Source of the DNA: Dictyostelium discoideum
Taxonomy: Eukaryota
NCBI GenBank assembly: GCA_000004695.1
Contig: CM000150.2
Coordinates: forward strand, 2,112,001 to 2,176,000
Direction of reading: 5' to 3'
DNA length: 64,000 nucleotides
This document shows, piece after piece, positions 1 to 64,000 of the stretch; the first letter of the stretch is position 1, and each line of letters opens with the position of its first letter. Below the pieces are notes generated by a model. The model did no database searches and was not told the origin of the DNA. It saw only the letters and a list, made by a program, of their open reading frames with translations. Both the position numbers and the translations under genes were made by a program.

Positions 1-649
1 TATTATTATTGACTGGTATATTATTTAATGATTTCTTTATTGGTGTTGATTTTGAATTTGAAATTTTCTTTTTTTTTATTACTTTTTTATCATCAATATC
101 ACTTGCATCACTTGCATCTTCTTCATCTTCTTCTTCATCACCTCCACCACTACCCTCTTCATCACCTTCTTCATATTCATCACCTTCTCCATCCTCATAA
201 TCACCTTCTCCATCATCTTCATTATATTCTTCTTTACTATTATTTGAATTAACTTCATCTCCTATATCTACATCTTCTGATTCATCTTTATTATTATTAC
301 TATTATTATTACTACTACTACTATTATCATCAGATTGATCTGTATTTCTTTTTGTTGGTGTTAATGTTGAAGCAGGACGTTTTAATGATAATTTTACTTT
401 AATTGAAGCAGGTGGTGGTTGTGATGGTGGATTCTTACCACTTGCTTTTGATATTGGTTTTGATTTTGTTTTTGCTACTTTTTTTTTATTTGATGAATCT
501 GAATCTGATGCTTCATTATCATATAAATCATCAGTTGTAGTATTTGTTTCTTCCTCTTGTTCACCATCGCTTTCACTATTTTCACTTCCTGAAAAAAAAT
601 TCTTATTTATTGGTTTTCTACTCCTTTTTCCATTAAGTGTATTAACCAT
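1..649 (-). CDS. 5' partial CDS of an acidic, Lys/Ser/Asn-rich low-complexity protein. The ATG is at 649..647 on the minus strand and the ORF runs off the window start. The N-terminus reads MVNTLNGKRSRKPINKNFFSGSENSESDGEQEEE...
   Basis: Hand translation of the minus strand from the ATG at 649 stays open to position 1 with Dictyostelium-like codon usage. It encodes acidic D/E blocks and KKK runs. It is not in the ORF track, probably because it is truncated at the window edge. Confidence 0.4.
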   Translation of the reverse strand, partial: MVNTLNGKRSRKPINKNFFSGSENSESDGEQEEETNTTTDDLYDNEASDSDSSNKKKVAKTKSKPISKASGKNPPSQPPPASIKVKLSLKRPASTLTPTKRNTDQSDDNSSSSNNNSNNNKDESEDVDIGDEVNSNNSKEEYNEDDGEGDYEDGEGDEYEEGDEEGSGGGDEEEDEEDASDASDIDDKKVIKKKKISNSKSTPIKKSLNNIPVNNN

Positions 650-696
650 TTTATATATTGTTTTAAAAATATGTATATATGTATTTGTTTGGTTTA

Positions 697-735
<39 letters not shown>

Positions 736-1024
736 AAAAAATGAAAAAATAAATAAAAAAAAAAATAAAAATAAAAGTAAAAAATTTCAAAAAATTCCAA
801 AATAAAAAAAAAAAAACAAAAATTACAAAAACAAATAACTGCTGATTTAAATAATTTGATAAAATAATAAATGTTTTAAAATTTATTTGAACTAATTATA
901 TATTTTTTTTTTTTTCATTTTTTTGTAAGTGAGATATGGATTTTTTTTTTTTTTCGGATATTTTTTGGATATTTTTTTTTTTTTTTTTTTTTGGAAAGAC
1001 TTGGAAAAAAAAGACTAAATTAAT

Positions 1025-4020
1025 TTATTTTCTTCCACCTTTACCTTTACCTTTTTTACCTTTACCTTTGTTGTTATTATTATTGTTGTTTGGTTTTTTT
1101 GGTTGGTTAGCGTTGGTGGTAGTTTGTTCAGTGGTAGTATTAGAGGCTTCATCGACTTCTTCACCTTCTTCGGTTTCTTCTTTGTTTTCAGTTTCAGTTG
1201 GTTTAGCTTGTTCAGTGGTTGATTCTTCTACTTTGGTTTCTTCTTGGACTGGTTCTTCAACTTTGGTTTCTTCTTGAACTGGTTCTTCAACTTTAGTTTC
1301 TTCTTGGACTGGTTCTTCAACTTTAGTTTCTTCTTGAACTGGTTCTTCAACTTTAGTTTCTTCTTGGACTGGTTCTTCAACTTTGATTTCTTCTTGAACT
1401 GGTTCTTCAACTTTAGTTTCTTCTTGGACTGGTTCTTCAACTTTAGTTTCTTCGGCAGCTTTTTCAGCGGCGGCTTCAGCTTCTAATCTTTCTTTTTCGG
1501 CTTGTGCAGCGGCGGCAGCTTCAGCTTCTAATCTTTCTTTTTCGGCTTGGGCAGCAGCGGCTTCAGCTTCTAATCTTTCTTTTTCTAAACGTTCAGTTTC
1601 TTCTTTTTCTAATCTTTCTTTTTCGGCTTGGGCAGCGGCGGCAGCTTCAGCTTCTAATCTTTCTTTTTCAGCTTGAGCAGCGGCAGCTTCAGCTTCTAAT
1701 TTTTCTTTTTCAGCTTGAGCGGCAGCGGCGGCTTCAGCTTCTAATCTTTCTTTTTCAGCTTGAGCAGCGGCGGCTTCAGCTTCTAATTTTTCTTTTTCTA
1801 AACGTTCAGCTTCTTCTTTTTCTAATCTTTCTTTTTCGGCTTGAGCAGCAGCTTCAGCTTCAGCTTCTAATTTTTCTTTTTCAGCTTGAGCAGCAGCAGC
1901 AGCTTCAGCTTCTAATCTTTCTTTTTCGGCTTGTGCAGCAGCGGCGGCTTCAGCTTCTAATCTTTCTTTTTCAGCTTGAGCAGCGGCGGCTTCAGCTTCT
2001 AATTTTTCTTTTTCTAAACGTTCAGCTTCTTCTTTTTCAGCTTGAGCAGCAGCGGCGGCTTCAGCTTCTAATCTTTCTTTTTCGGCTTGAGCAGCAGCGG
2101 CGGCTTCAGCTTCTAATCTTTCTTTTTCAGCTTGAGCAGCGGCGGCAGCTTCGGCTTCTAATCTTTCTTTTTCGGCTTGGGCAGCAGCGGCAGCTTCAGC
2201 TTCTAATTTTTCTTTTTCAGCTTGAGCAGCGGCGGCAGCTTCGGCTTCTAATTTCTCTTTTTCTAAACGTTCAGTTTCTTCTTTTTCTAATCTTTCTTTT
2301 TCAGCTTGAGCGGCAGCGGCGGCTTCAGCTTCTAATCTTTCTTTTTCAGCTTGAGTAGCAGCGGCGGCTTCAGCTTCTAATTTTTCTTTTTCTAAACGAT
2401 CAGCTTCTTCTTTTTCTAATCTTTCTTTTTCAGCTTGAACGGCAGCGGCGGCTTCAGCTTCTAATCTTTCTTTTTCAGCTTGGGCGGCAGCGGCGGCTTC
2501 AGCTTCTAATCTTTCTTTTTCAGCTTGAGCAGCAGCGGCGGCTTCAGCTTCTAATCTTTCTTTTTCTAATTTATCTGCTTCTTCTTTTTCTAAACGTTCT
2601 TTTTCAGCTTGAGCGGCTGCTGCTGCTTCTTGTTGTTGTTTTTCTAAATTTTCTTGAGCTTCCTTTTCATCTTTAATTCTCTTTTCTTCAGCTTCTTTGG
2701 CAACTCTTTCAGCCTCTTCCTTTTCTAAACGCTCTTTTTCTAATTTTGCTGCTGCTTCTTCTTTTTCTAAACGTTCTTTTTCTTCTTTTTCTTTTGAATC
2801 ATCAACAACTGGTTCTGGTTTTGATTCTTCAACAACTGGTTTTGATTCTTCGACTACTGGTTTTGATTCTTCGACAACTGGTTTTGATTCTTCAACAACT
2901 GGTTTTGATTCTTCAACAACTGGTGAAGAAGTAGTTGTAGTAGTTGTAGTTGTTGTAGAAGTAGTAGTAGTGTTAATATTTGATGATGGTGATTCATTTT
3001 TAGCATTTTCAATTCTTTCTTTAATCCATTCTAAAATATAAGTAACAAATTCTTCTTTAGCAAATTCATTATGAACTTCATGATACATATTTTCCCAAAG
3101 TTTTAAAGTTTTATCGACAGTTGATGGAACACGATCATAGAATTGTTGTGAAGCTTTTGGACAAGTGATTTTATCATCATTAGCGTGAACCAATAATAAT
3201 GGAGTATCAAATTGTGGTGCTAAATCAATGAGTTGTTCAGAACGTTGTAACATCCATTTAGCCATACCCAATGAGATTTTATTGTGAACCAATTTATCTT
3301 GTTTATATTCGTTTACGACTGCAGAATCTTTAGAGATTAAAGTTGGATCGATTGAATTGCTGATGGTCCATGATGGCATGAGACCACCCAATAAATTACC
3401 CATACTAAGTTTGACACCTGATACTTTGATTGCTGGTTTAATCAATGGTGATGTAACGATACAACCTGCTGGATGGTGATCTTTCTTCTTTAAATTGTAA
3501 TGAAGTGCTAAACAACCACCAAAACTATGACCATAGATAAAATGTGGTACATCGGTTTCAGCTGTTGATGCAATTAATTGAATATCTTTTAATGATTGTT
3601 CGAGTGATGGTGAATGACCTCTAACACCACTTGAAATACCATGACCTCTTTGATCGAATGCATTTACTTTAATACCTTGTTCTGCAAATCTACTAAAAAC
3701 ATGTTCATAACGACCACTATGTTCACCTAAACCATGAATCTAAATAATAAAAAGTTTTTTATTAAAATTAAGTTACACATAAATTTTTTTTTTTTTTTTT
3801 TTTTTTTTTCCCTCTTAATTTTTTTTTTTTTTTTTTTTCCCACGAATCTCAAAAATAAAAAAAAAAAAAAAAAATAATGAAAAAGAAGGGGTGAAGGGGT
3901 TTATTATTGGTTTTAAAAAACTTACCATGGTAACTGTGGCAATTGGTTTAACTTTTGGCTATGAAATATAAAAATAAATTATTAAGAAAATTAATATCCA
4001 TGCATTATTATTTGAATTTG

Positions 4021-4070
<50 letters not shown>

Positions 4071-4145
4071 ATTACTTACAGTCCATGTTCTAAGTGATAA
4101 AGTTTCTTTATCAGATGTTAATAAATTACTAACTGATGATGTCAT
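1025..4145 (-). CDS. Monoacylglycerol-lipase-like alpha/beta hydrolase fused to a very long low-complexity coiled-coil/repeat tail. Three exons: join(1025..3739, 3926..3958, 4080..4145), minus strand.
   Basis: Exon 1 encodes MTSSVSNLLTSDKETLSLRTWT and ends at a GTAAGT donor. A 33-nt micro-exon encodes PKVKPIATVTM. Exon 3 begins IHGLGEHSGRYEHV.. with the HGxGEH oxyanion motif and the GHSFGG nucleophile elbow, then ..LLVHANDDKITCP..MYHEV (Asp and His of the triad). After the hydrolase domain come a poly-T/S linker, about seven PVVEESK repeats, more than 25 tandem 15-aa AEKERLEAEAAAAAQ repeats (45-bp DNA repeat), seven VEEPVQEETK repeats and a KGKGKKGKGKGGRK tail. The six-frame track shows only 1025..3445 because an alternative start was counted. 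Confidence 0.75.
1456..2700. repeat. About 45-bp tandem repeat array with more than 25 copies of gcttcagcttctaatctttctttttcggcttgagcagcggcggc. It is coding on the minus strand inside the hydrolase gene. Flanking arrays are a 30-bp repeat at 1240..1440 and a 21-bp repeat at 2810..2930.
   Basis: Periodicity is directly visible in the sequence. On the minus strand it translates to AEKERLEAEAAAAAQ units. Confidence 0.9.
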
Positions 4146-4938
4146 TTTAATTTATTATTTTCAATATATGTGTTTTATTTATTTTCTTTCTTTTTTTATT
4201 TTTTTTATATTTAATTTCTTTATTCTTTTTTTATGAAAAACACACACAAATTAATCTTATCTCTTTTTTTTCAGAATATTTTTTTATTTGAAAAGTTAAA
4301 AAAAAAAAAAAAATTAAATTAAAAAGGGAACTAAACTTGTAAGAGACAATTTTAATAAAATAAAAAAAATAAAAAAAAAAAATAAAAAAAAAAAAAAATT
4401 ATTGACGAAAATAAAAAAATAAAAAAAAATTAAAAAAAATTAATTTTTTTTTTTGGCGAAAGTTATTTCAAATAAATAGTTTTTGGATCAAAATAAATAT
4501 ATATTTTAATTCCAAAAAAAATAAAAAAAAATAAAAAAAATAAAAATAAAAATAAAAAAAAAAAAATATTGATTTCTTGGTTTCATTAACGACCTTTTTA
4601 TATTTTCAATTAAATCTCATTCTATTTCAATACCAAACACACATTTTATTTAAAATCTAAAATAATCGAAGTAATATGTTAAAATAAAAAAAAAATAAAA
4701 AAATATTTTAATTAAAAAAAAAAAAAGTAATAATAATAATAATTTTCCTAATAATTATTCATTATAATTTATTCCATATAAATTATCAAGTTCAAATAAC
4801 TTAAAATTCCAGAATATAGATTTTATTTTTTTTTTTTTTATTTTTTTTTTTTTTTTTCTTTTTTTTTTTTTATTTTTTTTATTTTATTTTTTTTTTTTTT
4901 TTATTTTTAAAACTTTTAATCAAAAAATAAAAATAAAA

Positions 4939-4992
4939 ATGGCAGATATTGAAGATTATGGTATTTTTTTTAAATTAATTAAAAAAGATTCA

Positions 4993-5049
<57 letters not shown>

Positions 5050-6255
5050 GTATTTTTTAAAGTTTGGAGAAATGTTGTATTAAAATTAAATATATTAGGA
5101 AAATTAAGATTATTAAAGGAAAATTATAAAAAGTCATTCTCAAGTTTTAGTGAATTGGATAATTATATATATAAGGATTATATTTCAATTATTTATTTAA
5201 GTGAAAATAAAAATTCAATAAATCTAAGTAAATTACCACACTCAATTACAAAATTACACTTTAAATATGATTTTAATAAACCAATTATTTCAATCTCAAA
5301 TAAAGCAACAAATTTAACAACAATAATCTTTGGTGAATCTTTTAATAATTCATTATGTAATTTACCATTATCTTTAACAAATTTAAAATTTGGTAATAAT
5401 TTTAATCAACCTATAGGAAATAGTAATATTAATAGTAAATTATTACCAGATTCAATTAAAACACTTGAATTTGGTGATGATTTCAATCAACCATTATCAT
5501 CATCATCATCACCATCATCCTCTTTAATTTATTTACCATCATCTTTAACATTTTTAAAATTTGGTAATAAATTCAATCAAAGATTAAATATTGGTGACTT
5601 TTTATTATTACCACCAACAATAGTTCATTTGGAATTTGGTAATCAATTTTACAATGGTCATGAAACAAATACATCAATTGACTTTAATCAAAATTTTATA
5701 CCAAATAGTGTTACATCAATTGTTGTTGGTGATTTTTTCAATAATAGTTTTCAACATGATCTTGATGGTGGTGATGGTGGTGGTGGTATTGAATCACTAT
5801 ATAAAAATAAAAATATAACTTCATTTAGTTATTGTCCAAATTTTAATAAACCAATAACACCAAATTCAATTCCTGAAACAACAATATTTTTAAAATTCTC
5901 TGCAAGATTTAATCAAATAATTAAATATGGTGATATTCCAAATAGAGTAAAATATATTACGTTTGGAAATGATTTCAATTTACCATTAATTAGAAATGAT
6001 GATAGTAATAATAATAATATTAGTGTATTACCACCATCAATAACTGATATTGAATTTGGTAAATATTATAATCAACCATTTCAACGTGGTTTAATTGGTG
6101 AAAATGTAAAATCAATTAAGTTTGGTCAAAACTTTAATAAACTATTAAAACCAGGTGATATTCCAAGTTCTGTAACATCTTTAAAATTTAACTCTTTTCA
6201 TAGACAATCAAGTCATGTAATTCCATCCACTGTTACCTCATTAATATATGAATAA
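4939..6255 (+). CDS. FNIP-repeat protein, 438 aa, single exon.
   Basis: Multiple about 22-aa repeats of the form L(P)xS(I/L)xxLxFGxxFNQP(I/L), matching the Dictyostelium FNIP repeat. There is an N-terminal poly-Asn run. The N-terminus (FFKVWRNVVLKLNI) is similar to the second FNIP gene at 50449..52638. Confidence 0.7.
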
Positions 6256-6380
6256 ACACTGATATTTAAAAAAAGTATATTTTTTTTTTTTTTTTTATTA
6301 ATTATACATAAAAAAACATATTATTATTATATTATATTATATTATTTATTATTATAAATTTGGAATTATATTTTACTAGA

Positions 6381-6442
6381 TTATCTCCATGAATCACTTT
6401 GGTAACTTGAGCTGTTGTTGTTATTTTTAGCACCAATACCCC

Positions 6443-6482
<40 letters not shown>

Positions 6483-7262
6483 AATTTTAAAAGAAAAATT
6501 AGTATTTTATAAAGTAATAATAATAATAATTTATAATTTATAATTATTATAATAATAATAATAACTTACTTTAGCTCTCATTTCATCTCTACGTCTATCA
6601 GTGATTGGAGTACGAGAAACCAAACGTTCAGTTTCATCATCTTGAATGTTATGATAGTGTTTATCTTTCTTTCTTCTACAACAACAACAACAAAGGCAAA
6701 TAAAGAAGAAGACAATAATTAAGAAGGCACCACCAGCAGCAATTAAAATTGCCCAACGACCTTGAATTTTACATTGCATCCACATGAAATCTTTACAGGC
6801 ACCATTGATATTTAATGGTTTAGTACCATAGAATGTACCTTCAGTGCAAATACCTTCTGATCCACACCAAACACATCCTTTATCTTCTCTACAATCACCA
6901 CATGAAGTGTATTCACCACAACCAGTGTTATCTGTTGAATTACTTACACCACTGCTACTTCCATTAATACTACTTGTGAGTGAGTATTGATGATCAATTT
7001 CTGAACTATTTACAACTGTTTTTTTTTTAAAATAAAAATAAAAATAAAAATATTTATTAGTAAAAAAAGGATACAGAGGTTTTTTTTTTTTTTTTTTTGT
7101 TTTGTTTTGTGTTGTCGTTTTTTTTTTTTTTTTTTTTTTTTTAGTTTTTGTTTTATTTTTTTTATTTTTAGTTTTTTTTTATTTTTTATTTTTAAATAAT
7201 AAAAACATACAGGTTAAAAAAACAGTTAAACATAAAAAGAAACCAATAATGAATTTATTCAT
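6381..7262 (-). CDS. Small type I membrane protein with a signal peptide and a PSI (plexin/semaphorin/integrin)-like Cys-rich domain. Three exons: join(6381..6443, 6560..7015, 7211..7262), minus strand.
   Basis: Exon 1 encodes MNKFIIGFFLCLTVFLT and ends at a GTATGT donor. Exon 2 encodes ..GCGEYTSCGDCREDKGCVWCGSEGICTEG.. (PSI pattern CxxxxSCxxCxxxxxCxWC), then the TM segment WAILIAAGGAFLIIVFFFICLCCCCC, then a basic tail ending ..DEMRAK at a GTAAGT donor. Exon 3 encodes WGIGAKNNNNSSSYQSDSWR and a stop. Phases are consistent (1/0). The track shows only 6531..6785. Confidence 0.5.
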
Positions 7263-7745
7263 TTTTGTTTTATATTTGTTATAAATAAAAATTTAAATGG
7301 GAAAAAAAAAAAATAAAAATTAAAAAAAAATTAAAAATTAAAAATTAAAAAATAAAAAAGTTTTTATGTGGTTGGAAAAAATAAAAAATAAAAAAAATTA
7401 AATAAAAAATAAAAAATAAAAAAAAAAAAAAAAATAAAAAAACAGAAAAAAAGTCTTTTTTTTGAGATATTTATTTTCCTCAAAAAAATAGGTAAAAGAA
7501 ATTTAATTAGTTTTTTGTTTTTTTTTTTAAATAATTATTACTATTAAATTCCTAAAATTTAAAATATTGATATTCTTAATACTCAAAAAAATAAAAAAAA
7601 TAAAAAAAAATAAAAAAAAAATAATAAAACAATTTATTTAAATAAAGCTAGTAAATTTTCCTACTTATTTCATTTTTTTAAATTTCACCCAAACATTATT
7701 TTTTTTTTTTTTTCAAAACGTCATCACACACCACACACCCACAAT

Positions 7746-7793
<48 letters not shown>

Positions 7794-7908
7794 TTTATTT
7801 TTTTTTTTTTTTTGATTGGAAAAAAAAAAGATACCCAAAACCATAATTATGTTTGAGGCTATATCTATTAAGATTTTTATCTCTTTAAAAAATAGGTTTA
7901 TTTTTTTC

Positions 7909-7945
<37 letters not shown>

Positions 7946-8273
7946 AAAAATTTAATACTCAAAAAACCAAAAAACTCAAAAATTGAATGGTTTGGTGAAA
8001 ATCCAAACTGATTATTATTATCATAAGGTTACATTCCCAAAAAAATTTATAACAATTTTTCTAGTTTTCAAAATTATATATATCTTCAAAAAATAAAAAA
8101 ATAAAAAAATAAAAGTTTTTATTATTTATTTGTATAAAATGAGTTTAAAAAAAAAAAAATAAAATAAAAAAAAAATTAAAGAAAATAATAATAATAATAG
8201 TAATAATAATAATTACCCCATCCGACTGATGAGATCAAATAGATATAGATAATTTCGATCACTAAATTTTTCC

Positions 8274-8322
<49 letters not shown>

Positions 8323-8421
8323 AAGAATATAAATAGAATTAAAACCAAGTTTTTTTTTCTTATAATTATTTTTTTTTTTATTGTTATTGCTATTTTTTTT
8401 TTTTTAATAAATAAGATATGT

Positions 8422-8465
<44 letters not shown>

Positions 8466-8473
8466 GTTAATTG

Positions 8474-9175
8474 TTATAATTTTACATTTGAACCTTGATT
8501 AACATCATTTGAGATACCAAAAAACAATTGTTCTGAAGCAGTTACAATGGCGGATAATCCATTCAATTGATCTTCATTTGATAATTTCCTTTTAAAAGAA
8601 CCAATTCCTACATTGGTCATCCTAGAGTTTTGATATGCTGGTGATGGTACATACTCTGAAATATTATAGTTATTATAACTACTATAGTAATTGTAACCAT
8701 TATTTTCAGTGGAATCCTTTGATGATGATAATTTATCAATATTATTATTATTATTATAATTATTTATGTTAAATGTTGGTGGGAAACCTTCTAATGCTGT
8801 ATTATTATTATTATTATTATTAATTAACTTATCATTATGATTTATTGATTGAAGATTTGGTGAGAGATTAGTTGGAGTATTAGTGGCAGATGAAAAATTT
8901 AGTGATTCTGATGATATTGTTGGTGATGTGGTTGTGGTTGTAGTAGTAGTAGTAGTAGTTGTTGAAGGTATTGGTGGAGAAGATGAAGATAATAGTGATG
9001 ATAAGAATGAAGATGATGAAGATGATGATTGTGATGAAAAAGAAGATGGTCTTGATAATGGTAAAGAATCATCTTGTTGTGAATTTGATTGTGATGAAAA
9101 TGAAGATGGTCTTGATAATGGTAAATGATCATCTTTTTGTTGTTGTTGTTGTATTATTTGTTGTTGTTGTATTAT

Positions 9176-9213
<38 letters not shown>

Positions 9214-10457
9214 GATTTGAAGATTCATTTAATAACATATTAATAGAGATATTTTTTTCTTTAACAGCCAATGCTTTCTCTTTACTAACTATATTTGCAA
9301 ATCTAATACCACAAGCATTACATAACGATTTACAACCATCGGGACCTCTACGCCATTGTGATGTTTGAGTTTCACCACATGAATGACAATATAATGAATC
9401 TAAAAATGGTGCAGGTGCTCTTGGTCTTCTTTTTCTTTTATTATTAGAAACACCATCTTCACTTATAATTTTTATTGATGTTGATGCTGTTGATATTGAT
9501 GTTTGTTGTGGTATATTATTATTATTATTATTAGTGGTGGTAGTAGTAGTATTTGATGGTGATGGTGGTATAGTAGTAGTTGTAGCAGTAGTAGAAGTAT
9601 TAGTAGTGGTTGGAGTAGTTTGTTGTAATAAATTAACTTTTTGACTGATTTGTTGATTAATTTGTTGTAATTCATTCAATTGTTGTTGATAGTATTGTTG
9701 TTGTAATTGTTGTAATTTCATTTGTTGTTCATCATATATATCAGTGGTAGTATTGGTTGAAGCAGTAGCACTACCTTTACTAGTTTGTTGCTTTTTATAT
9801 GATTTACAATTATTATTATTATTATTATTATTGCTATTATTATTTATAGTATTAATATTACTACTTAAAATACTAAAAAAATTATTACCACTTGTAGGTG
9901 GTGGTGGTTGTTGTGATTGTTGTGGTGGTGATATTATTATTGGTTGAGTATTATTTTCAAAAATTTTTGAAATATTTATAGTTTTTGAAAATTGTAATAA
10001 AGATTTTAATGATTCTTTATTTGATGGATCTGTTATAATTTGTTGAAATTCTGATTTTGTATTATTATTATTATTATTAATTGGTGGTTCATTTAAAAAC
10101 CTATATAAATAACTTTGATTTGAATATTGCGTCGTAAAATTTTCAATCATTAAAAATATCATTAATGATTTTTCAAATATACCTGATAAATCATAGCTAC
10201 TTGATGATATATCACTTAAAATTAATGATGATGATGAATTAACTTCATAACTATATTGTTGAATCTATAAAATAATAAATAAAAATAATAAAACGAATTA
10301 ATTAAAAATAAAAATAAAAAAAAAAAAAAAAAAATTTTAAAAAAAAAAAAATAAAATAAAATAAAATAAAAATTACTTTTTTCCAAATTAATTTATAATT
10401 TGGATTACTACATATTGAATTTGATGGAATGTATTTCAATGCCTCTTGAAATTCCAT
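8474..10457 (-). CDS. GATA-type zinc-finger transcription factor. Two exons: join(8474..10264, 10377..10457), minus strand.
   Basis: A single GATA finger is present: CHSCGETQTSQWRRGPDGCKSLCNACGIRFANI (C-x2-C-x17-C-x2-C plus a basic tail). There are long polyQ/polyN/polyT tracts. The upstream 27-codon exon (MEFQEALKYIPSNSICSNPNYKLIWKK) ends at a GTAATT donor, and a tatag acceptor joins it in frame to IQQYSYEV..., which runs into the track ORF 8474..10162. Confidence 0.7.
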
Positions 10458-10534
10458 CTTATCTTTATTTTTTTTATTTTATTTTGTGAAAGTAGTGCAA
10501 AAAAAAAAAGAGGAAAAAAAAATAAAAAATAAAA

Positions 10535-10573
<39 letters not shown>

Positions 10574-10676
10574 ATTTTTATTTTTTTTTTATTTTATTTT
10601 ATTTTTTATTTTTTATTTTTTTTTTTTTTAATTAAATTAATTAAAATATTTAGCCAAGGGCTCCTTTTTTCGAGAC

Positions 10677-10710
<34 letters not shown>

Positions 10711-11064
10711 TATAAATATTTCCCAGCTATTTTTCTTTTTTGAGCTTAAGAATTTTAAAAAAAAAAAAATTTTAAAGAAAACAAAAAAATCGTGTGATTT
10801 TTAATTTTCCCATGGGTGTCAAAAAATAATAACAATAAGTTTGGATATTTATTAAAAAAAATAATTGAGATAATAATCCATATCTATTATTATAAAAAAA
10901 AAAAAAATAAAATAAAATAAAAAATAAAATAAGTCCATAAGGTATATATCTTTTTTTTTATTTTGGGCAATTTTATAACAAATTCTTTTTTTTTTTTTTT
11001 TTTTTTTTTTTTGGGATTATAGAAATAAAAAAAAAAAAAAATTTATTATAAAAAATTTATTATA

Positions 11065-11099
<35 letters not shown>

Positions 11100-11317
11100 T
11101 ATAATCATTTTATATATATTTATAAATTAATAATAATAATAATATTATTATTATCATAATTATTATATTATTTTTTTTTATATTTTTTTCATTTTTTTTA
11201 TTTTATTTTTTTTTTTTTTTTTCAAAAACCAAAAATTTTTTTTTTTTTTTTTTTTTTTTTTATAAAAAAATTATTTTTAAACTCAAATCACACACACAAA
11301 TACATATAAATAAAACC

Positions 11318-12574
11318 ATGGTTATTAAAGATTTATCACCACACAATAATTCGTTAAGAAAGAAATATTTAGATTTAATAGATTATGGTAATAAAAATCC
11401 TTTAACAGTTGATCCAAATTTATACCAATTAAGAAAAACCATATTATTAGAAGGTTTACCACCCGAAACCGAAGAAGAAATAGAAGATAGAACCAAACAA
11501 GATGGTTCAAAATGTAGTTTAAGAGGTATGATTTGGAAAATATTATTAGGTGTTGATAAAATACAACCTGATAAATATATAGAATTAATTGAAAAAGGTC
11601 CTTCAAATAGGGTATGTTTATTATTATTTTATTGTTATACTATTGTGTATATACACATACACACACTTATTATTATTATTATTATTATTATAGTATCAAA
11701 AGATTAGAAAAGATATTGGTAGAACATTTAATAGGGATTCACAATTTAGTCAAGCAGTATCACAAGATCAATTATCAAGATGTTTAAATGCATTTGCACA
11801 TCAATGTGAAGAATTAGGATATGTTCAAGGAATGAATGCAATTTGTGGTACATTTTTATATGTTTTACCAGAGGTTGAGGCTTTTCAATGTTTTTATTCA
11901 CTATTAACTCAATGTTGTCCAAACTATTTCACATCAAATATATCTGGTGTAAATGATGCTTCAAAATTATTAGATAGAATTTTAGAATTTGTTGATCCAG
12001 AATTATATGAATATTTACAAAATAGAAGTTATCATCCACTTTTATTTACACCACGTATGTTATTATTAATTATTATTAATTATTAAATATTTTTTATTAT
12101 ATATATTAATTTTAATTTTAATTTTTAGCAATATTAAGTTTAGGTACAGCAACACCACCATTAGATGAATTATTAAAATTATGGGATTTCTTTTTAGCAT
12201 TTGGATTTCATTTAAATGTAATTTGTACAATTTCTCAAATTTTATTAATGAGAGATGTATTATTAGTACATCAATCACCTTGTTTATTATTTAGATCATT
12301 TCCAGAATTAGATGCACCAACTATTATAAATTTATCAATACACATTATTCGTCAATTACCTGATGATATCTATGATCTATTAGTTGATCATCCAATGACA
12401 AGTGTAGATTTAACGCCATTTGATAGAGATCCAAATAATTTAAATAGTTTCAATGGTAGTGGAGAGTTTGATAATGATAATGATAATGACAATGGTAATC
12501 AGGATGAAGAAGATGATGATGATGATGATATTGACGATGGCCATAATGATTATTTTAATGACAATGATGAATAA
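11318..12574 (+). CDS. TBC-domain Rab GTPase-activating protein. Three exons: join(11318..11611, 11694..12054, 12129..12574).
   Basis: TBC signature motifs are present: RGMIWKILLG (RxxxW), YQKIRKDIGRTF (IxxDxxR arginine finger) and YVQGMNAICG (YxQ glutamine finger). The ..LKLWDFFLAFGFHLNVI.. helix follows. Introns have GTATGT donors and poly-AT tracts ending TAG, and phases 0/1 are consistent. The C-terminus is acidic (DNDNDNGNQDEEDDDDD). Confidence 0.75.
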
Positions 12575-12706
12575 TATCAATATAAATAAATAAAATAAAA
12601 TAAAATATATATAAATTGTAATAATATAGAGACAAAGGTAAAAAAATAAAAAATAAAAAAAATAAAATTGTATTATATAATTTATTATTTTGGTGATTTT
12701 ATTTTA

Positions 12707-13061
12707 TTAAATATCATTTTCAGTATTGTTGTTATTATTATCAGAAGTATCAATTACATCAGTAATGAAAACAGTATTACCAGATGATTCAACTTTTTCT
12801 TTAAATGAATGAATATCAACTACTAATTTTAAGTCAACTTCACCACCACCTAAAAATACAGGTACACCTCTTGGTAAATCCATAATATGTTTTGAGATAA
12901 TGATTGGAATTTTAACAGTTGTACCAATTGGACAAACTGCATTATATTCAAATCCAGTTAATGATTCTGCTGATTGTGCTAATGTAAAATGAAATTTCTT
13001 TGCACTTTCATTACTATTCATATTTTTTATAAATTTAAAAATTTTATGACTTTGAATTCTA

Positions 13062-13101
<40 letters not shown>

Positions 13102-13439
13102 CAATTTGAAAATTGTGTGTTAACATTTATTTTATTTTTTATTTTTGTTAGTAAAATTATAAATAAAAATTAAAATATTTCAATTTTAAAAAAAAGATAG
13201 ACACACTACTTACTTTGTTGTATATTGAATAATTACACAATAATATCTACTATTAGTTGGAATTGATGTATCTGTATTTGTACATTCTGTATTTTCTAAA
13301 ATAATACTTTTTAATAAATATTCTGGTGAAAATGCATCTAAATAACTTGCACGTTGGTCTAATGTCCATGTATAATATGGTGATGGTACTCTAACTAATT
13401 CATGTCTATTTATTTGGATATTTATTTTATTTTATTTAA

Positions 13440-13506
<67 letters not shown>

Positions 13507-13744
13507 GAAGGATTAATAAAATAATTAATTGTTGTTTAGAAAATAAAAAAAAAAAAAAAAAAAAAAAAAATGAAAAAAAAAAAACCAATACATACTCCAA
13601 ACCAATTTCTTCACAAACTTTACCAATTCTTTTTTGATTATCTGTTATTATTGAAGGTGGGGTAATATTATTTAATCTTTCTTCAAGTGATTTTAATTTA
13701 TTTAAAATTGAATTTTGTTTTTCTTCTAATTGGTGATTTGACAT
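12707..13744 (-). CDS. YbaK/ProX-type aminoacyl-tRNA deacylase domain protein (PRORSD1-like). Three exons: join(12707..13058, 13214..13405, 13596..13744), minus strand.
   Basis: The spliced product reads MSNHQLEEKQNS...CEEIGL-E-HELVRVPSPYYTWTLDQRASYLDAFSPEYLLKSIILENTE...YYCVIIQYTT-K-IQSHK..HFTLAQSAESLTGFEYNAVCPIGTTVKIPIIISKHIMDLPRGVPVFLGGGEVDLKLVVD... The Cys-tRNA(Pro)/Ala-tRNA(Pro) deacylase core matches (..GYxxGxVSPxG.. and ..VYxGAGxxxxxLKLxxxDL..). Donors are GTATGT and GTAAGT, and phases are 2/2. Confidence 0.65.
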
Positions 13745-13825
13745 TTTTAAATATATATATATGGTAATATTACTATTTTCTTAAAAAAAAAATAAAAAAA
13801 AAATAAAATAAAAAAAATTAAAATT

Positions 13826-13867
<42 letters not shown>

Positions 13868-13922
13868 AAAAAAATGAAAAAACGAAGGTTTATGGATTTT
13901 TTTTTTTTTTTTTTTATTTTAA

Positions 13923-13953
<31 letters not shown>

Positions 13954-13973
13954 ACACAAACACAAAATAAAAA

Positions 13974-15342
<1,369 letters not shown>

Positions 15343-15557
15343 TCCAAAAAAAAAGAAAAAATCCAAAAAAAAAAGAAAAAATCCAAAAATAAAAGTGAAA
15401 ATCTAAAAAAATATCTTAGATTCTCTTTATCAAATTTACAATTGTTTTTTTTTTTTTTTTTTTTTTTTGAAATTTATTTTTAAAATTTTTATTTTTATTT
15501 TTTTTAATACACCCTTCTTGTTTCTCATAAATATAAGTGTTCATTACACCACCCCTT

Positions 15558-15594
<37 letters not shown>

Positions 15595-15908
15595 ATATAT
15601 TTTTTTATTTTCAATTTTAAACACTTTACAATTGTTTTTTTTTTTATTATTATTATTCATTTTTTTTTTTTTTTTTTTTTTTTATAACTCACAAACCAAT
15701 AATATTTTTTTTTTTTATATTTTTTTTTTTTTTTTTTTATAAAAATATAAAATATGAACATTTATTAAATTTTAATAGGTATACATATAATTAGTAAATA
15801 AATAATTTACAAATACCATCCACACAAACATACAGACACACACACAATACAAATACAATTACAAATATACACAATAAAAAAAAAAAAAAAAATAAAAATA
15901 ATAATAAA

Positions 15909-16143
15909 ATGAAAATTTTACAATCTTTTTTACTTGTGCTACCAATTTTATTTTCAATTTGTTTATTTGTTGCGTCATTAATTACAAATATCGATTTAAA
16001 AACCAAAATTCAAATTAAATCAGTATTTTTTAAATTTACAAAGATTATAAGTATTGGTTTTTATATTTTCCATATAATTTCATGTTTTTATTGGGTATTT
16101 AGTATTGGAGGTGTAAATATTGGAAATAGTTCTATTATTAATT

Positions 16144-16190
<47 letters not shown>

Positions 16191-16811
16191 TATAATTATA
16201 ATAATGAAATAATAAAATATAATGAAATTCAAAATAAATTAACAAGCAATGAATATAATGTTAATAATGAAAATGATGAATTTTTAAAAATGGCAACCAC
16301 ATCATCATCATCATCATCAAATTTACAATTAAAAATGGATTTATCAACATCAACATCATCAACAAAATTATTAATTAATGGTATTAATGATAATGCAAGT
16401 TATAGATACTATTTTAAATTATTAATTCAATCTGTTAAATTTTATCAATTCAATGATACAATTATAATTTTAATACCATTAATATTTGCAGCGATTTCAA
16501 TAATATTTGTATATTTAAAAAATTCATTGGTTAATAGAATTTTATTTATTAAAATCCAAGGATTTAGAAATGAAACACCTGCAGGTTATGATGTTTTAAT
16601 TAGAGTTTTATATATTTTCATGTTTGTTTTCATTTTAATAATTGGTCATTTTGGTAATTTGGTTTGTTTAAAAGTTAATGCTTTTGAAAAAATTGGAATT
16701 TGTAGTTATCATCATAATAATAATAATAGTTTTTGGTATTATCAAGGTTTTATAAATACACTTTATTTAGTATATGGTTATCCTTTATATGAATTGGTTA
16801 ATTTAATTTAA
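15909..16811 (+). CDS. Hypothetical multi-pass membrane protein, 300 aa, with a poly-Asn insert.
   Basis: The ORF has an ATG start. There are hydrophobic segments at the N-terminus (LLVLPILFSICLFVASL), in the middle (IILIPLIFAAISIIFVYL) and near the C-terminus (IFMFVFILIIGHFGNLVCL). No domain was recognised. Confidence 0.4.
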
Positions 16812-17177
16812 ATTTTAATTAATTATAATAAAAAAAAAAAAATGTATATATAAATAAATGTAAATAATCAATCTAATAATAAATAAATAAAAAATAATAG
16901 ATAATAAAAAAATAAAATAAATGTAAAATAAATGTAAAATAAATAAAAAAAAAAAAATTTAATTATTCTTTTTTTTTTTTTAAAATGCAATATATGGATT
17001 GTTTTTTTTTTTTTTTTTTAATTTATTGAGTAAAAAAATGAAAAAATTAATAATTAATTGAAAAACTTATCAAATTGTAAAAAAAAAAAGTTGGGATTAT
17101 GGTTTAAACCATAATCAGTTTTTAAAAAATAAAATTCTTGTTTTTTTAAGTTTTATTGTTTTTAAGTCAGTTATTTG

Positions 17178-17217
<40 letters not shown>

Positions 17218-17298
17218 AAAAAAATATGATCAAAACAATACCATTTTTGTTTTGGTGTAATATTTAAAACATTTGTGTTTCAGTGTAATATCTAAAAA

Positions 17299-17663
17299 AT
17301 GTCATTTTTATGCTCAGAAAATTCATATCAACAACAAAGTAAAATATCAATTGATATTGACAAATCTCTAAAAAATCATAAATTAAAATTAGAGGAAGAA
17401 ATAAGAGTATTAATTTATGGGCAAAAGAAAGTTGGTGTAACAACACTCTTTAAAACTTTTTTGTTAATGGGTGAAAGCCAAATAACACCTGAAGAATTAA
17501 TGGATAATAGAAATAATGTTTATAAAACTATAATTAACCAATTAAAAAAATTCATTATTATTTCAAATAATTCAAAAATTGAATTAGAAAATAATAATAA
17601 TATTGTAATTATTTATTTTATATTTTAAATTTTATTTTTCCCTACTTTCATAGTTACTAATAA

Positions 17664-17718
<55 letters not shown>

Positions 17719-18540
17719 ATGATAGCAAATGTCAAATTTAATATTGGAATTAGATAGTGAGAATTTTTTATGGAATAAAGAAATTGGAGAAACTTGTTTA
17801 AAACTATGGAATGATTCAGGTATTCAAAAAATATTTCAAAGTCAATTTAGTGAGTTTTTTGGTTATTTCTTTAAACATTTACAACGTATATCAGATGAAA
17901 ACTATACTCCAACACCTCAAGATTTAAATTTTATAAAACTTACTCAAAATGGTATAATTGAAGGTAAATTCACTTTTGAACGTTGTCTTATAAAAATGAT
18001 TGAAATGGGTATACAAACTTCAACTTTAAAGAAATGGATTAACTGTTTTAGTGAAGTCCAAGCCATAATATATGTCATTGATTTATCAGTGTAAGTAATT
18101 ATTTTTTTTTTTAAAAAAAAATAAACAATAATAATTAAAATAATAATAATAATTAAAATAGGTATGATATAGTTGAAAGTGAAGATTGTTCAAAATCAAT
18201 AAATAAATTAGAAAAATCTTTAAATGGGTTTAAAGAAATTATTGAATCAAAATATCTTCATGGTTGTGGAGTGATTGTATTTTTCAATAAAAAGGATATT
18301 TTTAGAGAAAAGTTAAAAACTGTACCATTTAAAACCTATGATAAAGATTACATTGGTGAAAATGATTTTGAATCCACAACAAATTTCATTAAAAATAAAT
18401 TACTTGATTATTATTCAAATCCAAATAAGAATGTCTATTTTTTGATTAATGAAGAATCTGAAGTTGATATTTGTAGGAGTACATTCAATATTTTAAAGGA
18501 TATTGTTCTCAACATAACATATAATTCTGTAAAAAATTAA
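17299..18540 (+). CDS. Divergent heterotrimeric G-protein alpha-subunit-like protein. Three exons: join(17299..17604, 17726..18090, 18162..18540), about 350 aa.
   Basis: It aligns along the whole G-alpha fold. N-terminus: MSFLCSE...SKxIDxxLKxxKLKLEEEIRVLIYG. The P-loop position reads YGQKKVGVTT instead of GAGESGKST. ..LWNDSGIQKIFQSQFSEF.. and ..ENYTPTPQDLNFIKLTQNGIIEGKFTFE.. correspond to switch I, with the catalytic Arg and Thr lost. EMGIQTSTLKKWINCFSEVQAIIYVIDLSVYDIVESED corresponds to DVGGQRSERKKWIHCF..AIIFVVALSDYD. FFNKKDIF keeps the NKxD box, and ICRST corresponds to TCATDT. Introns have GTAATT and GTAAGT donors, with phases 0/2. Confidence 0.7.
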
Positions 18541-18596
18541 AATAAAAAAATAAAACAAAATTTTAAAAAATAAATAATAGAATAATTTATTAAATT

Positions 18597-18633
<37 letters not shown>

Positions 18634-18760
18634 TGTTTTCTTTTTTTTTTTTTGTTTTTGTTTTTGTTTTTTTCTTTTTTTTTTTTTTTTTTTCTTTTTT
18701 CTTTTTTCTTTTTTTTTTTAATTTTTTTTTTTTTTTTTTTTTTTTCCAGGTTTTGAAAGT

Positions 18761-20559
<1,799 letters not shown>

Positions 20560-21060
20560 CTTCAAAACAAGATTTTAGTAATTCCAGTTTGTATTGTTAT
20601 ATATTTATATTAAATTTTTATCTTTACTTTAATAAATTTATATAAAAATTTTTTTATTTTTTTTATTTTTTTATTTATTTATTTTTTTTTTTATTTTTTA
20701 TTTTATTTTTATTATAAACTATACTAAAATATTGTCTATTTTTGTTGTTAAAAATGATATTTGTTAATAGGATACTATTTGAAGTACTAAATGAGAGAGT
20801 GTGTGTGTGTGTGTGTCTTTTTTTATGTTAAAATAAGTAAAAATAAAATAAAAAAAAACAAAAATAAAAAAAAGTGTGGTAAAAAAAAAAAATAAAAAAA
20901 AAAAAAAAAAAAACAATTCAACTGATTATAAAAGGTGTGTGATACTTTTTTTTTTTTTTTTTTCTCAAAATCTTGGAATTAAATGGTGTGTGTGGTGTGA
21001 TGTGGATTGTTGTGTGGATGTATAGCGAGAGATGATCAAAAAAAAAATAAAAATAAAAAT

Positions 21061-21096
<36 letters not shown>

Positions 21097-21727
21097 AATA
21101 AAAATAAAAACTTACAAAAAATAAAATAAATAAAAAAATAAAAAGGTAACTGATTTGATTTGATTTCTTTTTTTTTTGGTTAATCTTATTTTAATAATAT
21201 TATTATTGTTTTTTATTTTTATTGCCGTTGTGAAAAAAAAGACTTTGAAAAATTTTAAAAAAAAAAAAAAAAAAAAATTTTAAAAAATAAAAATAAAAAA
21301 TAAAAAAAAAAAAAATAAAACAAAAAAAAAGATTTTTATACACATTTTTTAAAATTTTAGATAATATCCTACTTCTTATCTTTTTAAACTCGATCGTATT
21401 TTTTTTTTTTTTTTTTTAAACAATATTTTTTATTATTTTCCTATTATTAATTTAGAATCATTTATTCTTAAAAAAGTAAAAACTATATTTTTTTTTCTTT
21501 TTTAACTATCCATCTTGAGGTATGCGGATATTGAAGTTCTAGGTAATCCAACCCTATTGTTTTTAACAACACTTGTGAAAAAAAAAAAAAAAATTATGAC
21601 CTTCATATAATTTAAGAGTGAGAAGTAGGGTTGTGGATTTGTTAGGGGCGTTTTTTTTATTTTTTTTTTACATACAACCTAATTTTTTATTTTTCACACA
21701 CATATTTTCAAATAAAATATGTAAAAA

Positions 21728-21786
21728 AAAAAAGTCCAAATCCCTTTCAAATAATTTAACTCTCTTTTAATCAACTTTTATTATCA
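21728..21786. repeat. Left arm of an inverted-repeat pair. The partner is at 24244..24298.
   Basis: aaaaagtccaaatccctttcaaataatttaactctcttttaatcaacttttatt is the reverse complement of gat..aataaaagttgattaaaagagagttaaattatttgaaaggggatttggacttttt at 24244..24298. There is one indel and about 55 of 57 identities, with weaker similarity extending about 15 bp further. Confidence 0.8.
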
Positions 21787-21977
21787 AAATAAAAATAAAA
21801 ATAAAAATAAAAATAAAAATAAAGAAATATATAATAGCGGTCAACCCCACCATCATCTTCAACAACAACTTCACCATCATCTTGTTAATTAATTACACAT
21901 ACACTCTATCACACACCCTTATCAACTTAATTTATTTAAATCAAAACCCAACGAACAAACAATCAAACCATTAACAC

Positions 21978-22021
<44 letters not shown>

Positions 22022-22255
22022 AAAAAAAGAAAATTAACCAAAAAAAAAACACTTTATTAAACTTTGTTTTGATGAGTTAAAAATTATTTAGTATTCTGTA
22101 CTATTTACATTTTGATCTATAATAATTACTTTTTTCCCCAATTTAATAATAAAATTAATGGTTATATATGGTTGCATAATATTGTGTGACTCACCTCTAC
22201 CTGTTTTTCCAAGTGTAATTCCTGTTTTTACATGTGTGGTTACAATATCCTTATG

Positions 22256-22666
22256 TTATTGATGATAATCAGAAAAACTTCCATGAGGACCACTACTGAA
22301 ACCACCTCCAATAGAATGCCATGTATGACCTGGGTCAATTACGGGATGATCATGAGATGGCAATTCTGAAACTGTTAAAAGATGATTTGTTAAACCAACT
22401 CCATTTCCTGCACCTATTGGACATTTACCACGAAAATCTGGTTTTGAAAATTCATGTTCACTTGAACCAAATGCATCTCCAATTTGTCGATATAATTCTG
22501 GATATGTTAATTTATTTAATGGAGCTCCATCACAAAGAGACCAACCAACTGGTATTTCAATACCTGTAAAAATATTAACTGATCCAGGTTGGATTGAATT
22601 TTCAATTTTTTTTTCTAAATTTGCAACTGCAAGTTTTTGTTTTGTTTCAATGGCTAATTTTGACAT
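22256..22666 (-). CDS. Phage tail-collar domain (microcystin-dependent protein MdpB-like) protein, 136 aa, intronless.
   Basis: MSKLAIETKQKLAVANLEKKIENSIQPGSVNIFTGIEIPVGWSLCDGAPLNKLTYPELYRQIGDAFGSSEHEFSKPDFRGKCPIGAGNGVGLTNHLLTVSELPSHDHPVIDPGHTWH... This matches the Phage_tail_collar consensus (..IxxFAGxxxPxGWLxCDGxxLxxxxYPxLFxxIGxxYGG...FxLPDLRGRxPxGxGxGxGL...xxMPxHxH). It is a bacterial/phage-type domain sitting inside the inverted-repeat-bounded segment. Confidence 0.7.
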   Translation of the reverse strand: MSKLAIETKQKLAVANLEKKIENSIQPGSVNIFTGIEIPVGWSLCDGAPLNKLTYPELYRQIGDAFGSSEHEFSKPDFRGKCPIGAGNGVGLTNHLLTVSELPSHDHPVIDPGHTWHSIGGGFSSGPHGSFSDYHQ

Positions 22667-22689
22667 TTTCTTTTTTAATCTTTTTTAAA

Positions 22690-22974
22690 TTACTTTGAAC
22701 TTTGTAATAGTTTATATAATAAGCCAGATTTCTTGATATAAATACAACAGTGACAATAAATGGTAAGATAAACATTAAGATATTTGATGCTTCTTCTTGC
22801 TTTGATATCAGCATTTGCTAAAGTTTCTGCACAATTTACCATTGCATTGGATACAGCAGTTGAAGATTTTTCAAGACCTTTAGAAACTTGTTTCAAACCA
22901 TCACCAATTTCAGCTCCACCTTATCAACTCCTAAACCAAGAGCACCCAAACTAAAACCGATGATTTCCATAAAA
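22690..22974 (-). pseudogene. Small ORF encoding a glycine-zipper/amphipathic peptide with an apparent +1 frameshift: MEIIGFSLGALGLGVDK | GGAEIGDGLKQVSKGLEKSSTAVSNAMVNCAETLANADIKARRS... It lies immediately upstream of the tail-collar ORF on the same strand.
   Basis: The ATG at 22974 opens a 25-codon frame that hits a stop. One nucleotide later the next frame (track ORF 22690..22896) continues a sensible peptide. No intron of plausible length separates the two frames. It ends 23 nt before the tail-collar ATG. Confidence 0.3.
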
Positions 22975-24243
22975 AAAATAGAAAAAACTCACAAAATAAA
23001 TATCTAATAATGATTGGGGAGTTTTTTTATAATTATAAATTTTTTTTTTTTTTTTTTTTAATTTCAAGAAAAATAAATAATTATTAGAATTTTTAAAAAT
23101 AAATAACTGGTAGGAAACAGATATTGATAAAATAGAAGAACTATTTATTTTAGAAGCTAATGTGGAAGTTTTGATCGTGTTCTATTAAAATTATTAGAAA
23201 TTATTAACTTAATATTTTAAAAAAAAAAAAATAAAAATAAAAATAATAAAATTAAATTGGTGCCAAAGAAAAAAAAAATAATTAAATAAAAAAAAAATTA
23301 AATTAATAAATAAAAAAATTTTAATTAATTAAATAAAAAAATTAAATAAAAAAATTAAATAAAAAAAAAAATTAATTAAATAAAAAAAAAAAAAAAAAAT
23401 AATAATAATAATAATAATACAAAATTGGTTAATTATTTACAAATATTAATATTGGTTTAATAATTTTAAAAATATATTTGTTTATGGTGTTTATGTTCTT
23501 TTGTTATGTTTAAAGTGATCAAAAAATTATAATTCAAACTTGTATACTATATTCATAACAAGCTGGAAGGATGATGTCTATATCAAGAGGATCAGAAGTC
23601 CATGGGAAGGGTTTGCCGAATTTACTTGATGAATGATTCATTTGAAATTTAAAACATTATGATTAATCGAGACATTTTTATTATATTGAGTTTGATTTTA
23701 TTGTGGAGTTTTCCCCTTTTTTTTTTTTTTTTTTTTTTTAACCCTTGCCCCTTTTTTTTTTGTAAACAAACTAAAATGGCTTTTTAAGAATTTATTTTTT
23801 ATTTTCCCACAAAAAAAATTCATAATGTGGAAATTAATAAAATAATGTTTTAAAAAAAGGGTAAAAATTAATAAGATGTAGGGGACTGTAAAATTAACAT
23901 TACACAATATCAAATTTTTTTTTTTCCCACAAAATCTATTTTTATACCAGTTCCATATACATTTGCTTTTTATTTTTTTTTTTTTTGATTATTTTGATTT
24001 TTTCACATAAAGTGTCATCAACAAATTAAAAATTTAATTTAAAAAAATAAAAAAATAAAAAAAATAAAAAAAAATTTTCAACTGAAAAACCATTTTTTTT
24101 TTTTTTTGAATAAAAAAATAATAAAAACTTATAGTGCTTATATGATCATATGACATTATTAAATAAATAAGTTTTTTATAATTTTATTTTTTTTTTAATT
24201 ATATAATTTTACTAGTAAAATTATTTAATTAATTTTTATTTGA

Positions 24244-24298
24244 TCAATAAAAGTTGATTAAAAGAGAGTTAAATTATTTGAAAGGGGATTTGGACTTT
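24244..24298. repeat. Right arm of the inverted-repeat pair (partner 21728..21786).
   Basis: See the left arm. The two arms bound a 2.5 kb segment that contains the tail-collar ORF. Confidence 0.8.
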
Positions 24299-24448
24299 TT
24301 TTTTTTTTTTTTTTTTTTATAAAAAAAAAATCTTTTATTTGAATACATATTTATATCACAAACAATTTGTTAAAAGTAATAAGAGAAAACTAAATAAAAT
24401 TATTTTCAAAGAAATAATTTTTTTTTTTTTTTTTTTTATTTGGTTGAT

Positions 24449-24500
<52 letters not shown>

Positions 24501-24701
24501 CAAAAATTTTTTCAACCAGATTTTAGAATTTTATACAAATTAAAAAAAATAAAAAAACTATTATCTGATTTGTTTAATTGAATTATTAAATATTTATCTA
24601 ATTTTAGTGAATCTGATAAGCTTGAGAAACTATTTAATTTCAAATATTATTTGAGTAATACTTTAAAAGTTTTTTTAGTTTGGTAAATTTTAATTTAAAA
24701 A

Positions 24702-24743
<42 letters not shown>

Positions 24744-25155
24744 TAATATTTTTTTTTTCAAAAGAATTAATTTGTTTTTTTATTTTAATTAAACCCTAAA
24801 TTATTTATCTGAAAAAAAATTTTCGCTTTCCCAAACAGTTTTATTTTTTTATTTGAAAAAAAAAGAAACAATTTTTTGAAAGCTTCCAACTCAATAGCGT
24901 CAAATCTGATCGGAGTTTCAGTTGAAAAATGGGTTTTTTTTTTTTTACAATTTTTTTTAATTTTTTTTCAATTTTTTTTTTTTTTTTCATAAACAAAATC
25001 TTTTTTATTTTACTTTTTTTTTTTTTTTTTTATTTATTGTATACTAAATTTTAGTTTTATATATATTTTTTTTTTTTTGTATATTTAATTTTTTATTTAT
25101 TTATTTTGTAATATTTTTATTTTTTTGTAAATTAATAACCACACATAAAAACAAA

Positions 25156-27957
25156 ATGTCAGAAGAACCAACCCCAGTTTCAGGTAATGACAAACAACTC
25201 TTGAACAAAGCTTGGGAAATTACCCAAAAAAAAGTAAAATATTATTATTTTTTCTATTCAAAAAAAAAAAAAAAAAAATAAATAAATAAATATAATAAAA
25301 TTTTATTAATTTTTTTTATTATTATTATTATTTTTTAAAAATATTTAGACTTTCACAGCATGGTGTAATTCACATTTACGTAAACTTGGATCATCAATTG
25401 AACAAATTGATACAGATTTTACTGATGGTATTAAATTAGCTCAATTATTAGAAGTTATTTCAAATGATCCAGTATTTAAAGTAAACAAAACACCAAAATT
25501 AAGAATTCATAATATCCAAAATGTTGGTCTCTGTTTAAAACATATTGAATCACATGGTGTTAAATTGGTTGGTATTGGTGCTGAAGAGTTAGTTGATAAA
25601 AACTTAAAGATGACTTTGGGTATGATTTGGACAATCATTCTTCGTTTTGCCATTCAAGATATTTCAATTGAAGAATTGAGTGCCAAAGAAGCCCTTTTAC
25701 TTTGGTGTCAAAGAAAGACCGAAGGTTATGACCGTGTTAAAGTTGGTAATTTCCATACCTCATTCCAAGATGGTCTTGCCTTTTGTGCTCTCATCCATAA
25801 ACATAGACCAGATTTAATCAACTTTGACTCTTTAAACAAAGATGATAAAGCTGGTAACTTACAATTGGCTTTTGATATTGCCGAAAAAGAATTGGATATC
25901 CCAAAGATGTTGGATGTTTCCGATATGCTCGATGTCGTTCGTCCAGATGAAAGATCAGTCATGACCTACGTCGCTCAATACTACCATCACTTTTCTGCCT
26001 CTAGAAAAGCTGAAACCGCCGGTAAACAAGTTGGTAAAGTTTTAGATACCTTTATGTTGTTAGAACAAACCAAATCTGATTATCTTAAAAGAGCCAATGA
26101 ACTCGTTCAATGGATTAACGATAAACAAGCATCACTTGAATCACGTGATTTTGGTGATTCCATCGAATCTGTTCAAAGTTTCATGAACGCTCATAAAGAA
26201 TATAAAAAAACCGAAAAACCACCAAAGGGTCAAGAAGTCTCTGAATTGGAAGCTATCTACAATTCATTACAAACTAAATTACGTTTAATTAAACGTGAAC
26301 CATTTGTTGCACCAGCTGGTCTCACTCCAAATGAAATCGATTCCACTTGGTCCGCTTTAGAGAAAGCTGAACAAGAACATGCTGAAGCCCTCCGTATTGA
26401 ACTCAAACGTCAAAAGAAAATTGCAGTTCTCTTACAAAAATACAATCGTATTCTCAAGAAACTCGAAAACTGGGCCACCACCAAATCTGTCTACCTCGGT
26501 TCCAATGAAACCGGTGACAGTATCACTGCTGTTCAAGCTAAATTAAAGAATTTAGAAGCTTTTGATGGTGAATGTCAATCATTGGAAGGTCAATCAAACT
26601 CTGATCTCCTCAGCATTCTTGCTCAATTAACTGAACTCAACTACAATGGTGTACCAGAACTCACTGAACGTAAAGATACATTCTTTGCTCAACAATGGAC
26701 TGGTGTTAAATCATCTGCTGAAACCTACAAAAACACTCTTTTAGCTGAACTTGAAAGACTCCAAAAGATTGAAGACTCATTGGTCGAATTCGCCAAGAGA
26801 GCCGCTCAATTAAATGTTTGGATTGAAGCTGCCGATGATCATGTATTTGATCCAATCAATGTTGACTCTGTTCAAGGTGTCCAAGAAATTCAAGAGAAAT
26901 TCGACGCTTTCCTCCACGATCAATCACAACAATTCGCTGAATTGGAAGCCCTCGCTGCTTTAACTCAACAACTCCGTGAACTCGGTCGTTCTGAAAACGA
27001 TTATTCAGTCATTTCATACGATGAACTCTCTGCCAAATGGAATAATTTATTGGCTGGTATTGAAGAACGTAAAGTTCAACTCGCCAATGAACTCACCACT
27101 CAAACCAACAACGATGTTCTTTGCCAATCATTCTCTGTTAAAGCAAATGAAATTTCAGATTATGTCCGTGTTACTTTAGATGCCATCTCACAAAACACTT
27201 CATCAGATCCACAAGAACAATTAAACAATATCCGTGCTATCATCACCGCTCATGCTGAAAAGAAACCAGAACTCGATGAATTATACACCATTGCTTCTCA
27301 ACTCGAAGAAGCTCAAGTTGTCGATAACAAACATACTCAACACAGTTTAGAATCAATTAAATTAAAATGGGATAAACTCAATACACTCGCTAAAAAGAAT
27401 GAACAAGTTGTTGAAGGTGAAATTCTTGCTAAACAATTAACTGGTGTTACTGCTGAAGAATTAAGTGAATTTAAAGGTATGTATAATTTATTTATTATAA
27501 ATATTAATTAAATTATTTAAAACTCGTCCAATGATTAATAAATAACTTTTTTTAATTAATTAACATGAACGAAAAAGCCTGCTTCTCACATTTCGATAAG
27601 GACAACGATAACAAATTAAATCGTCTTGAATTCTCCTCTTGCTTGAAGAGTATCGGAGATGAATTAACTGAAGAACAATTAAATCAAGTCATCAGTAAAA
27701 TCGATACCGATGGTAATGGTACCATTTCATTCGAAGAATTTATTGATTACATGGTTTCATCACGTAAAGGTACAGACAGCGTTGAATCAACTAAAGCTGC
27801 ATTCAAAGTTATGGCTGAGGATAAAGATTTCATTACTGAAGCTCAAATTCGTGCTGCTATCTCTGATTCTAAACAAATTGATTATTTACTCGCCAGTATG
27901 CCAGCTGTTGAAGGTGGTTTTGACTACAATTCATTTGCTGAAAAATTATACCAATAA
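25156..27957 (+). CDS. abpA: Alpha-actinin (F-actin cross-linking protein). Three exons: join(25156..25233, 25349..27476, 27578..27957), 861 aa.
   Basis: Exon 1 (MSEEPTPVSGNDKQLLNKAWEITQKK) is followed by exon 2 starting TFTAWCNSHLRK, with two calponin-homology domains (..DGIKLAQLLEVIS.., ..LLLWCQRKTEGY..DGLAFCALIHKHRPDLI..) and four spectrin-like repeats. The ..EFKG donor is GTATGT. Exon 3 begins (A)CFSHFDKDNDNKLNRLEF and carries two EF-hands (DKDNDNKLNRLEF, DTDGNGTISFEEF). This matches Dictyostelium alpha-actinin as I recall it. Confidence 0.9.
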
Positions 27958-28100
27958 ACAAATAATTATTAATTATAAATACATTTTAAAATTATATTAA
28001 TTTAATTTAAAAAAATTAAACATATAACAATATTCTTTTCATTTTTAATAAGTTTTTTTTTTTTTTTAGTCACATAAAGTTAACTGAACATTTCAAACTT

Positions 28101-28230
28101 TGGGAGAATTCAAGACGATTTAATTTGTTATCCTTATCCTTATCGAAATGTGAGTAGCAGGCTTTTTCGTTCATGTTAATTAATTAATTAAAAAAAGTTA
28201 TTTATTAATCATTGGATGAGTTTTAAATAA
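28101..28230 (-). repeat. Inverted partial duplicate of the abpA intron-2/exon-3 junction (original 27519..27645), about 95% identical.
   Basis: The reverse complement of 28101..28230 reads ttatttaaaactcatccaatgattaataaataactttttttaattaattaattaacatgaacgaaaaagcctgctactcacatttcgataaggataaggataacaaattaaatcgtcttgaattctccc. This matches 27519..27645 with a few substitutions. Confidence 0.8.
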
Positions 28231-28879
28231 AATTAGGTTCTTTTTACAATTTAATTTTTTATAGTTTTCAAAAAAAAATGAATATAATCATAACTTATGT
28301 AAAACAAACACTATTATTTATGTGATTGAAAAAATAATTGTTTTAAATTTATTTATAAAAAACAAATCAACCTTTTTTTAAATTAATAATTCCAACGATA
28401 TATAATTTTAAATTAAGTTAACAATAAAACAATTCATTTTTTCGTTTTAATGTATATTTATTTAAAAGATTCAAAATGTATTACAAAAATTTATTATTTA
28501 AAATAATATCAATTTAAAATGTGTTTTTGTTGTTAGCAATGAATAAAGATTAATTCATTTATCAATGTAGTGATTTAAAAAATTTTAGACTTTTAAAATT
28601 GAAATTATGTATAAATGTCATATCCAATGTATGGCTGCATTAATTATAGATCACCAAATGGAGATGTTATTAAAAATCTTAAAGCATTCAAATTTAATAA
28701 AGATGAATAATTAAAGGTAGAAGCACTGGTTATAATGTATGATTCTTTGATTAAATCATTCAATAGAGGTGTTTTTTTTCTTTTTGGTGATATTACAAAT
28801 TTAAGTAGAGAATTGCCAGAACTTGAAGGTTTAGGGTGGTTGGATTATTTGTTTTTTTACAAAACATAAGTGAAAATGG

Positions 28880-29030
28880 ATTTTGATCGTTGCAACGATA
28901 TCCACATTCTATTGTTTTATATTGACATTTTTGACCATAATATGCTGGTGCACATTGACATTGACCATCTAAACAACAAAGACCATTACCAGAACAACCA
29001 GTATTAAAGCAATTACCAAATGAAGGTTTA
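28880..29030 (-). other. Orphan EGF-like coding fragment: ..PSFGNCFNTGCSGNGLCCLDGQCQCAPAYYGQKCQYKTIECGYRCNDQNP.. It may be a remnant of, or an unassembled exon from, a comC/EGF-like gene.
   Basis: The Cys spacing (CSGNGxC..C.C..Y.G..C) matches the EGF-like modules of the neighbouring gene 29889..33041 (CSGNGICDSSLNCICNKGYTSYDCS). I could not build a complete gene model: no convincing start or upstream acceptor was found. Confidence 0.25.
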
Positions 29031-29134
29031 TATCAATAAAATAATAAAATAAATAAATAAATAAAAAAAAAATTAAAAAGTTTTAGAAAATAATTAAAAT
29101 TTAAAAAACTAATTTTGATAAAAAGGAAAGTATG

Positions 29135-29200
29135 TATGTATGTATGTATGTATGTATGTATGTATGTATGTATGTATGTATGTATGTATGTATGTATGAT
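29135..29200. repeat. (ATGT)n microsatellite, about 16 units.
   Basis: A perfect tetranucleotide run is visible. Confidence 0.95.
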
Positions 29201-29202
29201 TT

Positions 29203-29572
29203 ATAAATAACTTTTTTTAATTAATTAATTAACATGAACAAAAAAGCCTGCTTCTCGCATTTCTACAAGGATAAAGACAACAAATTAAATCGTCTTGAGT
29301 TTAGTTCTAGCTTGAAGAGTATCGGAGATGAATTAACTGAAGAATAATTAAATCAAGTCATCAGTAAAATCGACACGGATGGTAATGGTACCATTTCATT
29401 AGAAGAATTTATTGATTACATGGTTTCATCACGTAAAGGTACAGACAGCGTTGAATCAAATAAATGCTGCTATCCCTGATTCTAAACAAATTGATTATTT
29501 ACTTGCCAGCATGCCAGCTGTTGAAGGTGGTTTTGATTACAATTCATTTGCTGAAAATTATTAATAAATTAA
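29203..29572 (+). pseudogene. Degraded direct copy of the abpA 3' EF-hand exon plus about 40 bp of the preceding intron (original 27540..27960).
   Basis: Colinear, about 90% identical: ..ttaattaattaacatgaacaaaaaagcctgcttctcgcatttctacaaggataaagacaacaaattaaatcgtcttgagtt.. It contains an in-frame stop (GAA TAA where abpA has GAA CAA), an internal deletion of about 57 bp (the ..TKAAFKVMAEDKDFITEAQIRAA.. region is missing) and a changed terminus. It has no upstream exons. Confidence 0.75.
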
Positions 29573-29888
29573 TAAAATAAATAAATAAAAAAAAAAAAAA
29601 TTAAAAAGTTTTTGAATAAATATTTAATAAAAATGAAAATAATTTTTTATTTTTAGTTTTTAAAGAAAAGGATTTTTTTTTTTATTTAATCAATAAAACT
29701 TTTAAAAAAACCTAATTTCTTTAGTAAATATTGAATAAAGAAATATTAATCCCTTTCTTTATTGTACCCATTTTTTTTTTTTTTTTTTTTTATATGTTGA
29801 TATTATTTTTATGTATGTATGTATGAATGTATGTGCCAATGTGCACTTAAAGTATTATTACAAGATTATTTAATTGTTGATATGTTTG

Positions 29889-31843
29889 TTATTGTGTTTT
29901 ACAACCTTCACCAACTTTAATAGTATTAAATTTCATTCCATTGTATCTATCATCCAATTCTTCTTCTTCCTCTTCATTTTTGGTTTGTATTGGATTATCT
30001 TTTATTTCTAAATTATTATTATTTCTTTCAATTTCAATATTATCCCTAGTTGAAGTTGTTGAAGTCGAAGGTACAGAGGTTGAATGGGATCTTGGTTTTG
30101 ATATGATTTCTATATTTGGCATTGAATTATTTGGATTATCAACTACAGTATTATAACGTGGTGGTGATTGTGGCATTGGTTGTACTGGTGATGAATCATT
30201 TCTTGTTGTTCTATAGTTATCAACAATATCATTATAATTATAATCTGGTGATAAGGTAATACTTGAAGTCATTGGATTTTCACCTAAATATATTCTTTCA
30301 TGTGATTTATTATTATTATTATCATCATCATCATTATTATTATTATTATTATTATGTTGATTTTGTTGTTGTTTTTGATTTTGTTGTTGTTGTAGTGGAT
30401 TTATTACCATTACATCTCTTGAAGATTTTCTTAATGCTAAATTTATATTTGCAATTGTTCTTTCAACTTTATTACGTTGGTGAATGAAAATTAATGAACC
30501 TAATAATATAACAATACCTAATACACCACAAGCACCAATGAAATAATATTTCCATTTTGAAGAATCTTGATCATTGGTTATTGAATTACGATTTATAGAA
30601 TCAGTATTTGAATGTAAAACAAAGGATGAACCAATTTCAAATGAATTTGAATTACTAATATTTTTAAATGGAATTTTAATTGAAATGAATGCTGTATTAT
30701 TATTAATTATTGGTTTTTGTTGATTCTCTAATAGAGTTGATGTTGCAACTAAATTTGTTAATTCAAATGAATTTGAAAATTTAAATTTATTTGCCAATGT
30801 AAATAATAGGTAATTTGATTCATCCTTTTCTCTAATTAAAATGTAACCATTATCAACTATTTCCGATTCAATTTCTTTTCTACTATCAATTGATTTAATT
30901 TGAAATAGAAATTCAATCATATCATTTCCATCACCTCCAACAGTTGTTGATATTAAAGATTTTATTAAATTATTAATTTCTAATGAAACAATTACAGAAT
31001 TATTTGATATTGGTAAATTTGTACCATAATAATCATAAAATGAATTTGTTGTCGTTGTTGTCGTTTGATTATAAATATAATTTGATTTAATTGAAAATTT
31101 TGAAAATATATTATCATCATTTGTACCACTAAATTCAAAACCATTTTCATTTTTAATTTGATTTTTATTTGTTAAAGATGAAATTGGTATTGTTAATGAT
31201 TGAAATCCTAATGAATTTAAAATTCTAATATGTGAAACTGAAATAATATAACCATTATTTTTATTTAATGTCAATTTAAATGAATTAAAATCATTTGTTT
31301 CTGGTTTTATTATTGTAGTACTTTCTAAATCAACAAATTTAATTGAACAATCATATGATGTATAACCTTTATTACAAATACAATTCAATGAAGAATCACA
31401 AATTCCATTACCACTACAATCATTATTACCATTTAATTGATAATTATTATTATTGAACCAACTTTTTGATGGACATTTTTTCCAAGATGGTAAAAATGGG
31501 AATAAATTATTTAATGAATCACTTGTTACATTACCAATTCTAATATAGGTTAGTGTTGATGATAAATATGAATTTCTAATATAATTAACATTTAAATCAC
31601 ATGTTAATTTTTTATCACTTAATAGTTTAACATTTGGACAATTTTGATTTAATAATATAACTTTAATATCATTACTATTTAAATCTATATTAAAATGGTT
31701 ACCTGATATTGTTACTTTTGAAACACCACTACTTGAATATAAATCAACTTGAGTAATTGTTTCAATAGTTGGTTTTGGAATTCTAAATAAAACTTTTTTA
31801 ATAATATTCTTTTCATCAATTATAATATCATTATCATTATTAA

Positions 31844-31885
<42 letters not shown>

Positions 31886-33041
31886 AAGTGGTTTTATCAG
31901 TTGTATTTACTGAAATTAAATAACCTTCTCTATCATTTGATAAATTGATTAAACTATTTAATGATTTTGGTATTGTTAATTTAAAAGTTATACTTCTACT
32001 ATTTGAATTATAAATTTGTTTTAAATTTTCATTTCCAAATTTAAAATATTTTAAATTTGATTTTGATTTTAAATAAAATGAAATTTCAAAATTTTCATCT
32101 ATAATTTCATTACCAAAACTATAAAAAATTTTAATTTCATTACCACCATCAAATTCAATAATTTCATTTTGTTGTTGATTATTTTCAATTATTGTTGGAA
32201 AGTAAATACCTTTTGAAATACATGAAAATGGTGATTCAATATTAAAAGTGAATGAACAAGTTGATTTATTTTCAATTGGTTGTGACGCATATAATTTATA
32301 AAAGATACTAGATGATGTTGCTTCAATACATTTAAATTTAAATATTGATACTCTATTTGAACATTGATCTATCGAATTATTAAATTGATAATCTTTATCT
32401 TCTAATGATATTGATGTTCTATACTTTAATGTTAATGGATCATTTATTTCATTTGTCATTTCAAATATACCATAATTATAATTTCCAATTTGAAAATTTG
32501 TAAACTCATCACTATTATCATTACTATTGATTTGACATGATTGAGAATTATTGAATGGGCATAAATCAATTATACCGCAAATATTAAATAAATACTAATA
32601 AATAAATAAATAAATAAAATTGATGAAATTAAGAAATAAAAAATAATATATAAAAAAAAATGAAAAAAAATTAATAAGTTTGTGGGAATGTAAAAAAATA
32701 AAAATAAAAATAAAAATAAAAAAATAAAAAAATAAAAAAAAAAATAAAAAAGTGATTAATACGGAATGAGTGTGTGTGGGGTGGGTGGGGGTGTGAAAAT
32801 TGTAATAATTAATAAAAAAGAAATAAATTTAAACATAAAAATATAAACAATTATTAAAAAAAAAAGTACAAACCTTTATTTTATCAGATGAAATTTGATA
32901 ACCACCATTCGCCACTGATATTTCTGAAAGATTGTAAATTGCATTATTAAATGGTGTTTTAAAGACACAATCAATTGGTATGTATGTTGATATTGATAAT
33001 TTAATATTTGATAGTAATAATAAAAATATAAAAATAATCAT
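29889..33041 (-). CDS. Type I transmembrane protein with a signal peptide, an EGF-like module and a polyQ/N-rich cytoplasmic tail. Two exons: join(29889..32594, 32874..33041), minus strand.
   Basis: Exon 1 encodes MIIFIFLLLLSNIKLSISTYIPIDCVFKTPFNNAIYNLSEISVANGGYQISSDKIK and ends at a GTTTGT donor. A ttattag acceptor joins it in frame to YLFNICGIIDLCPFNNSQSCQ...MTNEIND..., which continues into the track ORF 29889..32459. EGF-like module: CSGNGICDSSLNCICNKGYTSYDCS. TM segment: YFIGACGVLGIVILLGSLIFI. The cytoplasmic tail carries QQQQNQKQQQNQHNNNNNNN. Confidence 0.6.
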
Positions 33042-33134
33042 TGTAATTAAAAAATTGTACACATAATTAAAAATACACAATTATATAATTTTACTGATTT
33101 GTTTTTGTATTTTCAAAAAATTCAAGAAGAAAAA

Positions 33135-33180
<46 letters not shown>

Positions 33181-34078
33181 AAAAAAAAATTAAAAAAAAA
33201 AAAAAAAAAAAAAAATTCTAAGCAAAAATGGCCAATCCACAAAAACTTCGAAATCGCGATCGTAAAAAAAATTTTTTTTTTTTAATTATTAAATATTTAT
33301 TTTTTTTTTTTTTTTTTTTTTTTTGGTATTATTTGTTTTATTATTTTATTTTTTTTTTTTTTCTTTTTTTTTAAGATATTAAAAAAAAAAAAAAAAAAAA
33401 ATAACTAAAAATAATAAAATAATCTCTATTATAGTAAATAACTATTAATTTTTTTGATTAGTTTTTAAGACTTATTAATGGATCTAAAAGATTTATTTTT
33501 TTTTTTTTTTTAATGTCTTTTTTTTAAATTTGTCAACAGAACAATTTTAAAGTAAAAATAAAAAAAAATTGTGGTTTAATTTCCAAAACAAACTAAAATT
33601 TATAAATACCCCTAATTTCTAATACATCATCGTCAATAAAATATCTAAAAGATATTTTTTTTTTTTTTTAATTCTAATAATGAAAAAAAAATTAGAAAAA
33701 AAAATGGAAAAAAAAAAAAAAATGAAAATAAAAAAAAAATAGACTATTTTTTTTTTTTTTTTTTTTTATTTCTTTATTCCTTTATTTTTTTTATTTTTAT
33801 TTTTATTATTTAATAAATTTATTAATTTTATTTTTCATATTAAAAAAAAAAAAAAAAAAAGAAATAATAAACAAATTTCTCTTTATTTTTTTTTTTTATT
33901 TTTTTTTTTTTATTTTTTCCCAAATTGTGTTTTTTTTATTTTTTTCATTTTTCAATTCATCCTGGTTGAAATGTCAATAGAGTTTTAGCACACAAAAAAT
34001 AAAATAAAAATATTTTATTCCCAAAAAAAAATATCTTACATCATTAAAATTCGGCTCAACTTGCACTTTTTTTTTTAA

Positions 34079-34114
<36 letters not shown>

Positions 34115-34326
34115 CAGTTTTTAAATAAAAAAAAAAAAAAAAAAAACTGATTTCATTTCGTTTTTTTTTTTTATTTTTTATTTTTTATTTTTTATTTTGG
34201 TTGGTAATTAGAAAGTAGAAGAAAGAAAGAAAAAAAAAAAAAAATATATATATATTATAAAGATTGTAACAATATTGTGTAAATTATTATCTTTATTTTC
34301 AAACACTTTTTTTTTTTTCAATTAAT

Positions 34327-34365
<39 letters not shown>

Positions 34366-34484
34366 ACCAAAACAAATCAAAATCAAAAAAAAAAAATTGT
34401 TCACAAATTTGTGTATGCTTGAAAATTTTTAAAATTTTTTTTTTTTTTTTTTTAAATCTATAAAATTTTTTTAAAAAAAAAAGA

Positions 34485-35580
34485 ATGGTTGGAAAAAGAG
34501 AAGAAAAGAAAAGATTGTTATCAGATGATTCATCGATAACAATCAATGATGATGGAGCAGGTGGAGCCAAATTTGCCGATGAGCCAGAGAAAGATGGATG
34601 TACAACAGGAATTTTACGTGCATTAGGTTTGAAAGAAAAGAAGAAACCAAAGAAGGATATGAATAAAGAGAAAGAGTTTAACGATAAATTCAGAGAGATT
34701 TCAATGTTGGATAAAGATTCAATGTTAAATAGAACTGGATCACCATTATCAGGTTTATCAGAGGAAGAGGTCAAACGTCGTCTTGGAGTTTATGGAAAGA
34801 ATGTAATAGCACAAGTTAAACCAATCTCATGGTATAAATTATTATTTGTTGCATTCACACATCCATTCAATATCGTGTTGACTATTATCGCCACCGTTTC
34901 CATTGCCACCCAAGATTATGCAACCTTTGCAGTTGTAATGTTTATGGTGTTATTATCAGCAGTTTTACGTTTCTATGAAGAGCATAAATCAAGTAAAGCA
35001 TTCATTCATTTGAAATCCTTAGTGAAAACCACTGTAACAGTGTTACGTACTATCAAAGGAGTTAGCACAGAGGTACAAATCGATATTGAAGACGTTGTAC
35101 CAGGTGATATTGTACCATTGAAAGCAGGTGACGTTTTTCCAGGTGATGTTCGTATTTTAGAATCAAATAGTTTATTCGTATCACAATCTTCATTGACCGG
35201 TGAATTTTTACCAGTAGAAAAAGGTCCAGACGCTTCCGAAGAACAAACTACAATTTTCGATACTCCAAATGTTGGTATTATGTCAACAAATATTGTCTCT
35301 GGTAGTGGTATTGGTGTTGTTTTCGATACTGGTTGTAGAACTTATATCTCTTCAATCTCTGAAATTCTTACTTCAACTCAAACTACAAATGCTTTTGATG
35401 TTGGTGTTAAAAAAGTAGCTTATCTTTTAATGGGTTTTGGTGTAGTTTTAGTACCAATCGTTATTGTTATTAATGGTTTAACTACTCATGATTGGGTTGA
35501 TTCAACTATGTTTGGTTTATCTGTTGCTGTTGGGTAAATATTAATCTTTATTATATTTATATTTATATTAATTATATACT

Positions 35581-35628
<48 letters not shown>

Positions 35629-37458
35629 TAATTAAATTTTAGTTTAACACCAGAAATGTTACCAATGATTTTAAATGCAAATCTTGCAAAAGGTGCAGCA
35701 GATATGTCAAAAAAGAAAACAATTGTTAAACAACTTCATTCAATTCAAAATATGGGTGCTATGGATATTTTATGTTCAGATAAAACAGGTACTTTAACAG
35801 AGGATAACGTTAGATTAGATTCTTATATTGGTGGTGATAAAAAGGAATTGGCAGATGTTTTACGTTATTCATTCTTTAATTCATCATTCCAAAAGGGTTT
35901 AAAGAATGTATTGGATAATTCAATCATTTCATATTATAATAATCAATTTGCACCAGGTACAGCCGATGGATCAAATAAAAATCATCATGAACAAGAAGCA
36001 ATTGGTCATGGTGCTGAAGTTAAACCAGATGAAAGATTAATTGAAGGTTATGCATTGGTTGATGAATTCCCATTTGATTTCACTCGTCGTCGTGTATCAA
36101 TTATTCTTTCACAACCAGAATCAAAAGGTAATCTTTTAATTTGTAAAGGTGCAGTTGAAGAAGTTTTATCATGTTGTACACATTTGGCTGTTCGTGATTC
36201 TGAACCAATTTTATTGACTCCAGATTTGAAAGAACAAATGCTTTCAATCACCAATGAATTAAATGTTGATGGTCTTCGTGTACTCTCTGTTGCCACTAAA
36301 GTATTTAGCACCGATATTCCAAGTGATTATGAATATGATGTTAAAAATGATGAAGGTGGTCTCACTTTCTATGGTTTCCTTTCATTCATTGATCCACCAA
36401 AATCAGATTGTGCAGGTGCTATTGAAATGTTAAGAGGTAATGGTATTGAAATTAAAGTATTAACAGGTGATAATTTAGCAGTTGCTAGAAAGATTTGCAA
36501 AGATGTTGGTATCGATACAACTCGTGTTATATCAGGTATTGAATTGGAGAATGCTTCACCAGAGGAATTTGATGAACTTGTCGAACGTTGTACCTTATTT
36601 GCCAAATTAACTCCAATTCAAAAATATAACGTTGTTAAAGCTTTAAAGAAACATAAACATACCGTTGGTTTCTTGGGTGATGGTGTTAATGATGCTTTGG
36701 CCCTTCGTGAAGCTGATATTGGTATCTCTGTAGATACTGCCACCAATATTGCCAAGGATGCTTCTGATATTATTCTTTTGGAAAAGTCACTCACTGTCAT
36801 TAATACCGCCGTTAGAACTGGTCGTATCACTCATGCCAACACTATTAAATACATTAAGATGGCTGCTTCTTCCAATTTTGGTAACGTTTTCTCAATGTTG
36901 ATTGCATCAGCTTGGCTTCCATTCATTCCACTTAAACCACTCCAAATGTTAACTCAAAATCTTTTATACGATTTCTCTCAAATCTCTATCCCTTGGGATA
37001 ATGTCGATGAAGAATACTTAAAGATCCCACATCCATGGAGTGTTAGAAGTTTATTCAAATTTATGGTTTTCTTGGGTCCAATTTCCTCAATTTTCGATGT
37101 TGGTATTTTCTCTTACATGTGGTGGTATTTAGGTTGGACTACAGAAGTTACCCAATCAAGTTTCCAAACTGGTTGGTACGTTGAAGGTCTTATCACTCAA
37201 GTTTTCATCGTTCATATGATTCGTACCGTTAAAGTACCATTTATTCAACGTTGGGCTTCTTGGCAATTAACTGTTAATACCGTAATCATCGCTGCTATTT
37301 GTATTGCAATTCCATATACTCCATTAAGTCCATACTTATTAATGGAAAAATTACCAGCAATGTATTATCCAGGTCTTGCCAGTACTTTTGTTGGTTATTT
37401 CTTATTAACTCAAATTGTTAAAAAGATTTATATGGCTGTATTTGGTGAATGGTTATAA
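34485..37458 (+). CDS. P-type ATPase of the bacterial MgtA (Mg2+-importing, P3B) type. Two exons: join(34485..35533, 35643..37458), about 954 aa.
   Basis: ..FTHPFNIVLTIIATVSIATQDYATFAVVMFMVLLSAVLRFYEEHKS.., TGEFLPVEKG and ..SVAVG|LTPEMLPMILNANLAKGAADMSKKKTIVKQLHSIQNMGAMDILCSDKTGTLTEDNV (DKTGT phosphorylation site). Also KGAVEEVL, LTGDNLAVARKICKDVGI, GDGVNDALALREADIGISV and 10 predicted TM segments. It looks close to bacterial MgtA/MgtB from memory. The intron has a GTAAAT donor and an aattttAG acceptor, phase 2. Confidence 0.8.
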
Positions 37459-37473
37459 AATCTTTCAAAATCT

Positions 37474-37510
<37 letters not shown>

Positions 37511-37904
37511 ATTTTTTTTTATAATCAAAAAAAAATAATTCAAAATGAAATCGAAAATAATTAAGATATCGATATTCGAAAAACTTAAATAAAAATAAAA
37601 ATAAAAAAATAAAATAAAATAAAAAAAAAAAAAAAAATAAAAAAAAAAAAAAAAAATGGTTCGGCAATATACATTTATTTTTGTGATATTTTTCTTCTTT
37701 TATTTTTTTTTTAATTTTTCGATACCATACCAACACAAATACATACTAATTACTGTTTTTTTTTTTAAAAAAAAAACACACACAAAAATAAGTTTTAGAA
37801 TTCAAGATATTTTTTTTTTTTTTTTTTTTTTTTCACTGTTGTTTTTTATTTTTATTTTGGTTTTTTATTTTAATTTTTTTATTTTTTATTTTTACTGGTT
37901 AACC

Positions 37905-39088
37905 ATGAAATCATTATTTCTTTTATTATTTTTATTTTTATCTTTTGCAAATGTTTTTTCAATCACAACAGAAGAATGTAATTTTTTGTTTGTAAATATA
38001 AAAAAAAAAAAAAAAAAAATATTTGGAAAACTAAAATAAAATTTTTATTTATTTTTTTATATTTTTACAGATGATTGTTTATTAAAATTGGTAACAAAAT
38101 TAGAAGGTATAGTTTATTTAGTGAAAATTTTTAAAAATATATAAACTTATTATTTTTTTTTTTTTTTTTTTATATTTAATTAAACAAAAAAATTTAGTTT
38201 TATCACAATTTCCACAAACTTTAAATGGAAATACAGAATATGATTTTTGTTCAACTTCTAATTTGACATGTGGAACCCAAAATGGAGTTAGATTTATGTA
38301 TGTCAGAGAATAGTACTTTAATTTTTTATTTTATTTAAATATTTAATAAATTTTTAATATTTCAAAAAAAAAAAAAAAAAAAAATAGGAATTTATATCAA
38401 AATGAATCATCAACCAATATAATGAATTATTCAGATATTTCATGTGTAGAAATAGGTGTTGTAGAGTTTGGTAGATGGAATCTTTCACCAAATTTTTTTA
38501 ATTTTACAAATAGATTACCCACAGTGTAAGTTTTTTAGTTTTTTAGTTTTTTTTTTCTTTTTTTCCCTTTTAAATCCAATAAAATATTAATAATAAAAAA
38601 AATAAATTATCAAGATCTTGTTATGATTGTGAAATTACAGAGATAAATTCAAAAGTAAATTCAGATTACTTAATCATTAAATTAAATAAACCAATTTATA
38701 AAAAAATTTTATTGTCAAATATAATCAATTGTATAAATGCAGAATTTCACTCATCAAATGGAGACCCATTTAATTCAGTGGAAATTGAAAATGATCTTCC
38801 AAATTCAACTCTACAATCATATAATCAATTTGTTTTGGGTGGGGTAGTTAGAAAAATTCCAGATTTATCAAATGTACAATTTCAAATTGTACAATATTAT
38901 ATTGGAGAACCTTTTGATTTAAACTCTTTAAAAAATTTATCAACACATACTTTTATAAATCGGGTATCAATGTTACCAACTAATTCTTCATTTGGTCCAT
39001 TTCCATTCCCTATTGATATTGAAAGATTAAATCCAACAAATAGAACTGATGTATTACCCCATAAATATTTGTAAGTACTTACTCACTC

Positions 39089-39119
<31 letters not shown>

Positions 39120-42061
39120 TTAAAAAATAACATTAAAATTGATTTAAAAAATAGTGCTTCAGATTTAGCTTTTCAAAAACCAGATGATTATTTAGATCTT
39201 AATAGTTCAAAATCTGGATCAGAACAAATGTAAATATTAAATTAAAGAATATTTCTTTTAATTTTCACTTTTTAACAATAGAGTTTTTATTTTTAGATAT
39301 TTAGGAAAAGTTGGACCACATTTTAATATTGATGGAAATTTACCATTTAAATCATTTAATCCTGATCTTAAAGTTTTGTAATTATTAATTTCATTATTTT
39401 ATAATATTTCATTATTATAATATCTATTTTTATATTATTAATAATATTATTTTTATTATTTTTATTTGTAGATATTTTTTAAACGGTAATCTTTCATATG
39501 TACCAAATTTTGATAATGCTAATGATTTATTTGTATTGGCATCATTAACAAATAATAGTATTGGAGGAAATCTCAAAAAACCTTGGATTAAGAAATATTT
39601 AAGAAATTTAGATCTTTCAAATAATAAAATAACAGGTACAATAGATGATTCCTATTGTTCAACACTAATTAAAGTAACTAATAATTCAATGAGTGGAAAT
39701 CTTCCAAATTGTTATGCTTGTAATTTAAAAATTAATAGATTTAGAGATAGTTTCATTGGTAATAACTTTACGAATATTGATTCTTTAAATGAAACTTGTA
39801 GTATGTATTTTTTTATTTTTTTATTTTTTTTTTTTTAATTTTTTTAAATATTAATATATATGTATAAATGTTTTTTTTTTTCAATTTTATAGAAATTATA
39901 CCAAATATGAAAACTACAGAAATTAAAGTTGAAATTTCAGGAGAAATTTTAAATATAACAAAACTATTAATTTTTGGACAAAATATTGGTTATAGTGTAA
40001 TGGATAATAGTTATTCAGAAACTTTTGAATTAGATCCTAGTATTTCTTTAACAACAGAGATTCAAAATTCATTAATTGTTTCATATTTTTATACAAATAC
40101 TAGAACAATTTATAAGATGACATATCAATCAAATGGAGAGATTTTTTATTTAACACCAGATCCATATCCACCAACACCAATAAATGTAACAACAAACAAT
40201 GGGTTAATAACAATTCAAGGTATTTATTTTTCATATAATATTTCAGTTATAAGTATAACAATGAATAATGGAAAACAAATTTGTAATGTAGTTGATGATC
40301 CAACATTTTTCACTATCAAATGTCAGTTATCAGAATTACCAAATCCATCAAAGAATGTTTCAACTTTATTAAAAGTGGATGAATTACAAACTTTATTCTA
40401 TATAGATTTAGATGATACAATTGTAAATAATTATAATAAATGTTTAGATTACTGTAATATTGATAATGGTATTTGTGATTATTCAAAAGGTATTTGTAAT
40501 TGTAATTATGGATGGATTGGTGATAGTTGTTCAATTCCATTTTTTGAATGTTTAAATAATTGTTCAAATGTTGGAATTTGTAATACAACAATAGGAGAAT
40601 GTAATTGTAATAGTGGTAGAGTATTAAATGATTGTAGTGGTTATGAATGCTTAGATCCAACATGTGGTGGTGGTAATAAACATGGTCAATGTAATTATTT
40701 AAAAGGTATATGTAATTGTAATTTAAATTGGTTTGGTGAAAATTGTACAATACCAAATCATTATGTTTCATCAGTTGAACCATCTACAACTTTAGGAGGA
40801 TTAGTAAAATTATTTGGATGGTTTGGAGATTTACATGATAGACTATCAGTTAAAATTGGTAAATTAGATTGTGATTTAATTTTACCAATTACAAATGATA
40901 CTATTAATTGTAAAATTGGTTCAGGAAATGGTATTCAAAATATTACAATAGTTCAAAATGGTATTACATGGATTGGAATTAATAAATATTTATATATAAA
41001 TAATGATATTAAACCAAGTTGTTTAAATAATTGTACAAATTTAAATCAAGGTATTTGCATTTCAAATGGACACTGTCAATGTTATTCAAGTTGGACTGGT
41101 TTTGATTGTAGTTCACCAAAAAATAATGGTGGTGGTGGAGATTTACCATCAACAAATTCAACAATAAATAATAATGGTTCAACTACATTTGAAAATCAAA
41201 AAACATCATATCAAGTATTGGTTACAGATTTAATAGAAATTGATTTTAATGGTAATTTAATTTCACAATACCCACTATTAAATAATTGGATAGTTAATAA
41301 TACCGAAATAAAAAATGGAATTTCACAATTTACTCAATTAATTAATGAAACAAATTGTAGAGTCAATATGACAATCGAGGAATTAACTAAATCAAAAGAT
41401 ATTAATTTTGCAGGAATAGATTTAAAATTTGATAAAGGTTCTATAAAAGTATCAATATCAATTGAAAATTATAATTATAAAAATATTTTAAATACATTAC
41501 AATTAAGAATGAAATCATTAGTTACAACATTAAGCAAGGAAGATGATTGTAATGATCAATCAACAGAAATTAATTCAAATTTAGAAAATACAAATTTATT
41601 AAATTATATTTCAATTAGTAAAGATAATAAAGTTTTAACAGGTAGATTTTTAAATAGAGTAATATCTGATGGTAGATCAACAATAATTACAACTTCTTTA
41701 ATTTCAAATGATAATTCATCAATTGAAATTGGTTTAAATTTACCACATTGTTCAAATCAATGTTTAATTGATCCTGGTAAGTTATTAAAAAAAAAAAAAA
41801 AAAAAAAAATTGTAAAAAATTAAATTAATACTAATATTTATTAATTATTTATTAGACTTTTCAGTATTATTATCATCACAATTTAAATCTTGTGATAAAA
41901 ATAATAAATTAAAATCTTATATAATACCAGTTTCTGTTATTTGTGGTTTTATTGGTATTTCATTAATTTTAGGAGGTTCATATTTAATTTATAGAAAGAA
42001 ATTTATTGAAAAAGATTTAAAAAAAAAATTAAAGAATATAGAAATGCAAAAAAATAAATAA
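37905..42061 (+). CDS. Receptor-like type I membrane protein with a signal peptide, plant-type LRRs, multiple EGF-like/Cys-rich modules, a TM segment and a short tail. Ten exons, about 1125 aa: join(37905..37977, 38071..38106, 38198..38297, 38387..38524, 38615..39070, 39155..39229, 39297..39377, 39472..39800, 39893..41776, 41856..42061).
   Basis: Exon 1 encodes MKSLFLLLFLFLSFANVFSITTEE (signal peptide). Short exons are linked by GTAATT/GTATGT/GTAAGT donors and AT-rich ..AG acceptors, and all phases are consistent. The total CDS length is divisible by 3 only with these junctions. LRR block: SLTNNSIGGNLKKPWIKKYLRNLDLSNNKITGTIDDSYCSTLIKVTNNSMSGNLPNCYACNL. EGF-like blocks: CNIDNGICDYSKGICNCNYGWIGDSCS, CSNVGICNTTIGECNCNSGRVLNDCS, CGGGNKHGQCNYLKGICNCNLNWFGENCT and CTNLNQGICISNGHCQCYSSWTGFDCS. 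The last exon has the TM segment IIPVSVICGFIGISLILGGSYLIY plus KKFIEKDLKKKLKNIEMQKNK. Confidence 0.55.
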
Positions 42062-42155
42062 TAATAAAAATCAATTATTAAATAATTAATAATTTAAATG
42101 TTTTTTTTTTTTTTTTTTTTTTTTAAATTATTATTAATAATAATAATTAATTTTA

Positions 42156-42808
42156 TTAAATTTTAACAAAATAAACTTTTTCTCTACGATTCGAAATTTC
42201 AATTTCAATTTCATTTAGGACATCTAAAAGAAATGGACAATGAATTGAATCAATACCTTTTTTCCAAATATTATAATTATCGCAACTAACAATATTTTTA
42301 ACTTTATCTTTTGTATTTTCTAATAATGGATAATTTATATAATTTACAATTGATTTTATACCTTTTGCAATACCTTTTTGAATGTAAACTGCCGATGATT
42401 TTGGTAACTTTATATTTAACTTTTTTAAGAGATGTTCTCTCATCATTCTAATTTGAAAAGATTCGGTACTTGGATTTTGAAATATTGAAAACAATAATAA
42501 TTTTAAACTATTCATATGATATCTATAACCAATTGTGAATAAACTATTATTTAAACAACTTATATTTGAATTTATTAATGAAAAATACCATCCATTTTTA
42601 TTTGGTGTTTCGTAACATATTATATTTGAAAAGTAAATCGAACTATCATCTCCTGCTATATTTGTTTTACAAAAATTATTACAAAATATATCAAACGCTA
42701 TTATTTTACCAAGTTGTTTAAATTTTTCTTGACCTTTGTATCCTGAAAAATATTCTTTATGATTTAATTCATTAAATTTTTTACCATTTTGTCTAAATTC
42801 CATTACTA

Positions 42809-42845
<37 letters not shown>

Positions 42846-43464
42846 TATTGATTATAATTAATTAATTTTTTAAAAAATACTTACTTAAAAAAAATGTTTT
42901 TTCAAATTCAGATTTTATAAAATCATTTAAAAATTGATCATCTTTTGAAAAATCTAATAAATTTGAAGACATTTCTAAAAATTCATTATTTTTTTCTAAT
43001 AATCTTAAATCTAAAATTGGTAATTTTAAAATATTTTGTAAAACTGATGCATAACATTCTTGTGCAATAGTTGGTGTTGATTTTATTAAAATTTGATTAA
43101 AATGTAAATTATCACTTGATAATGTAACTAATAAACAAACTATAGAATTTCCAAAATCTATAATTTCAATATCTATTATTGTATTCCAATCAATTTCTAA
43201 AATATTTGATGTTATAAATTCTTGATTATTAATATTTAAATTTTTTTTTAAATTTGATTTCAAATTTTGTGGCGTTGAACATAATGTATCATAATTATCA
43301 ATTATTGAAATACTTGGTGTATATATATTATTCGAATTATTATTATTATTATTTTTATTATTTTTATTATTATTACTGTTATTATTATTAATATTATTAT
43401 TTTTATTATTTTTATTATTATTATTATTTTTTATTTTTTTTTTAAAATCTCTAAATGTTTTCAT
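42156..43464 (-). CDS. Hypothetical protein with an N-terminal poly-Asn/Lys region and a C-terminal region with kinase-like motifs. Two exons: join(42156..42805, 42885..43464), minus strand.
   Basis: Exon 1 (..SEFEKTFFL) ends at a GTAAGT donor. An aaattAG acceptor then gives I-MEFRQNGKKF..., which is the track ORF 42156..42803. It contains ..IEIIDFGNSIV.. (DFG-like) and ..FDIFCNNFCKTNIAGDD..., which could be an atypical or actin-fragmin-kinase-like fold. This assignment is weak. Confidence 0.45.
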
Positions 43465-44089
43465 TTTTATATTTTTTTTTTTTTTTTAAAAAATAATAAT
43501 AATAAAAAGTTATAAATTAATTAATTAAATAAAATGTAATAATAAATTTTTTTTTTTTTTTTTTTTTTTCTAATCGTTTAAAATAATTTTATTTTTATAT
43601 AAATATAAATATAAATATAAATATAAATATAAATATAAATATAAATATATATGTTTTTTTTTTTTTTTTTTTCTTTTTTAGAAAGATTTTGGTTTTAAAT
43701 GCGTAATATATTTGTTTTAATTAACAATGATATTATTTTTAAAAAAAAAAAAAAAAAAAATTTTAAAAACCATTTTAATATATAATTTTAAAATTTTTTT
43801 ATTTAAAATAAAATTAAAAAATATCCACAACACACACGCATGCAAAACAATAAAATAACTTTTAAGAATGCTTTACCCATTACATTAATGATAGGTATTA
43901 TAAATGTTATTATTACATTCACACACACACAAATTTTCTCTTTCCTCTCGACTTTTTAAAGAAAACTCCCACACACACACCTTTTTTTTTTTTTTTTAAT
44001 ACCACCATATGAAAAATAATTGTGTTTATATATGACCCTTTTAATTTTCAAAACATATCATATTGTATAGTGCTATAAAAAATAATTGT

Positions 44090-44126
<37 letters not shown>

Positions 44127-45043
44127 TCTTATAGTGTGTTTTTATCACGTGAGAAAAAAAAATCGATAGTAGTGTGGGTGTTAACAGGTATTTTTAAGAT
44201 ATTTAATTTTTTTATGTAATATTAATTATTTTAGATTTATCTATAATTTTTTTTTTTTTTCTATTTGATTGTTGTATTTTATAGTAATTGTTTGAAAATA
44301 GTGGGGTAATTATAAAATTTTATTTTTTTTATTTTTTTATTTTTTTTTGTTTTTTTTTTAAAATTCCTTTTTAAGTCGCATTACGAACATATGAAATCAT
44401 TTGTGGTTATTTGAGTTTTTTTCCATGTTTTAATTTTTTTAATTTTAAAAAGTCCTTACTAACCACTTAAAAAAAATAAAAATAATTAAAGATTTTTTGT
44501 AGCAATTACCATTAATTTCCATTGACACATTTACGAATAAATAAAAATGATAAAATAAAATAAAAAAATAATAAAATTAAAAAAATAGAAAAAAAAAAAA
44601 AAAAGAAAAAACAAATTATTGAAAAAAAAAAAAAAAAATAAAAAAACAAGAAAACAAATAATATAAAAAGAAAAAAAAAAATAATTCAATTATTTTTTTA
44701 TAATTTTATTTTTAAATTGTTTAAAATAATTTGTAAATCAAAAAAATATAATGAAATTATTTATTTGATTAAAATATTAACCAATGAATTTTTTTTTTTT
44801 TTTTTTTTTTTTTTTATTATTATTTATTATTTATTTTTTTTTTTTTTTATTTATTTTTTTTTTTTTTTATTTATTTTTTTATTTTTTCAAAAAATGTTTA
44901 GATAATTTTATTTTACAAATTAAAAATGAAATTATTAATTGTAATAATATAAAAAAAAAAATTTTAAAACAATGTTTAAATCAAATTCCTTAAATTTTTT
45001 AAATAATATTAAATAATAAAAAGAAAAAAAGGAAATTCAAAGA

Positions 45044-45105
<62 letters not shown>

Positions 45106-45294
45106 TTTTAAACTTGATTTTTTATTATTAAAATTACCAAATTGTCTATACCAACCAATAAAAATTTTTTTTTTTTTTTTTTCATAATATTTTTTAACTT
45201 CCTTTGACTTTTTAAATCTGTTTTTTTTTTTTTTTTTTTTTCTTTATTTTTTCTTTTTTTTTTCGAGTCACCACAAATAGGGAATATATCTTTA

Positions 45295-45327
<33 letters not shown>

Positions 45328-45479
45328 TTTTGTTTTTTTTTTTTTTTTTTTTGTTTATTTTTTTTTTTTATTTCAAAAATTCGAATTTTAAAAAAAAACA
45401 TAATTTCCACCCAAAAAAAGATTTTTTTTATTCCTTGTAAAAATTTCAATAATTTCAAATAAAAATTTTATTCGCAAAA

Positions 45480-45949
45480 ATGAGCTTTGCAAGTAGCACG
45501 GTCTCAAATTCTAATAATAGTTCACTAACATCCTCATCATTAATCAACGCTAACAATATTTTATTCAGTTTTGAAAAATCAACATACAACAAAGAATCTA
45601 ATAATAATAGTGATAATAATAATAATAATAATAATAATAATAGTGATAATAATAACGATAATAATCAAAATAAAAATAAAACAACACAAATAAAATCAAA
45701 AGCAAAATCAGAATCATCACCACCACAACCAAAAATTGTAATATGTAAAATTTGTAATAAAAAAGGTCATAAGGAAAAAGAATGCCCCACACCGGATCTT
45801 AATAAAATCTGTTCAAATTGTAATAAAATTGGACATATCTCTTCAAATTGTAAGGTTATTCATGTTAATTTTGCAAGATCACCAAAACCACAACAAAATC
45901 AAAAAGAAAGAAAACCAAGAAATCAAAAACAACAACCACAACAACAACC

Positions 45950-45980
<31 letters not shown>

Positions 45981-46298
45981 GATCAACAACAAGAGCAACA
46001 ACAAAAACAAAAACCACAAACAAATTCAAGTAATTCAACTACACCATCTCCTACATATTCTTCACCACCACAACAAGCACCACAACCAAAACAACAATTA
46101 AAAAATGAACCAATCATTAAAAAAAGATTAGAATTAAAAAAAGTTGAAGTAGAAACTTTAAAACTTTCAAAAGATTTACCAAATAAACAATATTGTTTAT
46201 CAAATGGTGATGATATATTATTATATGATTCAGAAAAATTAGACTCATTTATTAATAGTCTTGTAAATTCAAAAATATCATCAATTTCAATTCCATTC

Positions 46299-46392
<94 letters not shown>

Positions 46393-48359
46393 GTGATCAA
46401 TATTTACCAATAATTGAATCACTCCATAAAAAAAATATAAATATTATTTTTAAAATTCAAATAGTACCAGATTCTTCAATATCTTGTATTAATAGTAATG
46501 AATTCCAACAACAATTTAAATCAAAAATTTCAAAAATTATTAATGATTTAAAACCAGATGGATTATTTTTTACAAATTTAAAACTATCTCATAAAGACAA
46601 TAAGGAAGAAGAAGAAGAAGAAGAACAAGAAGAATTATGCCAGAACTGTAAAGAAATGATGATTGAAAATGAACTAAATCCAAATGAACCTAAAGATAAC
46701 TTAATCTTTAATGATTATTCAATTGACCAATTTAAAAGATTTATTTCTCAATTCATAATTTCAATAACTACAAACTCAACATCAACTACAACAACAACTA
46801 CAACAACTACAACTACTACTACAAACACTAATAAAAAGAAAAAGAAAGCAATTCCAATTAGTGTAGCATTTGAAAATCAATTTAACAATTTTATTCAATT
46901 AAATAAAGAATCATTAATTACTTCAAATTACCAAGAGATTCAATATAAAGATCAAATTAATTTCTCATTATTCTCGCATTACTCAAAAACTTTATCAAAT
47001 CAATCAATTGGTATTATTGATCTTTTCAATCAAAATCAACAACAACAACAACCAATTATTAAACCAATTGATACAATTTATTATGAATCACTTTATTCAC
47101 TATTATTAAATGGAAAATACTCATTGAACAACAACAACAACAACAACAATAATAATAACAATAATAATTGGGATGATAAATTATTAAATTATATTGGTAA
47201 AATTAATACATTAATTGATAATCAAGAAATTAAAATTCATAAAAATTGTAAATCAGTAGCTGAAATTGCAATTGTAATTCCAAATTATCAAAATCAATTA
47301 AATAATAACAATTGTGAAGAATCAATCAAACAATCAATTTATGGTGCAATTAGATTATTAGAAGATAATAATTATCAATTTAATGTAATCACTCAAATTG
47401 AAACAATTGCTTTAAATGATTTATCTCGTTACAAACTTTTAATTTTACCAGATCATTGTATTTTAACTTTTGATCAATCAAATAGATTACAAAAGTATAT
47501 TAATCAATGTGGTGGTTCAGTATTAATGTCAAATAGATCTGGTTTAATTGAATCAATTAATAATGACAACAACAACAATAATAATAGTAATAATAATAAT
47601 AATAGTAACACCAGTTTCAATAAATTAGAATTTAGTGATTCTATTTTAGATAAATCAAAACTACTTTCAACAAAAAAGAATTTTAATATTACTTCAAAGT
47701 CGCTAGCAATGAATGAATTATTTAATAATATTGATATTGACTATTTATCAAATTGTTTAATTGTTAATAATGGTTATGATGGTTGTACTCAATTAAAACA
47801 ATTACAAGACGAATCTTCAATAGTATTAATGAATAGTATAAATAGTAATAGTAATAAATCTCCAGCAATCTTATTAAATACAAACCAAAGAACAATTTAT
47901 TGTGTCTTTCCAATATTCCAACAATATTATCAATTTGGTCCATCAAATATGGAATTTATATCAAATATTTTCACAACTTTATTGGATCAAATTTTATTAA
48001 CTGATAATTTAATTTCAATAAATCCAATTTCTTCTGATATTAAAGTATTTATTTATAATCAACAACAACAAAAGTCAAATTCAACAAATAAAAATGATGA
48101 AAGTGATAAATACATTATTCATTTTTTAAATTTTAAAAAGCAACTTGATAACTCTGGTGAATTTTATAAACAAGGTTGTAAACTTGGAGTGGTTAGTGTA
48201 AATATAAAATTACCAAATAGCTCTGTATCCTCTGTATATTTAAAAACAAGTTCAACAATCATCCCAATTACAAATTTTAAAGTTTTAAATAATCATTTTA
48301 TTTCTGAAATTCCATTAAATCATTCTTTCCAAACTTTATTTATTCAATTTTCAAATTAA
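45480..48359 (+). CDS. CCHC zinc-knuckle protein, 959 aa, single exon, with very long polyQ/polyN/polyT tracts.
   Basis: Two CX2CX4HX4C knuckles are present: CKICNKKGHKEKEC and CSNCNKIGHISSNC. There is a Q-rich region (QQQPQQQQQQQQQQDQQQEQQQ), N runs and a (T)13 run. The start is an ATG. Confidence 0.55.
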
Positions 48360-48759
48360 ATAAATAAAAAAAAAATAAAAAAAAAAAAGTACTTCATACT
48401 TACTCCAAATAATACAAATAAATAAATAAATAAAATAAATAAATAAATAAAATAAATAAATAAATAAATAAATAAAAATTGATTATAGAAGACCCCAAAC
48501 TTGATATCTCTTTCTCTATCTCTACAACTATTAATCATTCATTACTGTTGTAGAGAATATCCTTTTTTATTTGTTATTAATATTAATCAATAATTAGTTG
48601 GATGGTGAAAAGAAACCACGACCAATCCTCAACATTTATTAAACAATCTAAAATTTCTAAAAATTTCTCTATTTTAATTTTTCAATAAATTCTTTTTTTT
48701 TTATTTTAATTTAAATTTTATATATTACAAAATAAGATTTTTTTTTTTTTTTTTTTTTT

Positions 48760-49866
48760 TTAAACATTTTGAACAATTCTTCTAATTTGACGAGAAGTAT
48801 GATCATGATGCTGAATATTTGTTTGAGTCATTTGTTTAAAATCAATTTGGTAACACCATTGACCAGATTGAACCGATCTAACATCAATAAAACTATTTAA
48901 TAACCAATCTTGGTATGCTTGTTCAGTGATAGCAGAGGCAGCTTCAGTATAATCCATCCAATTATTTGAGAATTTGTATTGCCATTTTGGAATCATTTTA
49001 CCTTCACCACTAAGATTGTTACCTTCAAGTTGATTATTTAATTCAGTTGATGAAGTAGTGGTAGTGGTATTCTTTTCAAAATTATATTTGAGATTTGATT
49101 TCTTTGGTTTAACAGTTTTTAGAGTTTTTGTTGTTGTTTTTTTTGGTGATTTTATTGGTGATTTTGGTGTTTTTACTCCTTTGGTGGCGATTTCTTTTTT
49201 TGAAACTTTTTTTGAAACTTTTTCAACTTTTGATTTCTTTTTTAATTTTTCAGCTTTTGGTTGCTTTTTAGCTTTAACAACAGCGACGACTGGTGGTTTT
49301 CTAACTCTTTTCTTTGGTTCTTCATCTTCAATTTCAATAATTAAACCTAATGATATTGATTCTTCAATGATTTTCTCTTTAATATAATCAACGAAATCAT
49401 CAAGTTCAATTGAACCACTTTCATTAAGATCAGCAGATTCTAAAATGTTATCAACATTTATTGGTGGTGTAACTTTGTTTAATTGATCAGTTGTATAGTT
49501 GTTTTTAAGATAATTTGTTAAATCTTGTGTGGTAATAACTGATGTTGATTGTTTTGGGAATTGTTCAAAGCAAACTGATAATTCTTTTTCTGTTGGTCCA
49601 ACAAATTCATAACCAATTAAAGTTTGAATATCATCTTTACTATTTATAATATTACCAAATAAATAATCAAAAGTTATTTTTGCTCTTTTTTGACCTCTTG
49701 TTGTTGTTGTTGTTAATGAAATAATATTTTTTTTAATTTCTTTATTTGATGTTGTTTTGGTTGTTGTTGTTTTGGTTGTTGTTGTTGTTGTTGTTGAAGT
49801 ATCTTTTTCTTGAGTTAACTCTACTGATTTTTCAGTTTGAATAGATGTTTCTTCAATTGGCTCCAT
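48760..49866 (-). CDS. Protein with an EF-hand-like loop, a Lys-rich basic region and a C-terminal WWE-like domain, 368 aa.
   Basis: DLNESGSIELDDFVDYI has the EF-hand loop pattern DxNxSGxIxxxDF. KKRVRKPPVVAVVKAKKQPKAEKLKKKSKVEK is the basic stretch. The C-terminal ..MIPKWQYKFSNNWMDYTEAASAITEQAYQDW...WCYQIDFKQM.. resembles WWE (WxWxx.....W..Y......iE.ay). Confidence 0.5.
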   Translation of the reverse strand: MEPIEETSIQTEKSVELTQEKDTSTTTTTTTKTTTTKTTSNKEIKKNIISLTTTTTRGQKRAKITFDYLFGNIINSKDDIQTLIGYEFVGPTEKELSVCFEQFPKQSTSVITTQDLTNYLKNNYTTDQLNKVTPPINVDNILESADLNESGSIELDDFVDYIKEKIIEESISLGLIIEIEDEEPKKRVRKPPVVAVVKAKKQPKAEKLKKKSKVEKVSKKVSKKEIATKGVKTPKSPIKSPKKTTTKTLKTVKPKKSNLKYNFEKNTTTTTSSTELNNQLEGNNLSGEGKMIPKWQYKFSNNWMDYTEAASAITEQAYQDWLLNSFIDVRSVQSGQWCYQIDFKQMTQTNIQHHDHTSRQIRRIVQNV

Positions 49867-50338
49867 GGAAATAAATTTTTTTATTATTATTATTATTTGT
49901 TTATGGTTATTTTTTTTTTTATTTTTTTATTTTTATTTCTTTTACTACTATTATTATTTTAAAAAAAGAAAAATGAAAATAAAAAAAAAAAAGTAAAAAT
50001 AATTTTTTTTTTTCAGCAAAACAAAAAAAAAAAAATCACTTGAGATATTTTTGATTATTTCATGATTTCGTGGAATATTTGAAATAATAGCAAATTTGAA
50101 ATAATTTTTATTTTTTTTTTCAAATTTTTATTTTTATTTTTATTTTTTTTTTATTTTTATTTTTTTTTTATTTTTATTTTTATTTTTTTTTTTTATAAAA
50201 AATAACAAAAGAAAGAAAAAAGATAAAATTAGAACTAAAAAAAAAAACAAAAATAAAAAGATAAAAGGATAAAAAAATAACAAAAAACAAATAAAAACAA
50301 ACAAAATATTTTTTAAATATTAAATACCACATATAAAT

Positions 50339-50386
<48 letters not shown>

Positions 50387-50448
50387 ATAATGATTATCCA
50401 TATAATTTATTAAAACTCTTAAATTTTTGATATTTTTTTTTTTTAGAT

Positions 50449-52597
50449 TTAAAAATAAAATTGAACAAATTTACTAAAAAAGTTTGAATTTAAAATTTTT
50501 GAAAGATTTGATTGTTTTTTAATATAAAAGGTTTCAAATGAAATTGTAAAATAATCATTAAATGATAATGAAAGATCTTGATCAAATTGCATTGAATTAA
50601 TTGTTAAAATTTTTAAAGAGGATGGTAATGAACCAATTGGAAAATGTAAATTATAATTTATATTACTAAATGATAGTGATGTTATATTATTTGGAAGTAT
50701 ATTAATTTCAATTTTTTGATTAAACATACTACCAAAGTATAAAGATGTTAATGTTTTTGGTAAAATATCAATTTCAATAAATTGATTAAATTTACTACCA
50801 AATGATAAATTAATTAAATCATATGGTAATACACCTTTTTCAATTGGTTGATTAAAGTCGCAACCAAATGATAAACTTTTTAAACTATATGGTAATACAT
50901 CATTTTCAATTGGTTGATTAAATTTTGACCCAAATTTTAAATTAATTAAATTATATGGTAGTACATCTTTTTCAACTGGTTGATTAAATGAATAACCAAA
51001 TGATAAACTTGTTAAATTGCATGGTAAAACATCTTTTTCAATTGATTGATTAAATGAAGCTCCAAATGATAAACTTGTTAAATTTATAGGTAAAACATCT
51101 TTTTCAATTGGTTGATTAAAATAATAATCAAATGATAAATTTGTTAAAGTAATTGGTATAACATTTATTTTAATTGGTTTATTAAAATGATATCCAAATG
51201 ATAAATTTTTTAAATTTAATGGTAATTCATTTTCATTTAAAATTTGATTAAAATTTAAACCAAATGATAATGTTTTTAAATTTTTTGGTAATGAATCCAT
51301 TTCAACAATTTCATTAAATTTATTACCAAATGATATTTCTTTAATATTATGATTAAATAAATTACCTTTTTTAATTAAACAATTAAATTTATCATTAAAT
51401 GATAAAATTTTAATTTTAAAATAATTTGGTATTAAATTTTCAATATTATTATTATTATTATTAAAATTTAATGAAATTTTAATTTTATTATTATTTGGAA
51501 ATATATGATTATTATTATTATTATTTTTTAAACCAAATTTTAAAATTTCTAATTTATTTAATGAATTTAAATTTTTAAAATTACCAGATTCACATAAATC
51601 TAAAAATGTTAATGTTTTTGGTAAAGTTTTATTATCAATATATTGTTGAAAATTTTCACCAAATTTTAAAGATTTTAATGGTAAATTTAAAAAGTAACCA
51701 CTTGGTATTGGTTGATTAAAATTTTCTTTAAATGTTAAAGATGTTAAATTTGGTGGAAATTTACAATCATTATCATTAAATGATATATTAAAATTTTTAC
51801 CAAATATAATTGTTTTTAAATTTATTAATTCATTAAAATTAAATGATTGATTAAAATTTTCACCAAATTCAATAAACTCCAATTTAATTGGTAATGAATT
51901 TATTTCAATTAAACTATTAAAACAAAAATCAAATGTAATTGATAAAACATTATTTGGAATTACATTTGGTTTAATAATTTGATTAAATAATCTATCAAAT
52001 TTTAAAGTTGTTATTGATTTTGGTATGATTAAATTTGATTTTAATTTTAATTTATTTAATTCTGATCTATATAAAAATTCAAATCTTCTTTCAATTGAAA
52101 ATGACGATGATGATGAAATTGAAAAATTAAAATCAAAATTTTCATTCAATTTTTCAATTAATTTATTTGGTAATATTAATGATTTTAATTTATTTGGTAA
52201 GTTAATATCTTGATTGATTGATTGATTAAATTCTTTACCAAATTTTAAATATTCAATATTTAATGGTAACCAATTACCAATAAGTGATTGATTAAATGAA
52301 TTTCCAAATTCAATATATTTAATAGTTGATGGTAAAACTCCAATTTCAATTGGTTGATTAAATTCTTCAAAAAATTTAATTGCTTTAATATTATTTGGTA
52401 TCATACCTTTTACTAAGGTTTCATTATTTTCAATTGATAATTTAATAATATTTAAATAACTTTTATATTTATAATTTATAAAATCTTTTAATTTGAATGA
52501 AAATAATTTATTATAATGTTTATTATATAATCTTAAATGAAGTATTATTTCATTTCTAATTATAATATTTCTCCAAATTTTAAAAAATAAATTACAG

Positions 52598-52628
<31 letters not shown>

Positions 52629-52638
52629 GTTTTCCCAT
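50449..52638 (-). CDS. FNIP-repeat protein, 729 aa, single exon. It is a paralogue of 4939..6255.
   Basis: More than 20 FNIP units (..LPxxLxxLxFGxxFNQ(P/S)I..). The N-terminus MGKLNNKNNNNNNNCNLFFKIWRNIIIRNEI parallels the other FNIP gene. Confidence 0.7.
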
Positions 52639-52811
52639 TTAATAAATTAATTTTTTTAATTTTTATAAAAATCAAATGAAAAAAAAAAAAAAAAAAAAAA
52701 AATCATATTGTTCATTAATTTTCATTTTTTTTTCTTAAAAATTACTTAATTTAAAAAAAAAAAATGACAACCAATGGTTGTCGAAATTTTATTTTTTATA
52801 AATCCCACCAT

Positions 52812-52824
52812 CTAGAATCGAACC
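52812..52824 (-). promoter_or_regulatory. External B box (ggttcgattctag) about 30 bp downstream of tRNA-iMet copy 1.
   Basis: A GGTTCGAnTCC B-box-like motif lies just 3' of the tRNA. Dictyostelium tRNA genes commonly carry an extra downstream B box. Confidence 0.5.
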
Positions 52825-52853
52825 TGCGGCATATTTCTCCATGTCGAAAAATT

Positions 52854-52925
52854 TAGCTTCTCTAGGTTTCGATCCTAGGACCTCGAGGTTATGGGCCTCG
52901 CACTCTACCCCTGAGTTAAGAAGCT
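52854..52925 (-). tRNA. Initiator tRNA-Met (anticodon CAT), 72 nt.
   Basis: AGCTTCT-TA-ACTC-AGGGGTA-GAGT-G-CGAGG-CCCATAA-CCTCG-AGGTC-CTAGG-ATCGAAA-CCTAG-AGAAGCT-A. All four stems pair perfectly. The anticodon loop is C-C-CAT-A-A. The T-loop is GATCGAAAC with A54 and A60, and there are three G-C pairs in the anticodon stem, which are hallmarks of eukaryotic cytoplasmic initiator tRNA. Confidence 0.85.
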
Positions 52926-52985
52926 GTAGATACAAGCTTGTTGAACCATGAGTTTCCACCATTTAAATATACACTGAGTACCAGA

Positions 52986-53126
52986 AAATTAAAAAAATTC
53001 AAAAACATCATCTCCCTACAACTCGAAAGATTTAGCAAACACTGGAACTCACCACTACACACAGTAGCACTACCATTAAACCTCAACAAATATATTACGT
53101 CACCAAACACACTCTACACCCCCCAA

Positions 53127-53184
<58 letters not shown>

Positions 53185-53671
53185 ATACAACCTTAAAAGG
53201 CAGTAAACGTGTGGCGCACTGGCGAGAAACTTCAAGTAACGGGAAGGAGGCTAGTGACTATGGGCCGTCGCGCTCACACAAATTAAGTCGACAAAAGGAA
53301 AAATATATATAAAGACCTATGGTGAGTTAGTGGCGCGAGAGATCACGAAAGTGGCTTAAGGTTTTACCGATAGTATTAGTGGAGGTTGGGTAGTTATAGC
53401 ACCATCAACTTCAAGACCCTCCATACTGTCGCTTAGGAAAAGAACTACCAGTACACGAACTAAAGAAAACTCAAGCAGCAGCCTGGGAAAAAAAACAACA
53501 TATACAAACTAATCAGACAAGAAAAAAAAGCAACCAAAAACGAATAAATAAAAAAATTCAAAAATCACCCTACAACTTGCTAGATTAAGCAAACACTAGA
53601 ACTCACCATTACAACAGTAACATCAAACCTCAATAAATATTACATCACTCAACACACTCTACACCCCCCAA

Positions 53672-53706
<35 letters not shown>

Positions 53707-53725
53707 ATACAACCTTAAAAGGCAC
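52986..53725. mobile_element. TRE5 (DRE)-like tRNA-targeted non-LTR retroelement fragment(s). There are two tandem about 170-bp modules (52990..53203 and 53551..53725), each ending in ccccccaactt(A)n + aaccatacaaccttaaaaggca, flanking a GC-richer about 340-bp segment.
   Basis: It starts about 60 bp upstream of the tRNA, the classic TRE5 insertion distance. The duplicated module resembles the A-module organisation of TRE5-A. Internal poly(A) tracts sit at module ends. The subfamily was not determined. Confidence 0.45.
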
Positions 53726-54400
53726 CTATAAAATATTTAATAATAAAATGAGATATCTCAAGAAGAAGCAACTAAAATTGCGTTATCCATTCAAAAAAAG
53801 AAAATTAGGGAAGTTAAGATATTTTGATAGGATATAAAAATGTTTAATTATTAAACATCAAACAATTTACAAATTTCTTAATCAAATTCTTAATATCAAA
53901 AGTCAAAAACTCTGAATTTCAAAAAAATCAATAATAATCAAATTAAAAATTACAAATTTACAAACTCCAATTCACAATTTCTAAGATTACACATATCTGA
54001 TCTTAAGTAATCATTGTTGCAGAATGGTCTGCAAAACTTTGGAACTTTTATCTTTGATCAATATCATTCAGAGGGTGGCTTCTTATGTTGGCATCATATA
54101 GAATTGTTCTGGATAGTTCTTCAATGACCGTTACAAAGAGAGTAGGTGATATGGTTTCCCTGTTTTACTCCTCTTTTTATAGTAAAGGGGAGGGGCTTTC
54201 CATTGATTTCTATCCTGGGTGTGAGTTTCATAATTAGGTTTGTTAGGTTGGTGGGAACTTTGATACGTTGAACCGTTCTAAGTATTGATTTAGAAAGAGT
54301 TATTTATCTCAGGTTTTTTTAAATTAAATTATCTTAAATTCCATTATATTCTGGTACTTTTTTTTTTTGAATTGGAGGAATTATATTCTGGTACTGATTG
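53726..54400. mobile_element. Unclassified repeat/retroelement remnant between the TRE5-like modules and tRNA-iMet copy 2. It may be an LTR or element terminus facing the second tRNA.
   Basis: GC-richer, non-coding-looking sequence with a TATA-like tataaaaag. It abuts the conserved about 60-bp upstream flank of tRNA copy 2. A 15-bp direct repeat gtaccagaatataat (x2) at about 54340..54392 brackets a 21-bp insert. Confidence 0.3.
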
Positions 54401-54446
54401 TATATCCAAATGGTGGAAACTCATGGTTCAACAAGCTTGTATCGAC

Positions 54447-54518
54447 AGCTTCTTAACTCAGGGGTAGAGTGCGAGGCCCATAACCTCGAGGTCCTAGGAT
54501 CGAAACCTAGAGAAGCTA
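54447..54518 (+). tRNA. Initiator tRNA-Met (anticodon CAT), 72 nt, identical to copy 1 but in opposite orientation.
   Basis: Same sequence as 52854..52925 reverse-complemented. About 60 bp of upstream flank is also shared, with one mismatch. Confidence 0.85.
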
Positions 54519-54548
54519 AATTTTTCCACCATAATTAAAGAGGTCAAA

Positions 54549-54559
54549 GGTTCGACTCC
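54549..54559 (+). promoter_or_regulatory. External B box (ggttcgactcc) about 30 bp downstream of tRNA-iMet copy 2.
   Basis: A B-box consensus lies 3' of the tRNA. The downstream flanks of the two tRNA copies otherwise differ. Confidence 0.5.
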
Positions 54560-55054
54560 CTATTTTTAATACTCTCATTTTCCGTTCAATTATTTGTTTC
54601 TATTTGCTTATGAGGGGCCACTCAGCACCTCCAAAAAAAAAAAATAAAAACAAAATAATTAAAAAAAAAAAAATTAAATTAAAACAAATAAAAAATTAAT
54701 TTCCTTACACCCAACTATAATTTTATTACACCAGAATAAAAACAATCTTCCAAAAATACTTTGATATTAAAAAAAAAAAAAAAAAAAATCAAAAAAATAT
54801 TTTCTTATTATACATTATTATGTAGTCTTAATTTGGATTTTTATTGAATTTTTTATCTGTCTATGGTTTTTTTTTTTAATTTTTTATCATTACTAAATTA
54901 GTAAATCTTTTAAAATAAATTAATTTTTTTTTTTTTTTATTTTTTTTTTTTTTTGTTTTTTTTTTATTTATTTTTGAATAATTTTTGCAATCAGCCACTT
55001 CTTTTTTTTTTTTTTTTTTTTTTTGCGATCATATATAAAAGAAAAAAACAAAAA

Positions 55055-56395
55055 ATGAATAAAGTTGAAGAAATTGCAAAACAATTAATAATAAAAAGGG
55101 TTAATAAAAAAGGTGTAAGATTTTATGAAATAAGTGATCCAAATAAACCAAAAGAAGAGAAATTAATTTATCCATCAGTATCAACAGTATTATCGATTAT
55201 TGATCAACCAGGATTTAAATTGAGTGAAAGAGAAAGATTATTTAGTCACTTAAAGAAAACATTTGAAAATTCAATCAAAGCTGGTGTACCAATGTCAAAA
55301 AAGCAAGAATATTTTTTTAAAAGAGAAGCATTAAACAAATATGATGAAATTTCAAAAAACTCAATAAAGTATGGTAGTATCATTGGTACAGATTCTCATA
55401 ATGAAATTGAAGGAATGGTAGATCAAATTTTAGTTAAAACCGTATCAAAATCAAAACCATTAAAATCATTAATTGAAACTAAAAATGCTTTACTTTTAGA
55501 TGAAAATAATGAAATCCTTTCACAACCACTTCAACCACCAACACCAACACCAACATCAACAGAACCAGAATTAAAATCAGATACAGAATTAAAATCAGAT
55601 ACAGAAAAAACTAAAATTAAACCCAAAACAAAAACTGAATTAGAATTATCACTTGTTACTTCAACAATTTCAAAGGAACTATTAAATGATGCACCAGTAA
55701 AAGTGAAAAATGTATCAACATCATTTAAATATTGGGAGCAATTATCCGGTTTAAAATTAGAACATAATGATACTTTAGTTTTTAGTAATAAATATAAATT
55801 TGCAGGTGCATGCGATGCGGTTGCAAGAAAACCAAATGGTGAATTGGTTGTATTAGATTGGAAAACTTCATCAGCAATGTCAATAAATTATGCACTTCAA
55901 ATCTCTGCATATTCAAAAGCAATCGAAGAGATGACAGGTGAGAAAATTTCAGAAGCATGGGTAGTTATATTCAATAAAAATTTTCCAACCTTTAGTACCT
56001 ATTCAGTTAAAGATATCGATAGTTGTTTTCAAAATTTTTTATCAGCTTTAAACCTTTGGAATGCTTATAATGTTGATAAAATTGATGAAAGATATGAATC
56101 AACTGAAGTTCATTTTTTTAATCATTTACCATTTGCTTCAAAATTTACAACTAGTAATAATACTACTCCAATTAAAATTAATGGTAAAAAAGAAAGAATA
56201 AAAAATAAAAATAATAATAATAATAATAATAATGATGATAATAATGATAATAATGATAATAATGATAATAATGACGATAATAATGATAATAATGATAATA
56301 ATGATAATAATGATAATAATAATAATAGTATTTCATTTTCAAAAAGTGGTGGTATCATAATACCTGATACTGTTAAAAAAATAAAAATCAAATAA
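55055..56395 (+). CDS. Mitochondrial genome maintenance exonuclease 1 (MGME1)-like PD-(D/E)XK nuclease, about 446 aa.
   Basis: MNKVEEIAKQLIIKRV..YPSVSTVLSIIDQPGFKLSERERLF.. matches the MGME1 N-terminal PSVTxVL motif. ..FAGACDAVARKPNGELVVLDWKTSSAMSINYALQISAYSKAIEE.. matches MGME1/RecB-type motif II-III (D..V..Y.G.L.V.DWKTS...Q..AY). The C-terminus is Asn/Asp-rich (NDDNNDNNDNND). I take the start at the ATG at 55055; the track ORF starts upstream in a poly-F artefact. Confidence 0.6.
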   Translation: MNKVEEIAKQLIIKRVNKKGVRFYEISDPNKPKEEKLIYPSVSTVLSIIDQPGFKLSERERLFSHLKKTFENSIKAGVPMSKKQEYFFKREALNKYDEISKNSIKYGSIIGTDSHNEIEGMVDQILVKTVSKSKPLKSLIETKNALLLDENNEILSQPLQPPTPTPTSTEPELKSDTELKSDTEKTKIKPKTKTELELSLVTSTISKELLNDAPVKVKNVSTSFKYWEQLSGLKLEHNDTLVFSNKYKFAGACDAVARKPNGELVVLDWKTSSAMSINYALQISAYSKAIEEMTGEKISEAWVVIFNKNFPTFSTYSVKDIDSCFQNFLSALNLWNAYNVDKIDERYESTEVHFFNHLPFASKFTTSNNTTPIKINGKKERIKNKNNNNNNNNDDNNDNNDNNDNNDDNNDNNDNNDNNDNNNNSISFSKSGGIIIPDTVKKIKIK

Positions 56396-56608
56396 ATAAA
56401 TTCATATTGATATATATAAATAAATATTAAAAAAATAAATAAATAAATAAATTATTTATAAATAATTAATTGTTTTTTTTTTTTTAGTTTATTATTTTTT
56501 TTTTTTTGTTTTTTGTAAATATTAATAAAATATTTACAAAAAAAAAAAAAAATAAAATAAAATAAAGATATTTATTTATTTATTAATTTATTTATTTATT
56601 AAATTTTT

Positions 56609-57291
56609 GGTATTTTTTCAGAATATTGAATCGGAGCAGAAAACATATAAAGGCATAATGCCATAAATGCTAAAGTTGATAAGAATACTATTATACAAAC
56701 TATAAAACCTAATGCTCTAAAAACTTTTGGATTAATTTGTTCTCTTGGTAATGACATTGGATTATTTATTCTTTAGATTATTTATTATTTATTTTATTAT
56801 TATAATTTTATTTTATTTTTTATTTTTAAATGAAAAAAAAAAAAAGTTAAAATTAAATATATATATATATATTGATATAATTAAATATATACTTACTGTG
56901 CATTATAAAGATGATTATTTCTATTTAATAATATATAAAAAAAGAAAATACCTAAAATCGACCAACCAATTACTTTTGAAAAACTATAATGTTCCCAATC
57001 TAATTCATAAGTAACACTACATGGATGATCATTACCATATAATGAAAATGAAATTGGTTTTGACGGTTTTTGACAATCAATTCTTAATTTTGATAATTGA
57101 ACATTTTTTGAAATTGAATTGGTATGACATCTCCAACTAATATCTCTACTATATATATCAAATAATGATGATTTACAAAGTAAATATAAAACCTCTTCAT
57201 TTGTTCCCATAGCAGTTCCTCCAATACATTTTAATTGTGCTATTCCATTCGGTGTTTCAATTGTTTTTGAAAATCTAAGTTGTGGTAATGT

Positions 57292-57377
<86 letters not shown>

Positions 57378-57495
57378 GAGATGGCCTATTATATGATGTA
57401 GTAGTACAATTTACAAAATTACATATAAATAATAGTAAAACTAATATTATAAATCCTATATTTTGTTTATAAAGGTTCCCATTTAATTTTATCAT
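56609..57495 (-). CDS. Hypothetical membrane protein with a signal peptide, a long polyQ tract, a Cys-containing domain and a C-terminal TM segment. Two exons: join(56609..56770, 56897..57495), minus strand.
   Basis: Exon 1 encodes MIKLNGNLYKQNIGFIILVLLLFICNFVNC... then (Q)30, then ..CIGGTAMGTNEEVLYLLCKSS...DCQKPSKPISFSLYGNDHPCSVTYELDWEHYSF.., ending ..HLYNAQ at a GTAAGT donor (phase 2). Exon 2 encodes QINNPMSLPREQINPKVFRALGFIVCIIVFLSTLAFMALCLYMFSAPIQYSEKIPKI and a stop. Confidence 0.45.
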
Positions 57496-57613
57496 TTGTT
57501 TTTTTTTTTTTTTTTTTTTTTTAATATAAAATAGTTTTATTTTTATTTATATATAGATATATATATATTTCTAAATAATTTTATTTTTATTATTTTATTA
57601 TTTTATTTTTTTT

Positions 57614-57653
<40 letters not shown>

Positions 57654-58093
57654 TGTATAGTTTTTTTTTTTTTTTTAAGATTGAGAAAATTAATAATTTA
57701 ATTTACAGAAAAAAAAAAAAAAAATAAAAAGTCATTCCTCCCAAAAAACCAGAAAATGAAAAAAAAAATTAAAAAAAAAAAAAAAAAAAAAATTAAAAAA
57801 TACAAAAACAATTTCTGTTTTTTTTTTTTTTATTTTAAATTAAAACATTCAAATTTGACACTTTAAATATTTTCTTTTTTTTTTTTTATTTTTTTTTTTA
57901 ATAGACTTAGAATTCAAATCAACTGATCATGAAAATCAATCAATTAATAGTATGATCACTTTAATCTCTTTCATATCCATATGTACCATAAATATATATA
58001 TATAAAGTAAAAAATAAAATAATTTAAAATTGTTGTAAATTATTAATTATTCCTACAATTATATATATATTTATTTTAAAATTAAAAAAAATT

Positions 58094-58888
58094 TTATTTA
58101 AAAAAAGGATTTGATTCATCTAAACCATTACCACCATTTTCTGAAAGAAATCTTTGAAAATTCTTTTTCTTTAATCTTGTTTGATAGTCATCACCTGGTT
58201 GAATAACAAAACGTGGATCGATATTTGTTTGTGAACCTAAACCCGATCTCTCTGTTTTCATTGTAACTTGAATTGTTGAGGTCATACCATCACTATTTTT
58301 ACCTAATCCTTCACCTTGTTTCCAACCTGTTTTCTTTAATAATTTAACACCAATACTATTTTCACCAAAGGTTGAATCTTGTTTTCTTTTATTAGATTCT
58401 GAATTATTACCAAATCCGCTATTATTATTATTATTGTTGTTGTTGTTGTTGATATTGCTATTACTACTACTACTACTACCAAAACCACCGCCACCACCAA
58501 AACCACCATAACTATTATTGAGTGATGAAGATGATGAAGATGATGGTGAAAATGATGAAGACGATTTTGGTCTCAATTTTTCTAAATTTGATTGATGTAA
58601 TTTTGATTCTTTTTCATGTTTACGTAATGCCTCTTCTGATATAAACATTCTATCACATATTTTACAAATGATTTGTCTTTGAACAATTTTTGATTGATCT
58701 TGTGTTGACTGATTATTACTATTGTTGTTGTTGTTGTTGTTGTTATTGTTAGTATTTTGCTTTTGACTTTCGCCACCTTGGTCATCATCATCGTCATCAT
58801 TTGAAAATAAACTTTGTTTTTTAATTATTACTGGCGAAACAACTTTTATTGCCGATGTTGTTGGCTTTGAAAATTTAATTCCACCACC

Positions 58889-58931
<43 letters not shown>

Positions 58932-59775
58932 TTACTATTACCTCCAATAGAAAATGATCCTATTGATGGTTTTCCTGTTGATGTTGATGTTGCTGTTGTT
59001 GTGGTGGTTAATGTTGATGTTGATATTATATCTGGTGTTAAAGGGTCATATTCTTCTGTATTCAAAGATTTGGTCGAGTGTTCAAGTTGAAGTTGTTCTA
59101 ATTGTTGTTCTTGTTCTAATTGTTGTTGTTCCAATAATTCTTTCTCCTTTTGTTTCATCTCATTTTCTATTTCTTTTTCTGTAATACTTGCTTTTAATTT
59201 CCATTTTTCAATTTCATTGTTATTCTTGAATAAAATAAAAATTAGTAAGAAAATTAAAATTATTAAATGGATTATTATTTTAAAATATATATATGTGAAT
59301 ATTATTACCTTTTTCTTTAAAAATGAATTGAATTTTGGCACATGTGATACAACTTTACGTTTATCTTCTTGTTTTGTTTGATCATTTGTTGGTGTATCAG
59401 TTTTTGTCATTAAAGTGGTTGATGTTGAAGTTGCTATTGATGGTGATGATGTTGTTGCTGTTGTGGTTGTTGTTGCTGTTGTGGTTGTGGTTGTTGTTGA
59501 AGATGTCATTGTTGTATTGATTGCATCAGTACCACTTTGATCAATAGCCTTATCATTTGATTTTGGTATGAATGGTAAATAGGAATTTGTTGTTGAATCA
59601 TAGTAATAATAAGCTTGTGAATTATTATCATAATAAAAGTAAACACCACTACTATGATCATAAAAATAACTAGTTTCTGGATTATAATAATAACCAGATG
59701 CTGCATGGAAATTAAAACCACCTATTTATTTATTATTATTATTGTTGTTATTAATAAAATATAATTATGACTATC

Positions 59776-59866
<91 letters not shown>

Positions 59867-61749
59867 TAAAATAAAATACTTACTTGGAATATTTGATGCA
59901 CCATAATTATTTAACCATTGATCCATATCAGATTTTGTTAAACCTGTATTTGGATCTAAAACTTCTTTTTTACTACTATTTTCATAATTATTCTTTGCAT
60001 AAGAGATGCTACCTACGACACCATCACAAATGTATGGTAGTTTTTTTTGACATTGTGTGAATACATCAATTGCATCCTAAAATAATAATAATAATAATTA
60101 ATAATTAATAATTAATAATTAATAATTAATAATTAATAATTAATAATTAATAATAATAATTTATATAAATATAAATAAATAATAATAGTAAACTTACATT
60201 TATTGCATAATATTCAACAAAACCAATACAATTATTTCTTTTCTTTGAAACTGACACTCTTTTTGGTTTTCTATTAAATTGTGAAAAACAAAGTGCCAAC
60301 TACATGTTTGTGTATAATTATTTTGAAATTTTTATGATGTTAGTAACATATCATAATGAATGAGAAAAAAAAAATTATAATTATTAAATTATTAAATTAT
60401 ATCATTATTATTATTATTATTATGATTATTATTATTATTTTTAATAAATGATTAATATTCAATTACTATTTCATCTGTTGCCAATAATGATAATTCACGA
60501 AGTATTAATGTATTACTTGGAATGAAATTCTCTTGATATTGTTGAGATTGGTGAGGTTGATTTACAACCCATCTTGGTTCTCTTGTTATATTACTATGAC
60601 ATTTATGACATGATGGTCTCCATGAATAATTTGAATTATTACACTAATAAATAAAATTTTTATATATTTTTTTTTTTTTGAAGAGGTAGAAATAAGAAGA
60701 TTTTTGATGGGGGGTAATAATAATAATAATAACAATAATTGAAGTTTTGAATTTAAATTTAGAATTTGATAAAAATTGAATGAAAAAACATGTTAGATAA
60801 GTTTAATCAAAAAAAAAAAAAAATTTTAAAAAATAAAAAATAAAAAAAAAATATATGGTAGTATGTATACAGTTTCACAAATCCAATCATAAGTAACTTC
60901 TGGTATGCCATAGGATAAATAAATTCTAGTACCATCGATTGATAGAGTTCCACCAGTTGATAATAGTATTGTGGATGCTTCTTCAACTGTTTTGTAATTT
61001 ACAAAGGCAAAACCTCTAATTTCACCATTTTTATCATATTTAATTGAGAGTGATTCAAATGCACCATAAACTTTCATAAAATCTGATAACTTTTTTTAAA
61101 AAAAAAATTAAAAAAATAATAATAAAAAATTATTAAAATTTAATTTTTTTTTTTTTTTTTTTTTTTTTTTGATAATTTTAAGAATATATAATATTTGAAA
61201 TCATGTTGTATTTGTTGTAGTGTTGTTTATATTACAAACCCTCTCTTCATTTATTGAATTATTTAATCCTTTTAGCATTAATATATTTGTAGGTTCATCG
61301 CCTTTAGATGATGATGATGATTTGTGGTGGTTATTATTATAGTCTCTTCTTTTATTATAGTCTCTTCTTCTATTATATCTTTCCCTTGAACCACTTCTAC
61401 TCCTACTTCTACTATAACTTCTTGATCTACTTCTACTGTAACTTTTTCTTCTTCCTCCTCCTCCTCCTCCTCTATTGCTATATCTATTATATCCATCCCT
61501 ACTATCAGATCTACTTCTACTTCTACTTCTACTTCTGCTTCTACTTCTACTATAACTTCTATTATATCTACTATCTCTGCTATTTCTTGTATTATAATGT
61601 CTTTGTTTATTTTCAATATCTTTTTTTTCTTCATCATTTATAGGTCCCTCATATAAACCTTCATCATCATCATCACCATCATCATCTTTATAACTACCAA
61701 CCCTACTACTACTATTATTACTATCAATATTTTTATTACTATAATTCAT
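58094..61749 (-). CDS. RBM5/RBM10-like splicing factor with RS-rich N-terminus, RRM, RanBP2 zinc finger, RRM, OCRE, C2H2 (matrin/U1-type) zinc finger and G-patch. Seven exons, about 914 aa: join(58094..59224, 59309..59721, 59884..60076, 60198..60299, 60467..60643, 60871..61089, 61240..61749), minus strand.
   Basis: E1: RS domain (SRSRSRSRSRSRS..RRKSYSRSRSRSYSRSRSRSGSRERYNRRRDY) and RNP2 TNILMLKGL. E2: ..YGAFESLSIKYDKNGEIRGFAFVNY.. (RNP1), ending ..YDWICET. E3: CNNSNYSWRPSCHKC completes the RanBP2 finger (W-x-C-x2-C-x3-N-x6-C-x2-C across the splice), then NTLILREL (RNP2). E4: ..CIGFVEYYAIN (RNP1). E5: DAIDVF... E6: OCRE Tyr repeats GYYYNPETSYFYDHSSGVYFYYDNNSQAYYYYDSTTNSY, then MTSSTTT..FLKKK. 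E7: C2H2 CKICDRMFISEEALRKHEKESKLH and G-patch IGVKLLKKTGWKQGEGLGKNSDGMTSTIQVTMKTERSGLG. All phases are consistent; donors are GTTTGT, GTATAC, GTAATT, GTAAGT x2 and GTAATA. Confidence 0.65.
59766..59867. repeat. (TAA)n microsatellite inside an intron of the RBM5-like gene. A nearby 7-mer tandem repeat (aattaat)n lies at about 60098..60168 in the next intron.
   Basis: Perfect repeats are visible. Confidence 0.9.
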
Positions 61750-61976
61750 TTTTATTTTTTAAATAATTTTTTTTTTTTTCTTTTTTTTTAAAAAATTTAA
61801 ATTGTGTGTCGGAAAAAAAAAAAAATAAAAAATAAAAAATAAAAAAAAAATTTTTTAAAAAATAAAAAAAAAAATTAAAAAAGAAAATCTTTTTATAAAA
61901 TTTTAATTTTTATTTTTTTTATTTTTTTTATTTTTTTTAATAACAATAATAATAATCTATTACAAAGAATATTTGC

Positions 61977-63771
61977 ATGAGTAACGAAAATTTTAGAGAA
62001 AATAATTTAGGGATTGGATTATCATATACATTAACAATGGCAAATATAATTGAGGGAACATCATACCAAAAGAAGAGAAGTTTATTTGATGCAGTTTATC
62101 AAAAATTAATAAATAATGGTTCCCCAAATTTATCAGATCATAATTACAATAATGGAAATACTAGTTTCACAAGTGGAAAAATAAATAAAAAGAGTAAAAT
62201 TCAACTTTTTCTATTTTTTACTATTTTTATACAAATTTCCCCTTTATTATTAAAAATTCAATTCTTATATTTTAATAAATTAATTCTTTTTTTTTTTTTT
62301 TTTTTTTTATATTAAATTTATAATTTTTATAAATGAATTTATTTTATTTTATGTTTAATTGTATTTAATATAATAATAATAAATAAATCAATAAATAAAT
62401 AAATAAATAAATAATTTTTTTTTTTTATTTTTTTTTTTTTTTAAATAAATAATAGAATTAAATTCATCAAAAACATCAACATCACCAATTGATTTAAATC
62501 AATTATATAAATCATTTCAAGTTTTTCAAGGCGCACAATTATCAGTATGGCATGATACAGCTGGACCAGTGATAGAACAATCATGGTATTATAAAGAGTT
62601 ACCATTAGATTTTAAACAATTCATAGCAAGACAAACATTATGTGGTTTAGATCCAAAGAATACATGTGATGAATTTAGATTCAACATTTATTCTGATCAA
62701 GGTGTTTTAGTATTATCTCATATTTTCAATTCAAAATATAATGATAGTTTAACAAAGTTTGCTCTATCACTTTATTTATCAATTAATTTCTTTAATGATT
62801 ATTTACCAATTCATGATATAATAGTTGATAGAATAACTTGTTTATCTTGTAAATTATTAAAAATGTATACTTTAAATGTATGTATAATATATATATTTTA
62901 TTTAGAAATATTTATATATATTTTTACTAACTTTATTATTATAGTTAATAGATCAATCAGATTTATTTACAAAAGAATTAGTATTAACAATGATAAATAT
63001 TGAACATTTATTTTTATCAAATTACAATGAGAAATGTGGTTCAATATCAGTATCAAATACATGTTTTAATGATAGTAAAGTTGATCAAGACTTTTTAATT
63101 AGAGTATTAACTTCACATTTTCAAACATATGGTTCAACAATTATCATTGGTAGTAATGCTGATTTAGTTTATCAATGGATGGATACAATTTATTTATTTT
63201 TAACACCAAAAGAAAGAAAATTAACAACTCGTAATTTAAATTTAAAAGAATATATACCTGATATAATGATTCAGGGTTTTTTAAATGAAAATAGTATAAA
63301 TATAAATAATAGTATAAATAATAATAATAATAATATGAATAATAGTAGCAATAGTATAAATAATAATAATAATAATAATCATAATCATTTAAATAGTAGT
63401 AATAATATAAATAATATAAATAATAATAATAATTCATGGTTAAAACAAATTGATGAAAGATTACATTTTTCACTTAGACCTTCAACAGTAGTTGATTTAG
63501 ATAAAGGTATTGTTTATCAAACAAAGAGGAATCATGAATATGTTGATAAGAGAATTGACTTATTTTCAAAGTTAATTGTAGATAATTATCATCAAGGTAA
63601 AGAGTTTGAAAATTTAACACCTTTTAAAAATTCAAATTCAATATTTATTACTAAAATGGTTAATGAAGTATTTCAATTACCATTTCATTTAAAAGAAGTT
63701 TTCTTAATGCAATCAATTAAAAGTTTATTAAGAAAATCTTCAATTGTTATTACAACACTTCAACATTTGTA

Positions 63772-63817
<46 letters not shown>

Positions 63818-64000
63818 ACTAATTAAAATGAAAAGAAAGTTTTAGAATATTAACATATATTTTTTATTTATTTATTTATTTTATTTATTTATTTTTAGGT
63901 CGTTTACACCAGCAATTGAACAAAAATATAAGATTTCACAACTATTTACACCACCATTAAATGAAGTTGATATTGAATTATTATATGGATTGGCAGAAAA
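61977..64000 (+). CDS. Hypothetical protein, 3'-partial (continues beyond the window end). At least four exons: join(61977..62193, 62456..62877, 62945..63768, 63899..>64000).
   Basis: E1: MSNENFRENNLGIGLSY...SGKINKK, then a GTAAAA donor (phase 1). E2: (K)LNSSKTSTSPIDLNQLYKSFQVFQGAQLSVWHDTAGPVIEQSWYYKELPLDFKQF...CKLLKMYTLN, then a GTATGT donor. E3: LIDQSDLFTKELVLTMINIEHLF...SIVITTLQH, then a GTAATG donor (phase 2). E4: (L)SFTPAIEQKYKISQLFTPPLNEVDIELLYGLAE... is open in only this frame to the window edge. No confident domain assignment. The last junction could instead be a real stop at 63770..63772. Confidence 0.4.

Follow-up and report, generated by a model that had tools for sequence, protein, structure and literature searches.

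Our analysis of a 64,000-nucleotide stretch of Dictyostelium discoideum DNA (the window) points to a pair of identical, head-to-head initiator-type tRNA-Met genes that would have arisen by inverted duplication and then been struck independently, at each copy, by TRE5 retrotransposons, a joint explanation to which we assign a probability of about 0.85. Identical tRNA genes in pairs, external B boxes and TRE5 insertions some 50 bp ahead of tRNA genes all belong to the textbook picture of D. discoideum, in which 61% of tRNA genes carry a TRE element, and the locus is already known as an annotated gene pair with TRE5 insertions that is ordinary and well described in this organism. Its significance beyond annotation is small; it does provide a clean small case of TRE5 insertions masking how far a duplicated flank really reaches.

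Exactly two tRNA-Met(CAT) genes were found in the window by ARAGORN and by Rfam (RF00005, 57.7 bits each, full-length match), copy 1 at 52854-52925 on the minus strand and copy 2 at 54447-54518 on the plus strand. They are identical at 72 of 72 nucleotides and their 5' ends face each other, in full agreement with the inverted head-to-head arrangement of identical tRNA-Met genes described in an earlier note on this sequence. As paired same-anticodon tRNA genes of D. discoideum go, two identical genes 1.6 kb apart are nothing unusual. Because the coordinates in the S2 Table of PMC5391098 differ from ours by a constant offset of 2,112,000, we infer that copy 1 is the dictyBase gene MetCAU-4 (chr1 2164854-2164925) and copy 2 is MetCAU-3 (chr1 2166447-2166518). 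De novo TRE5-A(bsr) integrations are listed in that table at both MetCAU-4 and MetCAU-3 (1990 and 98 pseudoreads), published experimental evidence that both genes are used as TRE5-A(bsr) integration targets. The structure of the locus is unchanged in a second D. discoideum assembly, the sole difference being A-run length. Other 72-nt MetCAU genes also occur in pairs (MetCAU-11/-5 and MetCAU-10/-6).

The sequence supports the assignment of both genes as initiator-type tRNA-Met. Each copy folds into a cloverleaf with anticodon CAU (MFE fold -22.5 kcal/mol), begins AGCUUCU and ends AGAAGCU plus A73, which gives the terminal pair A1:U72, and carries A54 and A60 in a T-loop that reads AUCGAAA instead of TΨCRANY (T-arm GGAUCGAAACC / GGATCGAAACC). 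These features, the anticodon loop CCCAUAA with its C33, and the pairs G30:C40 and G31:C39 of the anticodon stem (CGAGG/CCUCG) are held in common with eukaryotic initiator tRNA-Met, which differs in having G:C at 29:41 where the window copies have A:U; the canonical run of three consecutive G:C pairs (29-31 / 39-41) is therefore absent from this stem. Both copies are collinear and gap-free over 72 nt with the human and yeast initiator tRNAs. In contrast, the elongator tRNA-Met of D. citrinum (locus L006) has GTTCGATCC in place of the initiator T-arm and matches the published elongator MetCAU primer, and the window genes differ from the elongator tRNA-Met that this primer matches. The initiator call of the earlier note is thus borne out by A1:U72, A54, A60, C33 and the elongator contrast; among the hallmarks it had cited, A54/A60 and CAT hold, and the three G-C pairs in the anticodon stem do not. 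Of the MetCAU genes, at least seven have a length of 72 nt, and these are barely amplified by the elongator primer. Eight iMet genes are reported for D. discoideum in PMC13063481.

On their 3' sides the two genes share AAATTTTTC, which contains a T5 run that, as read from the sequence, is the predicted RNA polymerase III terminator (52847-52851, minus strand, for copy 1; 54521-54525, plus strand, for copy 2). Beyond it lie the external (ex-)B boxes, GGTTCGATTCT at 52814-52824 on the minus strand, 29 nt past the tRNA 3' end of copy 1, and GGTTCGACTCC at 54549-54559 on the plus strand, 30 nt past that of copy 2. With at most one mismatch to GGTTCGANNCC, the whole 64-kb window holds four B-box matches, two internal and two downstream; the GTTCRAnYC cores of the latter, GTTCGATTC and GTTCGACTC, start 31-32 nt past the genes and are the sole non-tRNA B-box matches in 64 kb. 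A GGTTCGAnTCC motif about 30 bp downstream of each tRNA had been claimed, and a box does stand at both positions, the exact fit failing at copy 1, where GGTTCGATTCT ends in T. In D. discoideum, 66% of tRNA genes have an ex-B box, with the core GTTCRAnYC, about 41 bp downstream (PMC3159450); the same motif is found here on the sense strand downstream of both genes, where the boxes begin 30-31 nt past the gene. From terminator to box the two copies resist alignment with each other, whereas the upstream flanks are 80-97% identical. With A and B boxes inside each gene, a T5 run as terminator and an ex-B box beyond it, the genes are predicted to assemble TFIIIC/TFIIIB, and it is this complex that TRE5 retrotransposons would use to choose their sites upstream. 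We regard the pair as putatively active initiator tRNA-Met genes of D. discoideum.

Upstream of copy 1, an 809-bp block (52991-53799) begins 65 nt from the gene and is flanked by a 7-bp target-site duplication, GAAAATT, with its 5' copy at 52984-52990, as read from the junction sequence, and its 3' copy at 53800-53806 on the plus strand, to which all parts of the block also belong. The block opens with a TRE5-C-like ORF2 3' end of the last ~46 codons and stop (module 1, 52991-53130), recognized by amino-acid and nucleotide identity: it is 86% identical in amino acids to the C-terminus of DDB_G0293280 (P0001), versus 51% in amino acids and 71% in nucleotides to the ORF2 C-terminus of the TRE5-A-type copy in comparison locus L002. 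Positions 52983-53163 show ~96% nucleotide identity to L002 10460-10641, an element upstream of a tRNA-Ser gene. Module 1 is followed by an internal A-run (A50, 53131-53180) that is 10 nt shorter in another strain, and by the first 22 nt of a C-module, AACCATACAACCTTAAAAGGCA (53181-53202), which form the 5' copy of a perfect 22-nt direct repeat. Next come a GC-rich segment of 228 bp and 45.6% GC (segment G, 53203-53430) and a second, more diverged TRE5-C-like ORF2 3' end of the last ~80 codons (53431-53674, including module 2), which tblastn matches to residues 162-225 of DDB_G0293280 with one frameshift and in-frame stops, and whose region is 84.6% identical in nucleotides to L002 10372-10747. 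The block closes with a second A-run (A28, 53675-53702), a C-module (53703-53792), which is the 3'-terminal module of TRE5-C/TRE5-A, recognized here by identity to related C-modules and ending in GCGTTATCCATTC, and a terminal A7 tail (53793-53799).

The two tandem modules of about 170 bp noted previously were recovered by module alignment, 52987-53159 and 53546-53704 being 83% identical and then continuing into a 50-nt stretch at 100%; 53181-53202 is identical to 53703-53724 and also to L002 10640-10661. The description of TRE5-like debris between the tRNAs stands; the modules, however, are not generic UTR modules but consist of the last 46-85 codons of ORF2, a stop, a fossil poly(A) and a C-module. 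D. discoideum ORF2 fragment proteins that match the modules carry the zinc-knuckle end of non-LTR ORF2. An A-run separates the ORF2 stop and the C-module at the same position in every related element, and the C-module also ends the related elements in loci L002-L006; a fossil poly(A) at this point of the TRE5-C/A 3' end is what the published 3'-transduction idea predicts. A full-text literature search with the module sequence strings returned unrelated papers only, and exact-protein database look-ups for P0001 and P0006 gave no record.

Upstream of copy 2, the corresponding trace is far smaller. A 16-bp target-site duplication, ATTATATTCTGGTACT, is present as a distal copy at 54343-54358 and a proximal copy at 54380-54395 (both plus strand), and it brackets 21 bp on the minus strand (54359-54379) that appear to be an extremely 5'-truncated TRE5 insertion, TCCTCCAATTC followed by A10. 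Its final 8 nt, TCCAATTC, are those with which TRE5-A-type C-modules terminate (GCGTTATCCAATTC(A)n in L002 and L004), so that the whole consists of an 11-nt C-module end plus A10, placed 67 nt upstream of copy 2 with its tail pointing away from the tRNA. Pairs of this kind, a 16-bp direct repeat around 21 nt, occur at ~0.35 per 64 kb in Markov-simulated windows, and, coding tandem repeats aside, the real window contains no other such pair. The direct repeat and its 21-bp interior had been seen before, with the repeat given as 15 bp instead of 16 nt, and the suspicion that it is the target-site duplication of a small insertion proved correct. This insertion shows that 11 nt and a tail can be all that an integration leaves. 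Farther out, at 54010-54310 on the minus strand, lies a decayed non-LTR reverse-transcriptase fragment with motifs up to the FADD box, one frameshift and one stop (Pfam RVT_1, E = 5.8e-6, 26.6 bits, below the gathering score), whose best PDB matches are to LINE-1 ORF2p residues 635-703 at E of about 1e-3. A protein search with the frameshift-corrected fragment gave no match, and for this reason we give it no TRE subfamily; tblastn against the L002-L006 loci was likewise empty.

The position and layout of these insertions place them in the TRE5 family. Measured from tRNA position +1, the 5' ends of the elements are at 65 nt for copy 1 and at 67 nt for copy 2, TRE5 elements being found nominally ~50 bp and in practice 34-95 bp upstream of tRNA genes (PMC5006619 Table 1), and they face the tRNA 5' end, as is the rule for TRE5 (PMC3159450), the copy-1 block on the plus strand and the mini-insertion and reverse-transcriptase fragment at copy 2 on the minus strand. 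Both insertions have a poly(A) tail and a target-site duplication, of variable length (A7 with two GAAAATT copies; A10 with the two 16-bp copies), the marks that target-primed reverse transcription leaves, and both find support in the empty-site alignment described below. Of TRE5 ORF2, the extreme C-terminus alone is represented in the block, and the reverse-transcriptase fragment is L1-like. Elsewhere, tRNA-Ser and tRNA-Asn genes have related elements, 76-96% identical in DNA, at 43-50 nt upstream in the same orientation, with target-site duplications of their own. The order within the block, ORF2 stop, A-run and C-module without a B-module between ORF2 and C-module, is the layout of TRE5-C and not of TRE5-A/DRE, and we regard the block as TRE5-C-like on the basis of this layout and of comparison with unannotated genomic copies in L002-L006, in place of curated TRE5-A/B/C consensus sequences. 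TRE5-C has a C-module at its 3' end without a 3' B-module (PMC3159450). It is known only from partial, 5'-truncated copies, of which 18, at 38-95 bp from tRNA genes, are counted alongside a partial consensus of 879 bp (PMC5006619 Table 1). The block shares with it the ORF2 3' end followed by a C-module, 5' truncation, the 5' end toward the tRNA, poly(A), a target-site duplication and a distance, 65 nt, within the published range, and its closest relative, L002 9881-10748, is 868 bp long; it differs in being a composite of two 3' ends around a 228-bp GC-rich piece. TRE5-A/DRE (AB-ORF1-ORF2-BC) belongs to the same family and has the same targeting mechanism and orientation, but it carries a 290-bp B-module between ORF2 and C-module and A- and B-modules at its 5' end, neither of which is seen in the block: in 52800-54600, B-module-like (L002 6628-6924, 297 bp, with ATG) and A-module-like (L002 7093-7412) queries found A-runs only. 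The block C-module is 84% identical to that of the L002 copy L002c and 73-75% identical to the TRE5-A-type C-module, the published figure for TRE5-A.1 versus TRE5-C being 78%. The earlier attribution to tRNA-targeted TRE5-A (DRE) fragments was therefore right as to family and wrong as to TRE5-A for the large block; the 11-nt mini-insertion alone resembles a TRE5-A C-module end. An early idea of our own, a recombined TRE5-A with module 1 as A-module, the core as B-module and module 2 as C-module, was dropped when the modules turned out to be ORF2 ends and the A- and B-module-like sequences of L002 had no match.

How far the duplicated unit extends is obscured by these insertions. The raw inverted repeat has arms of 147 nt (52843-52989 / 54383-54529) that are 95% complementary and span the tRNA, ~60 nt upstream and ~10 nt downstream, which accords with the ~60 bp of common upstream flank reported earlier. 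The idea that the unit comprises the tRNA and ~60 bp only, its edge set by the TRE5 target distance, for example through co-mobilization of the tRNA and its flank by a retroelement, draws on the fact that this repeat ends at 52989 / 54383, exactly where the copy-1 retroelement sequence starts. When each insertion is removed together with one copy of its target-site duplication (52991-53806 at copy 1), the flanks instead stay in register, gap-free, for about 27 nt more, to about -87, beyond which identity falls to a random 36%. The proximal flanks (52926-52990, 65 nt, minus strand, the last 7 nt being the GAAAATT copy; 54396-54446, plus strand) then continue into distal ancestral flanks at 53807-53833 (minus strand, displaced by the insertion) and 54317-54342 (plus strand, from the empty-site alignment), with identities between the copies of 36/37 at -1..-37, 19/23 at -38..-60 and 21/27 at -61..-87. 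In the stretch wholly outside the insertions, 18 of 26 positions are identical (empirical P = 0.007 for the anchored in-register comparison); free local alignment of the distal flanks is not significant alone (score 25 vs 22.4 +/- 3.3 in shuffles). GAAAATT is short for a target-site duplication in AT-rich DNA, and its main support is this empty-site alignment. The apparent stop of homology at ~60 bp, on which the earlier note had based a unit of tRNA plus TRE5 target distance, thus arises because independent insertions break each flank, and by the evidence of the reconstructed sequence the TRE5 insertions interrupt the duplicated unit and do not define its edge. In addition, both genes retain an ex-B box beyond the shared +10, and 5' transduction by TRE5 would, on geometric grounds, yield tandem and not inverted tRNA copies, all of which makes the smaller unit quite improbable. 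In the history we favor, the unit duplicated in inverted orientation would measure at least about 170 bp, reach from about -87 to about +10 beyond the gene and probably take in the external B box. Target-primed reverse transcription would then have struck the two copies in separate events, with the element 5' end toward the tRNA, copy 1 receiving the 809-bp block of TRE5-C-like 3' ends and copy 2 a 21-bp dead-on-arrival copy in front of what would be an older, decayed, L1-like reverse-transcriptase fragment in the same orientation. We infer that -37..+82 has been kept nearly identical by gene conversion or selection. The gradient of identity around the genes is steep; gene conversion or a conserved element upstream may lie behind it.

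The internal history of the copy-1 block allows several readings. Segment G, which had been taken as the GC-richer core of a TRE5-A fragment, matches none of the TRE5 sequences compared (ORF2 sequences, C-terminal part only, and loci L002-L006); it has no Rfam match at E<=10, no Pfam match in six frames, no BLAST match in plasmids and no exact 20-22-mers in JGI metagenomes or IMG/VR, and is not unusually structured (fold z-score -1.2). We suggest that segment G, the diverged ORF2 3' end and A28 were probably inserted as a second piece into the C-module of the first element, since a perfect 22-nt duplication flanks them. A fuller and rather doubtful version has segment G as the 5' region of TRE5-C in an internally deleted non-autonomous copy, or as a cellular or other RNA retro-copied through template switching by the TRE5 reverse transcriptase, inserted with a 22-bp target-site duplication at an A-run-adjacent site of the resident C-module; only a partial consensus of TRE5-C, 879 bp and not full-length, is available for comparison (PMC5006619 Table 1). 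The nested insertion would sit at a distance of about 280 bp from the gene, beyond the range usual for TRE5, and would call for a copy without a C-module, though the C-module is reported to be essential in TRE5-A; the 22-nt repeat could also simply be two conserved C-module starts. A rival history is a stacking of two elements, in which the older one (segment G, ORF2 3' end and C-module) came first, a younger TRE5-C copy landed between it and the tRNA, and the younger C-module past nt 22, its tail and its target-site duplication were later deleted. Arrays of TRE5 elements in tandem ahead of a single tRNA have been documented (PMC5391098) and are seen in L002 and L004, and the youngest-looking piece is nearest the tRNA, as repeated targeting predicts (module 1 is 96% identical to L002c, module 2 84.6%, and the block C-module, at 84%, is close to module 2). 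The price is an extra deletion, a younger element that inserted exactly at the old junction without a visible duplication of its own, and a 22/22 identity of the C-module starts that is left over next to modules only 83% identical, for which we estimate a chance of about 2%; on balance we consider stacking possible but unlikely.

Less likely again is a single event in which the reverse transcriptase made the whole 809-bp block by switching templates twice, from a TRE5-C RNA to an unrelated RNA (segment G) and on to another TRE5-C RNA, in the manner of the U6/L1 chimeric retrocopies of mammals. One target-site duplication flanks the whole block and segment G sits between two collinear TRE5-C 3' pieces of the same orientation, but the enzyme would have to change template twice, the TRE5-C pieces, being 17% different, would require different source RNAs, and segment G is neither a match to a known RNA family nor markedly folded. 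We give hardly any weight to the modules as LTRs of DGLT-A, of another LTR element or of a miniature terminal-repeat retrotransposon with segment G as internal domain. Two direct repeats of about 180-215 bp around a 340-bp core, a TGG-starting motif near the start of segment G and a purine-rich region before module 2 would suit such an element; the repeats, however, encode the C-terminus of a non-LTR ORF2 and in other copies run on upstream into ORF2, the DGLT-A primer-binding site TGGCGACATCGTCTTTC is absent, in segment G too, even at 3 mismatches, and DGLT-A lies 13-33 bp from tRNA genes (PMC5006619), not at the 65-67 nt found here, so that the earlier judgment of DGLT-A as the worse fit is upheld. 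If segment G were an RNA retrocopy, it would be a Dictyostelium counterpart of the mammalian U6/L1 chimeras. Segment G could merit a quick genome-wide look, as could the identity gradient around the genes.

In the 64-kb window, ARAGORN predicts two tRNA genes and no more, each a tRNA-Met(CAT): copy 1 on the minus strand (52854-52925) and copy 2 on the plus strand (54447-54518). Each is 72 nt long and is matched over its full length by the Rfam tRNA model at 57.7 bits; the two are identical in sequence and arranged head to head, 5' end to 5' end. The pair described in the earlier note is real, and most of what was read from it was correct. Each arm of the inverted repeat (52843-52989 and 54383-54529) measures 147 nt; the arms are 95% complementary and comprise the gene, ~60 nt upstream and ~10 nt downstream, T5 terminator included. 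The G+C content of the window is 21.7%. A published gene table places MetCAU-4 at chr1 2164854-2164925 and MetCAU-3 at chr1 2166447-2166518 (PMC5391098 Table S2), and the difference from the window coordinates is exactly 2,112,000 for both genes, from which we infer that the window is AX4 chromosome 1, 2,112,001-2,176,000, and that copies 1 and 2 are the already annotated MetCAU-4 and MetCAU-3. Over 22 kb, the window is 99.5% identical to locus L001 of another D. discoideum assembly (GCA_054883475.1), and the only differences in the 2-kb tRNA region are the lengths of two A-runs, 53131-53180 and 53675-53702, which are 10 nt and 2 nt shorter there. Identical tRNA genes in pairs are typical of the D. 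discoideum genome (PMC8163159). MetCAU genes of 72 nt, the initiator length, tend to pair in the parts of the S2 Table covered (PMC5391098): MetCAU-4/-3 lie 1.6 kb apart on chr1, MetCAU-11/-5 and MetCAU-10/-6 lie 3.4 kb apart each on chr2, and MetCAU-12 on chr3 has no partner in those parts.

The window tRNA-Met pairs A1 with U72, and its T-arm, GGAUCGAAACC, has A54 and A60; its anticodon loop reads CCCAUAA, with C33, and its variable loop is 5 nt long. It aligns without gaps to the human and yeast initiator sequences. The three G-C pairs claimed for the anticodon stem do not hold, as 29:41 is A:U, which leaves two of the three consecutive G:C pairs of the canonical stem. An elongator tRNA-Met of D. 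citrinum (locus L006) has a normal T-arm, GTTCGATCC, and contains the published 'MetCAU' primer site, which is absent from the window gene. In published profiling, this primer yielded almost no reads at 72-nt MetCAU genes and thousands at 73-nt ones (PMC5391098), and the S2 Table entries covered show the elongator primer amplifying the 73-nt MetCAU-7/-8/-9 (PMC5391098). Eight iMet genes are reported for D. discoideum (PMC13063481), and the same part of the S2 Table holds at least seven 72-nt MetCAU genes, several of them paired.

Upstream of the two genes, the boundaries of two insertions are proposed. At copy 1, a TRE5 block spans 52991-53799, ends in an A7 tail (53793-53799) and is flanked by GAAAATT at 52984-52990 and 53800-53806. 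At copy 2, a mini-insertion of 21 nt on the minus strand, TCCTCCAATTC followed by A10, lies between 16-nt repeats (54343-54358 and 54380-54395), and the last 8 nt of TCCTCCAATTC equal the end of the TRE5-A-type C-module. Outside coding tandem repeats the window has no other such repeat pair, and one would not be expected by chance (~0.35 perfect 16-mer pairs expected per 64 kb in Markov simulations). In either insertion the 5' end is the one nearer the tRNA gene, at a distance of 65 nt (copy 1) or 67 nt (copy 2), inside the published ranges. Deleting each insertion, and with it one of its two target-site duplication copies, left upstream flanks that aligned without gaps: identity falls steeply from 36/37 (97%) at -1..-37 (52926-52962 / 54410-54446) to 19/23 (83%) at -38..-60 and 21/27 (78%) at -61..-87, and is random (36%) at -93..-120. 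The part lying wholly past the insertions has 18/26 identity (empirical P 0.007 against AT-rich 26-mers of the window; binomial 2.6e-4). Homology had been thought to stop at ~60 bp, the TRE5 target distance; the alignment without insertions instead carries on to -87. Being in register, it supports both proposed boundaries and shows that the TRE5 insertions interrupt the flank homology at the target distance rather than mark its end. The downstream flanks (52825-52845 / 54527-54548) are unalignable past +10, with the tRNA-external B (ex-B) boxes kept at equal spacing. Together with the identity gradient, this spacing suggests that an upstream element is conserved or that gene conversion acted around the pair; the duplication may be an older one whose core at -37..+82 has stayed nearly identical through gene conversion or selection.

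The composition of the copy-1 block points to TRE5 elements. Translated in three forward frames, the core region matched DDB_G0293280 in a protein search, a 229-aa fragment; its CCHC-type zinc knuckle is of the kind usually seen in the C-terminal part of a non-LTR ORF2. Residues 162-225 of this protein align to 53433-53614, with one frameshift as well as in-frame stops, and translated module 1 (52987-53159), the first of two ~170-bp repeats, has 86% identity to the protein's final 29 residues; the other repeat, module 2, lies at 53546-53704. A 462-aa ORF2 C-terminal fragment from locus L002 (GCA_054883475.1) is 51% identical to module 1 and has the same end point. On account of these matches the modules are the last ORF2 codons, with a stop codon that overlaps the start of the A-run. 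The loci used for comparison were regions around relatives of DDB_G0293280. In L002, 43 nt separate a tRNA-Ser(GCU) gene from the start of a 5'-truncated element of 868 bp (9881-10748) upstream of it, which faces the gene with its 5' end. This element has the target-site duplication ATGTTnTCGCAGAA and shares 96% identity with module 1 and 84.6% with 53458-53799; a similar element in locus L005 lies ~50 nt upstream of a tRNA-Asn gene. In these related copies homology runs past the A-run and a 22-nt motif for ~70 nt more, ending in ...GCGTTAT(T)CCATTC(A)n. Since it continues in all of them, the A-run is internal, and the piece after it is the C-module, which has been suggested to be acquired by 3' transduction (PMC4559204). 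The copies at L002 6400-7092 and L004 9740-10370 have 297 bp more between ORF2 stop and C-module; this additional piece contains an ATG and recurs in part in L002 at 7413-7590, and both copies fit the ORF2-B-C layout of TRE5-A (PMC3159450). Such a B-module-like piece is absent from the window block, whose layout is the ORF2-(A)n-C published for TRE5-C (PMC3159450). Judged by this layout, the block would be TRE5-C rather than the TRE5-A-like debris of the earlier note. What is known of TRE5-C is limited to a partial consensus of 879 bp; its 18 copies lie 38-95 bp from tRNA genes (PMC5006619 Table 1).

Within the block, an ORF2 3' end (52991-53130), A50 (53131-53180) and the first 22 nt of a C-module (53181-53202) are followed by segment G (228 bp, 53203-53430, 45.6% G+C), a more diverged ORF2 3' end (53431-53674), A28 (53675-53702), a complete C-module (53703-53792) and A7 (53793-53799). 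The C-module starts at 53181-53202 and 53703-53724 agree in all 22 nt, and the neighbouring modules are 83% identical. We favor a reading in which an earlier TRE5-C copy received segment G, the second ORF2 3' end and A28 as a nested insertion in its C-module, and the 22 nt would then be a target-site duplication beside the A-run. The same order of parts could derive from two elements stacked upstream and a subsequent deletion, which is conceivable though rather unlikely, while a single insertion event with template switching appears improbable. Segment G, which would be part of the nested insertion in the favored reading, had no match in Rfam, Pfam (six frames), plasmids, metagenome and viral exact scans or loci L002-L006, nor to the available TRE5 ORF2 C-terminal sequences or the DGLT-A primer-binding site. 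Nearer copy 2 lies a decayed reverse-transcriptase fragment (~54010-54310, minus strand) with one frameshift and one stop. It matches Pfam RVT_1 at E = 5.8e-6, under the gathering score, and its best solved-structure matches are to LINE-1 ORF2p residues 635-703 (E ~1e-3). Its 5' side points to copy 2, like a TRE5 element, with the 5' edge close to the end of flank homology, and it lacks a 3' end; a protein search and comparison with the related loci gave no subfamily match.

A scan of both strands of the window with GGTTCGANNCC, allowing one mismatch, returned four matches against ~1 in shuffled sequence: two are the internal B boxes and two lie downstream of the tRNA genes. These ex-B boxes, GGTTCGACTCC at 54549-54559 (plus strand, copy 2) and GGTTCGATTCT at 52814-52824 (minus strand, copy 1), start 30-31 nt past their genes. 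An ex-B box had been expected at each gene and is there, but the copy-1 box departs from the exact GGTTCGAnTCC proposed; both match the core GTTCRAnYC, which 66% of D. discoideum tRNA genes have downstream (PMC3159450). In published profiling, each of the two genes had received TRE5-A(bsr) de novo (1990 and 98 pseudoreads; PMC5391098). As TRE5-A integration requires a functional B box and bound Pol III factors are thought to be needed (PMC3159450, PMC5006619), it is most likely that both are active Pol III units. A TRE element is present at 61% of D. discoideum tRNA genes (PMC5006619), and the combination of paired identical tRNA genes, ex-B boxes and upstream TRE5 debris is typical of this genome.

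Some further features were observed. A perfect palindrome with an 8-bp stem, TGACAACCAATGGTTGTCG (52765-52783), lies ~30 nt beyond the copy-1 ex-B box, flanked by T/A runs. Adjoining copy 1 is a 729-aa intron-less ORF (50449-52638, minus strand) with FNIP-like repeats of ~22 residues (FGxxFNQPI); an exact copy of the protein is recorded only in GCA_054883475.1. An 806-aa ORF (1025-3445, minus strand) consists of coding tandem repeats of 21, 30, 45 and 60 nt in an island of 40% G+C, unusually GC-rich for this genome. At L002 5031-14248 (GCA_054883475.1, CM142509.1), TRE5-A-type and TRE5-C-type elements are stacked upstream of three tRNA-Ser(GCU) genes spaced 4.7 and 4.4 kb apart. The AX4 genes SerGCU-9/-8/-7 are spaced 1.5 and 4.2 kb apart, and if L002 is this locus, the strains would differ by ~3 kb of TRE5 insertions.
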